From Felis catus (lineage: Eukaryota): a stretch of DNA of 64,000 bases. Position 1 is the first letter of the stretch. Every line of letters begins with the position of its first letter. Below the pieces are notes generated by a model. That model worked only from the letters and a program-made list of their open reading frames with translations. It searched no databases and was not told where the DNA came from. A program made the translations under genes and the position numbers. Positions 1 to 64,000 of this stretch are shown piece after piece. The DNA lies in NCBI RefSeq assembly GCF_018350175.1, contig NC_058374.1:131440001-131504000 (forward strand), written 5' to 3'.

Positions 1-143
1 GAGAGAGAGGGAGAGAGAATCCCAAGCAGGCTCCGTGCTGTCAGCACAGAGCCCCATGTGGGGCTCGAACCCATGAACCCTGAGATCGTGCCCTGAGCCG
101 AAACCAAGAGCCAGACAAACTGCTGAGCCACCCAGGCGCCCCC
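1..143 (-). mobile_element. CanSINE (partial, cut by window edge)
   Basis: Reverse complement of the tRNA-derived head ggggcgcctgggtggctcag plus the (CT)n region. Confidence 0.9.
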
Positions 144-2881
144 TTTAGGTTCCTTTGTGATAGTGGGGAGGGGCCCAGTGAACTACAAGGCCCTGCTGAG
201 GCCTTCTGGAGCATCCTTGAGCAAAGGGGTTCCCCAGGCTCTTGGCCTGGAGTGACCCAGATGCTCCAGGGACAGGGATACCCCTTTCCTCTTTCAGACC
301 TACCGTCTTCCCTTTTTCCTGGTCTATCCATCCTACTGTCAGCCATCCCACAGGTGCCTCTGAGCAGCCCCGTGCCAGGCTTGGCCCTGCGGTCAGCTCA
401 CAGGCTGGCATGGAACCTACGAGCCGGGAGCTCAGCATGTCAGGGCAGAGCGATGGGAGGGAGGTGGGGCTGAGGTGCCACAGGAGCCCCGCATCTGTCC
501 AAAGGGCTGGGGGTGGGGTCTAATCATGGGAGGCGGCCCTCAGCCTCCAGTCCCTGGAGGAGTCATCCCCCAGCTTGTGTGTGGATCCCACCAGAGGTCC
601 GGAGCACTGCCCAGGAGACCCAGAGCCTCTGGGGTGCTTGGGCTGGACGGGGGTGAACAGGGAAGGAGTGTTCTGTCTCTCGAAGGGTCACCCCCACCCC
701 CATCTCGGGATCAGTGGGACTTCCCAGACCTCGAAGCCACACTTCCACTTCTATTCATGCGGCTGGACACAGCAACTCGTTTGGGTTTCTTTTTTGGCAA
801 CCGCAGCGCACTGCTTAAGTTTGTGGCAGCCACAAGAAGCCCGTCTCTGCTGCCATCCGGCGCTCCCTGCCCCCAGTGTCCGCGCAGGCGGAGAGCACGG
901 GGGCCAGCCCGGGGCCCGGCCTGGCACAGACCTGCCGCAGGCACCTTCTCCCGCCGTCCTCAGAACGGCCTGTAGTGATGGGAAACTGAGACCCGAAGGC
1001 ACACGTTAGGGCCCGAGTCCAACCAGCAGTCCTGGGAGGGGCCGCTCTGTCTCCCCAGCCCTCCCCAGCCCTCCGTTGGACCGCTGTTCCCTGCAGTCAG
1101 GGTTAAGGGCACAGGCTCTCCGGGGCTGTCAGGATCGTGAAGTCCCCCTGCCCCGGCCCCACCCCCGGGTTTCCTTCTGGCAAAGTCGTTCCGGCTCGAG
1201 AAGGCAGGGGGGTTTTCAGAGCCCCCGAGATCATACCACACGCCTAGCTGCTCTGGGCAGAAGCCTCCACTCGGAGCCCAGCACAGATATGACCACGGAC
1301 GAGCAACCTGTCAAAGTGTCTGAAATGCGGCCCCACGGCTGACCCCTGCTAGCACGGCCTCGGCGCCCAGCCACCGGCCTCCCTGCGCAGCCGACGCTAG
1401 ACCGTCCCAGGCTTGCGCAGTCTGTACAGAGGCCCCTGGGCCCCCGGAGCAGCCCCGGGGACGAAGGAGGGGGCAGGGGCCAGCGTTTCTGGAGTCTCCA
1501 AGCAGTGCCATCTGGCACGGCAGGAGAGCACACGGGGGCTCTGGAGCCTGTCAGATCTGCTTTCCAACTTGGCCTCTACCGCTTAACCAGCTTGGGACCC
1601 GGGGCCAGGGGCTCTGGTCTCCTCACCTGTGAAATGGGGACGAGGATACCGACCCCGCCGGAGGATGTGCTGGACCACACGACAATAGGAGCTACTGTCC
1701 CCAAGAAGGCAGGACACACGGCGGGGGGGGGGGGGGGGGGGCACTTAGGCGGAAATGGGGGCAAGGGTCTTTTCATTCCAGACTTCGCAGGCTGAACCCG
1801 CTCTCGCTCTTACTTCACCAAGGACACGGAGGCTCAGGTCAACCGTCTCGTCCACGGTCACCCAGCTAGCGAGAGGCTGAGCCCAGCTGGCCGGCTTCGT
1901 CCACACACACTCAAGCTCTGTTCTAGCTGTCTCTGGGGAGGAAATAAGTGTCCATTGATGCAATGCCTCCACTTGCCATTCAAGTCAGCCCTGTCTCTTG
2001 AGCTCCTGTGACCATGGCACATTGCCAGGCCATACAGGATTCGGCACGAGCGGAGGAGACCCAGCCAAGTCAACAAGCCCTCGGCGATGCAGTGGGAAAA
2101 GGTCTCGTGACCGGAGACGGGGCTGGCCGGTGACCTCCGAAGCCCCCACTTGTGCATTTGCAGTTCTAAAACTACAATCTCGACCTTCACCGATGACACT
2201 GCGGGGTCCAAAAGTCTCTGATGACAACATCCTTCGGAGGGGCGGCCTACGATCCAACCTTTGGGGCGTCCGACCCCCTATGATTCGGCATCCAAGTGTG
2301 CTCGAGCTTAAGTATACCCTAAAATAGACCCCTCACCCGGCCAACAGGCACAGCAGCCCCACCCAGACGAGACAGAGAAGAGGGTCAGACTGGAGGGGAG
2401 CCTGGCGCCCGGTGGGGAGGCCCCAGGCCTCCACTGGGCTGATTATATGGCCCCGGTTGTTTGCAGCCGCTGCTGCTATAGCCCCACGTGTCCTGACCCC
2501 TCTGCAGGCCTGAGCTGGGGCTCAGGCCTGGGCAAGCCTAGGGGGGGAAAAGGGAGAAGCCAGACCTTGCCCTCAGGGACCTTCAGAACAGCTGGGGAAG
2601 TGGACAAGCCCAGACCCAGTGTGTTCCAAGCTGGAGGCAGGGCTGAAACAGGGCGGGGCCACCATATAGCCCAGAGGTTTCCCAGACGGTAAAATTGTGG
2701 TACCTGGTGGCAAGCTGCTGGCTCAGGAGGTTTCAGTTTCCTATTTGTGCACCCATTAGGTTGTGCCCACCGCACAGATGGGGGAAACGGAGCCACCACG
2801 GTGTTCCGGGATCCGGCCGGTGAGGAAGGGGGACGGACAGGCCAGGACTAGAACCCAGGCATTGCAAACCCGAGCCCTACA

Positions 2882-3126
2882 ATTTTTTTTTAATATTTTT
2901 TTTTAACATTTATTTATTTTTGAGACAGAGAGAGACAGAGCATGAACGGGGAAGGGTCAGAGAGAGGGAGACACAGAATCCGAAACAGGCTCCAGGCTCT
3001 GAGCTGTCAGCACAGAGCCTGACGCGGGGCTCGAACTCACGGACCGCGAGATCATGACCCGAGCGGAAGTCAGCTGCCCAACCGACTGAGCCACCCAGGC
3101 GCCCCCCCCCCCCCCCCCCCCCCCCC
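2882..3126 (-). mobile_element. SINEC_Fc-like CanSINE with C25 run at head
   Basis: Full body and T-tail; TSD agccctaca (2873-2881 / 3135-3143). Confidence 0.92.
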
Positions 3127-3725
3127 GCCTCCCCAGCCCTACATTTTAAGCAGCCACGTCTAAGCTGGACTCTGATTTCTCCCTCCATCGAGGCATTCCT
3201 CAAGCCTGCCCTTCCGCTAGAATCCCCACCAGCGGTCTTCCAGTGGAGAACGGGGAGGTGGGCTAGGGAACCTTGTCTGGGATCTCCTCGGGCCAGCTTG
3301 AGCCGTGGGCTCGCAGTTGGGAGGCTCTGACTCCAGCAGCAGCAGCTGGAGGGTCGTCGTTCCCTTCTCCGCCCCTCCCCCACCCACAGCGGGCCTGTCT
3401 GGCTCTCCCTTTAGGGACTGGAGGAGCAGCAGCCAGCGTCCAGTGAGTCCTCCCTGAGTGCCAGACCTCCTCCTCGTCCTCCTCCTTGTGAAGTACCCAG
3501 TCTGCCCACGCACACACGGTAGGGGCTCAAGTAATCCTCAAACTAAGTTAAAACTCGCAACAAAGCAAAGTGCAATGGGCGGGGCCGGACGCTACCTGAT
3601 GCCCCTCCCTCTGCCCCCAGCCCTGGGGCCCCTGATGCCAGAGAGGGTGGGGGTTCAGAGTAAGGAGAACCTACTGTTGCCCAAAGTCTCTCATGTTGTA
3701 TTCACTAACAGTTATGGAGCACTTT

Positions 3726-3953
3726 AAAAAAAAAAAAAAATTTTTTTTTTAACGTTTATTTATTTTGGAGACAGAGAGAGACAGAGCATGAACGGGGCAG
3801 GGTCAGAGACAGAGGGAGACACAGAATCTGAAACAGGCTCCAGGCTCCAAGCTGTCAGCACAGAGCCCGACACGGGGCTCGAACTCACCGACCGCAAGAT
3901 CATGACCTGAGCTGAAGTCAGCCGCTTAACCGACTGAGCCACCCAGGCGCCCC
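3726..3953 (-). mobile_element. SINEC_Fc-like CanSINE
   Basis: Full length; TSD tggagcacttt (3715-3725 / 3954-3964). Confidence 0.93.
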
Positions 3954-4516
3954 TGGAGCACTTTGTTATGGAGCAACTTTGTTTTGGGTGGAGGGCCAAA
4001 GAAATCACTCCTACTGAGTCTGGGGGATCACAGCAGCACCCACATCACTGCCTTCGGAGAGGAAGGGCAAGGACTGAAGAAGCTTGCTGGAAGAAGGGAC
4101 TTTACCGATGGAGGGAGCAGGGTGTCAGGGAGCTCCTCTGGAGGGTGGGGCACCCCCCCTTAAAGGGGCAGCGGGAGTAGGCAGGGTTATCTTGTCCACT
4201 CCTCGGGATGGGCAGGGCCAGGACAGCTGGCCCATCAGGCCAATGAAGACGGCAAGTCCAGAGTTCCCGGGACTTGTCCAAGGGCACAAAGCAGCAAGGT
4301 GGCCCCAGGAATCCAAAGTCCCCAGCCAGTCTCCAGTCGGGAAGCAGGCAGGGGTAACCTTTAGCTCAAGGTAGCCAGGGAATCCTTGGGAGAGGGAACC
4401 CCGGGGGCAGCATCCTTGGGCCGGCCCAGATGGGCCAGTACAGGTTGGAGAGGCCTGTCCTTGGCCTCTGCCTCCTAAGCGTGGAACTCTTTCTCCTTTA
4501 AAAGGGGTGTGAAAGT

Positions 4517-4609
4517 GGGCACCTGGGTGGCTCAGTTGGCGGAGCGCTGGACTCTTGATTTCGGCTCAGGTCGTGGCATTGAGCCCCTGCTTCAGGCTCT
4601 GCGCCATCA

Positions 4610-4659
<50 letters not shown>

Positions 4660-4732
4660 CCTCGTTCTGCCCCTCCCCCTCTTGTGCTGTCTCTTTCTCT
4701 ATCTCTCAAAATAAAGAAACTTAAAAAAAAAA

Positions 4733-4733
<1 letters not shown>
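4517..4733 (+). mobile_element. CanSINE with expanded (CT)n
   Basis: Head, (CT)n of about 20 units, A-tail; TSD gtgtgaaagt. Confidence 0.9.

Positions 4734-4785
<52 letters not shown>
4734..4785. repeat. (TG)26 microsatellite
   Basis: Perfect dinucleotide run. Confidence 0.98.
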
Positions 4786-4789
<4 letters not shown>

Positions 4790-4799
4790 TTATTTAAAC

Positions 4800-5420
4800 C
4801 CACGGCCGGCAGGCCTGCGTGGGGGGCAGGAACCCAGAGGCCACCGCGGGTGGCCGGAGCCGGCTTACCTGCTTCCCGCCACCGGGGTTGGGCGGGGCGG
4901 GGCCGGGGGCGGGGCCGCCACACAACCTGTGGACGACCAGGCGGCCGCCGGCCCGACAGTCGCGGGGACCGGCCGGGGGGCCTGCGGGGGAAGGGGGGCC
5001 CGGAAGCCGGGGACGGGCGAGAAAACAAACTTGGAGAGAGGAGTGACCTGGGGGCTGGGGGCGGAGTCGCGCGCGGAGGAGGAGGAGGGAGCGAGCGGCC
5101 GCCGGAGCGCGGCTGGCCCAGGAAGCGGAGAGCGCCGCCCACCCATCCGGGGAGAGAGCGGCACTGCGGGCGCAGGCAGGCTGGGCCGGGGGCTGCCGGG
5201 CCCTCGCCCCCCCCGCCGCCCCCCGACCGTGACCCCGCGGCCCCCAGCCTGCGCCCAAGATGATGAAGAGGCAGCTGCATCGCATGCGGCAGCTGGCCCA
5301 GACGGGCAGCTTGGGACGGTGAGTGTCAACCCGCGCCTTCCCGGCCCCAAGCTCACCCCCGGCCCCGGACCCTAGGGGATGAGGGGTGGGGGAGGCGGGG
5401 ACGGCTGGACAGCCGCCCTC
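4800..5420 (+). promoter_or_regulatory. SH3BP1 CpG-island promoter
   Basis: Very high CpG density; clustered GGGCGG Sp/KLF boxes at about 4889-4915, upstream of exon 1. Confidence 0.85.
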
Positions 5421-8400
5421 TGACTGGCCGGAGCCCCTCTCTTTCTCCCTCCCCTCTGGGATGCCACCCCCACCTCCCGGGGCTCTGGCCGGAGGGGCTA
5501 GGCCCTTTGGGGGAAAGGGGCACCCCCACCCCGATTGGAGCGGAGTGCAGGGAGGATCAAGGAACCTGGGTCTTCTCTGCCTCCACGGGCCTCTTGAGTG
5601 GATGATCCTCCCTGGCCTCACTTGTCCCCTCTGTACAATGGGGACAGCTGACCATCTCTGGTTGCCTGAGGGAGGGGGAGGGGCGATCAGGGCCCCAGAC
5701 CCTGGGGGAGGGGAGGAGACTAGGTCCCGTCTTGGAGGGCTGAGGGGCCTCCCTTGTCCGGCTGTGTGCCTCTTCCCCCCACCAAGCCCAGAGGCCTCCA
5801 GCTTCTCTCTCTTGCTTCTGCTTTTCCCAGCCTGGACCCAGGTGGAAACATCCCTGGGTCTCTGTTCTCCCTCCCCCCGCCCCACCCCCACCCCCCCGCC
5901 AGCCCCTGAGCCCTTGGGGTGGAAGCCAGAAGTTTGGGGAGCACCCAGGGCCTGTTTTCTCTCCTCTGCCCCCTGTGTTGCGAGTTTCCCCGTTCTCTGG
6001 GCCTCCGGGGAGGGGACTGGGTGTCCAGAGACCTGGCTCTAGTCTTCAGCTACCCAGATGCCTGTGTGAGCCTGGGCAGTCAGGCCCCCTGGCTCCGGGC
6101 CTCAGCGTCCCGTGTGTCCCCGGGCAGGGACCCAGGGCCTGCCGACCACCCCAGGCCAGAGTCCTGCGTGACTGACAGCCCAGGAGTGTGTGAGCTCACA
6201 CACTTCCCGTTCTTGGGGCCACCCTGGCCTCCTTCTCCCCGGGGTCAGCAGAAGACAGAGGCTGGGCCCTGGGGTGGCTTCTCAACTCCACTGCCTTGGG
6301 TTTCATCCGCCCTCTCGCAGGACACAGCCCTGGGTGGAGGAGGAAAAAGTCATGTATCCTATTCCCGCCCCCACGGAATGTGCTCCGACTGGGATGAGGC
6401 AGGCAGGCGGGCCACCCAGGGCGGCCTCCAACGAGGAGGGGCACTGGGAACGATCGGGGTCCAGGTGCCCTGTTGAGGGGGCAGGGGGAGGCAGGGGGTT
6501 TCCTAACCCGGGCCGCCTCAGCAGAAGCTCCTTCCTCCCCCCCGCCCAACAGCACCCCGGAGACGGCCGAGTTCCTGGGGGAGGATCTGCACCAGGTACG
6601 TGCCCGGGCGGGTGGCAGGGCAGGCCCGCGCAAGCTGTCAGCAGAGGGCCCCGCGAGGACGAGGACGCCATTTGGGGGGTCGGGTTGAGTCATTCCCCAA
6701 GCTGTTGGCCATGGGGTCTCCAGGAGGAGGGAAGAGAAAGGTGGTTCCTGCTCTGGGAAAGAACAGGGCGGTGGGGGGGGGGGGGTGAGGGGCAACAACC
6801 TGCCACGCCGCGTAAACCCAGAGCCCCCCTCGCAGGTGGAGCAGCGGTTGGAGCCAGCCAAGCGGGCGGCCCACAATGTCCACAAACGGCTGCAGGCCTG
6901 TCTACAGGGCCAGAGCGGGGCAGACATGGACAAGCGGGTGGTAAGTGGCCGGGGGGGGGGGGGGGGTGGCGGGAAGGAGGGGCCTGGACCGAACACCTCT
7001 GTCCAATGGGAGAGGGAGGTCAGGGCTGGGGTCCCCCTGCTAGTCTGAGCCTCCGACACCAAGAGGGTCCGGACTGCTCTGTCCCAAGACCCCTCGGGCC
7101 ATGTACTGATGAGGCTCTGCCTCTTACCCATCCTCTTTTGGACCCTGCCCCCATCTGCACCAACCCCCTGAGCCCAGGCCAGGCCTCGGACAGCACCTGA
7201 ACTTCTCGATGCAGTCTGCACCCAGAGCAGAGCAGAGCGGGCCCTCTGCACTGAGGCAGTGTGGGAGGGCTTCCTGAAGGAAGTGGCAGTTGGGCAGATA
7301 TTAATACTCACTGGTATTAATCAACAGCATTTGTAGACTGATTACCGCTAGTCTGCGGCTAAGATAGGTTAATGCGTTGCCTCACTTAATTGCCGACGAC
7401 ACCCCCTAGGAGGAGGCTGCCTTATTAGCACTTTGTACCGAGGAGGAAATGAAGTCAGAGAGGTAAAGTCTTAAGGTCACACAGCTAGTAAGTGGCAAAA
7501 CTGAGATTTGATCCCTGGTCTTTCCGGCCCAAGCTGGTGCTCCTAGTAACTCTCAGTGGGAGGGTTTTGAGCTCTGCAGTGACTCAGTCCAGCCACATAT
7601 GCCCTGGGGCAGGGGAAGGTCCCGGCTCCCGGGGTGTTCCCAGTGCCTTCATTCTCCTTCCAACTATGTCACCTTGGGCAAGCACCTTGCCTTCTGTTCT
7701 TGGTTTCCTAGCGTGTGAGGGTACTTGGTCATTCCTTCCTGCCCAGTTGATTGGTTTCTGGGAGGGGAAAAGGGCACCCCAGGTGGGGTGGGGTCAGGGG
7801 ACGGGGCCACAGGGAGATGTCACTCCTCCGGGCCTCGTCATCATCCGGTCTCCACTCCTACCTAAGACTGTGGCCCTCCCGGCTTCCCTCTTCCCCTGTC
7901 CACATCCAGTGCCTCGGTGGGGCTCTGCCCCCCCCCCCCCCGAGAAGGCTGCCTTGTGCTTGGGTGGGGTGGAGGGAGGCTCACTGGGGGCCCCTGCTCA
8001 CAGCCCGCCCTGCCCTTCCTGCAGAAGAAGCTCCCCCTCATGGCTCTGTCCACCACAATGGCCGAGAGCTTCAAGGAGCTGGACCCTGATTCCAGCATGG
8101 GGTGAGCAGGAACGGGGTGCCAAGCGGGGGATCTGGGCTGGGAGGGGTTCCAGGTGAGGGACGGGTGACCAGGATGGGGGTAGTTAGTGTCTTGAGCTGG
8201 GGGCGGGGGGCGGCGGCCAGGTCAGTGAGGGCGGCCAGGTCTGGGAAGGTGTTGGCTCAGCCAAGATGAAGGACAGATAGAAGGGGCAGGGGGTGACGGG
8301 GAGGGAGGAGGCCCCATCACGTGTTTCCGGACGGGAGTGAGGAGCTGTGGGGGCTGGGCCCACCGGTGTTGTATCCACAGGAAGGCCTTAGAGATGAGCT

Positions 8401-11400
8401 GTGCCATTCAGAACCAGCTGGCCCGCATTCTGGCCGAGTTTGAGATGACTCTGGAGAGGGATGTCCTGCAGCCGCTCAGCAGGCTGAGTGAGGTGACCTG
8501 CCCCCTGCCCCCTCCCCGCCCAGCTTGCCCGGCCTCGGCTCCCACCTCCGCAGCCTGCCGACCGACCCCCTCCCTCCCCGTGTACCTGCCCCCAGGAGGA
8601 GCTGCCGGCCATCCTCAAGCACAAGAAAAGCTTGCAGAAGCTGGTGTCTGACTGGAACACCCTGAAGAGCAGGTGGGAGCCATGGTCCCTGGGGGGGGGG
8701 GGGGGTCCATGCCTAGATCAGCCCATAACGGTGGCCCCAGAACCCACACTAGAACAGGGGGGGCAGGGTCCACTGGGTACTGTGTGTACTTGGGGACTCA
8801 TCCGGTCTTTAGGAACACATGTGAGGGTACATGTGAGAGTTCCTCTCTGAACATGGGTGTGCGCGTGCGCGTGCCAGCCGGGGGTGACTCCAGAGCCTGG
8901 GGTAGCTATCAGGGATCCCCCAAGATCCCTGGACTGCAGGATGCCCCCACCCTCCACTCTGGAGCTCGGTGGCCGCGATCACCAAGCCCACCGCCAGGGG
9001 GAGCCCCTGAGCACTCATGGCCCAGGCTGGGCGGAGGCCCAGGGCAAGCAGAGCTCTGGGATGTTCATCCATAAATCCCGAAACCTTGGGGGGTCAGGCA
9101 TGTGGAAGGGACACTTGGCTCTGGACATGCAACGGGGACAGTGACCCTCCCCCCCCACCTTGGGATCGTTGCCAGGCTCACTCAGGCAGCCAAGAACTCG
9201 GGCGGCGGTCAGGGCCTGGGCGGTGGCCCCGGCAGTTACAGCCACACGGCCACCGCCACCAAAGTGGAGACGCTGAAGGAGGAGGAGGAGGAACTGAAGA
9301 GGAAGGTGGAACAGTGCAAGGTGAGCGAGCACTTGGAGTTCCCTGGACGCGAGGGGGTGGCGAGGGCAGGTACTGACCCCATTTCACAGGGGAGGGAACT
9401 GAAGCTCAGAGAGGCGATGTGACTCACCCAAGGCCACACAGCTAGGAAGCAACAGAGCCCAGGATTTGAATCCAGGCCGTCAGCCTCCAAGCTGTGTGCA
9501 CTCGGCCACTATCTTGTGGCCTCTTGTGTCTACACCGTACCCGTCATTCCTGGGAGGCGGGGACTTGGGCTACTCACCACGGTCTCGGTGTGTTTGCTGA
9601 GTGAGCAGAGGAATGAATGGTGACTAAGACAAGCCACCATGCTTAGGGTATGAGGCACAGAGATGAGGACTAGAAGCCGTAAACGTCCCTTAAGAGCCGG
9701 GGTGGCTCAGTCGGTCAAACGTCTGACTCTTGATTTCGACTCAGGTCATGCTCTCGCGGCTCGTGGGTCCAAGCCCCGCATCTGGCTCTGCCCTGACAGT
9801 GCAGAGGCTGCTTGGGATTCTCTCTCTCTGGGACCCTCACCTGCTTGTGCTCTCTCTCTCTCTCTCTCTCTCTCTAAACACACAATATATATGTAAGAGT
9901 TCGAGGGGGGTCCCTGTGGGCCATCCCCAAGTGCAAACCTTGGCAGAGAGAGGAGAGTTGGCCGGGGCGTTCCACGTATAGCTTGGACGAGTCACGAACC
10001 CCTCTAGGCCTCAGCTTCCCCTTTCTGTCCCCAAGGACGAGTACTTGGCCGACCTTTACCACTTCGCCACCAAGGAGGACACATATGCCAACCACTTCAT
10101 CCACGTGAGTCCGAGAGTGGGCTCCGGCCAGTGGAACTCGGGGGTGGACACCAGGGGCCCCCTGAGACACCCTTCAAGATGTGGGAGGGAGGGGTGTGTT
10201 CTTAGGGACTCCGGGGGGGAGGCTCAGCTTCCCTCACCCACCCTGGGGCCACCCCCTTGTCCCCGCAGCTCATGGAGATCCAAGCTGATTACCATCGCAA
10301 GTCTCTGAGCTCGCTGGACACGGCCCTGGCTGAGCTGAGGGAGAACCACAGCCAAGCAGGTGGGGACCCAGGGGACCCCCCCCCCCTGCCCCCAGCCCTG
10401 CTCAGGACATGTTGAGATGCTTGCACTCCATCCTGGGAGGCAGTAGGGAGCCCCGGATGAGTTCTGAGCAGATGCGTTCCGATTCGATTTGTGACTGAGA
10501 AGTCACTCTGCCGTGCGGAGTGATGGAATGAAGGGGAACAGAACAGGAGTCGGGAGACCTTTAAGAGGCAGGAGGGAAGGGGTGATGGCCCGGGCTAGGG
10601 GCGACACAGTGGAGGTGGGTGGATTCGAGAGAGATTGGGCAAAGCAGTAGCCCTTGAGGATGTCTGGGGGTGGGTGGGGTGGGGGTTGGCTGTCCAGGGA
10701 TGGGGGGGAGCCCGGGCCACTGATCTGTCTCGTCCCTGCAGACCCCTCCCCCTCGATGACGGCCGCCCCCTTCTTCAGGGTGTATGGGGTGTCACTGGGA
10801 ACCCATTTGCAAGAGCTGGGCCGGGACATCGCCCTGCCCATCGAGGCCTGCGTCATGATGCTGCTTTCTGAGGGCATGAAGGAAGAGGTGGGGCCCGTGG
10901 GGGCAGGTCGGGAAGGGACACGGGGGCCGGAATCCTTAGAGCACAGGTGCCTGTGAGGCCACGGCCTCCTGTTGCCAAACTGACATCACGGCCCACTGAG
11001 TGATGTTCATGGGCAGCCGCTATGCCATAAACCCTTTCCACGTCTTGCTCCGTTCAGTCATCCCCAAAACCCTGGGAAGGAGCCTTCACCAGCTCCATTT
11101 TACGAGGGAGAGACGGAGGCCAAGAGGAACACGGGCCCAGTGGCACACGAGAAGGTGTCAGTAAAGCCAGGGACCCCCATGCAGTCACTGCCTCGCACTG
11201 TCCTCATCCGTCCCGTGCACCTTGCCGGCGCTGGTCTATAGGCTCCTGCCCCGAGGACAGACCCTTAGACACGGAACCTACTCGCAGAGCGACCTAGGCT
11301 TCTAGACAGTGCTGCCGGGCCTCCTTCCTCCCTTCCGCGCCCACCCAGACGCCTGTGTCCCCACCGCTTTCCCCGCTGCCCCCAGACTTCCCACTTCGCG

Positions 11401-13022
11401 CCGAGTCCTAGACCTTGAGAGTTGAGGGTGGCCACGCATCCTGTGGTCCCCACTCTGCCCACCAGACTGGGTGGGGACACAGGCCCGGACACAGACCCTG
11501 AGCGAGCCAGGGCCTCCCGGCCAGGGCGTTCTCCCCTGCCGCCCCTCTGTGACCCCCGTCCGTTTCCTCTCGCACCCCAGGGCCTCTTCCGCCTGGCCGC
11601 TGGGGCCTCGGTGCTGAAACGTCTCAAGCAGACCATGGCCTCGGACCCGCGCGGCCTGCAGGAGTTCTGCTCCGACCCCCACGCCGTGGCAGGTGCCTGC
11701 CCCGAGGAGCCCCGGGAGGAGGGCCTTCCCCCCAGATCCCTTCCCCTCAACGGCCTGAAATGCTCCCATGATAGTTTGGCTGAGGGCCTGATCATCTGCC
11801 GAGGAGACACCTCCGGAGACATAGGGGTCCTTAAAGTGGGGCCCATGATGCGTACGTACATTTTTCTGGGACCAGGTCCACCAGCCTTCGGCATTTTCTC
11901 CAAAAGGCCCATGGCCCAAAGAAATGATCAGATCTAGACACATTAGTGGGAACAAGGGCCTGGTTCCCAACAGATGGAGAGAGCTGGGCACTGGCGTGGA
12001 GGTAGGGGGCTTGGGGGACTGTGTCTAAGCCCCGCCCCCCCCCCTCCCGCCCTGCCACCGCTTCAGGTGCCCTCAAGTCCTATCTGCGGGAGCTGCCAGA
12101 GCCCTTGATGACCTTTGACCTCTATGACGATTGGATGAGGGCAGCCAGGTGAGTTTATGCTGTGGAGGGCGGGGCTGCAGAGGTGGGGCCCCAGGGCCCT
12201 GGCCTGGCTCACCCGGTCTCTCCCCCCGCCACCCAGTCTGAAAGAGCCAGGAGCCCGGCTGGAGGCCCTCCAGGAAGTGTGCAGCCGCCTCCCCCAGGAC
12301 AACCTCAGCAACCTCAGGTGAGCCCAAGCCTGCCCCCTCGGCCCGAGCAGCATTTCTGAAACCACGGCTAAAATGGCCTAGTCCTATCTTCCATCCTGAC
12401 GTTGCAGCCAAACACACACCTTGAACCTCTGAAGCCACACCACCTGGCTTCAGATTCCCACCTCTGCCACCTTGTGGTCCGAGGCAGGTGAACTGACCGC
12501 TCTGTGCCTCAGTGCCCTCATCTGGAAAACACAGAGCGTAGCAGTCCCTACCCCGCAGGGTGGCTGGGAGAGTCTCAGCTTAGCTCAATGCCTGACACAT
12601 ATATGGTGCTCAGCAGGTCAGCCGATTTAACTATTAAAACATTTTAGGGGTGCCTGGGTGGTTCAGTCGGTGGGGCATCTGACTCTTGATGTCAGCTCAG
12701 GTCGTGATCGCAACGGTTCGGGGGATCGAGCCCCGCATCGGGCTCTGTGCTAACGGCTTAGAGCCTGGAGCCTGCTTTGGATTCTGTGTCCCCCGCCCCC
12801 GCCCCTCCCCCGCTCATGCTCTGTCTTGCTCTGTCTCTCAAAAATAAATAAATGTTGGGGCGCCTGGGTGGCTCAGCCGGCTGAGCGCCCGACTTCGGCT
12901 CGGGTCGTGATCTCGCGGTTCGTGAGTCCGAGCCCCGCGTCGGGCTCCGGGCTGACGGCTCGGAGCCTGGGGCCCCCTTCGGATTCTGTGTCTCCCCGTC
13001 TCTCTGGCCCTCCCTGCTCACG

Positions 13023-13058
<36 letters not shown>

Positions 13059-16000
13059 AATAAACGTTAAAAAAAAATTTTTTTTTAATAATAAATAAAT
13101 AAATGTTAAAAGCAATCAAAAACAAATTTTAAGCCACCCGATGGGGTACCTTTGCCACTCTTTGGAAACCCCAGGCTGAGAAATTCTCAGGCCTCAAGGG
13201 CGTCAATGGGCGTTCACGGCCAAAGACGCCCTGTCCCTGGCCAAGCCCACCTTCTGCCTCCCCAGGTACCTGATGAAGTTCCTGGCACGGCTGGCCGAGG
13301 AGCAGGAGGTGAATAAAATGACGCCCAGCAACATTGCCATCGTCCTGGGGCCCAACCTGCTGTGGCCTCCCGAGAAAGAAGGGTGAGGGGCTGCAGCTCG
13401 GGGGAAGGCGGCAATCCCCACCTCACCCGTGCGCTGCTTATTTGTTCCCCCGGGCCTCAGTTTCCCCATCCTTGGAGTGGATCAAGCAGCTCCTCTTCTC
13501 CAGGCTGCCGAAGGGAGCGTGGACCCCACGGGGCTTTGGAGATGGGCATTCTGGGTGGTACTGGTAGCGGGCTGCCTGGAAGGCTGGGAGCCCAGCGATT
13601 TTCGTTCCAGCCCCGCCCCTCGACCTTCCAGAAATGCCTTTAGGAAGCTCACTCTCCGGAGCTCCCACTGCTTCCTCCGTAAATTGGAGAGAAATCATTA
13701 CCAACTTTGAGGGGTTTGGCGTGGGGAATTAGACGAGGAAATGGAGAAATGTTTTATGCACCGTAAAGGGCGAGGGGTCACTATAATTCACCCGGCCACA
13801 GACGGCACAAAGATTTCATTCGTTTGCCGAGGACGATTACTTGGGCGAGGCAGCCTAGAGCCGAGACCTACGAGGAAGAGGGTCCCGTCCCTGGCGAGCG
13901 ATGCCTGTTGTGGGTGAAGGAAGGGGAACATTTGGCACGTGGGCGACACATTCGTCATCCCCCGGTGGTCCCTGAGCTTTCTGAGAACAGGCACTTGGCG
14001 TGATTGGGCCACACAGAGTTGGGGTCGCTAACAGGTTGCAGAATGGATGGCTCACCTCCATTCCTTTTTCTGCCCCAGGGACCAGGCCCAGCTGGACGCA
14101 GCCTCAGTGTCCTCCATCCAGGTGGTGGGCGTGGTCGAGGCTCTGATACAGAACGCGGACACCCTCTTCCCGGGAGGTGAAGTTCCCCGTCTTTGTGAAC
14201 ATGTCCCCTTGTGCCCTCCTCTGCCCAGCTGGGTGCCCTCCAGACTTAGCTTCCGTCCCTGGCGGCCTCATTATGAGGCCCCGAGCAAATTGCTTCTCTG
14301 CCGTGAGCCTCCCTGTCTCCCCTGTACAATGGGGATGATCCTGCCTGCCTCGTGGGATTGTCATGAGGCTCACGTGGGAGTAGGGAGGCGATATGTGGTC
14401 CAGATAACGTCGGGGGAAAAGGCAAGAGGCCCTGATGTTGGCCGAGGCGGGAAGGCTGGCGGAGGTTCTGGAAGCTAAGACCTGCTTCCTTCTGTCTGCA
14501 GACGTCAACTTCAACGTGTCAGGCCTGTTCTCAGCCCCTGTCCCCCAGGACAAGGTCAGCAACAGGCCAGCTTCTGAGGAGCTTCCAACGGTCGCTGTGT
14601 CCACACCCGCTCCAGCCCCAGCCCCTGCCCCGGCCTCAGCGGCTGCCAGGGAAAAGTAAGGACTGATGGAAATGAATGACCCCCATCTTTGCCCCAAGAT
14701 GTCCAGCTTGAGGCACGATCTCCGGGCTTCCAACAGCATCTTGGGAAACGTCATTATTGTATTTTCCATCCCAAATACCGGGATTCCCCATTTGGAGTGG
14801 ACGGGGTGGAGACCCAGACGCTGTATTCCGCTCGGCCTCTAATGTGCCTCCTCGCTCGTCGTATGGCTGTTTACTGAGCACCCACTATGTTCCAGGCACT
14901 GTTTCAGGCCCTGGGGATTTAGGGAACTAGGGAGCGGATCAGCTGGAATTTTGTAAACACCTTCCAGTGTTCTCTTTGGTCCTTCAGATCTCGAAGGGCT
15001 CCGTCGTACATGTTGTCTCCATACCAAACAGGCACTAGTCTGTCATCACCCAGGCAGGGCGCACACCGTGACTTTTCTCAGAGGAACAAAACAGACAGAC
15101 GCTGGCCTTAGAGCTTGCTTTCCTAGGGCCGGGGAGAGAGGGCCAACCAGTACATCCATAAATGGGTACTGTCATGGCAGGCAGTGATACGTGCCCTTAC
15201 AGGAGAAGAGAGCAGGTTAGGGGGAGGGAGTGGGGAGCTGCTCTAGCCTGGGGATCAGGAAAGCCTCCCTAAAGAGGAGCCAACTGAGCAGAGACCTGGA
15301 GGAAACCCAGAAGGAGCCATGGCCGCCCCTTGTGCTTCTTGTCCGTTCTCTGGCTTCTCGTGGCTGGAACATTCAGTGGAGATCACACGGAGGCCGAGAG
15401 CCGAGGCCCTGCTTTCTACCTGCCATCCTGGCCCATGGGGACCCACCGTCACAGGGTCACGTGGAAGCCAGGGGTTCAGCGGACCCAAACTCTGGCCAAT
15501 GCCAGGAGCGTCTTCTTGAGGGAGGGGGGCCCAGCCTGGGGACAGATCCCAGGCCCAGTGACCAGGGGCAGGGGACAAGTCCTGGGAGGATCCAAAGTCA
15601 GCCTGGTGCCTTGGGAGTCTCCCCAAGATTCCAGACTTCTGGGAGATGGCCAAGCTGGACCCTGACCCTCTCCTTCTTTCACAGGATAGAGTCCGAGGCG
15701 CCCCCCAGACCAGCCTCTCCCAAGGTCAGTAGGAGCCCCTCGGAGGCAGCCACTCCAGGGGAGGACATGGCTCGAAAGAGTAAGTTGGCCAGGGGAGGGA
15801 AGGGGGGAAGAGGGTGGGCAAGGAGAGGAGCTGGGCGGTCAGACCATCTCGTGTTTTCGGACAGCTGGGAGGCCAGGAATCCAGGTGGCTAAGAGCCTAG
15901 GTTTGCTGCCTGACGCTCTGGGTTCAGATTCCGGTGCTGTGACCTTGGGCAGGGGACTTCACTGTCTGCCCCCTCAGCTTCCTCCTCTGTGTAATGAAAC

Positions 16001-17544
16001 AATAACCACACCTACCTTGTAGGGCTGTTGGGCAAATTAAACGGTGCTCTCCTGGCTGGTAGCTGGTACCCAGTAAGTGCTCGATAAAGCTCAGCCCTCC
16101 TCCTGAGCGTAGTGGGGCTGTGGAGTCCGGCCCCTCAAGAAGTCCAGAGATCAGAGTGAAGAGGTGGGATAGAGGCTTCAAAGGGCCGGTGGGCTGGGCG
16201 TGGAAAGAAACTCGGGGCTCCTCTGAGCCCCTTTGGTGCACTCACCTGTTGACTTGGCCTCAAGCCCAGCAGGTGAGAAGGCGCAGGGTTCAGATGAGGG
16301 GTCACTGCCAGTGATCAGGACACTTGGGAGGGCCCAGCCAGCCCAGGAGGCACTGGAGTTTTCTCCCTGGGGGTACAATGTAGAGCTACAGGACCCTCCG
16401 GACCAGCATGGGGTTGACAGGTCACACAGGGGCCTTCCTGCAGGAGGAGGCGTCCAGCCACCGTTCCTGGATGGGGGCAAGTGGGATAGGTGTTCACCGG
16501 GGCTCAGCACCTCAAGCCCCTGAAGGTCTTTGTGTCAGCCCTGGGAGGTCCAGGCTCTCATCCCATCTTAACGATGAGGAAACTGAGGCCCCAGGGAGGC
16601 AAGCGATTTGCCCAAAGCCCACAGTGGGTGGAGGCAGGGCTAGGACCCGTGTCCAGGCCTCTTGGCTCCTCAGCTGTCTCACGCGATCGGAACGGTGTAG
16701 CAGGGTCTCTGAAAACCAGGGTGGGTGGCTCTGGTGGCTCCTGAGCGGTGAGAGTGGCCCAAGAATCCAGAGGAACGGTGAGCGTTTCTTCATTCGGCGA
16801 CTGTGTATCGATCCGTGCCCCGCGCTGTGCTAGCCAACCCCGCACGGGATGGCCTCGCTTAGTTTCCGTTCCAGCCGGGGACTCAAGCAAAATAAAAACG
16901 GCCATGGTCGTTTCAGAGGGCAGCAGGTCCTGTGAAGAAAATCCAACAGGAAAATGTGACAGTAACTGGAGCAGGGCAGGGGAAGGGACACGGAGAGAGA
17001 GAGGCCTAAGTGTCAGGGAGCCGGCCGTGGAAACCGTGTTCCCAGCAGAAGGAATGGCAGGTACAAAGGTCCTGCGGTAGCATGGAGCTTGGTGGACTGG
17101 CCACAGGCAATGTGGATGCCTAACTGCCCCTGTCCTTCCTCCACAGCTAAGCGCCCAGCGCCAGCCCGGCCCACCATGCCGCCCCCCCAGGTCTCCAGCC
17201 CGCGCTCCTCCCCTCCAGCCCCACCCCCGCCCCCTGGCTCTGGCAGCCCCGTGACCCCCCAGGCCCTGCCCCGCCGTCTGGTCGGCAGCAGCCTCCGGGC
17301 CCCCACGGTGCCACCCCCCTTGCCTCCCAACCCCCCGCAGCCCGCCCGACGCCAGAGCCGGCGTTCGCCGGCCTCCCCGGGGCCGGCCTCCCCTAGCGCA
17401 GTGTCTCTGAGCATGCCTGTGCAGGTGGACCTAGGGGTGGCCACGGAGGAGGGACGGGCCCCTGAGGTTGTAGGCAGGGCCTCCACTCCCCCGGCCGTCC
17501 CCCCTCAACCCCGGCCCAGGAGCCTTGCCTCAGAGACCGACTGA
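5260..17544 (+). CDS. SH3BP1: SH3 domain-binding protein 1 (N-BAR + RhoGAP + Pro-rich tail), 686 aa; join(5260-5318,6553-6595,6836-6940,8025-8101,8381-8492,8596-8672,9176-9320,10036-10104,10269-10359,10742-10887,11581-11692,12067-12148,12237-12317,13266-13382,14079-14176,14502-14655,15685-15779,17147-17544)
   Basis: All 17 introns are GT-AG and phases chain correctly (2061 nt, 687 codons). Starts MMKRQLHRMRQLAQTGSLGR. RhoGAP motifs: EEGLFRLA (arginine finger), LKSYLRELPEPL, NKMTPSNIAIVLGPNLL. Tail has the 3BP-1-type Abl SH3 ligand APTVPPPLPP and a PxxxPR motif (PPQPRPR). Confidence 0.97.
9694..9895 (+). mobile_element. CanSINE in SH3BP1 intron 7
   Basis: ggtggctcagtcggtcaaacgtctgactc head, (CT)n, degenerate tail. 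Confidence 0.88.
12647..13125 (+). mobile_element. Nested CanSINEs: inner copy 12857-13092 inserted into the tail of the outer copy
   Basis: Two heads (12647, 12857); inner TSD aaataaataaatgtt on both sides. Confidence 0.92.
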
Positions 17545-17879
17545 GCTGGCGGTTTCCCCTGCGACAGTCAGCATCTCCTCCCTCCCACCGGTCTACCCAG
17601 GACACAGCCCTCGCCCTTCCCAGGGCTGGGGGCCTCCAGCCTCTGCCTACAAGTGCCTCGGTGCCCGCTGGGTCGGCCCCCCTGGCAAGGAGGACTCAGG
17701 CTAGTCCTCCACTTCCAGACCTTTTCCTCCTGAACCCACACTGGGCTTGGGGGCCCCTCACCCGACTCCCAGCTCTCTGGCAGGGTCCCAGGGGAGCCGC
17801 CGGAAGGAAGGAGGGGCCTGCCTGCCCCTACAGGACTCTTAATTGTCTCTTGCCAACGTATTTTTTTGTAAGGCTGGTA

Positions 17880-17951
17880 AATAAATTATTTTGGACAAAA
17901 CCGGAGCAGCTGCCCAAATGATAGTTGGTTTTTTTCTGCCCTCCAAATAAA
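17880..17951 (+). terminator. SH3BP1 polyadenylation signals (AATAAA at 17880 and 17946)
   Basis: Two canonical hexamers about 340 and 400 nt after the stop, each followed by T/GT-rich sequence. Confidence 0.8.
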
Positions 17952-18361
17952 GAAGCCACTTTCATAAAGGGGAAGATCTTTCCTGTTCTTTGCCTCCTTT
18001 CTTTCTTGCTGTCTGGAATGATAAGAGCCAGCATTTTTAGCTCTTACTCTGTGCTATACATTGTGCTTTTCCATGCGTGGTTTCCATGGACTCCTCTCCC
18101 TGGGAAGTGGATCCTGTCACCTTCCTACAGGTTGAGGAGACTGGGGCTCAGAAAGCGACCTGCCAGACACACAGCAAGTGAGGCATGGACGTGGAAGGAG
18201 GACGCGGGTCTGATTCTAGAGCCTGGGCCCGTCCCTCACGTCCGGAGCAATTAACTGCCTAGTGTTCCACTTTCCTCATCCGGGAAACAGTACAGCAGTT
18301 GCCACCCCAGGACTGTCGTTCCGAGAATGAAACGGGACATTCCTATAAAGACCAAAGCATA

Positions 18362-18604
18362 GGGGCGCCTGGGTGGTGCAGTCGGTTAAGCGTCCGACTT
18401 CAGCCAGGTCACGATCTCGCGGTCCGGGAGTTTGAGCCCCGCGTCAGGCTCTGGGCTGATGGCTCGGAGCCTGGAGTCTGTTTCCGATTCTGTGTCTCCC
18501 TCTCTCTCTGCCCCTCCCCCGTTCATGCTCTGTCTCTCTCTGTCCCAAAAATAAATAAACGTTGAAAAAAAAATTTAATAAAAAAAAATAATAAAAATAA
18601 ATAA
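18362..18604 (+). mobile_element. Young felid SINEC_Fc-type element
   Basis: cagccaggtcacgatc and gatggctcggagcc variants shared with the copy at 58488; perfect 16-bp TSD ataaagaccaaagcat (18345-18360 / 18605-18620). Confidence 0.95.
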
Positions 18605-19739
18605 ATAAAGACCAAAGCATCACCCTTGCACACAGAAGCGCCCCATAAGCACTGGCTCCCGTGAATGCCAATCCCCCCAACCCCTGGTGTTCTCAGAGTA
18701 GGCAGGAAAGGCTCCCTCGAAGAGCAGGGATGGGTCTGTCTGCAAACCGCTGAGGCTGCTGGGTGCTGCACCCTGAGCCAGACCCCGGCCTCAGCCCAGC
18801 ACCCAGGGAGCTCCTGGGAACAGACACGCAGGAGAGCTGACAATCAGAATCAAGTATAATGGCACCGGGAGCCCATGTGAAACCAGTTAGGGGCTGACCA
18901 TCGAACCCAGACTCATGTGTTTGTGTGTGGAGGGCACAGGTAGGCTTCGTGGAAGAGGTGATTCAAAGAGGAGTCTTCCAGGAGTTGACCAGGTGAAAAA
19001 GTCAGGGAAGAAGGAAGAACATTCCAGGCTACGGAGACCACCTACTACAGGAGCAAAAGGCCAGCGGGCATTGGGGACCGGAAATTATCTGAGCCTCAGA
19101 GAGGGTTGATAGGGTGTGGCTTTTCCCAGGTTGCTCCTGGAGGTCAGGTCTTCAGAGCCTTCTCAGAGGTCAGACAACTTGGAATTTTGACACATGCCTC
19201 CCCGAATAGGGACTTAGGCAGCTAAGTCACGCTATCGCCGCTGCCTGAGCCACTGACTACTGTTGCTCTGGCTCCTTCCCTCCCCAGGGTGCTTAGCGAC
19301 AGGCTGCCTCTCCCAGCCTGGTGACCCAGTGCCTCTCCACCCTGGCCTCGCAGTACAACCCCTATGTCATTAAAAAACAGCAAATAAATAAAGTCCTGGG
19401 CCCCACCCAATTAAGTCAGGATCTCTGGGGTGCTGCGTCGCTTTGGTATTTTTAAACAGCATTTGTCAAAGTCACCGAACTGTACATGTAAGATCTGCAC
19501 ATCTTACTTGTATGCAAATTAAACCTCAAAATACATGTTCCCCGGGGGACTCTACCAGCCAGCGTCGAGAACGACTGGTCTAGGCCCAGGGCCCCAGCGC
19601 TCAAGAAGACACTATGCGCCTCTCTCCTAATCATACCCATACGCTTCTCAGGACTTGGCTCAGAACCGGAGCGTCCAAGGTTCAGAGGGCAAGGGGTTCT
19701 GACCCAAAGGCAACATCTCCCTTGGCATCTGTTTTCCTC

Positions 19740-20810
19740 CTAGCAACTAAGCTTCTGATTGGCTGGGGAACGTAAGCGCGGCTCTCCGCTCCAGATTTTC
19801 TATTCGTAACTCTTTACTGGCCAAGAAGAACGTCAGTTTATCCTTTAAAAGGCTAGTCGGGGTTGAAACTCGGCGGCAACTGGCCTAGCAGAGCTAGGGG
19901 GAGGGGCGAAGGGCTAGGCTCGGTCATCATTGGCCCCCGCCCCTCGGCCGCGGCCGCGATTCACCGTGCTCTCCAGGCTCTGTTAGCTCGGGGCCTCGGT
20001 CCTCTCCGAGATTCTTGCTCCCATTGGCCCGCGAGCCAGGCCGTGACTCCGCCCCCTGGCCCTTCCCGCGCGTCGATTGGCAGCTGCGGGGAACGGGGCG
20101 GGCTGCGGGCGAGCGCGCCGTGCCCGCAGAGGGAGAGCCGCGCGGCGTGCGGGCGTGCGAGCGGCCGGCCGGCTGCATGGCGCGCTGCGAGCGGCTGCGC
20201 GGCGCGGCCCTGCGCGACGTGCTGGGCCGGACGCAGGGGGTCCTGTTCGACTGCGACGGGGTGCTGTGGAACGGCGAGCGCGCCGTGCCGGGCGCCCCGG
20301 AGCTGCTGGAGCGGCTCGCGCGGGCGGGCAAGGCGGCGCTGTTCGTGAGCAACAACAGCCGGCGCGCGCGGCCCGAGCTGGCTCTCCGCTTCGCGCGCCT
20401 CGGCTTCGGGGGCCTGCGCGCCGAGCAGCTCTTCAGCTCCGCGCTGTGCGCCGCGCGTTTGCTGCGCCAGCGCCTGCTGGGGCCGCCGGAGGTGCCGGGC
20501 GCCGTGTTCGTGCTGGGCGGCGAGGGGCTGCGCGCCGAGCTGCGCGCCGCGGGGCTGCGCCTGGCGGGGGACCCCGGCGAGGACTCGGGCGCGGCCCCGC
20601 GCGTGCGCGCCGTGCTCGTGGGCTACGACGAGCACTTCTCCTTCGCCAAGCTGAGCGAGGCGTGCGCGCACCTGCGCGACCCCGACTGCCTGCTCGTGGC
20701 CACCGACCGCGACCCTTGGCACCCGCTCAGCGATGGCAGCCGGACCCCCGGTGAGCGCGGGGCTGGCGGGGAAGCAGGTGGGGTGGCAACCTGCGCTTCA
20801 CCTCCGCGCC
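19740..20810 (+). promoter_or_regulatory. PDXP CpG island and promoter with four reverse CCAAT boxes
   Basis: ATTGG at about 19758, 19929, 20023 and 20076 plus GC boxes; dense CpG through exon 1. Confidence 0.85.
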
Positions 20811-23800
20811 GAGGGGAGAGGGGCGAGGAAGGGGTGTCTCCGGGTGACAGGTGGGGAACCGGAGAGATGCGAGGGCGGTTCCCACCCTGCAGGAGCCCAG
20901 GGGAGCGTTTTCATGGCCACGTCTGGTAATTCTTGAAACTGCCACCAGTCGAGGGGCAGTAGTAGGGTCTCCGTTTAACAGATGAGGAGACTGAGGCCCG
21001 TTGCGGTTCAGGGGGGTTGCAGGCGGAATCCAGGTCCTCGACCCCCCCAGCCCTAGCCTTACCGAACCAGCCTCAGGGATTCCTGTCATTTTGTCCTACC
21101 CGCCATCGGGGTGAGGTCGGAGAGTTGGGAACAAAGCCTGGGAGGATTGTCCCCCCCGTCGAGCGGTTGGAACACCATTGGCAGCGGCAGATTGTAGGTG
21201 GGTGTGCGGGGAGCCTTCGAGGTGGATGGAGTTTGACCCAGGGCCCTGTAATCTTAAATTACATAACGTCGGAGCATCTCTGTCCTGGGTGTAGAATGGG
21301 AATGCTAACCATGCCAGTTCCCTCAGAGGGAGAGTGATCAGGGTGAGTGCCTGGCACATAGTAGGTGCTCAGATGGTGTGGGTTGTATCCAGAGCCCTCT
21401 CCTGTTAGTACAGGGCTTCATGAAGTACCTTGCTGTTTGTTCTTAGTTTCTAAATTACTCTGGAGCTGGGAGTTACTGTCCCGTTTCTCAGATAAAGAAA
21501 CTGAGGCTAAGAGAGGGGAAGTGAGCTGCCCAAGAACAGGAAGACCTGAACTTGGCTCTTGTGGCCACCCCAGCCCCCACCCCAGCCCCATCCAAGGCTC
21601 TGTTTGCTGCTGTCATCTGGATGTTCAGGCCTGCAGAGGAGGCGGGAGCAGGTGGAGGCTCCTACATCTTGGAGGGTTTGAATCAGTCAAGGGCAGACGG
21701 TGGCAGAAGCTGACAGTGGGGAGTGTGTGTGGACAAGTCACTACCCAAGTCAGGAGGCTGAAGGTAGGGACAGGTCTCCCATCGTTCCCTCCTCGCTGGT
21801 CACCTGGGCCATGCTATGAAAAGTGAGTTTCTCCTTGGAGGCTCACGGTTCAGGTTAAGACTGGGTTAAGGGGCCCTCTAGGACTCAGGAAGGGTGGTGT
21901 GGACGAGCCCGAGAGAGGGGCCAGGCCCTGCCTACGCCTGCCTGCCCCTTTCATCTCTGGCTCCACCTGATTGGGTCACTGGCCCTGTTGATTGTTCCCA
22001 CAACCTAGAGGGGGAAGCAGAGGCTCAGCCGTGTTTGTGCACAGCTGAAAGGCGGCTTTGAAACGGTGGTATAGAAATAAACTAATAAAGGCCCCGTCGT
22101 GCGTAAAATCTGAACTAACGCAGCGGGGGTCTGTCACCCCCGTTTCCCCCTCCGTTCCCCTTCCCTGGTGGGTCTCCTAAATGTGTGTTTACCTTCTTGC
22201 CCACATGGCGGTCACTTGAACTGGCAAATAGAAATGCCTGCTGTCTGAGGACTATGTCACCACTAAAACACGTGACAGCCTTGGATGACAGGATGTTAAA
22301 TGAAGTGGGATGATGGTAGTCTGAGGACAGAGCTCTCTTCACAGTTGCCCCTGCCAGGATGCCCGCTCCCCTACGGTAGGGATCCCTGTTGCATTCACTG
22401 CTCTGTGCCCAGTGCCTAGCATAGAGCCTGGTAAATATTGGCTGAGGGGATAAAGTGGGCTGGGCGGGGGCTAAGGGCGATCAGCTCTGTCCTGGTGGGA
22501 AAGGAGATCGCCGACCCGGCCGAGACCAATCTTGAGCCGAGCAAAACACTTTGGGGGTGACTCAGTTGAGCCCTTCCCATCCTGGAAGGAATTTCTAACC
22601 AAGGAGGCAAATGGCTTTTCTTCCCTACCCAGTTATCAAGAAAGCAAGCACATTCTAGGTCGGATGTCAAGGCGAACCTCCCAGGAGTGTTGCTCCGGGT
22701 CAGCTCCGCCCTGGTCCTGTGACACTGGGGAAGTTCCTCCTCCTCCCCCTCCTCCTCTGGGGATTTGCTGGGCTGAGGATTTCTTGTCTTTTTTTTATTT
22801 TTGAGAGAGACAGAGACAGATCATGAACAGGGGTGGGGAGGGGTGGGGCAGAGAGAGAGAGAGAGAGAGGGAGACAGAATGGGAAGCAGGCTCCAGGCTC
22901 TGAGCTGTCAGCACAGAGCCCGATGCGGTGCTCGAACTCACGGACCATGAGATCATGACCCGAGCTGAAGTCGCATGCTTAACCGACGGAGCCACCCAGG
23001 CGCCCTGAGGATTTCTTGCTTTTGAGCCTGCTTTACCGTTCTGTAACTTCGGCTTGACTGCTCAGAATGTCACCCTTTGTGAAAGGAGAGAGGCCCAGGG
23101 CATTTGGGGTCAACCCAGTGGTGTACTGACAATTGTTTCATAACTGGGGGGGGGGGGGGAGGGAGGGGGCTTAACTGATACCATTTCCCAATTTCTGTGG
23201 CACAAGTACTCCCACCATGGCCAATTTCAAGCTGCCAGCATAAAGTCACTGAACTGTGGAGTTGGGAAGGTTTGTGCACACACCATTCATTATACAGTAT
23301 TTCCATCATTACAGATGTAAGCAATCTCAAGAGGATAGATGATGCTAAGGTAATTAGGAAGAAATGAGTTTTGAGAACTTAGTGCCTTTGTTTTCAACAG
23401 TTAATTTGACTGTACGTTTAGACGGTAAGTTGACTTTTCATCGTGGCTTTCACAAGCAGTTCACCAAATTCCTGAAAGTGAAGCACTCAGCACTCCCAAG
23501 CCGGGACAAGCCGGCCCAGCGCGTGACTGGGTCGGACCCACCCGAACACATACCCTTTGTCTGCTGCTCGCGAAGCTGTGCGGCCCCGGATAAGTTACTC
23601 AGGGTCACAGAGCGTCAGCTTTCTCATCCGTGAAATGGGCTTTCGTGAGCACCCAGGACAGCCCACTTGAGAATGTGCTCCGTAAATAGTGATTATCATC
23701 ATCGTTGGTTCAGGGACATTAATGCGAAGGCAGAACCTTCTGGCACAAAGATGTGCCTGTGGGACGGGCACAGTGGACTCATTGTGTGGGGCAGCATGGT

Positions 23801-24893
23801 ACGGGGCTGGGAGTCAGGACTGCCCTTCTCTAAACAGTCCTCCTATTGTTAAATTCTTGGGCATGTCCACAGTTTTGCTTATTATAGTTATTGGGGCCGC
23901 GGACATCTTCAGGCATGTAGCTTTTTGTCTCCGGTTTGAATTTCTCTGCCTGTGATCGCTTTCCCGGCCGAGGCCGACGGGGGCAGAGGTGCGAACGTCT
24001 CTGTGCCCTGCTGCGTTCCAAAAGGGCTGTGCCAGTTTCTGATGCCAGGAGCCCACATTCCTGTGGCGGTAACCACACTGCTGTCCGTTAAGTACTTTCC
24101 GCTTTCCAAACCGCTTGCCCCGGCGAAGCCCACAGCACCTCTTGAAGGTGGGCAATTATCACTTGGATCCTCCTTTTCCGGTGAGTCCAAGGAAACTCAG
24201 AGAGGGTCCCGTGGCTTGCCCAAAGGCACACAGCTGCCAGGGTCCAACAGTGAACCCCAGACGGGACTGGCTGAGCCAGGCCCGGTTACACGCAGTGGCT
24301 CATTCAGCCCCTACCGGGCCGTGTTCGCGATGGGAAAACGGAGGCACAGCGAGGTTAGGTGGCCTTCCCGAGGAGGGCGGAGCTGACGGAGCCTGAATCC
24401 AGGCATCTGGTCGCAGTCTGTACTCTTAACCACTACACGAAGACTGGGAAGATTTTGACCCATTGCAGTGCCTCATTTAACCCCCGTGCCACGCCGCCTC
24501 CCTGGAATTCCGTTTCCAAGCCTGCATGCCTCCCCTGCGACCGCTCCGCACTGACCACGTCTCCGTCTCCCTGCAGGCACTGGGAGCCTGGCTGCTGCAG
24601 TGGAGACCGCCTCGGGCCGCCAGGCCCTGGTGGTGGGCAAGCCCAGCCCTTACATGTTCGAGTGTATCACGGAGCACTTCAGCGTGGACCCCACCCGCAC
24701 GCTCATGGTGGGTGACCGCCTGGAGACCGACATCCTCTTCGGCCACCGCTGTGGCATGACCACCGTGCTCACGCTCACAGGCGTCTCCCGCCTGGAGGAG
24801 GCCCGGGCCTACCTGGCGTCTGGCCAGCACGACCTCGTGCCCCATTACTATGTGGAGAGCATCGCGGACTTGATGGAGGGGTTGGAGGACTGA
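20177..24893 (+). CDS. PDXP: Pyridoxal phosphate phosphatase / chronophin, 296 aa; join(20177-20750,24577-24893)
   Basis: MARCERLRGAALRDVLG start; HAD motifs I FDCDGVLW, II SNNS, III GKPS, IV GDRLETD; phase-1 GT-AG intron; 891 nt total. Confidence 0.98.
22787..23005 (-). mobile_element. CanSINE in PDXP intron
   Basis: Full length; TSD tgaggatttcttg. Confidence 0.93.
23117..23529. mobile_element. MER63-like non-autonomous hAT DNA transposon
   Basis: Degenerate TIRs cagtggtgtactg...cagcgcgtgactg; internal actcccaccatggccaatttcaagct...gtcactgaac..ggagttgggaag matches the recalled MER63 consensus. Confidence 0.7.
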
Positions 24894-25869
24894 GCCCACC
24901 TGACCAGCAACAGCAACCCTCCACCCCGATCCCGTAGGTGGAGGCGATGGGCCAAGAGCTGCCGGCCCCTGGGCCCCGTTTTCTGCAGCCTGGTGGGGTT
25001 GGGACCCAGGGAAGGTGTTAGGGCCCTCGCGTCCCCTCCCAGTGGTGGCTGGGCACTCTTTGCCGTTCCGGAGGCTGTCCCCCTGCCCCTACCAGTTCGC
25101 CCTGGCCTGACCCAGCCAGGTGGCCTTATTTCCTGCCTCGTGAACTCCCCTCTTTGAAATCTGGGCCTTGTGCCCACTGAAGATTTCCCCTGACCCTGAG
25201 CACTTAATCCCCAACTCCTTCCCTGGGGCCTCTAGAGCCCTTCCTCCCTCCAGTCCTGGCCTTGGGTTCCTGCTGACCAATCAGAGGTCTAGGGAGCCAC
25301 CGGCCATTATTGTCCTGATCCCTGAGTGGACCAGTCAGAAGGCAAAGTGACAATGACCCTTTCAGGTCCTCACTCCTGGGTAGACCGATCAGAACACCAG
25401 GTAATAATGACTCACTGGTCTCTTTGATCCTAAAGAGAACAACCCAGAAGTCTGAGAGAGCGTGGCCTCTTGACAATCTGGATCTGACTGGACTAGCTAG
25501 GGGTCCAGATTTCTGTCCACACGTGTCAAGTGCTGAAGACACCCACCCCTCCACAAAGGTTGTGATCCGGGGAGGGCCCACCCAATGGCTCTGGGGGCTT
25601 CTGTGGCCGAGAGCCCCACGTTTCCCTGATCATGGTACTGGTATCAGTCCAGCGTTGATGGTGGCCACAGCTGGGGGGACGGGGGGGGGGGCTTTTGTGT
25701 CCCCGTGTTGTCAGTGTTTGCTGTGCCACTTCTGCCCCGTGCCCGCCCCCGGCTATTTATTTATTTATTTATTATTTATTTATTTATTTTCGCGTGTCAG
25801 TGATGGTGGGGGCGGGGGCTGGGCCTTCCCGCCACTTCCGCCTCTGTCGTAACCTGCCGTCCCGTACTT

Positions 25870-25875
25870 AATAAA
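25870..25875 (+). terminator. PDXP polyadenylation signal
   Basis: AATAAA about 980 nt after the stop, followed by GT-rich downstream sequence. Confidence 0.8.
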
Positions 25876-26034
25876 GTGCGAGCGGGAGAGCCTGTGTGGC
25901 CTCGAGTGTGTGTGGGCCACGGGGCGGGCGGGAGGAGGACCCCCCCCCCCCCCTGCCTTGAGCCGGGTCTCCACAGCACTGGCCGGCTTGGCAATCTTCC
26001 TCCGCAGGAAATGACCCACCCCGGTCCCAGAGCC

Positions 26035-26216
26035 TTTTCTTCTTTTTCTAGATGTATTGATTTGTTCTGAGAAAGAGGGAGAATCCCAAGCAGGCTTTGG
26101 GCTGTCGGCACAGAGCCTGACGTGGGGCCGGAACTCACGAGCTGTGAGATCATGACCTGAGCCACGGTGAAACCAGGAGTGAGCGTCTTAACCCACTTAG
26201 CCAGCCAGGCGCCCCC
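26035..26216 (-). mobile_element. CanSINE just downstream of the PDXP polyA site
   Basis: Reverse head and body. Confidence 0.88.
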
Positions 26217-27184
26217 GCGGAGTGTTTTCCTGTGCCCTGTCCTACCTCAGCCCAGTAGCGCTTGATGCCCCGCTGGGTCTTTACGTCCTGATGTGTTTCA
26301 GTCCTTCCGAAAACTCAGCCAGCTTGTATCGCTCGGTCCCTTTTGCCTCTTGGGGAATGAGGATCAGAAATGGCGGAGTTAACTTACACAGCAGCACACG
26401 TCTAGAAAGCGTGATCTCCTGAGACAGGGTTTGAACTCCCGTTAGCGGATTCCGGGGGGCTACAGCGCCCTCCCTGCAGAGACCCGAGAGGAAGGAGGTC
26501 CTGGCTCTCCCGGAGCTCAGGTGAGATCCTACACCCCCATCCCACCCACCTTCGGGCTCCCTTCCCGCCTGGGATGCTCCTGTGACTACCCCCCCCCCGC
26601 AGTGAGCTGGTTGAGGGGCTGCGGGCGGGGAGGTGTCACGATTGCTCCAGGCCTGACTGTCACTGATTGGCTTGTCGCGAGCTTGCACAAGGCCTTCCCG
26701 CTCAGCCTGTTCCCTCCTGTGTAAAGCGAGGGGTGCGAGGTCTGGGCGATGTTCTCCAGGGTGGTTCTTCTGGGGAAGAGAAAGTGCTGACTGAGCCCGG
26801 CTGCATCACGAAGTTGTCAGAGCCCATTTTCCCTCGCGGGGACTTCTGGCTGTGACAGGAACTCAGCTCGGCCTGGCTAAGGCATGAGGAGTTCACTGTC
26901 GGCCCCTGCGAGGTGCTCCAGCCCTCCAGGTGCACCCGCCTTTAGCCGTGCTCATCCGACCGACATCCAAGGGCTGAGGCCACATGCCCATCTCAGAACC
27001 TGCGCCGGAGGGGATAGAGCAGAGTTCTTGGCTAGCCTGGGCCAAGTTCCCGCCACCCCACCCCCCACGCCCCCAAGGAGTGCCCACCTCCGGCTCCGCT
27101 CTGGACCTAGCGGCCCCTCCCCACCGTCCCTAGTGGACAGAAACCTGACTTCCTTGAGCGGAGCACACGGTGGCCTGTGAATCA

Positions 27185-27722
27185 GAAGGGGGAGGCAGCC
27201 CAGTCCCAGGAAGTGACTCTTGATTGGTTTAAAGCTTGAGTCTGAGCCAATCATGGTTATTTGATTCCCCGGCTATCCAGTGATTGGTTTAGCCGTGGAC
27301 TTGCGGTACACTTCTGACCGGCAAGACATGAGGGGAGGGCTGTTGGGAGATCCTGGGAATGTTTGCCCCACTTTCAAAGAAGGACATGGTTGGGGGTGCC
27401 TGGGTGGCTCAGTCGGTTAAGCTTCCGACTTTGGCCCAGGTCATGATCTCCGGGTCCTCGAGCCCCACGCCCACCTCTCTGCTGTCCGCTCAGAACCTGC
27501 TTCAGATCCTCTGTCTCCCTCTCTCTCTGCCCCTCCCCCGCTCATGCTCTCTCTCCCTCTCAAAAATAAATATTTTGAAAAGAACATGGCCGGAGGAGGG
27601 AAACACTCTTCTGGGCTTTGGGTGCGGAAGTTGTTGGCAGCCATTCTGTGATCATGAGACCCACCCAACAGACTTCTCCACTTCAGGTGGCAGAGCAGAA
27701 AGATGGGAAGAACTTGGGGCTG
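27185..27722 (+). mobile_element. MLT1-like (ERVL-MaLR) LTR remnant interrupted by a + strand CanSINE (27392-27577)
   Basis: agccaatcatgg...gtgattggttta and ggcagccatt...ggcagagcagaaagatgg motifs typical of old MLT1 LTRs; SINE is clear. Confidence 0.6.
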
Positions 27723-27737
27723 GCTGTTAACCCCCAA

Positions 27738-28335
27738 CTTTTTAATTTTAATTTTTAAAGTTTATTTTATTTATTTTTGAGACAGAGAGAGAGAAAGAGG
27801 GAGACAGCGAGAGGGGGAGGGGCAGAGAGAGAGGGAGAGAGAGAATCCCAAGCAGGCTCCACACTGTCAGCACAGACCCTGATGTGGGGCTCGAGCTCAC
27901 CAGCCCTGAGATCGTGACCTGAGCTGAAATCAAGAGTTGGACACAACTGACTGAGCCACCCAGGCGTCCCAATTTTAATTTTATTCTAAAGATGTTATTT
28001 TTAAGAAACCTACACCCAACATGGGGTTCAAACTCACAACTCTGAGATCAAAAGTCCCATGCTCTGCCAACTGAGCCAGCCAGGTGCCCCTTCCCCAACT
28101 TTTAATTCAGAAAAAAAGTTTGTTGTTTAATGTTTCTTTATTGAGAGAGAGAGAGAGAGAGAGAGAGAACAAGCAGAAGAGGGGCAGAGCAAGAGGGAGG
28201 GAGAGAATCCCAAGCAGGCTCCGTGCTGTCCACGCAGAGCCCCACACGGGGTTTGATGTCATGAACAGGGAGATCATGACCTGAGCCAAAACCAAGAGTC
28301 GGACACTTAACCCACTGAGCCACCCAGGCACCCCC
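27738..28335 (-). mobile_element. Stack of three CanSINEs (27738-27970, 27971-28090, 28118-28335) within an old L1 3' remnant
   Basis: Three reverse heads; flanking acagaaaaagtgcaagaa...cccttcacctggattc is L1M-like. Confidence 0.88.
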
Positions 28336-28974
28336 AGAAAAGTTTTAAACCAACAGAAAAAGTGCAAGAAAAGTACCCTAAACATCCATATGCCCTTCAC
28401 CTGGATTCCCAGTTAATATCTCAGGAAGCTGATGACCCCAATCCTCGAAATGAAACTCCTTCCCACTATACTCTCTGGTGTCCATAGTTTCCCGGTTTTG
28501 TCTCCCTCCTCCACCCCCACCCCCACCCCCATCCACTACCTTCTTGGTGACCAGAGGCCTTGGAGGGACTTTCTGGTGACTGCATGATGTTTCCCTTTGG
28601 AGGTGGCTGTGAGGCCAGTGACAGGAGCTCAGATTCACGGAAACCTGAGCTCGGCCTAGCATCACCTTCCCGCCTAGCACTCTGGTGATTTCATTTTCGC
28701 CATTCAGAGGAACCACAACCAAGGGATGGTCCCTGTGCGTGGCTTTTCCCGCATTTCCTTATATGTCCAGTAGACCAAGTCCCCGTGAATTGGAGTCGTC
28801 TCTAAATTCCATGGGTAACTTTTACCATGAGTAACTCAGCACCACACAGCTGCCACGTGGCGCCTCGGCTACTCGGGAACCGAAGGCTCCTCATCCCTGC
28901 CCTTCCTTTCTCTTCCCAAACCACATGTTTCCATGAGCCTGGGCGGTTCTAGCAAATCCCACTTCTCCGACACC

Positions 28975-29648
28975 ACCTAAAAGGGAAAGCTGTTTCCTCT
29001 ACCCGCAGAACACTTCTGACACCAGATGTATGGATTTTCCTGCACCAAGGAAGTCTGTAGCCTTCTGTGGACAACTGGGTGTCCTAGAATTCGATCCTGG
29101 CACCACCCAGAGTTAGTGAAGTCTCCACAGGTCCACAGGTTAAGGGTCCAGTCCCATGAGACTCCCTTTCCCCCCACCTCCGCCTTCCTCCTCCCCTCCC
29201 CCCCCATCAGATGCCACTCGAAAGTCCTGGGTGTCACCTGAGCTTCTGACCGACTGGCTATAAATTGGAAGTTCCCAAAGCCCCCTTCTCAGATCCAATC
29301 ATATGCTGTAACAGCTCACAAAACTCAGGGAAACATGTTTACTGGTTTATTATATAATAAATGATATGTAAAGATACAGATGAACGGCTGGATGGAGAGA
29401 TGCACAGGGCAAGGTCCAGAAGGGTCCCAAGTGCAGGAATTTAACTCCCCATGGAGTTAGGGTGATGTATGCCTGCCAGGAACTTCCAAGGGATTTAGGA
29501 GCTCTGTGTCAGGCACCTGAGTCAAAGACCAAACATTAAAACAAAAGACGTTCCCAGCTCTTTTGTCACTTAGGAAATCCCAAGGGTCTTAAGAACACTG
29601 GTAGGAACTGGGGTCAGAGACCAAATATACATTGCTTATTATCTCATA
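28975..29648 (-). mobile_element. MER21-like LTR
   Basis: cacttctgacaccag, ggttaagggtccagtccca, ttctgaccgactggctataaatt, ctcacaaaactcagggaaaca and the repeated ccaaggg..ttagga...agaccaaa blocks. Confidence 0.72.
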
Positions 29649-29659
29649 CCCCCCCCCAA

Positions 29660-30035
29660 GTTTTATTTTTACTGTTTTTTTTTAATGTTATTTTTGAGAA
29701 AGACAGAGGAAGTACAAGCTGGGGAGGGCCAGAGAGAGAGAGGGGGGAACAGAGGATCCCAAGCAGGCTCTGTGCTGACAGCAGAGAGCCTGATGCGGGG
29801 CTCGAACTCACAAACCAGGAGATCATGCCCTGAGCTGAAGTCAGATGCTTACTGGAGCCAAGCAGGTGCCCCTTCCCCAACTTTTAATTCAGAAAAAAAT
29901 GTTTGTGGGTTTTTTAATGTTTATTTATTTTGAGAGAGAGGGGGGGGGGGCATGAGCAGGAGAGGGGCAGAGAGAGAGAGGGAGACAGACTCGAATCCCC
30001 AGCAGGCTCCGTGCTGGGCCACCCAGGTGCCCCCA
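29660..30035 (-). mobile_element. Two CanSINEs (29660-29872 full; 29905-30035 internally deleted)
   Basis: Reverse heads; ccccaagtttta flanks both ends of the composite. Confidence 0.85.
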
Positions 30036-30426
30036 ACTCCCCAAGTTTTAGTTTAGAGAAGTTTCAAAACAGCAGCAAAGGTGCAGCAGTGGGATAATGA
30101 ACCTGGATCCCCGGTTGTCGATATTTGACCAATGTGCTCAATCACCCTTTGTCTTTTCCACTCGTTCACGTGAGAATACTTTGCAGATGTTAACACTGTT
30201 CACCCCAAATCCTTTAGCTGGCCTCTCCTAGGGGCAAGGACTAGTCCTGGATTATGGCCACATAGAAAAGCTAGGACTGTCTCCGCAGCCATGCTCCACA
30301 ATCATACAAGAACCCAGATCCTGGATGATTTCATCGACCCACTGAATCAGCTACCACGGAAACCTCCTCGGCCCAGATTTTTGTGATGTGAAAGTTTCCC
30401 TTAATTTTAAGATGATTTCTGTTGAT

Positions 30427-30640
30427 GGGGCACCTGGGTGTCTCAGTCAGTTAAGCGTCTGACTTCAGCTCGGGTCATGATCTCACGGTTTGTGAGTTCG
30501 AGCCCCGCGTCGGACTCTGTGTGGACAGCTCAGAGCCGGGAGCCCGCTTCGGATTCGGTGTCTCCCTCTCTCTCTGCCCCTCCCCCACTTGTGCTCGCTC
30601 GCTCTCTCTCTCTAATAAACATTTTTTTTATAGTTTTTAG
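30427..30640 (+). mobile_element. CanSINE
   Basis: Full length; TSD about atgatttctgt.ga. Confidence 0.92.
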
Positions 30641-31432
30641 AATGATTTCTGTCGAGTTTTCTGTTACTTGCCACCCAAAAACTCTCCTGATCCACAGGCC
30701 CCAGGCATATTCTAGAAAACATTAAAATGCACCCCCTTCCGTAAGCCCCACATTAAATAAAGGCGGGGCGGGGAGGTTGCTATGCATTTCCAAAGTATTT
30801 TTATACGTTTGTTTGAGACATTATTTGGCCAATGGGGATCTAAGGTAGGAGTGACCAACCTCTAGGAAGACTTGGACACACTTTTGAAATAAGAAAATTC
30901 AACCCAAGAAAATTGTTTCCAAACGTTTCCGTTTTTACCACCACCAGGTTTTAAGCGTGAGTAAAGGTTGATTCGTTTCAGCTTTCCAGTTTTACCATTC
31001 CAGAGCCAATACATTTTTTCTCTTCAGGTCTCAAATATTTTCTAGGCTCTTAAAGAGCTCTCCGCTTCCTGCGAGTCTATACTTATGGCAAAAGAAAACG
31101 TTACAAAAATAAAGACTCACGCCTGAGCCCTAGAGGGCTAATGAATGGCAGGGCCTCAACCCCACCCAGACCTCCTGGAGAGGAGAGGTAGTTCCCCAAA
31201 GACGAGTGAGGGCCTGTAATCAGAAGGGGGACAGACACCAGGTGGGAAGGCAAAAGTGACAGAAGCCCACTGTGTGGGGGGAGGTGGCTGTCTGGGCAGC
31301 AGAGGAAGGCAGGGAGGTAAGACGGATGGGCAAGGTAAGTGGGGGCTGGGAGAGTGCCTGAGCTTAGGGGGCATCCCCCCACCCTGCCACAGTCCCTTCT
31401 ACCCTTCATGGAACAGGAGGAAACGATCACTT

Positions 31433-31640
31433 GTTTTTTACATTTATTTAGTTTTGAGAGAGAGAGTCCGAGCACAAGTGGGGGAGGGGCTGAGAGCGAA
31501 GGAGACACGGAACCCGAAGCAGGCTCCGGGCTCTGAGCCGTCAGCACAGAGCCCGACGCGGGGCTCGAACCCACAAACCCGCAAGATCGTGACCTGAGCC
31601 GAAGTCGGCCGCTTAACTGACTGAGCCACCCAGGCGCCCC
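31433..31640 (-). mobile_element. CanSINE
   Basis: Full length; TSD about ggaaa.gatcactt. Confidence 0.92.
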
Positions 31641-34600
31641 GGAAAAGATCACTTTTTGAGGTCCAGGTATCCTGGGATCACGTTCTTTCCTTGGCTCCAT
31701 AGACGGAAGTCACTTCAGCCCTGGCTCCCTGTGTGACCTTGGCCAAGTAGCCGGTCTCTTTGGGTGGCTTCTGCTCCATCCTTAAATGAGGGAGCAGATC
31801 AGGTGCAGAATCTCTGGGGTCGTTTCCTGCTCTGACTTCTAGGACTTCGGAGCCTGCTCTGGTCACCTCCACCGTCCCCAGGCTGGGCCAGTCAGGTTGG
31901 CTGAGGGGTGTGGATGGTGTTTCAATGCGTCCGGCAGCCCTCCCTGCCACTGCCGGCTGGAGGAGGGACTGCCTTCACACGGGCAGGGCAGGAGCGGGCA
32001 GGACAGGGCAGGAGTCGGCAGGCTGGGAAGGGCCGCGCTGGCCTGGGTCCCCTGTCCAGCTCATTTCTAACAGCAGCGGCCAAGGTCCAGCCTGCAGAGC
32101 TGCCTGTTAGAATGGGGGAATATTCCAGAGAGTTCACTGCCTCTGCTGCAGAGCAGTGAGGGAGAAGGAGAGCCCCCCCGGTGGGGAGCCTCGGCCTTGA
32201 GGGTGCAGAAGAGAGAACTAATGTGGAGCCCCCCCCCCCCCACATCACCTCTGTAATCCTGCAGCCAGTCAGTGAATGCTAACATTCCCACTTTCCAGGC
32301 CTGGAAACGGGTTCCGCGAGGGTAAGGTCCTTGGCCGCAGTCACAGCCAGGCAGCCCCCAAATTAGGACTCGCCTCCCTTCTCCCGATTCTGACACCAGC
32401 TTCATTCATTTCAGGGCCCGGAGCGGCTTCCCTGTGCGGTACATCCCAGCTGGCAAGCATTAGGCAGGGGGGAGGTGTAGATGAAATGAGATAATGTATG
32501 AAAGCAAGGCGCCGGGCACAGGGCCGGGCAGATAAGTGGGTGCCATCGCTAGGAGGCCCCGAGGACTGGGCGGGAGCTCGGCACACAGAGTGCGCCTGTG
32601 GTCCCTGCCCCCACCCGGGAAAACCATGACCCCTGTTACAGGGGACACTGGAATCTGGAGAGACTCCCTGCTCCAGCATAGGCAGGCAGGGACTGTTGGG
32701 GGTCAGGTGGGGGTAAGAGGGAGACTTCCCAGAGGCGTTGACCCCAGAAAGGTAAGCTCAGCCTAGAAAGAGACAAGAGGGAAGCTAAAACCTTCTGAGA
32801 TTGCGGGGGGAGGGGGGGGGTGGGGGGAATCACCTATTTAGTGCAACAGACATGAATTCCACCCCGTAGCAACCTTGGGTAGGAGAGCAGGTTTAACCTC
32901 CCCAGTTTACAGATGGGCAGACTGATTTGCCAGGATGCCCTTGGGGACGGCGTGGCAGGGCTGGGACCGGATTCCAACTCCCCAGACTCCCAGAGGGGCC
33001 TTTCTGGAGGCCTGTTCCCCACGCCATGCCAATTCTCTACCAGCCCTCAGCTGGCCAGACCCTGGAGAATAAAGCAGCCCCTCGTCCAACAGCAAACGCT
33101 TCGTGGTGCTGGGCCTGTCTTCCAACTTGGGGGAAGCAGCTCTTGATGCCCTGGGAGCCCACCTGCTGGGCTGGGACAGCCAGCCAGACCCACGCGACGC
33201 AGCCAGGAAAGGACTGTGCCGGAACCACCTCTGCTCCTCGGTCCAGGACTCCTCAAATGCCCCTATTGCTTGATCAGGCGGAGGGTGTCCGTGGCCCTTG
33301 GAGGGGAAGCACACAGGAAAGGCCTCGGAGCTGGCTCCGCCCACCCCCTCCCTGCGTTGAGGTTTAGGAGAGGCCCTGGAGGAAAAACTGAAACAGCTGT
33401 GGTTGGTTTCGGAGGCTTGGGCTCCGAGGGGTGATGGGCTCAGACAGGGGGCGGCCTGCATCGAGGCCCAATGAGCCCCCCCCTTCCCACTCCTCCTGTG
33501 CCAGGGGTGGGCTTCAGTCATCCGGAGGAAGGTGGGGTGGAGGGGGGGGCAGCGGAGGGCCTGGCCTCCAGATGTGAGTCCCTCCTGGTCCACATCTTCG
33601 GTGCTGGCAATTTCAGAAGGGAGATGGCAATGCGGGGAAGGAGGTCCCAATGACAACTCTCCGAGTAAGTGACCCACCTTGCCTAGTGCTCCCCATCCCC
33701 CTCTCTCCTCCTGGCTCCTGGGTATGAGGTGAGCACCCCTCCAATCCACCCTCAACTCTTGCTGCAGCGATCTTCCCTGTAACTCGTGTCTGTCCTCAAT
33801 ACTCACCTTCCCTATAACCTTCTATGGCTCCCCAGCACCCTCAGTTAAAACCATGGCCAAGCCCCTTAAAGAGGCCCTTCATGATCCACGTACTGTTGGC
33901 CTCCCGGCCCCGTGCCCCATCTTTCCCCAACATACCCCAAACTCCAGCCATGCCCAGATGTTCACTGTTCCGGTCTGCGCCTTTGCTCACGCTGGAAAGC
34001 CAGGCCCTCCTTCTTCATCCGTCCTTCAAAACCCACCTTCTTCACACTCTGGACAGTCTCCTCGGCACCACGGTGCTTGTTCATGACTCCCCTTAGGGCC
34101 AGCAACATGCTACTTACTCAGGTTCATGGCCAGGTCCGGCCCCAGCAGTGTGCTACCTGAAAGCAGGGGCTGGATGGAGTTCACCTTTGACTCCTCACAG
34201 GCCAGCGCATAGTAGATGCTCAGTAAAATATCTGCTAAATGACTAGAGAAGGAAAAGGCAGTGCCTAGCCTTGGAGAGACAGATGGGAAGCGAGCAGGAG
34301 GGGGGGATGTTCAGAGGGGGGACCCCAACCCTTCACGGCTCGGCCCATCCCGGGCCGCCTCCCAGGCCTGACTCTCAGGCCGGAGGCTGTCAGGCAGGGG
34401 CTTTTGGAAGATCCCCAGCAGGCCCCTCAGGAGGACTGAGGCCTGAGGCCTGAGGCCTGAGCCCCGGAGGCAGCGTCAGGCCTGGCACCCGGCCCAGCCT
34501 TTCTTTAGCGCTAGCGAGAAGCTTGAACGGCAGCCACAATCCCTGCTTCCGGGGGAGGCCCGGGTGGGGCCAGGGCCTTGTGGTTAATGGTCCTGGGCTC

Positions 34601-34994
34601 TCTGCAGAGGCCTTGCAGCGCGGCCACGCCCTGGTCCCTGTCAGGGCAGCCTCAAGAACCCCAATTCTAATTCCCTGAAGGACCCTGTATCCCCTCAGCC
34701 ATCTTCTCTGGCTACCCCCGGAGCTCGGCCTGCTGGCCCTAGGCCCCCTTCCCGCCAACTCTCGTGCCTAACTCATCCTCAAACTATTTTCCATTGGCTT
34801 CCCCCAATCCCTGCCACAGCACAATTTTTTGGGTGGGGGGGTGGGGAGGGATGAAGGAGAATGGGAGGTGGAGCCTGGACCCCGGGGGAGTGGTTAAAGA
34901 AGAAGGGGGTTTACCGCTCCGATTGGTCACCTCTGCTCCCGAAGGGCTTCAAAATTCCATTGACTCCGCCTCCGGTGGGGCCCCCTTCTCTGTC

Positions 34995-35060
34995 CTGACT
35001 TACAATTGGTTGGGCGCCCAGGGGGGGCGGGACTCACCGGAGTCTGGTCCAGTTAAAAGG
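34995..35060 (+). promoter_or_regulatory. LGALS1 core promoter (CAAT box, GC box, TATA-like TTAAAA at 35053)
   Basis: caattgg, ggggcggg and ttaaaa in canonical order 90-150 nt upstream of the ATG. Confidence 0.75.
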
Positions 35061-35149
35061 GTGGGAGCGGCCCCGGGGGCCCATCTCTCTCCTAGAGTCT
35101 TGAGACCGCTGGTGCCGCAGTCCGCAGGAACATCCTCCTGTCCTCAATC

Positions 35150-37258
35150 ATGGCTTGCGTGAGTGCGGGGACCCCGCTCCAAGGCCCAGGGATGGCGTGG
35201 GGGCAGACAGAGGAGAGTAGGCGCAGATGATCTGGGTTCTAGTCCCCAGGGTGTGGCTTTGAACAAGGGCCTTCTTTCTTCTGGGCCTCAGTGGCCCCGT
35301 CTGTAAAATGGGGGTGGGCGCCATGGTCTCCAAAGGCCTTCTCTGGCTTCAGACTTATCTGAATCCCTCCAGGGTCTGACAGCACAGTTATTTCTGCCAA
35401 GGTTTGACATTTTGCAGCTCCCTGATAAGTGGGAGTGAGAAGGGTGTGGCCAACTGGTGGGGTAGGGAGGCACTTTAAGGACGCCCGAGCCGCTGTCCCT
35501 TTCCCCCTCCTCCACCCCAAAGAGCCTCCTGTCCCCTCCCCCTCCTGCAGCTGTCCCCAGTCGCTGGGCCAGGGCAGAGTCATCCTCTGCTCCAGAGAGC
35601 TCTGCAAAGTCGCCAGGATCTGAGACAGGCTGCCCGGGAGGGCGCCTGCCTGGGTTAGTGGGTGGAGGGTGGTTCTGTCCAGGCTAGTCGGGTGGGGGCT
35701 GGGTAACCCTCCCCGCCACTCCCCATGCTGGGAGATGGGTGCTAAGGGAGAGAGAAGGAGGCAAGCCTCTTCCACAGGCCCCGAGGGAAAGGGTTCACGG
35801 TTCTAGCAGAAGGAACCACTCATGCCGGCTAAGTTGGGCGCTGGATCTTACTAGTGCTGAACCAGCCAGGCTGCTGACTCCGGCCGGTGGCCACTCTCCC
35901 TTCTGCAGAGGGGCCTGGCTGTGCCCCTTAGGGGTCTCTTCTCCAGCCCCTGCCCCTCTCTGCACCGAGGGGCTCGAAGGGGATGGGGGGGGGGGATCTC
36001 CCAGTCCCGGGCTGTTTCCTTTCCAACCGAAGGGCGGACCTCTCCATCCCCCTTCCTTTGCCACCAAATCGCAGTGTCACTCACTCCGAGTCAGATTCTC
36101 TCCATCTATTAAACCAAGGGATGGAGCATAGCCACTCTGAATCCAAAATCCTCAAGCCGAACCGCAAAAACTTCAGATCTTGGCTTCTACGACCTCAGTC
36201 GTGTTACAGATAGGAAAAGGACCCGGTTGGGAGCAGGCACTTGCCCAGGACCACGCAAAGAGTCTAGAACTTGCTACCGATTCCCCAGGCTTTCCGCAGG
36301 CCGGGTCAGAGGATCCCGGGCGGGGACGACCCCACCCCGCCGCCCCACCCCCGGGCACTGCGTCCTCTAACCCGGCTGGTGTGGTCTCGTCTTTGCAGGG
36401 TCTGGTCGCCAGCAACCTGAATCTCAAACCTGGCGAGTGCCTCAGAGTGCGGGGCGAGGTGGCCCCCGAAGCCAAGAGGTGAGGGGGTGCGGATGGGGGG
36501 CGGGGGCAGGCGGCTTGGAGCCCGAGGGTCCCGCCCCGCGTCTGGCAGGGGCGTGGCCGGCCAGGCCCCGCCCCTCCCTCCCTCCGGCTGCTAGGGGGGT
36601 TGTCGGCGGTGGCGTTTTCTGAGTGAGTCACTTCCTCCGCGGGGTCTGGACGCCCCCTGTATACTCGCCCCCTTCCCTCCCTGCCGGAGCCTCTTAAACT
36701 AAACCAGCTGCGGCCTCGTCATCTACCTTGGCTGGCCCTGCCCCCACTGTGCGCGCGAGCCAGCCAAGGCCGTGGGGGGGGGGGGCGGGAGAGGGAACAA
36801 GGGGTGTCGCCCCGCCCTTGGCCCTCGGAGGTCCTTCTTTCCCGCGCTCTTCACTCACTCAACCTTTCGTCCCTTCGGTCCTTCCTTCCTTCATTCATTC
36901 ACGAGGCCAGCTGCCTAGTTTCTCAGCAGCCATGTGACCTTGGACCAGTCCTCCAACCGCCTGAGCTTCAGTCTTACCCTATCACGGAGGGGGCAGGTGG
37001 TGGTGTGGAGGAGGTGAGATGCTGGATCTCTCTCTCTCGGGGATGCTGGTGATGACCAGCGGACGTTAGAAAGAGCCGTACATTTCACGTGCATTGTCCA
37101 TTTCATTCTTACCTCCACCCCCCACCCCCGGGGGTATTGCTATTGTCTCCACTCAGCAAATGTGTTATTGCTATTATTATTTTTTTTTAAGTTTATTTAT
37201 TTTGAGAGAGAGAAACAGTATATGCAAGCGGGGGTGGGGGGGGGGGAGTGGGGAGGAG

Positions 37259-37289
<31 letters not shown>

Positions 37290-38396
37290 TCCCAAGCAGG
37301 CTCTGCACTGTCAGCACGGAACCTGATGCGGGGCTGGAACCCATGAACCCGGTTATTGTTATTATGTGTTTATTTGCGCCATCGTTATTGAGCACCTACT
37401 GTGTGTCGTCATGCTGGGCACCGGGAGTGCAGAGATATACCAGACAGGACACTTGCCCTCCCAGAGGTCACCTTCTGGAAGGAGTCCCCATCCTTGACCA
37501 AAGGGACACTAACGCCGGTGAGCGAGAGCCTTGGCCGTCAGTACAGCAAGACCCTTAGCGATCCTTCTTGTACTGCCCCCCATTGTGCAGATGAGGAGAC
37601 TGAAATCCACAGAAGGCCAGGGACTTGCTCAAGGTCACACGGCAAGGACGTGGCAGGGCCAGAACTAGAGTCCAGGTGTCTTGCCCCCCCGCTCAGTGAT
37701 GGTGCACTGAGTGGCACCGCCGGGTCAGTCTGCGGGGGCTGCTGCTGGCCGAGAAGGCCTCAATGCCCCCTGCTCCCCCCCAGCTTCGTGCTGAACCTGG
37801 GCAAAGACAAGGACAACCTGTGCCTGCACTTCAACCCTCGCTTTGAAGCGCACGGAGACGTCAACACCATCGTGTGTAACAGCAAGGACGCCGGGGCCTG
37901 GGGCGCGGAGCAGCGCGAGTCCGCCTTCCCCTTCCAGCCTGGGACGGTCGCAGAGGTGGGCTGGGGCCTGGGGGCAGTGGGCTGGGGCGGAGCTGGGTAT
38001 GCTGGCTAAACACCTAGGTCCCACCCTCCCCTCCCTCCTCTGCCCCAGTCCCCTCCCTCCCCTCACTTGCTGCCTGATGGCCAATGAGCTGAGCGCCAGC
38101 CCCTCTCCCAGCCTCAGCAGCCCCGCCCAGGAAGTGGGGCAGCTGTTAGGGCTCCTTGAGGAAGGAGCTCTCCAAGGGCCCAGGACCCGCTGGCTATGAC
38201 TGCCGAGGCCGGGCTCCACACCACTCACTGCCCTTCTCTGCCCCGCCAGGTGTGCATCTCCTTCGACCAGGCCGACCTGACCGTCAAGCTGCCAGATGGA
38301 CACACATTCAAGTTCCCCAACCGCCTCAACCTGGAGGCCATCAACTACCTGGCAGCCGATGGCGACTTCAAGATCAAGTGCATGGCCTTTGACTGA
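35150..38396 (+). CDS. LGALS1: Galectin-1, 135 aa; join(35150-35158,36399-36478,37784-37955,38250-38396)
   Basis: MACGLVASNLNLKPGEC start; carbohydrate-recognition motifs HFNPRF and WGAEQRE; all six galectin-1 cysteines present; exons 9/80/172/147 nt = 408 nt. Confidence 0.98.
36624..36636. promoter_or_regulatory. AP-1/ETS composite site in LGALS1 intron 2
   Basis: TGAGTCA directly followed by CTTCCT within a GC-rich patch about 1.5 kb from the TSS. Confidence 0.6.
37176..37349 (-). mobile_element. 5'-truncated CanSINE in LGALS1 intron 2
   Basis: Tail, (GA)n and partial body. Confidence 0.85.
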
Positions 38397-38418
38397 AGCC
38401 AGCCGGCTCATGGCCCCT

Positions 38419-38424
38419 AATAAA
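38419..38424 (+). terminator. LGALS1 polyadenylation signal
   Basis: AATAAA 22 nt after the stop codon. Confidence 0.9.
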
Positions 38425-38464
38425 GGCAGCTGCCTGTCCTCTCCCTAGCCCAGCCTCGTGTCCT

Positions 38465-38466
<2 letters not shown>

Positions 38467-38512
<46 letters not shown>
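38467..38512. repeat. (TG)23 microsatellite
   Basis: Perfect dinucleotide run just after the LGALS1 polyA signal. Confidence 0.98.
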
Positions 38513-38515
<3 letters not shown>

Positions 38516-39335
38516 GGGGGAGGGTGCAGGAAAGAGGGTTGCCATCAATTCCCCCAGGCTCCGCTCCTTCCTTCGATTCCATTCACCTCCTCGATTCCAT
38601 TCACCTCCTCGGTGCACACTCTTAAGTGCCAGGGACAGCTTCCCCTGGGTCCCCAGGGCCAAACAGGGAACTCAGTGCATCGGAGGGGACTGGTGTCTGC
38701 TAAGTGAAACCCAGTCACAGTCCTCAAACAGCTCCCAACCCAGTGAGCCCCAGCACACAGTAGGTGCTCAAAAGATGCCGAATAAATGAAACCAGGGGAA
38801 AGAGGCTTGGACAGACCGATCCGTGCCATGGTTATCTGACGGCACAGGGGGAGGGGGCGGGAACAATCCCTGAGGCTCCCCTCATTGGCTTTCATGGGCC
38901 AGAAAGAGATCTGGTTCAGAGTGTGGGGGCTACGAGCTGTGTGGCCCCGTGCATGTTAACTGACCTCTCTGAGCCTATCGGAGGGCTGTCCTGAAGATGA
39001 AATGATGTGTGAAGCAGGACAAGTTTAATGCCCGGCACAAGGTGGGGAGCAGTTTCCCATCCCTGCTGCACTACCTCGCGAGACATTCTTCCCCAAATTT
39101 GAAGGGGAGGAAAGCGCTTCTGCATGACGACAGGACCCCTTGGCCTGCACCGGGCCCAGCTGAGCCCTGTGGGGCTCCCCAGGCATCCCAGCTTTGTGGG
39201 GCCCAGGCCACATACCCCAATGCTGGAGTGTAAGGGCAGCCAGGGTGCTAGTCTGGAAACTTCTGGTTCTGTGGCCCCGGGGCAGGACCCTCATCCTGAC
39301 TCTGGGAAAGATGGGCTTGGGCAACGGGACTTGGC

Positions 39336-39474
39336 CTTTTTTTTTTTTTTCTTTTCTTCTCTTTTTCCTAAGTTTATTTATTTTTGGTTATCGCTACCCC
39401 CAATGTGAGACTTAAACTCATGACCCTGAGATCAAGAGTCACATGCTCTTTGGACTGAGCCAGCCAGGCAGCCC
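39336..39474 (-). mobile_element. Short CanSINE variant lacking the (CT)n segment
   Basis: T-tail, then aactcatgaccctgagatcaagagtcacatgctc...actgagccagccaggcagccc. Confidence 0.85.
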
Positions 39475-42433
39475 CTGCTGGCCTGTTTCTGTAGAGGAGG
39501 AACTGGGGTGTGAGGGGACCATGCCAGCACCCCCGCCCCTGCGGAGAACCGAGCAGACTTGTAGCTTAGCCTCTAGGCCCCCAGAGGCCTCCTGCAGGGC
39601 AGAGGAATTCGGGGAACTCACTGGGCCTGAGATGAGGTGTCCATGTGTCTCTCCTCTTGGCTTCCAAAGAGGACAGTCTTCAAGACCCTCCAGGCTCTGT
39701 CACCCCAGAGGGCGGTGTTTAACCCAGCCCATCACACTTACTTGTCACAAGTGATGGGATCTGAGCTGGTGGCCGGGCCACCCTGCAGACCGACCATTTC
39801 CCAGCACCTCTTCCTTCCTGCTTCCTGCTGCAGGCCCCTACCTCCCTGAGAAACAGCCCCCAGAACCGAGCCAATGTTTTGGATGACTCAGGCTCAGAAC
39901 CTCGGTGTGGGCTTCCTCCAAACCCTAGGGCACTATCTCCTGAGCTGTGTGTGTATGCGGGGCGGTGGGGGGGTGGTGGGTGGGGGGAAAGGCTGGCAAA
40001 TTTCATTCTCCGGGCAGCGCTTGGTGTGGGACTCACAGTGGCACTTTTCCACCCCGAGACTTAGTTTCCCTATCTGTAAAATGGGAGTCAGTATTTGCAC
40101 CTCAGCCCTTTTGGGTGGCTGATTCCCATCTCAGTGGGTCCCCTAGGGAGAACATCCCTATAAGACGGCCCCAGGAGGATGGAGTGCACACGCTGGGGTC
40201 TGCCATGAGCCACACCCCATCTCCAGGCTCTCCTGGGGCACCCGAGTGGCCGCCTGAAGGGAAACGGCTTTGGAAGTCTGGCTGTGGTGGGGCGCCCTCT
40301 GCTGGACAACGGAGAAAGTGTCTCTTGGACTGTCTTTTCCCGGGGCCTCGGGGTTCAGCCCCACTGATGCTCCCTTAGGCGGGCTGAACACCCACCATAC
40401 ACCAGGTCTGGGAGGCACTACAACGGGGCAGAGGAAAGCCCTGGGGCAGATAGGGAATGAAACCCCTGGGTTTGGAGGAAGGAAACTGGGTTCAGAGTCA
40501 AACACACCTGTGTTCAAACCCCAGTTCCATCACTGTGTGTCCTAGGGCCGGTTGCTAGACCTCTCTGAACTCAGCTGCCTCATCACCGAATTGCAAAAAT
40601 ACTCGTATCCACCCTGTGGGATTGTTGCAAAGATTAGCTGAAATAACGTAGAGAAATGCATGGTGCCCAGCACCCAGTAGGTGCTCAGTAACCATAAAAA
40701 TGATTTCAAAGGAGAAACCCATCCAAAGAGGGGTAGGTGTTTTAGACCATGAGCTGCCATAAAGGGGTCTCAAGTTTTGGAGTCTGGGTGGGGTACTAGG
40801 CCCTTGTCTCCTCTCCTGGGGCAAGGGGACCTGAAATGCCCTGGGAAGTGTGGAGTAACGGTGCCTGCCTGAGGTGGCAGGCTTCGCTCTGCACTGGAAG
40901 CTTCTGGACCCGAGGTCTCCCAGAGCTCCGCAGGGGCAGGCGGGCAGCAAGGGCTGGAGAGCCAACCACCCAGAGCTCCCCACACAAGGTCCTGCAGAAG
41001 CAGCTGTCCCCTTCCTCGGTCCCCGTCTCTGTGTCAGGCTGGAAGTTCGGGGAGGACAGAAGTCAGGGAATGGCTCTGTACCCCACTTACTACTTGAGCC
41101 ACTGTGGTCAAGGCACTTCCCCTGCCTGAGCTTCCGTTTCCTCACCTGTATAATAGGGGCGAGAGCATGTATGACTTATACACAAGTCACAGGGAGGTTG
41201 GGAAGGTCAACTGAGATAATCCACGGGAGGCCCCGAGAACATTCCTCAGCACAGAGGAAGACTGAATGGGTGGACGGTGGAGAGGGAAGGAACCCAGGGA
41301 AGTTTATGATTTATCAAGTCCTGCGGCACTTTTCATCTATAGCCGGTCTGCTTGGGGCAGCGGAACCTGGTAAACAGCAGGCAGCAGCCCTGAGACCCAG
41401 TGCTGGGGATCCAGGAGGAACCCCAGCATCGCTGGGGGCATCACCGGAGCCAGGGCAATGCTTCTACCCAGAGGGAGGGTACCAGGGGTGTTATTAGGGT
41501 GTGGCCACTGAGGGGCAAAAAGTCAGAAGGGCAAGTGTTCATCACCCTGAAGCCCCACCATTGGGGCAGTCCCCTGCTGTGCCCAGGGTTCGAGGATAAC
41601 TTCCTCTCAGCACCCAGCATGGAACCCTTCAGGCAGAGCCCCCTTGTGAAATGGGTTCGACATTCACAGAGAGATGTACCCACTGTGTGTCTGGCCCCTT
41701 CCAAAACCCACGGTCAGGGTCCGCATCTTGCCCTCCAGAGCGGGCACGCGAGCTCCTGGGGGAGTGATCCCTCAGGCCAGTGGCCCAGGGAGCTGGACCA
41801 CGAGGCCACAGACTCAGGTTCAAGTCCCAGCTTGGACACAGAGTAGCCCTGTAACCTTGGACACGTTGCGTCTGCTGAAAGAACACGTCTCTTCTCCGTG
41901 TGCCTGGCACACAGTAGGCACTCAATGCACGTGTGTTTACTTGCTCTCTGGGCTCCCGTTACTTGTCAAAGGAGAAGGGGGCGGAGTCTTAAGGGCCTTT
42001 TATTCCTCCGCTGTCCCTACTCTCAGCTAGTTCTGGGGTCACCTCCTCTGAGAAGCCCTCTGCACTGGAGGAGCCAACACTGACCTCCTGCAGCCTCCTG
42101 TGCTTCTCCCTGCACTGTGACCCGGCACTGTGACTCTGCCAGACTGGCCAGTCTTTAAAAGCAAGGGTAGCAGCTTGTCTGCGGCACCCAGCACAGATGA
42201 ACTGAGATAGGGGATTCAGGCACACAATCCTAGTTACTAAAATGCTCCTGCAGGTGGTGTTCTACTGAATGCCTTCACATGCGTGCCCTCATTTTCAGGA
42301 GAGGATGTGCTGTTACATCCCCATGGCACGCTCTGGGAAACTGACACACAGACGGGGGAGACGGCTTGTGTCGCAAACACGTGCGAGGCATGTCTTACTT
42401 ACACGCACTGTGACATAACTCACCTTGCCTCAG

Positions 42434-42613
42434 AATCGTGGTTCTCAAAGTGTGGTCCGTGGACCAGCAACCCCTGAGAACATGTTAGCGATGCAGATTA
42501 TGGGGCTCATTCTAGACCGGCTGAATCAGGAACTCAAAGCGGGTGCAAAGCCATTTGTGTTTCAGCAAGTCCTCTGGGGGATTCTGACGCAAGCCAACGT
42601 TGGAAAACCACTG
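42434..42613. mobile_element. MER5A-like hAT-Charlie element
   Basis: TIRs gtggttctcaaagtgtggtcc ... gttggaaaaccactg; internal atgcagatt...ctgaatcag. Confidence 0.8.
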
Positions 42614-42929
42614 CCTTGCAATAACCCTACAAAGTCACTATAATTATCCCCATTTTATAAATAGGCCAACCGGGGCAAAGCAAAGGCAATTGGTCCAGAA
42701 CCACAGCTGTGCGTGGACTACCAGGGTTCTAATCCAGATAGTTTGGCCCCAGAAGTGTGCTCTTGGGAGACCACCAACGAGTTGACATGAGAATCGAAAG
42801 TAGGATCAGAAATATTTGGCCCGTTTACTAATATCTCCGTACTGAGCACCTACTGCACGCCAGCCACCGTGCTAGGCCCTGGAACCTCGCTTTCACTGTT
42901 GCTAGTCTATGAGACGGATTGGGGTTAGG

Positions 42930-43530
42930 AATCACGGAGGGGGAACACCCAAAACGCACGACTGGGGAGGCCGGCCCCGCGGCCCCTTTAAAAGGCGGGG
43001 CCTGAGGAACGGAACGACGGAGCCTAAGTGCGCGGCGCGCCCGAGAGGGTAAAAACGGTACACCCGGAAGTGTTTTAGGCGTGCGGGCGGCGCGCTGCCG
43101 GGGGCCTCACCGCTATGGGCCGCAACAAGAAGAAGAAGCGAGATGGCGACGATCGGAGGCCGAGGCTCGTTCTCAGCTTCGACGAAGAAAAGCGGCGGTG
43201 AGTGCCAAGCCTGGAGCGGATCTCCTTCGGGCTGCCGGCCAAGGCCACGGCCTGGCCCGGGCGGCTTCCACTCCCGCAGAGGTCCCTTCCGGCCCCTCCC
43301 TCTTGGCGTGGCCCGTTGCCCCCCCCCCCCTCGACACCAACCCCCACTGCGGAATGGAAGCGGCCGCTGCCGGCCCCCAGCGTGGGGAATGGAACCGCCC
43401 GCCCCGCCCTCTCGTTGCTCACTTTGCACCTTGCTCCTGCGGGGTGCGCTTCGGCTGGGAGCTGGGAGCTGGCGGCTCGTAGCGGTGGCTTCGATCTCCC
43501 TAGCCCAGCCCAGCCGCCCCACACGCGAGA
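42930..43530 (+). promoter_or_regulatory. NOL12 CpG-island promoter with ETS/GABP site CCGGAAGTG (43064-43072)
   Basis: CpG-rich; GC box, NRF1-like gcgcggcgcgc and ETS motif just upstream of the ATG. Confidence 0.8.
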
Positions 43531-45229
43531 CTCAGCTGTTGGTGATGAGGGAGTGAGATGAGAGTGGCTCAAGTTCACGTATTCACTCGTCAAGACGTGT
43601 GCTGAGCTCCTTCGGTGTGTGTGCCAGCCAGATCGCAGGACCCCTGAGTTGGACCCCTGAGCCTCAGCGTTCAGTCCGTCAGATGCTATCCGTTCAGAGT
43701 GCCACTTTTGCATATGGTAGCGGGTCAGCGAAAAACCTAGTGTTGGGCCCCGGAACATTTGGGGATGGTGCAGCCAGCACTAGAGAGATGAGAAGGAGCC
43801 AAGATCAGATAGGAGAGGGAAATGCTGGAACGTCGTCAGGATACACAGGGTGGCGTCAACAGGCCCTACAGTTGGGTCCAGGGGGCAGGTGTCCTGGGCA
43901 AATGTGCCAGTCGGGTGGAAAGTTTGCAGATGTCTGGATGAGGGTGGCCTTAAAAGTGGCCTTGCTAAGGGGGCGCCTGGGTGGCTCAGTCGGTTAAGTG
44001 TCCGACTTCAGCTCACGGTTCGTGAGTTTGAGCCCCACGTCAGGCTCTGGGCCGACAGCTCGAGCCTGGAGCCTGCTTCGGATTCTGTGTCTCCCTCTTT
44101 CTCTGCCCTTCCCCCATTCACACTCTGTCTCTCTCAAAAATGAATAAACGTTAAAAAAAAAAAATTAAAAGTGACCTTGCTAGAAATGGCTTAATCCCCT
44201 GGGTAGTGGAATTTGGCAATGTAGAAGGGCCCCCACTGGCCCTGTTGCTTGAAGTCGAGAGCCTTGGAGGGTGGTGGGTGGAAACAGGCAGCATCTCCCT
44301 CTTCTTCCTAAACTTACACTCTCTATGACCTTTTGCAAGTGACCTAGCCTCTCTGTGCCTCAGTGTCCCCATCTGTAAACTGGGAATTGGTGCCTGCTTA
44401 CAAGTTGTGAGGAATACGTGAGTTAAACCGGTGTTAATTTTCGGAGCAGTACAGAGGTAGTGGTTTTTCTCTCCCTGGAGTGAGCCTGCCTTTCCTCGTG
44501 TCCCCTCCTGACTCTCCCTTGCCTCTTTCCTGTAGGGAGTACCTGACCGGCTTCCATAAGCGGAAGGTAGAGCGGAAGAAGGCAGCCATTGAGGAGATCA
44601 AGCATCGGCTCAGGGAGGAGCAGAAGAAACTCCGGGAGGAGGTACAGGGGGAGGAAGGGGACTAGGGAGACAGAGAGAGTGTGTGTGTGTGTGTATGTAT
44701 GTGTATATATATCTATCTGAATATATGTATGTATCTGAATGTATATATATTTGAATATATGTGTATCTGAATATATGTGTATCTGAATATATATCTATAT
44801 CTATATCTATCTATCTATCTATCTATCTCTCTATATATAGATAGATAGATAGATATAGATATATATATCTGACTCCCAAGGGATTTACAGCCTTGGTTAG
44901 CCTTAATAGGGGTATCTGCAGGAATGAGGGGAGGTGTGGGCAGGCCTGGGGAGCAGTTTGTACAGGTAGAATCACGGTGGGCCCAGGTCTGGGGAAGGTT
45001 TAGGATGGAATCTCCTAGCGTTTCATCCCGAGCCACACATGGTCTCACTCACCCTGGAGGTGAGCAGTGCTCTTGCCTGGGGTTGGCCGGAGAGGCCATA
45101 CTCACTGTGTTCCCTTCCCTTTTGGCTTTAGCGCCATCAGGAGTACTTGAAGCTGCTGGCAGAGAGAGAGGAGGCTCTGGGTAAGTCCCAGCTTTTGCCC
45201 GGACCTGGAGAACAGCTAACAGGCCTAGG

Positions 45230-45262
<33 letters not shown>

Positions 45263-47708
45263 CCCTTGGTGGGTGAAAGGGGAGAGGTGTGGGGGCTGCA
45301 CAGAAGCCAACTGCCCTAGCTCTAGGCGTCTTGGTGGTGACCTGGGGGTCACGGGTGGTGTTCAGGGACGTCTAAACGTGAGTGGATCAGAGACGAGGAG
45401 GACAGACGTCTTGGGAAAGCGATTCCTTAGCAGAAAGCCCAGTTTCTGAGGCCTGGAGGGACTAGGGGTAGAGGGGATGGGCAGCAGCAGCTGCTGGGGT
45501 CACATCGGGTTTGTCCTAGATGAGAACCAGATGGTGTGAGGTCCCCCTGGAGCATCAAGGGAGGAGTTGAATCACTTACGTTTGTCCACAGGCCAGGCTC
45601 TGGAGCCGGTGACTTCCCTGGACACTCTCCCATAGAGTAGCGGGGGCTGCTGCGCTCCAGGGCTGGGAGGGGGGTTAGAATCTGGTCACTTGTGCTATGA
45701 GGCTGCGACCCGCTTCTTTGCCCACCTTGCGCAGAGGAGGCAGACGAACTGGACAGGTTGGTGACAGCAAAGACAGAGTCGGTGCAGTATGACCATCCCA
45801 ACCACACGGTCACCGTGACCACCATCAGCGACCTGGACCTCTCGGGGGCCCGCCTGCTTGGACTGCCCCCACCCGAGGTGGGTGTAACTTCCAGCCCCAG
45901 GAGGGAAGGGGCCCAGGTGCAGACTGGCTTGTCGGGGTTGCTAAGTGCTGGCCCATGTCCTGGGGATGGCGATGATGCCGGGGGCTCTCTCCCTGCCGGG
46001 CGCTCGTTAGAGCCCGGACCAAATCCCTGACCCTGGGGCTTCCAGAAGCCAGTTCCATGCCTGAGCGGCTGTGGGGGCGTGGGCAGGTGTCTGCCTTGCC
46101 AGCTTTCCTTTCTGCCCCAGTAAGGGGGGGGGTCACTGGTGATAGCAGTCACACGGAAGTTGTCAGGCTTTGAGCTGAGAGGTGTTAGCAGGTTGCAATC
46201 AACAGTAAAAAAAAAAAAAAAAGGATCCCCCCCCTTTTAAAAGCACTCAGCGCGCCTTGACTAATGACCCACCGAGCCGTCACTAAAGGGCGGACTGAAA
46301 ACGCTGCTTTTGGACGAAGCGGCAGCGTGTCATGTTCCGCTTCCGTTGGTGTCACAAGCTGTTCGCCTCGGGGCCGGGGGCACCGACTGCTGGGGGTGTG
46401 GGCGAAGGGAGAGGCTTGGGAAGTGACAAGGAAATGCTACGCGGGCGAACTGGCCTCAGCTCTCGACAAATAAATACAAGTGAACACTTAAAGAAAAGGA
46501 AAGAGAGCAGAACGTCATTGAAAACATCAAAAAGCCTCCCAGTTAAGTGTCATCTGAAACGTTTGTTTCCGGCTGAAGTTGTGTCTGCCTGGCCGTGTGG
46601 GCCTTTCACGGAAATACCTGTACGTACACGGTTACGAGGCAAACCACACTTCCTGTCACGGGTTCACGTGTCCTTAAGTCCTGAGCTGCTGCCTTGTCAC
46701 GCCCTTAGTGGTCTCGCCCTCACCTTCTGTTTTGTGCTCATTCTTCCGCACGGTCCTCCCGGCCTCCGCTTACGGTGGACGGTCAGACGTTCACAGGTGA
46801 GAGAACTCGAAAACTGGGGGAGAGGCTCTGAAACACAGCTCTTCCCCGTGTGGTCCCCGCTTTGGGGGCACACGTGGCTTTTCCACCCGCAGCCTTCTCC
46901 GAGCCCCCAAGCCAGGCCTCGAAGCGGCAGGCCATGCCCTCACGTGACATAGCCGTGACTGCTCGGGGTCAGGCTTCCCGACCTGCCACTCTGTGTGACA
47001 GTCCTTGTCCTGTGCTTCTTTAGCAAGCGGCCGGGCACGGGTCCGAGGAAGAGGCGTCATCCACGGAGAAGCTGACCAGAGCCTTACCCAGGAAGTCCAG
47101 AGATCCCCTCCTGTCCCAGCGGTGAGCCCTGGCCTGTCCTCCCCTATGACGCTGCTCCCTCATGGCTGACAGTGGTGGCCGGGCCTGTGGAGTCGCCTCT
47201 CGCTGGCCTGTGGCGGGTGGCACGGGGCAGGTGTGGAGCCTGGAGCAGCCGCTCTGCTTTGCCTGTTGAGGAGTCCCTCCCTCCTTACTGTCCCCCACCT
47301 CCACTCCTTGAGAATGGCCAGCCCTGGGTGCCTTCGGTGCCTGGGGTAAAGGCCTTTTCATGAGCTGAGGAGCTGGCAGGGCCTCTGGGGTCAGAGCCGG
47401 CTGCCTTTGGCATGGATGTGGTTCTCCCGGCACTCAAGGCCTGTTCCAATGTCCTCCGTGAGCCGGGCAATCAGTCACCCCGCCACCCAGCCTCCCACCC
47501 ATGCCTTGTTCCCAGCCTCACCAGCCTTGCACCCTCCTACAGGATCTCCGCTCTCACGGCTTCGCTGCATGCACACAGTCGCAAAAAGGGCAAGAGGAAA
47601 CATCCCCGACGGGCCCAAGACTCCACCAAGAAGCCCCCGAGTGCCACCCGTACGAGCAAGACCCAGCGCCGCCGGCTGACGGGCAAAGCCCGGCACAGCG
47701 GAGAGTGA
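43115..47708 (+). CDS. NOL12: Nucleolar protein 12 (Rrp17/Nop25 family), 214 aa; join(43115-43197,44536-44641,45132-45180,45735-45877,47024-47121,47543-47708)
   Basis: [43 protein letters not shown] family signature; GT-AG introns in frame, 645 nt; basic C-terminal tail. Confidence 0.97.
43969..44164 (+). mobile_element. CanSINE in NOL12 intron 1
   Basis: TSD ttaaaagtg(g/a)ccttgcta. Confidence 0.92.
44671..44871. repeat. Compound (GA)(GT)(TA)/(TATC)n/(GATA)n simple repeat with about five copies of gtgtatctgaatatat
   Basis: Directly visible in NOL12 intron 2. Confidence 0.95.
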
Positions 47709-49207
47709 GCCCCGAGAACCAGGCCACGCTCCAGCCTGGGCTGTCAGGAGCCGTCCTGTCTCCGCTCGGCGGTCCCAGGAACCCAGCACTGCGGGGGTGA
47801 CTCTGCGGCCCCGGCTTGGGAGGCAGTTCCTCTGTGGCCCAGAGCTTGGACGCTGGAAGGGGGCAGGCAGCTGAGAGCTGGCTTCCCTCAGGAGGAGACT
47901 TCAGAGCCAAGTCGGGGGCATCTGCCTTAGTGGGAAGGCTTCCCACTGAGCCGTCCTCGGATTTGTGAAGCTAAGTGCCCCTGTGATCTGTTTGTCCCTG
48001 ACCCTGGTGCCACGTGCCCAGGGCAGGCTTCTGAGGGGGTGGAACCTGTCGGGGAAGTGGGTCTGTCCTCACCCTCCAGCAGTCTTCCCTGTGGGGGTGA
48101 AAAGGTCGCGTTGGGTCTGGGCCCCCTCACCCGGGCTCCAGGCCAGCATAACCACTGCTAGGGTCCGGAGTCGTCCTGCTGCTCTGCGAAGCGGGCCGCC
48201 GAGGCAGGTGGCTGAGCGTTGCCAACCTCTGCCCGTTACCGGCTGAGGCTGTGGGTCTGTCCCTTCTCCGTGGCCTCCTTGGTCCCCTCAGCTGAAATCG
48301 AAGTGCTGGAAGCAGATGAGTTCCAGAGCATTCCCCAGCCCCAAACTTGGGCATCCTCCCCGGGCTTCCAGCAGCTCGCGGAGAGACACCGATCGAGGCG
48401 TGATTAACCCCTTTTAAAGAGAGTGTGTCTCGACTCACTTGAAAGCGTGGCGGTTCCCAGGCAGACCCCTCAGGAGGCCAGCGGGTGTTCTGCAAGGCTG
48501 CCGGGTTTTCACGCCCCCTGTCCCTTCCTTGTCTCCGCTTGTGAGTGAGCCGCCTGACCCCCCCATCCCCTGGCCGAGCAGGGTGGAATCCTGCCTGCAG
48601 CAGGTAGATAGATGTACAGTGAGGACCGCCGGAGCACCTGTCGAGGAACCCCGTGAGCCGCCACCACCCTCTGCCGCTCGCTGGCTCCTGGGATTCTGGC
48701 CCAGAGCACAGGACCTGTGACCGGCTCTTCAGCCCCTTCCACCTGCTCTCTCTGCTGCCTCCCGGTTCTCGGGGGTGGGGTGACTCCCTCCGCCCGGCCG
48801 ACTCCACCCTGGGCAGAGGGTGGGGCCCGCCAGCTCTCCAGGTGGTTCTAGTGCTCAACCCAGGGCAGTGAGCGGGAGCCTGGCCCTCACAGGCCTCCGG
48901 GAGCAGAACAACACCCCGGGTCCGAGGGATTCGTGCACACAGCAGGGCTCGGGTTCAGATCCTGGCTCGGCCGCTTGGCCTCCGTGTGCGCCTCGCCGGG
49001 CTGACCTCTCTGGGTCTGTGGCCATGCGTAAGATGGCAGGACACCTACCTCTTAGAGCTGCCCTGGGGCTGAAGGGAGCCATTTCCCAGGTGCACCTGCA
49101 GGGTGCCTACGGCTGCCGCTGAGACATCTGACCCACGTCTCGTCTCCCATCCCCAGAGACACGGGGTCCCTCACCACCCACATCTACAGTTTGTGCCGTT
49201 TACAAGT

Positions 49208-49213
49208 ATTAAA
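49208..49213 (+). terminator. Probable NOL12 polyadenylation signal (variant ATTAAA)
   Basis: First polyA-type hexamer I found downstream of the stop; tgtgtgtg follows about 20 nt later. Confidence 0.55.
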
Positions 49214-49574
49214 TTCTCAGCCACTCTCTCCTGTGTGTGACATCAGTTCCTCCAGCAGACCGAGGAAATTGAGTCAGCGATTTTGCCAGTCTTGGGACCA
49301 GAAGTGGTGGAATCAGAACCCTCTGGAGAACTTGTCTTTTCTCCCCGGAGCCCCTCCAGGCTTCACACCTGGATTCTTTCCTCTTGCCGCCATCCCGTTG
49401 TGTGGCCTCCCGGGCTTGGGGCTTCCGGGAGCTTTATAAAGAAGGGTTGGGTTTAGCTGCATATAATATGAACCAAAATTTAAAAATAACTGGCTTACTT
49501 GAGAGGAGCTTACCAGGGAAGTAACTAGCCTGGAGCCGGGGGGCTGGGATGGCAGACTTTTTAGCCTTTTGTGC

Positions 49575-49779
49575 TATTTTTTTTTTTTAATGTTTATTTT
49601 TGAGAGACAGAGCACAAGTGGGGGAGGGGCAGAGAGAGAGGGAGACACAGAATCCGAAGCAGGCTCCAGGGTCCAACCTGCCAGCACAGAGCCCGACGTG
49701 GGGCTCGAACTCATGAACCGCGAGATCATGCCCTGAGCCGAAGTCGGACGCTCAACCGACTGAGCCCCCCAGGTGCCCC
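49575..49779 (-). mobile_element. CanSINE inside an MLT1-like LTR remnant (about 49445-50010)
   Basis: TSD ttttgtgc(t/a)attttt; flanking gtccaagatggctgct...cagccatcaca motif. Confidence 0.88.
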
Positions 49780-52266
49780 TGTTTTGTGCAATTTTTAACA
49801 CCTGGCTTCCACCTCGTGGTCCAAGATGGCTGCTTGAGCCTCAGCCATCACACCTGCCTTTCAGCCAGCAGGTGGGAGGACGGATTGAGGAGCATGCCCC
49901 TCCTCCTTGTAAGAACCTTTGACCCTTGTCAAGTGCCATTAGTCCAGCAGAAGGCAAAGACGGGGCAGGAGGAAGAGAGCGGACTGCGGTCCGTTCTGGA
50001 GAACCATGTTCCCAAATAAGAATTGAGGCTTGTGCTACTACGGGGAGAGTCGGTATTGGGGTACAAGCAGTGGGGTCTCCCCCGGGAGCTGAACATACGA
50101 GGAAAGGGCTGTCGGGAGGGGATCCAACCGTATGGAACTAGAGCCACAGCAGACGCTCTTGTTCCTGGGCGACTGCACCGAGCTTCCCCGACATGTCAGG
50201 CCTGTTCTAGGAGGAGCAAGGCCATCCGCTCAGCAGAGGACAGGCTCTCCCGGTAGGTTGTGTTTTGGGGTGGTTGAGCCCTCCCCAGGGGGACGCGTGG
50301 GCAGGCCTGGCGGAGCTACCTGCCTGGGGGGCAACCACGGAGGAGACGGTTCCGGGCGGGGGAGACCTCTGCTCTCATCCTCTCCAGAGCCCCCCGGAGC
50401 CTCAGCGGCTCGAAGCCCCCGGGTTGGACTGTCAGTGGCTCCGGCAGGGGCTTCCCAGCTTCTGAGCTGAAGACCTCACTGCCTTGTTCAGTTGGGAGCG
50501 GGTCCCGCGTGACAAACGTCCTCCGGGTTTTGAGCCGACATCTGCCTCTTCCAGATGTGGTAGGCGCCCTTTAGAAGTTCACGGACTGCTCACAGCCTCT
50601 CTTGCTCTGTTCTGAGCCACCTCCTCGGGGAGGCCTTCCCTGGCCCCTCCTCCAGCCCCAGGAATTAATCCTTTTCCCACGTGGGCTCCAGTGACACTTG
50701 GTGTTGCCTCCTTTCAAATGCTGAACATATTGTAACCTGGTTATGTCTGTCTCCCAACCCCCTCGCAGGCTGACCATGAGCCCCCTAGTGAGAAGTTGTG
50801 TCCGTAATTGCTATGTTTCTCCTTCTGGCCCAGGGCCCCTCTCACTGTGGGTCCTCAACCAATCCTGGCTGCATCACATGGGACCCAATTCCCCCTCCCC
50901 ACAGGTGCTCCCAGTAACTCTCGAAACAGTCTGTTCTCGAATTTTCTGGCCCCAGTTTGCAAGTTTCTGTTTGCCTGTCTGCAAGTTTCTGAATCTGTTT
51001 TCCTCCTTCCCATCACCACATCCATCTCTCCTGGGGCCTGGGTGAAACAAACCTTCCCCGTCCAATGAGCTTTGTCCTCTCCCTTGCACCCTAGTCAGCA
51101 GGATTGCCAAACAACAACCAAAAAACAAAGAGGCTGGGAAAGCAATTTATCAAGCCCTTCTCTTGTGTCAGACGGTTACATTATTAACTCAGAACAGCAC
51201 TGTGAGCGGATATCAGCTCCATTTGACGGGTGAGAAAACTGAGTCTCCAGGTACATAATGTCAGAGGTTACACGTCATGGCTAAGAAGACATAGTCCCTG
51301 CATCCCAGGGAGGGGGCAGACACATGGGAGTCCCTCTGGAGGTCAGAGGTTCAGCAAAGTATTAGAGGGCCCAGAGGGGCACAGAGCAGAGACAGGTGAC
51401 CCTTGACCTGAATCTTGAGGGACGATTTGGATTGGCCAGGCGGCTGCGGGAGGGGATGAGCTGGCAGGTGGGGGGCACCCAGGGAGCCCCTGAAGGGCCT
51501 CAAATACTGAGCTAAGGATCTGGACCCTTAGCTTGTGGACACTGGGACCCCCTGAGGTGGGGTTGGGGGGTTGGCAGGGGAAAGTCGGGGTCAGTGACTG
51601 TTTTAGAGACATCCCCCCTCCACCCAGTGGCAGCGTGGATGGTGCACTGGGAGTACTGGGGGCTCCAGGACCCTGTTGTCATTCCGTGAGAGGCAGGGAG
51701 GCCCTCCTCTCAGGCAGGTGTCCATCCACTCCCTCCCCAAGCATTTACTGAGCGCTAAGAAGTCCCAGCCACTGGGGATCCACTGGTGAGCAGGAGAGGG
51801 CAGTCCCTGCCCACGGTCGACTCGTGGCTCACAAGCTATAGCTGTGGGGACCGAATGGAGAAGACTGGAGGAGAGGTATTAGTAGCATTTATTGAACACT
51901 CACTGTATACCAGCCACTCTACCTGGCTTCACTCACTGAGCTCTCACAGTAACCCCACGGTCTAGGCAATGCCATTAAGCCCATTTTGCAGTTGAGGCAC
52001 ACTGAGGTGGCCCCCTCATGAAGCAAGCCATGCTCTCGATACAGACACGAGTACTGACCCATTGGCTGAACAAGCCGAGTCTTCCCTTCCAGGGGCGCAC
52101 TCACATGGTCCACAACACGAAAGACACCCTAGGAGCCATGTGAGTCTTGTATGAGATCTCAGCTCAGCACAGTGAGCCCTTTTCTTAAGGCCGGGGAAGC
52201 AGGGAGGGCTTCCTGGAGGGGGTGCTATTTCAAGTATCACTAAGGGAATAAAAAACCTATCTGTGA

Positions 52267-52472
52267 GGGGTGCCCGGGAGGCTCAGTTGGTTAAACGTCT
52301 GACTTCAGGTCATGGTCTCGTGGTTCCTGCGTTTGAGCCCCACGTCAGGCTCTGTGCGGTCAGCATAGAACCCCTTTGGATTCTCTGTTCCCCTCTCTCT
52401 GTGCCCCTCCCCCACTTGTTCCCCCCTACCCCCACCCCCCGCCCTCTCTTTCTCAAAATAAATACACTTAAA
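52267..52472 (+). mobile_element. CanSINE
   Basis: TSD aaaa.ctatctgtga. Confidence 0.9.
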
Positions 52473-52580
52473 GGAAAATCTATCTGTGATTTACCAGTTC
52501 AGGAACACTGCATATTAGCTTGGTCTGACTCACAGAGTATTTAAAAACAATTTGACTTAAAGAAACAAACAATTTGACTT

Positions 52581-52698
52581 ATACTCTGCTTTCTCTTCAG
52601 ATCCTAGAAGTCTTTTGCCCTTGACTAAAGATCTCTGTGAAGAGGAACAAGTCTGAGTGTTTACCCAATTTTTTGAGGCAAAAACCAAACCCAAACCA
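52581..52698 (+). pseudogene. U5 snRNA retropseudogene, 3'-truncated, with A-rich tail and TSD
   Basis: atactctgctttctcttcagatc...ctaaagat...gaggaacaa.tctgagt...acccaattttttgaggc is colinear with about the first 99 nt of U5, including the Sm site; loop 1 is mutated; flanked by aaacaatttgactta direct repeats. Confidence 0.9.
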
Positions 52699-52789
52699 AA
52701 ACAATTTGACTTAGCCATATTTTAAGATGTTGAGATTTCATGCAGAAGTTCAGGTTTCTGGCTTCTCCAGTAAAAGTAAGCCTGGCTGC

Positions 52790-53056
52790 AATTAAAAAAA
52801 AAAAAAAAAAAAGGTGGGGGGTGGTGGGCAGGAGCCTGGGTGGCTCAGTCGGTTAAGCGTCTGATTTCGGCTCAGGTCATGATCTCGCGGTCCATGAGTT
52901 CAAACCCCACATCAGGCTCCGGGCCGACAGCTCGGAGCCTGCTCGGATTCTGGGTCTCCCTCTCTCTCTGCCCCTTCCTCTCTCTCTCTCTCTCTCTCTC
53001 AAAAATAAACATTAAAAAAAAAGTTAAAAATTTTTAATTAAAAAAAAAAAAAAGAG
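52790..53056 (+). mobile_element. CanSINE (head at about 52828) preceded by an extra A-run/G-rich segment inside an 18-bp TSD
   Basis: aaaagtaagcctggctgc (52772-52789) / aaaagtaagcccggccgc (53057-53074). Confidence 0.88.
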
Positions 53057-55339
53057 AAAAGTAAGCCCGGCCGCCCCGATGGCCACTTCCCAGGTGGCCA
53101 TGGGCTGGAGCCAGCCCTGATGACCCCATTAGAGACTGCAGCCTTCCTGCTTCTGCTCTCCCGGGCCACGCCCCCTGCATCACTACCGCGCCTGCCCGGA
53201 GCACATGATCCTCCGAGGTTGGGATGACCATTCCCACAGGAGTGTGAGGAAGCCAAGGTCAAGGTCAGAGGGGGTGGAGTGGGTCTAGTAATGTCAGCGG
53301 TGGTTCAGCTACCCCAGACCCCTGGGAGAGCGGATCCCAGCCACAGGGAACAGCATGAGCAAAGGCAGAGACGAGCAGGCACAGACTCTTCAGGGAGCAG
53401 AAAGGGGGGTGTGAGGCTGAGATATAATGGTGACAGTGGGGACGAGCGCTGCCCTGAGCCATCTGAGCCATCCCACAGGACTCTGGGACTGTGTTTTTTA
53501 GGCCAGGCTCTGTCATCGAGTAACTGAGTGGCTTTGGGCAACTTGCTTAAGCCGCTTCAGCCTTGAGTTTGACTCCTATGAAATGGGGATGGTGACAGCT
53601 GCCCTTCTCATCACAGGGAGGTGCTGGGAGAAACCCCATCATGTACGCAGACAGGTCAGCTTTGCCCCCTTGGGAAAAAAAAGGAGGGGCTGTTACTACT
53701 TAGATGATTAAAAGCCCCGCTTTGGGCCTCAATCACTCTTAGAGCCACGGTCCCCTCCAAGAGTGGGGCTTCTTTCAAGAGTGCCCCGGGTTCCCTGGCC
53801 TCCTTCTCCTGCCTCCTGTCCAGTTATCTCTCCTTCAGGACCCTGGCTTCTGCCCACCCTCCTACCATCGTCTCCTGCCCTCCAGGGGCCCAGCCAGGCA
53901 GCTCCAGAGCTAGGGAGGGTGCTCAGGACAAACCCGTCCTGCCCCAGGACTTTTCCCCTCCTCCCTCCCTCGCTCTACTCTCTACTCCAGCCTCCACACT
54001 CTGTCCCCCCAGCCAGTCTGTTCTTCCCCAGGGCCTGCAGGCTCACTCTCTCTTTTCCAGGCCTTTGCTCAGAGTCACAGGTCAGCGAGGCTTTCCTGAC
54101 CACCTTATTTCAAATGTGATGCCCTCCCACACCAGCCCCTTCCCGGCTTCATTTTTCTCCTTAGCACCTCTCACCGGCCCACATACTCCATGTATTGTTT
54201 ATCTATCTTGTTTGGGGTCTGTTGCTCTCCACTGCAGTGTAAAGCACCAAGAAAGCAGAAGAGTCAATCTTTTCTTTGCTAAGTATCCTCAGCACCGCCT
54301 ACCTGCAAGGTAGGGGCTCCGTTGAGTATTTCGTGAATTGAATTGTCAGGAGTGCGACCAACCATGAGTTAGCTCCAGGTTTTATTGTTTGGTGGCGGAG
54401 GGGGGCTAAGGACCCCGGGGCCCTGTCCTGAGCTTCAAACTCACACCAGATGTCTAACCCACCCCAGGCTCAGAGTGGTCAAGTAACTTTCTCAAGAGCA
54501 CACAGCCAAGAGTCGCTAGAGTCGGATATTGACCATCGGTCTCCCTGCTCTCTGTGCTGCTCGTAGTAATGGGGATCAAGCTGAAAACTCGTGATCCCTG
54601 TTACTAAACTATGTTTTCACCCATTCCATCCTGGGTCGGGATGCCCTAGTTCAGGGGCTATCTCTTCCACGGGTCAATGGGCTTCCCATCTCAGAAGGAG
54701 GCGCGTTTTATTCATGTTACCCTCTCCCCAGAGCCCAGCACAGGTACATGTGAATGTCCGAGTGAGTTAGTGAATGAAGATGTTCTGTGGTGTCAGAGGA
54801 CGTCAGGCACACCAGGGTTTTAGTCTCGGCTCTGCCTCTGACTAGCCGTGTGACACTGGTAAGTTAATTGTCCTTAGTTGCTGTGAAATGAGGATCTTGG
54901 TACTTAGCCCTTTGGGTTACTGTGTCCCGATGAATGTAAAGATCTGGAACAGGAGCTGGCACATAGTGCAAAATAAATATTAGCTTAAAAGGGGGGGGGG
55001 GGGAAGACTAAAAAAAAAAGAGAGAGTTGTGCATTTTGTGAGTGAGTTCTACGTCAGTGGAAGCGAGCAGATGGAGGCTGAAAACGCCCGGGCATTTCAT
55101 TTCATCCGCACAGGTACTACTACCCTTCCCATTTTACAGATAAGAAAAGTGAGGCACAGAGAATTTAAGTCTTCTAGCCCGACATCTGGGTCAAGACCAG
55201 CCTAGGGAACTGTAGAGGGGATGCATCGACGGGAAGGAGGTCAGAGGGAGACAGCCCCGCCAAGTGCCAGCCCTCTGATGGGCCCCCTGGGAACCCAGAC
55301 CCAGCAGCTCGGGCTAAACGTGCGGCCGGTCCCGCGCTC

Positions 55340-55563
55340 GGAGGCTTCTGGGCGCCGCCCGCCTCCGCCCCGCCCCTTGCCCTCGGGTGGTCCAATCTCA
55401 CAGCCCTTATGTAAATGAGGCGCCTAGAGAGAGCCTATGCGCGAGCGGCAGGGGAGTGGTCTTCGTCCACCTCCCGGGCAACGTTCTGATTCATTGTTAA
55501 AATAGGAGCTGTGACCCCGGCATCCCACCCGGGCACCTCCTGTGCGTGGAAACCCGAGCCGAG
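55340..55563 (+). promoter_or_regulatory. TRIOBP: Probable TRIOBP long-isoform promoter and non-coding exon 1
   Basis: CpG-rich patch with GC boxes (ccgccccgcccc), CCAAT at about 55392, TTATGTAA (D-box-like), then donor GAG|GTCAGT at 55563/55564. Confidence 0.6.
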
Positions 55564-56057
55564 GTCAGTAGTACTGCGCTGCGGAAGCGGGGGAGGGGAG
55601 CGGGGAGAGGAGGCCGGTGGGGTAAGGGAGAGGGGCGAGGCATACGGAGAGGGACTGGCTGACCCGCTGGAGAGGTCCAGGAGTCCATTCTCCGGGTGGG
55701 GCATGAGTGTCCGCTGAAGGCTTCCCATTGTTACAGCCACACCTAATGTGCATTTTTGAGCATTCTGCCAGTTGGTTGGGAATAAGGAGGAGGAGGAAGC
55801 GGGAGCAGTGAGGGGCACACGGAACAGAGCCCCCATCCGCCCCCAGGAAGATGAGCGGCGTATTCCTTCTCAGGCGATGCTCCTTTATATGGCCAGACCA
55901 GGAAAGAACCGCCCAAGCTGGGCGGAACCGGTTCGCGCCCCCTCCACCACTGGGGCAAGCGACGTCTCCGGGAGATGATGGCCCAAGAAGGATCGAGGGG
56001 CAAGTGGGTACCCCCCTCCAAAACACACATACACAACGGGCCCTGCCACCTCCCCAG

Positions 56058-56162
56058 GTCTGATGGTGGAGAAGCCAGGAACCTTCGCCCTGGCTGCCCC
56101 AGGGGAGGATGAGAAATTCCGCAGCCCTCAGCTGAGATTGGCAACCAAGGCTTTATCCCCTG
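56058..56162 (+). other. TRIOBP: Probable TRIOBP 5'UTR exon 2
   Basis: Acceptor ctccccag|, donor ctg|gtaggc; 105 nt, located between the promoter and the first coding exon. Confidence 0.55.
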
Positions 56163-56626
56163 GTAGGCTTTGCAGGAAACTTGCCAGGTGAGGACAGGTG
56201 TGTGGGCTGGTGACCTGGGGGCACCGCAAGGTGCATGGGATTTGGGGAGATGGGTTCCTCTTCTGTCCCACCCTCCTCCTGGGGCTCTGTGTACGTGAGG
56301 AAGGGATCTTCAAGTCACTCTTGTCGGGGCATCCCCCCTTCCCCCCTCCCAGGGCGTGGCATTGGAGCTCTCAGTGGCCTCCCCCAGATGGGAGAGCTCT
56401 GTGCTCAAGTCAGAGCACCAGTTCAGCTCCTGGGACCTAGAGCAAGGTATGGACCCTTGGTGAGTCTTCGATGCCTCATCTTAAATTGGCATTGGCTTTA
56501 TCTACAATGTAAGATAACCGTGAGAAAAGGCACTCGAACTTTAGGGTGCACTGAATCACCCGAGAGACTTTTTAACAATGCACAACCCCAGGCCTCACAC
56601 CTCCAAGAGATTCTGACTGGGTGGAT

Positions 56627-56755
56627 NNNNNNNNNNNNNNNNNNNNNNNNNNNNNNNNNNNNNNNNNNNNNNNNNNNNNNNNNNNNNNNNNNNNNNNNNN
56701 NNNNNNNNNNNNNNNNNNNNNNNNNNNNNNNNNNNNNNNNNNNNNNNNNNNNNNN
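56627..56755. other. Assembly gap (129 N), abutting a reverse short CanSINE (56756-56826)
   Basis: Run of N; probably hides the SINE low-complexity tail. Confidence 0.99.
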
Positions 56756-56974
56756 ATGGGGCTCGAACTCACAACCCGGAGATCAGGAGTCACATGCTCC
56801 ACTGATTGAGCCAGCCAGGTGCCCCGGGAATATGCATTTTATGAGCAGTTCGGCTGAGTCTAATGCAGGGTCCTTAGAACAGACTTTGAGCAACACTGTG
56901 GTAACGACTAGAAATCACATGTCTAAATGCTTGGCAGAGTGCCTGGTGCTTAGTGGGTGCTTCAGGAGTGTTTA

Positions 56975-57189
56975 AAAAATTTTTTTGTTTAATGTTTATT
57001 TATTTTTGAGAGGGGGAGACAGAGCGTGGGTGGGGGAGGAGCAGAGAGAGGGAGACACAGAATCCGAAGCAGGCTCCAGGCTCTGAGCTGTCAGCACAGA
57101 GCCCGACGCGGGGCTCCAACCCACGAACCGTGAGATCATGACCTGAGCTGAAGTCTGACGCTTAACCGACTGAGCCACGTAGGCGCCCC
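56975..57189 (-). mobile_element. CanSINE
   Basis: TSD ggagtgttta. Confidence 0.93.
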
Positions 57190-57378
57190 GGGAGTGTTTA
57201 TTGAGTGAATAAATGAATGGATGGATGACCTTATTTCCTCGGTCCTTGTCTGTCTAGGGGCAGCTGAGGCCGGGTTCCGGGTGGTCCACCAGCCAATTAC
57301 CTGGCCCTTGCCTGCCCCCCTTTCTTCCCGGTGGCCACCATCGGATCGCAGGAGCTGCCGTGGCCTGACTCAGCCAAT

Positions 57379-60300
57379 ATGGAGGGGGGTGCTGGGACTG
57401 TCCCCTGTGAACACTTTGAGGCCAACGCGCTTGCCCAGGGTTGCTGTCAAAACTGCTTTCACCCCGAGGAGGCCCACAGAGCGAGGAGCCAGGTAGGCCA
57501 GCTTTCCTGAGCGGGTGTGGTGTTCTGGGATGGGGATGTTCATGACGGATTGCCCCTGGCTGGGCCACTCACTTGCGGCCGAACCCAGACACTGGCCTTC
57601 CTCCTGGGCAGAACCCCGGTTCTGCCGTCTGTTCCACGAGGTGCTGGGACCACAGTACGTTTCCCAAATGTGAGTCACTCTTCTGCTTTTATGATTTTTT
57701 TTTTTTTTTTGCCATAGCCTCACGCAATCTAGTACTTACTTTATTGTTCTTTAAATAAACACCCTTTTAAACTTTATATTGAAACGCAACTTTCTATCAT
57801 CCCTATAAATCGAAAACCAGGATCATATCCTTTATATAGAAGGTTAAAAAGGAAGAACGAAAAAAAAAAAATCTGAAACGTCTTTAAATTCTAGCTAGAG
57901 AGTCTTGTCGGCTGAAGGCCGGTTCTGAGCCTGAAGCTCGCTGTCTCTCTGTTACAAAGGGAGATTGGCGGGTGTTAGGGAGACATTAAAGGCACCCCAG
58001 CACCCACAGGAGACTTTCTCCTTGAAGGCATTGAAGGAGTGAAAGGGAATGTGTTTTCTCACTTGGCAAGCCGTGTGGTCTTAGGCCAAGCCCCCGCCAC
58101 ACGTAATCCCAGAGCCCTAGGAGAAGCAGGGGACCTGTGAATCTCCACGGACCCCCTCCAGCCTTGACCCCGCCTGCCTCCGCCCCCCTCCCCCCGCCCC
58201 CATGGCTCCATCATTCCCAGAGGATCCCGAGGCTCCTCTGAAGGCCGGCAGCCGGTTTATGCAGGGCGTCAGGCTCCACGAGGTGGCCATTATAAGGGAG
58301 TTGCTGTTCAGCTTTGAAAGCAGGCAAGCCAGAGTTCCAAACCTGGGTTTGCCCTTTACCTGCTGTGTGGCCTGGGGCCACTTACCCTCTCTGGCTCCAC
58401 TCTCCTAATGGGTAAAGCGGGGCAACGGGGCGTTCTCGCTCAGGGCGTCTGGCACTGTGTAGCCCAAGTCACATGTGGTTAATTCAACATTTATTTATTT
58501 TGGGGACAGAGAGAGACAGAGCATGAACGGGGGAGGGGCAGAGAGAGAGGGAGACACAGAATCAGAAACAGGCTCCAGGCTCTGAGCCATCAGCCCAGAG
58601 CCCGACGCGGGGCTCGAACCCACGGACCACGAGATCGTGACCTGGCTGAAGTCGGACGCTTAACCGACTGCGCCACCCAGGCGCCCCCACATGTGGTTAA
58701 TTCAATACACATCAGTTTCCTCTCTCCCGCCTTCCCGGCCCGAGAAGTCAGTCTGGAGGATTCTTTTCTACCTGTCTTGACACCACCAACAACAGCGCTC
58801 TACCCTCAGCCCCAAGTTCAGGGAACATGCCTGAAAGCCCCGTGGGTCTGTCTCTGAGGCACATGCCCTTCCCCAGCGGCTGGGGAGATGGCACGTGTGG
58901 GAACAGGAGGAGAAGCTTAGATACAGACAGGTCCGCATTCTAGAGTCAATCCAGCCACTTCTGGGCTGAGACCTGGGGCCAGCTCACGTGTTCACACTGT
59001 TCATACTGAACGGGTGCTTAAAAGGTGCCAGGCGTTATGCTACCCGAGAGTATGCAGAAGTGGCCCCAGGTCCCAGGGCAACCCTCTCCCTGAAGCGTAC
59101 TGTAGCTCCCCTAGGAACCTGGGTCCGGGATGCCTCTGTGCTCTGCTCTCAGCTGAGCTTTCTATAGGCTGAGAGATGGGGGAGGGATTATCCCTGGAAA
59201 TCACATGGGCCACCAGGTCAAGGCCAGGGTCTGCACGGAGGGAGGTGGGAGGGTCCTGCTGTCTGTCAGGCACACATCTCTTCCAATGTATTTATTCTTT
59301 TTTTTTTTTATGTTTATTTATTTTTGAGAGGGCGCGAGAGAGACAGAGTGTGAGCAGGGGAGGGGCAGAGAGAGAGAGGGAGACACAGAATCCAGAGCAG
59401 ACTCCAGGCTCTTGAGCTGTCAGCAGATAACCTGATGCGGGGCTCAAACTCATGAACGCGAGATCATGACCTGAGCTGAAGTCGGACGCTTAACCGATTG
59501 AGCCACCCAGGCGCCCCTATTCTTTTTTTCTTTTTTTAAGTTTTACTTATTTAAATAACCTCTACACCCCATGTGGGGCTCGAACTCACAACCCCGAGAA
59601 CAAGAGTCACATGCTTCTCTGACTGAGCCAGCCAGGCGCTTCTCAGCGTATTTATTCTTAAATGTGTTTAACATCCTATTGATTTAACACTAATGAAATT
59701 CTCTTTAATGGTTTTACATCTTTTATTATACATACGATGTACACACCGGCTCCTGTTCTAAGCCCTTTACAGGTATTAACCCGTTTAATTCTCGTGACCC
59801 CCCTAGGAGGTGGGTGCTTTTATCACCCCGGTTTTGGAGATGAGAAACCCAGGCTCAGAGAGGGAAGCCACCCAGCTGAGGTCACCCAGCTGGGAAATGG
59901 AGGTGCCAGGATTGGGCCTGATGTCTGTCTGAGGCCAGAGCCCGTGCTGACCCGCCAGACAGGAAATCAAAGCCAGGGACTGGCTACTGGGACCGCTCAC
60001 GGGGACAGTGGGTAGCGTCGGGGGCCGGGGGTGAAAGCAGGGAGGAGGTGCCATGACAGGCGGGGGGGGGGGTGTCCTGCTTGGGCCCAGCTGGGCTGGA
60101 CCCCTTTTTGGTACCCCGCGCTTCTGCTCCCTCCTCATTCATGTGGCAAGGTCCCCAGGGCGGCCAAGGCGCCAGGCTGGGCTGTGGATCTGACACCTCC
60201 CGCTGTCGAGTTCTGATCAGAATCTGGCTCCGGGGCAGGGGGCGAAACTGAACCCAGACGGGCCTCCTCTGGCTTGGACGGCACGACAGATACGCCGGCC

Positions 60301-63090
60301 CCACTCCCGGGCGCTGCCCAGGGCCCGCGGGTGGCTTTCTTGCAATCCGGGGCAGTCTCTGCCCACCCTGAACCGTGGCCAGGCTGTGGCCTCGGCCCCG
60401 GGCGCTGAGCTCCGGGGTCCCCGGGGAGCCCGTGCCCGGGGCCCCCGCCCCGCCCGGCTCTCAGGTGAGCGGGCGGGGATCAGGTTCCTGCGGGTTTCGT
60501 GTCCCGCATTGTTCTTGGCTGGGCCCCGGCTTATGAAAGAGTAATGAGGGGCCCCTGCTCGCAGCCGGCCCCTCTAAGGTTTCGCTGCCTCGGCCGCCGC
60601 CACCACCACGGCCCAGAGTCAAGGCCTGGGAGGGCGGCAGCGTGGGGGCCTGAGCCGGAGCCCCCCGGGGACGAGGGTGCTGACAGCCGCCAGCCGCCAC
60701 CGCGGAGCCCGCCGCCCAGGTAACCTGAGAGGAGGCGGGGTGCAGGGTGCTGTGGCCGCTGTCTCCCACCTCCGGGGAGGGCCCGCCACCCCGGGGAGGT
60801 GGGGAGGAATGGGGGGGCCTTCCCGGAGGTGAGCGGCCGTTCCCCCCGGGTGAGCCCGGCACCAGCCTTCGCAGGTGTGGCCCTGCTGAGGGCGAGGGAG
60901 GGACAGAAGGGCCTTGGGCTCAGGGCCCCACCCGCCCCCCTGGGGCCTGGACCCTCCCGCCCGCCCCACCCCCGGAGCCCCCTGCCCCTCCTTTAGCCCC
61001 GAAAGTCTCTCCTTCCTCCAAGGTCTTGCTCAGACCTCAGACTTCCTTTTTCACCCATTGCCTTCAGTCTCCAGGCCGGGCTGGTCCTTGTCCTCACCCT
61101 CCCCTCCTCACCCTTGTTTTCCAGCTATGGAAGACCCCACCCTGCTTTTGCGTCCCTTTGTTTACCTCCCACCCTCCGGCACACACACGTCCGCGTGCAG
61201 CAACACGCATGTAGTAATGAACTTAATGCAAACGCGTGTGTCAGCGTACCCACTCCCCGGACTTGCATACGCACGCACGTGGGCCCGCTCGCACCCGCCC
61301 GGGCTTTTGTGCAAACACCTACCTGTCCACACACATGTGCGTGCACACACCCTCTATCTCCGCCAGCCCCCCCCCCCCAGGCTTGGGTCCCAAGAGGCGC
61401 TTCCAGCCTGACGGACAGTTCTCCTTGAGAAGCCTGAGATCCCAGGAGGAGATGCCCGGACACTTCCATCCGGCCTGGTGGGGGGAGGGGCTGCGTGGGG
61501 GGGAGGGGAACCCCCACGTGGGCCAGGAGCTGCCTCCTCTCTCCAACTCTGCCCCAGGAGCGGGGGAGCCCTCCAGGTGCTGAGGTGCCTTACTGCGACC
61601 TGCCTCGCCGCCTGCCTGTCTCTGAGGGTCCTCTCGGTTCCTCGACCTCCGGCTGCCAGTCCGTGGTGGGCCTGGGCCTTGGGCCAGGGCCAGAGAGGTG
61701 GGTAGAGCCCCAGGCTTGGGGAGGGGCTCCCGAGGGGAGGATGCCCTCACCCGCCCCCCACCCTGCACCCCTTCACGATGGCAGGATCTGTCTGTGCGGG
61801 CTGCCGGTGTGGGTCATATGGTCAGGTCACACGGCCTGGGCATAGGCAGGCAGTGGGCATGTTCCTGGGGCCCTAGCTCAGTTTGCTCTGGGGAATGGAG
61901 CTGCCAGGCACCCACCCCGCAGGGGGCATGGCCCCCCACCGCTCACATTTCCTGGTTCCCTTTGCACAGCTTTAAAAGATTAAACAGTGTCAGCGCTGGA
62001 GGGGGGCGGGGGCGGGGCGCGGCACCTGTTACCACCCACCTACCTGCTCCAGGCTCTGGGATTCCCTCCACGCCCAGGCCTGAGCTGAAGTCCCTCTTTA
62101 GGCCAAGGTGCCTTGGGAGGTCGTGGTTGAGGGTCTGGAAACCTGGGTTCCAGCTTCAGTTCCATCCCTGATGGGCAAAGGGAGCATGGGCAAATGTTTC
62201 CCCTCCTCCATGCCTCAGTTTCCCTGTTTAGGAAATAGGAATTGAATCAGATTGGCTTTGCTTGGGGAACATGCATTCCTCACAGGGAGGTATTATTCTA
62301 AAAACAAAACAAAAACCAGCTCTGCCATCAAATATGTTTCAGAAAGGCTGGGATAAACAGCTTTGAATATCTCTCTTGCAAGACTTGTCAGCACCTTTAG
62401 TTTGCTAGCGGGCCTTGGGCTTTGGGGTAGGGGAGGTAGGAGAAGTGTGTGGTATGTCCGAGACTCATTTGACCACAGACCTCTTTTTCACGGCCATTAT
62501 CCCTTTCCATCTTATAGGTCAGTCTGTGGGTCACTCTTTGGGGAGACTGCCATCTGTAAGCCTTCCCGGGCCTGTGGCTGTCCTGACTGGCTTCCTAAAC
62601 CAGGGCTTTACTTCACAATGCAGCTGTAGCCCTTCCTAGCTCTGTGACCTTGGCCAGTCCCTTGACCTCTCTGAGCCTCAGTGTCTTCATCTGTAAAATG
62701 GGCATCATTACACACGTTTCAAAGGGAGACTGTTGTCGCTGAAAGAGCCGGTCCATGTGAAGAGCCCAGCACAGAGAGCCCTTGGTGTTAGCTCCCTCCT
62801 TTGCTCTAATGCGAGGTGTGTGTGTCCCTGGGTGGGGGTATCACTCCCTAATTCCCATGACTTTTGGGGGAAGAAGTCATAGGTCTGTCTCTTCTCCCAG
62901 GGGCCCGTCAGCAGGGTCCTCTGCAGAGGGCCCCACAGCCGCCCCCAGGAGCCAGGGCCAAGAGGCAGTGCCCTACCTGGAGGGTCTGGCCTCCTCCCTG
63001 AGCGGCAGCTTCGACGAAGGCCCCGACTCCGGCACCAGCTCCAGCCCTGAGTGCAACACCCCTGATGATCCCAGCGACTCGTCCTCCGTG
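57379..63090 (+). CDS. TRIOBP: TRIO and F-actin binding protein, long isoform, 5' part only; join(57379-57492,61558-61697,62901-63090), continues beyond window
   Basis: MEGGAGTVPCEHFEANALAQGCCQNCFHPEEAHRARSQ|ERGSPPGAEVPYCDLPR...|GPSAG...EAVPYLEGL matches the recalled human long-isoform N-terminus; GT-AG with phases 0/2/0; expected position downstream of NOL12. Confidence 0.92.
57650..58065. mobile_element. Old hAT-Charlie-like DNA transposon remnant
   Basis: AT-rich block with taaattctagctag...ctgagcctga.gctc..tctctctgtta.aaagggagatt motif recalled from Charlie4/MER113-type elements. Confidence 0.45.
58488..58687 (-). mobile_element. Young felid SINEC_Fc-type element lacking a poly(A) tail
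   Basis: Perfect 18-bp TSD cacatgtggttaattcaa (58470-58487 / 58688-58705). Confidence 0.94.
59293..59639 (-). mobile_element. Nested CanSINEs (full 59293-59517 inserted in the tail of short 59518-59639)
   Basis: Two reverse heads; inner TSD tattcttttttt, outer TSD gtatttattctt. Confidence 0.9.
60280..60725 (+). promoter_or_regulatory. Intragenic CpG island in TRIOBP, probable alternative promoter / first exon
   Basis: CpG-dense with GC boxes, ending in donor-like CAG|GTAACC at 60719/60720. Confidence 0.6.
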
Positions 63091-64000
63091 GTGAGCTGGG
63101 GATGAAAAGCTGGGGACACGATCGCCCCCTCTGTGCCAGCCCTGGGGTCCCGCCCACAACTCCAGACAAGGGCTGAGCCTCTCACACCAGGGAGCCGGGC
63201 CAAGGTCCTCTGGAGACTTAGCCAGCTGGACCAACCGCCTGGGAGGGGTGCGGGGGGTCTCTGCAGGGCGGGCCCAGGGGGCTGGGGCTTGGCTGCGAAA
63301 AGACGGAAGGAGTTTCAGGTGAATCACCAACCGGGTCAGCCTTCCAAAAACTCTCAAGGTCACAGAGGGCCGGGATGTCGGGCGTGCTGCCTAGACCTCG
63401 GACAGAACTGGTCCTGAGCCCTGTCCTGGTCACACACCACTGAACTCCATGACCAGCCCTGGGATAGATCTCCGAGGGACAGAGGAGAGGGAGCAGGCTG
63501 GGGGGCCCAGGGAAGGGCTGGGGGACATCTGCCTGGGAGCTTCCGGGGGTACTCACCCCTCAAAGGGCTGTCACAGGGCAGAAAAGGCAGGCTATCTGTG
63601 AGACCTCCAAGGGGAAGTGATGGGATGGCAGGTGTGGGTTCAAGAAGACTCACCACCCGCTCAGAGGTAGAGACTTTTATGGCCCCATTTTGGGGTAAGA
63701 AAACTGAGGCTTGGAGAAGGGAAGCAACTTACCTAAGGCTACCTATCTGGGAAGTGGAGGGGCGAGGCTTTGACCTCACTTCTCTCTGGACCCTGGGAGT
63801 GCCTCTGGGGACGGGGGGCTGCTGTGCCACTGCAGGGAGTCCAACTGGCCTGGGTTCAAGTCCTCCTCCCACCTCAACTGTTTCCCAGCTGTGTGACTTT
63901 GGGCGGAGTTCTGAGCACCAACATACATGCCTACCTCGTGGGTTGATTGAAGGTTAGCTAAGTTCGTGCCTTAAGGAGCCCAGCACAGTGCAGGGCATTC

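Follow-up and report, generated by a model that had tools for sequence, protein, structure and literature searches.

A 43-nt exon would select between two reading frames of exon 1 in cat SH3BP1, and the CUG-initiated frame appears labile among mammals

Introduction

Exon 1 of the cat SH3BP1 gene can be read in two overlapping frames, and a short second exon would decide which of them enters the BAR domain. The question raised by this locus is whether the second frame, which would begin at a CUG codon, has been kept by selection across mammals, as a preliminary description of this DNA had proposed, or whether it is a by-product of a GC-rich leader.

A switch that couples a splice choice to a start codon is already known from human, where it was reported in 2013, and the arrangement in the cat is its orthologue. 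In human SH3BP1, the excision of exon 2 moves the di-methionine start out of frame (Huang et al. 2013, PMC3564530). Mutagenesis placed the initiation of human BARGIN at a CTG (L1) and not at V13, and the mechanism as a whole was supported by mutagenesis together with mass spectrometry. In that paper, the BARGIN/BGIN products are a long form of 677 aa from the CTG, with a leader of 42 aa, and a short form of 605 aa from M73, while the tail is the 104 aa encoded by exon 2 of PDXP. An antibody against the leader detected a band of about 74 kDa in brain tissue and in Neuro 2A and SH-SY5Y cells (PMC3564530). Poly-ubiquitin binding by the tail is reported there for the human protein only, and deletion of the 42-aa leader, given as unpublished results, was without effect on BAR dimerisation. 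According to Table 1 of the same paper, human, chimpanzee and mouse have the CUG frame intact, whereas it is non-conserved in cow and interrupted by an in-frame stop in rat; its status in dog, horse, rabbit and rhesus is given as unknown. In the open literature, to which our survey was confined, we found no felid or wider comparative study of SH3BP1 or BARGIN.

Results

The window analysed, a stretch of 64,000 nt of Felis catus DNA (contig NC_058374.1, positions 131,440,001 to 131,504,000), contains SH3BP1 on the plus strand, as are all features described here. A spliced model with AG/GT-bounded exons, starting at AUG-5260 and including exon 2, encodes 686 aa, and all 686 of 686 residues are identical to those of Felis catus XP_023113257.2. 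Exons 5-18, which encode the BAR, RhoGAP and proline-rich tail regions, lie at 8381-17544, and Pfam recognises a BAR domain from residue 2 and a RhoGAP domain in the 686-aa protein. The last cat exon (17149-17541) is 5 codons shorter than in most other felids listed (686 versus 691 aa). SH3BP1 lies directly 5' of PDXP (chronophin; 20177-24893, with its start at 20177) on the same strand, which is the gene order of the BARGIN locus. By genomic arithmetic, exon 2 of PDXP (24577-24893), which encodes a 104-aa HAD module, continues the frame of exon 17 of SH3BP1 (15685-15779) and would provide the BARGIN tail. A search of the cat's own genome for a second copy or retrocopy of exon 1 found none, with a single match. 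Exon 1 is set in a CpG island at 4800-5400 (GC 78%, CpG observed/expected 0.74). Just upstream of the island, CT and GT microsatellites and a SINE-like tail occupy 4617-4787.

The canonical start of SH3BP1 (Met-Met) and the coding part of exon 1 occupy 5260-5318, as established by the identity to the annotated protein. The alternative frame begins at a CTG (5181-5183) that is homologous by position to L1 of human BARGIN and stands in a strong context, with A at -3 and G at +4. From there, 46 stop-free codons (5181-5318) run to the GT donor after 5318 and reach it in phase 0, in full agreement with the preliminary description; 26 of them lie in the 5' UTR and 20 overlap the AUG frame. The proline-rich leader encoded by the 46 codons had no match in Pfam. 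Inside the leader, a C-rich tract with runs of C8 and C6 (5207-5225) holds the extra 12-13 nt of the cat and sets the frame of the CTG, with the placement of the indel deduced from the translated ORFs of other mammals. The tract is followed by a GTG (5229-5232; V17, equivalent to human V13) that overlaps a TGA at 5230, which is in the AUG-5260 frame. The previously noted difference of 4 codons from the human leader agrees with the residue numbering in PMC3564530 (V13, M73 and 42 aa versus V17, M77 and 46 aa in the cat), and such a multiple-of-three difference has a prior of one in three.

Exon 2 (6553-6595) is 43 nt long (3n+1), with AG/GT bounds and a good polypyrimidine tract, and its skipping shifts the frame. 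The phases of exons 1 and 2 are complementary because the canonical frame must continue across them. Exon 3 (6836-6940; 105 nt) contains AUG-6926 and the TG of a junction stop, while exon 4 (8025-8101) contributes the A of that stop and also carries a second stop at 8087-8089. With exon 2 included, AUG-5260 leads to the 686-aa SH3BP1, and the CUG frame leads to an out-of-frame overlapping ORF of 116 aa that terminates at 8087-8089. With exon 2 skipped, the AUG-5260 frame ends after 54 aa at the TGA made of 6939, 6940 and 8025 across the exon 3/4 junction, and the CUG-5181 frame, again by genomic arithmetic, is open into the BAR frame. These outcomes of inclusion and skipping are the ones that had been described for this DNA before. 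In the peptide of exon 2, the canid, vespertilionid/miniopterid bat and kangaroo-rat records (P0012, P0024, P0037, P0064, P0159) are two residues longer owing to a short duplication; an exon 2 longer by two codons would measure 49 nt and so remain 3n+1, which continuity of the canonical frame demands.

Without exon 2, the BAR frame is reachable only from CUG-5181 or AUG-6926. The latter encodes M77, the first in-frame methionine of the CUG form, and lies in exon 3, as expected of a BARGIN gene. A short form starting at AUG-6926 had been suggested earlier, and the codon is indeed in frame and M77 corresponds to human M73. However, its use would require leaky scanning past four AUGs (5260, 5263, 5284 and 6876), and since it sits 13 nt upstream of the stop of the short ORF, ordinary re-initiation is unlikely. 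The predicted exon-2-skipped products with the PDXP tail are 671 aa (from CUG-5181) and 595 aa (from AUG-6926), and the predicted CUG form with the SH3BP1 tail is 698 aa. Any CUG form would exchange BAR residues 1-34 for the proline-rich leader. It is thus possible that the cat, judged from its DNA, could make the alternative BARGIN protein of the human type.

We next compared these features with chance expectation. The 138-nt leader, at 78% GC, had no stop in 61% of the 20,000 base shuffles made of it; with the protein of the AUG frame held fixed, its expected openness is about 82% (0.88 × 0.93). When the 190 nt that precede the AUG (5070-5259) were shuffled 5,000 times, 27% of the shuffles had at least one CTG in strong context. 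The 116-aa ORF overlaps about 89 codons of coding sequence, compared with 84, 81 and 79 for other open stretches in its frame. The leader, the CTG and the 116-aa ORF mostly do not exceed chance by much. Two complementary arms, 5168-5191 and 5233-5256, flank the leader; the CUG falls within the 5' arm, and the 3' arm, which is variable in other mammals, stops just short of the AUG. The hairpin that these arms could form was not more stable than those of shuffled sequences (z = -0.50; 55 of 200 shuffles were as good).

The state of the second frame in other mammals was examined with gene-caller ORFs translated from mammalian contigs in the frame of the leader, so that CTG-to-GTG spacing was deduced from peptide motifs and not from DNA. 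Of the 383 candidates in a first ORF search, 6 were matches. Searching 1.84 billion representatives with a profile brought 9 matches, namely 5 already found, 2 new ones and 2 unrelated repeat proteins (P0127 and P0130), which were dropped. The leader motif was present in eight clusters, of which one was without upstream sequence (cluster 7, P0128/P0144, which start at the Val codon), one was felid-like and six were non-felid and informative. The count omits eight cluster members whose sequence does not extend to the leader motif (P0133-P0136, P0137-P0139 and P0143) as well as P0035 (camel), whose gene model switches frame inside exon 1. The felid-like cluster, P0001, is 96% identical and has the same CTG-to-GTG spacing as the cat, 48 nt.

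In all six informative non-felid clusters (P0002, P0132, P0004, P0005, P0006 and P0129), the homologous CTG position is out of frame, a count that includes the close relatives P0005 and P0006 and is subject to shared ancestry and to possible errors in a homopolymer-rich tract. Clusters 2, 3 and 6 are supported by 17 contigs, 7 contigs and 4 sequences, respectively. The spacing, as read from the motifs, is 35 nt in five of the six and 34 nt in the other, compared with 36 nt in human and 48 nt in the cat; the cat differs from the 35-nt class by 13 nt, not 12. The CTG in these clusters is either lost or out of frame, in which case it would head an ORF of 12 or 22 codons; in the 35-nt class, a CUG would meet the equivalent of the TGA at 5230 after 12 codons. 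Because the query favoured in-frame relatives, the bias of the search runs against the out-of-frame result. Three further searches covered other material. The exact 26-nt exon 1 pattern was found in 0 metagenome contigs, a profile scan for mammalian exon 1 DNA gave 598 pattern matches with 0 confirmed relatives, and a whole-ORF alignment search restricted to proteins of 687-2000 aa matched 0 of 7,976, which is uninformative on the leader.

The 20 codons shared by the two frames provide a second view of constraint. The alternative frame varies at 8 of these positions among the eight clusters, including Leu-Pro and Gly-Trp replacements, and at 6 of the 8 the changes are silent in the AUG frame, in a small sample with no rate control. 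The AUG frame varies at 4 of the 20 positions among 128 annotated proteins. This pattern is what selection on a single frame would give, and within the limits of this sample the residues of the second frame show no conservation beyond that imposed by the main frame. The start codon, for its part, is not in frame across mammals. The CUG frame appears to be labile, being intact in human, chimpanzee, mouse and cat and broken in rat, cow and the six mammalian clusters, and the CUG start is likely not a conserved mammalian feature. Frameshifts, stops or loss of the CUG are frequent in other mammals, and the proposed selection on this frame across mammals is not supported, given the cow (non-conserved) and rat (stop) entries of Table 1 of PMC3564530 and the six out-of-frame clusters. 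That the offset between cat and human is a multiple of three may be coincidental or may reflect a secondary regain.

A single lead might save the selection idea in an altered form. A leucine further upstream, in the part homologous to the CpG island before 5181, has as its counterpart in the window an out-of-frame CTG, yet it shares the alternative frame of exon 1 in all six non-felid clusters, in a sample biased by the fact that only two frames are open there and that the ORFs were selected for being open. It is located 53-63 codons before the conserved Val, and in three clusters it is in frame by way of compensating frameshifts. These observations could mean that the frame was kept while its start moved.

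Annotated isoforms were surveyed in protein databases. Of 165 BAR-motif proteins of at least 300 aa, the canonical start together with exon 2 is seen in 133 and a start at the exon 3 Met in 10; the other 22 are of other types. None of the 165 joins the leader to exon 3, which is weak evidence since annotation pipelines seldom use CUG. The models with a PDXP tail have the canonical start with exon 2 in 9 of 12 cases and the exon 3 Met start in the remaining 3 of 12; with exon 2 retained in the 9, the chimeric tail in these predictions is independent of the N-terminal switch. Predictions of SH3BP1-PDXP read-through that retain the canonical N-terminus come from tarsier, camel, hedgehog, lemur, hippopotamus and several primates (P0027, P0029, P0045, P0070, P0115, P0174, P0178, P0181, P0191). 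An equivalent read-through product in the cat, joining 15779 to 24577, would have 659 aa. Neither a PDXP tail nor an exon 3 Met start was present in the 13 felid records listed for the P0008 cluster (15 of its 26 members listed) or in P0009 and P0010.

Discussion

We propose, with a probability of roughly 0.7, that at the 5' end of cat SH3BP1 the 43-nt exon 2 chooses which frame of exon 1 enters the BAR domain, as in human BARGIN, and that a GC-rich leader likely gives rise to the CUG frame as a lineage-labile by-product, without selection for that frame across mammals. The preliminary description was right to see an orthologue of human BARGIN with a frame toggle in exon 2; it was the extension to selection across mammals that found no support. 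By the established rules of scanning and nonsense-mediated decay, most scanning ribosomes would bypass the CUG and initiate at 5260 or 5263. The mRNA that includes exon 2 would then yield SH3BP1 plus a minor out-of-frame CUG product. The mRNA that skips it would yield mostly the 54-aa peptide and would be a target of nonsense-mediated decay, with at most a minor CUG-initiated product, and CUG initiation would be the only route to a long product. The in-frame state of the cat probably arose by slippage in the C-rich tract. The by-product reading is supported by the six out-of-frame clusters, the breakage in rat and cow, the drift at silent sites, the 61-82% openness expected by chance, the 9 of 12 PDXP-tailed models that retain exon 2 and the reported lack of effect of leader deletion on BAR dimerisation. 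Counting against it are the intact frame in human, chimpanzee, mouse, cat and the felid-like P0001, the band of about 74 kDa recognised by the leader antibody in PMC3564530, and the upstream leucine that is in frame in all six non-felid clusters.

An alternative that we regard as unlikely, yet as the strongest competitor, is that cats make a real CUG-initiated long form of BARGIN as human and mouse do, felids having retained or recovered a frame that several other lineages lost. The cat genome has every prerequisite for this, including the in-frame 104-aa tail from PDXP exon 2, the CUG context is strong, and the 48-nt spacing is shared by the window and P0001. However, the felid records described above carry neither the PDXP tail nor the exon 3 Met start, the join of leader to exon 3 is missing from all 165 long proteins (though automatic annotation rarely uses CUG), and an in-frame state has a one-in-three prior to begin with. 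A more elaborate history would have felids regaining the CUG frame by a 13-nt slippage insertion after an ancestral loss of one base, while other lineages keep the exon 1 frame from a CUG further upstream, so that a second N-terminus is maintained by start turnover and not by sequence conservation; this combination strikes us as quite improbable.

The turnover component can also be taken by itself, as selection across mammals for a second frame that stays open while its non-AUG start changes, from 5181 in primates, mouse and cat to a CUG about 130 nt further upstream elsewhere. Its attraction is an upstream Asp-Leu-Gly motif that is in frame in six of six non-felid clusters, three of them by compensating frameshifts relative to the window. 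Against this, the upstream site has only two of the three frames open, and openness was the property by which the ORFs came to be found, which biases the set. Three of the clusters are accounted for by shared ancestry, conservation is lacking in the intervening protein sequence, and the overlap region drifts at silent sites, with an in-frame stop in rat (Table 1 of PMC3564530). We consider this version very improbable. Least probable of all in our estimate is a purely regulatory role, in which the CUG is an upstream start that damps SH3BP1, heading the 116-aa overlapping ORF in the cat and a 12-codon uORF in the 35-nt class, with exon 2 skipping as an off-switch through nonsense-mediated decay. 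Both short products do stop far upstream of later junctions, and in every cluster, whatever the frame, one can recognise the translated motifs that surround the CTG. But the CTG itself is not readable from proteins, and the three frame outcomes give ORFs so unlike in length and overlap that drift fits better than one regulatory design. The toggle with a labile by-product frame is our preferred reading.

Taken for itself, this reading adds little that is new, the cat being one more species whose DNA would permit the known BARGIN mechanism. What it does contribute is a negative finding: the CUG frame appears labile among mammals, and model animals would thus differ in their capacity for the long BARGIN. 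If the cat frame were in truth a selected regain, it would offer a rare natural test of whether a recoded leader is functional, a point that PMC3564530 leaves open.

The cat gene can be placed among known systems on several counts. It has in common with human BARGIN (PMC3564530) the order of SH3BP1 then PDXP, the frameshift by excision of exon 2, a CUG at the homologous position, an in-frame Val and first Met at a 4-codon offset and the 104-aa tail from PDXP exon 2. The two differ in leader length (46 codons versus 42) and in the sizes of the products (predicted 671 and 595 aa versus 677 and 605 aa), and whereas expression and CUG use were demonstrated for the human protein, the cat form is predicted from genome sequence. 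Canonical SH3BP1, which belongs to the BAR-RhoGAP family with RICH1 and RICH2, corresponds to the exon-2-included model from AUG-5260, and the CUG form would differ from it at BAR residues 1-34. CDKN2A (INK4a/ARF) and GNAS (XLas/ALEX) contain dual-coding exons in which both frames are kept across many mammals. SH3BP1 is like them in that one stretch of exon is read in two frames set by start site and splicing, and unlike them in that its second frame loses its start or its frame in many lineages. Translated human non-AUG extensions greatly outnumber the phylogenetically supported ones (Fedorova et al. 2022, PMC9789052), with the qualification, from an addendum (PMC10764858), that the scoring was less sensitive than intended. 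SH3BP1 and BARGIN had 0 matches in the searched supplementary files of PMC9789052 (all but two) and 0 in the supplement of PMC11317171. As with the non-AUG N-terminal extensions without mammalian selection described in PMC9789052, the cat sequence has a non-AUG start, a GC-rich leader and patchy conservation, a situation presented there as usual; unlike them, its leader would join the main frame only through the skipping of an exon.
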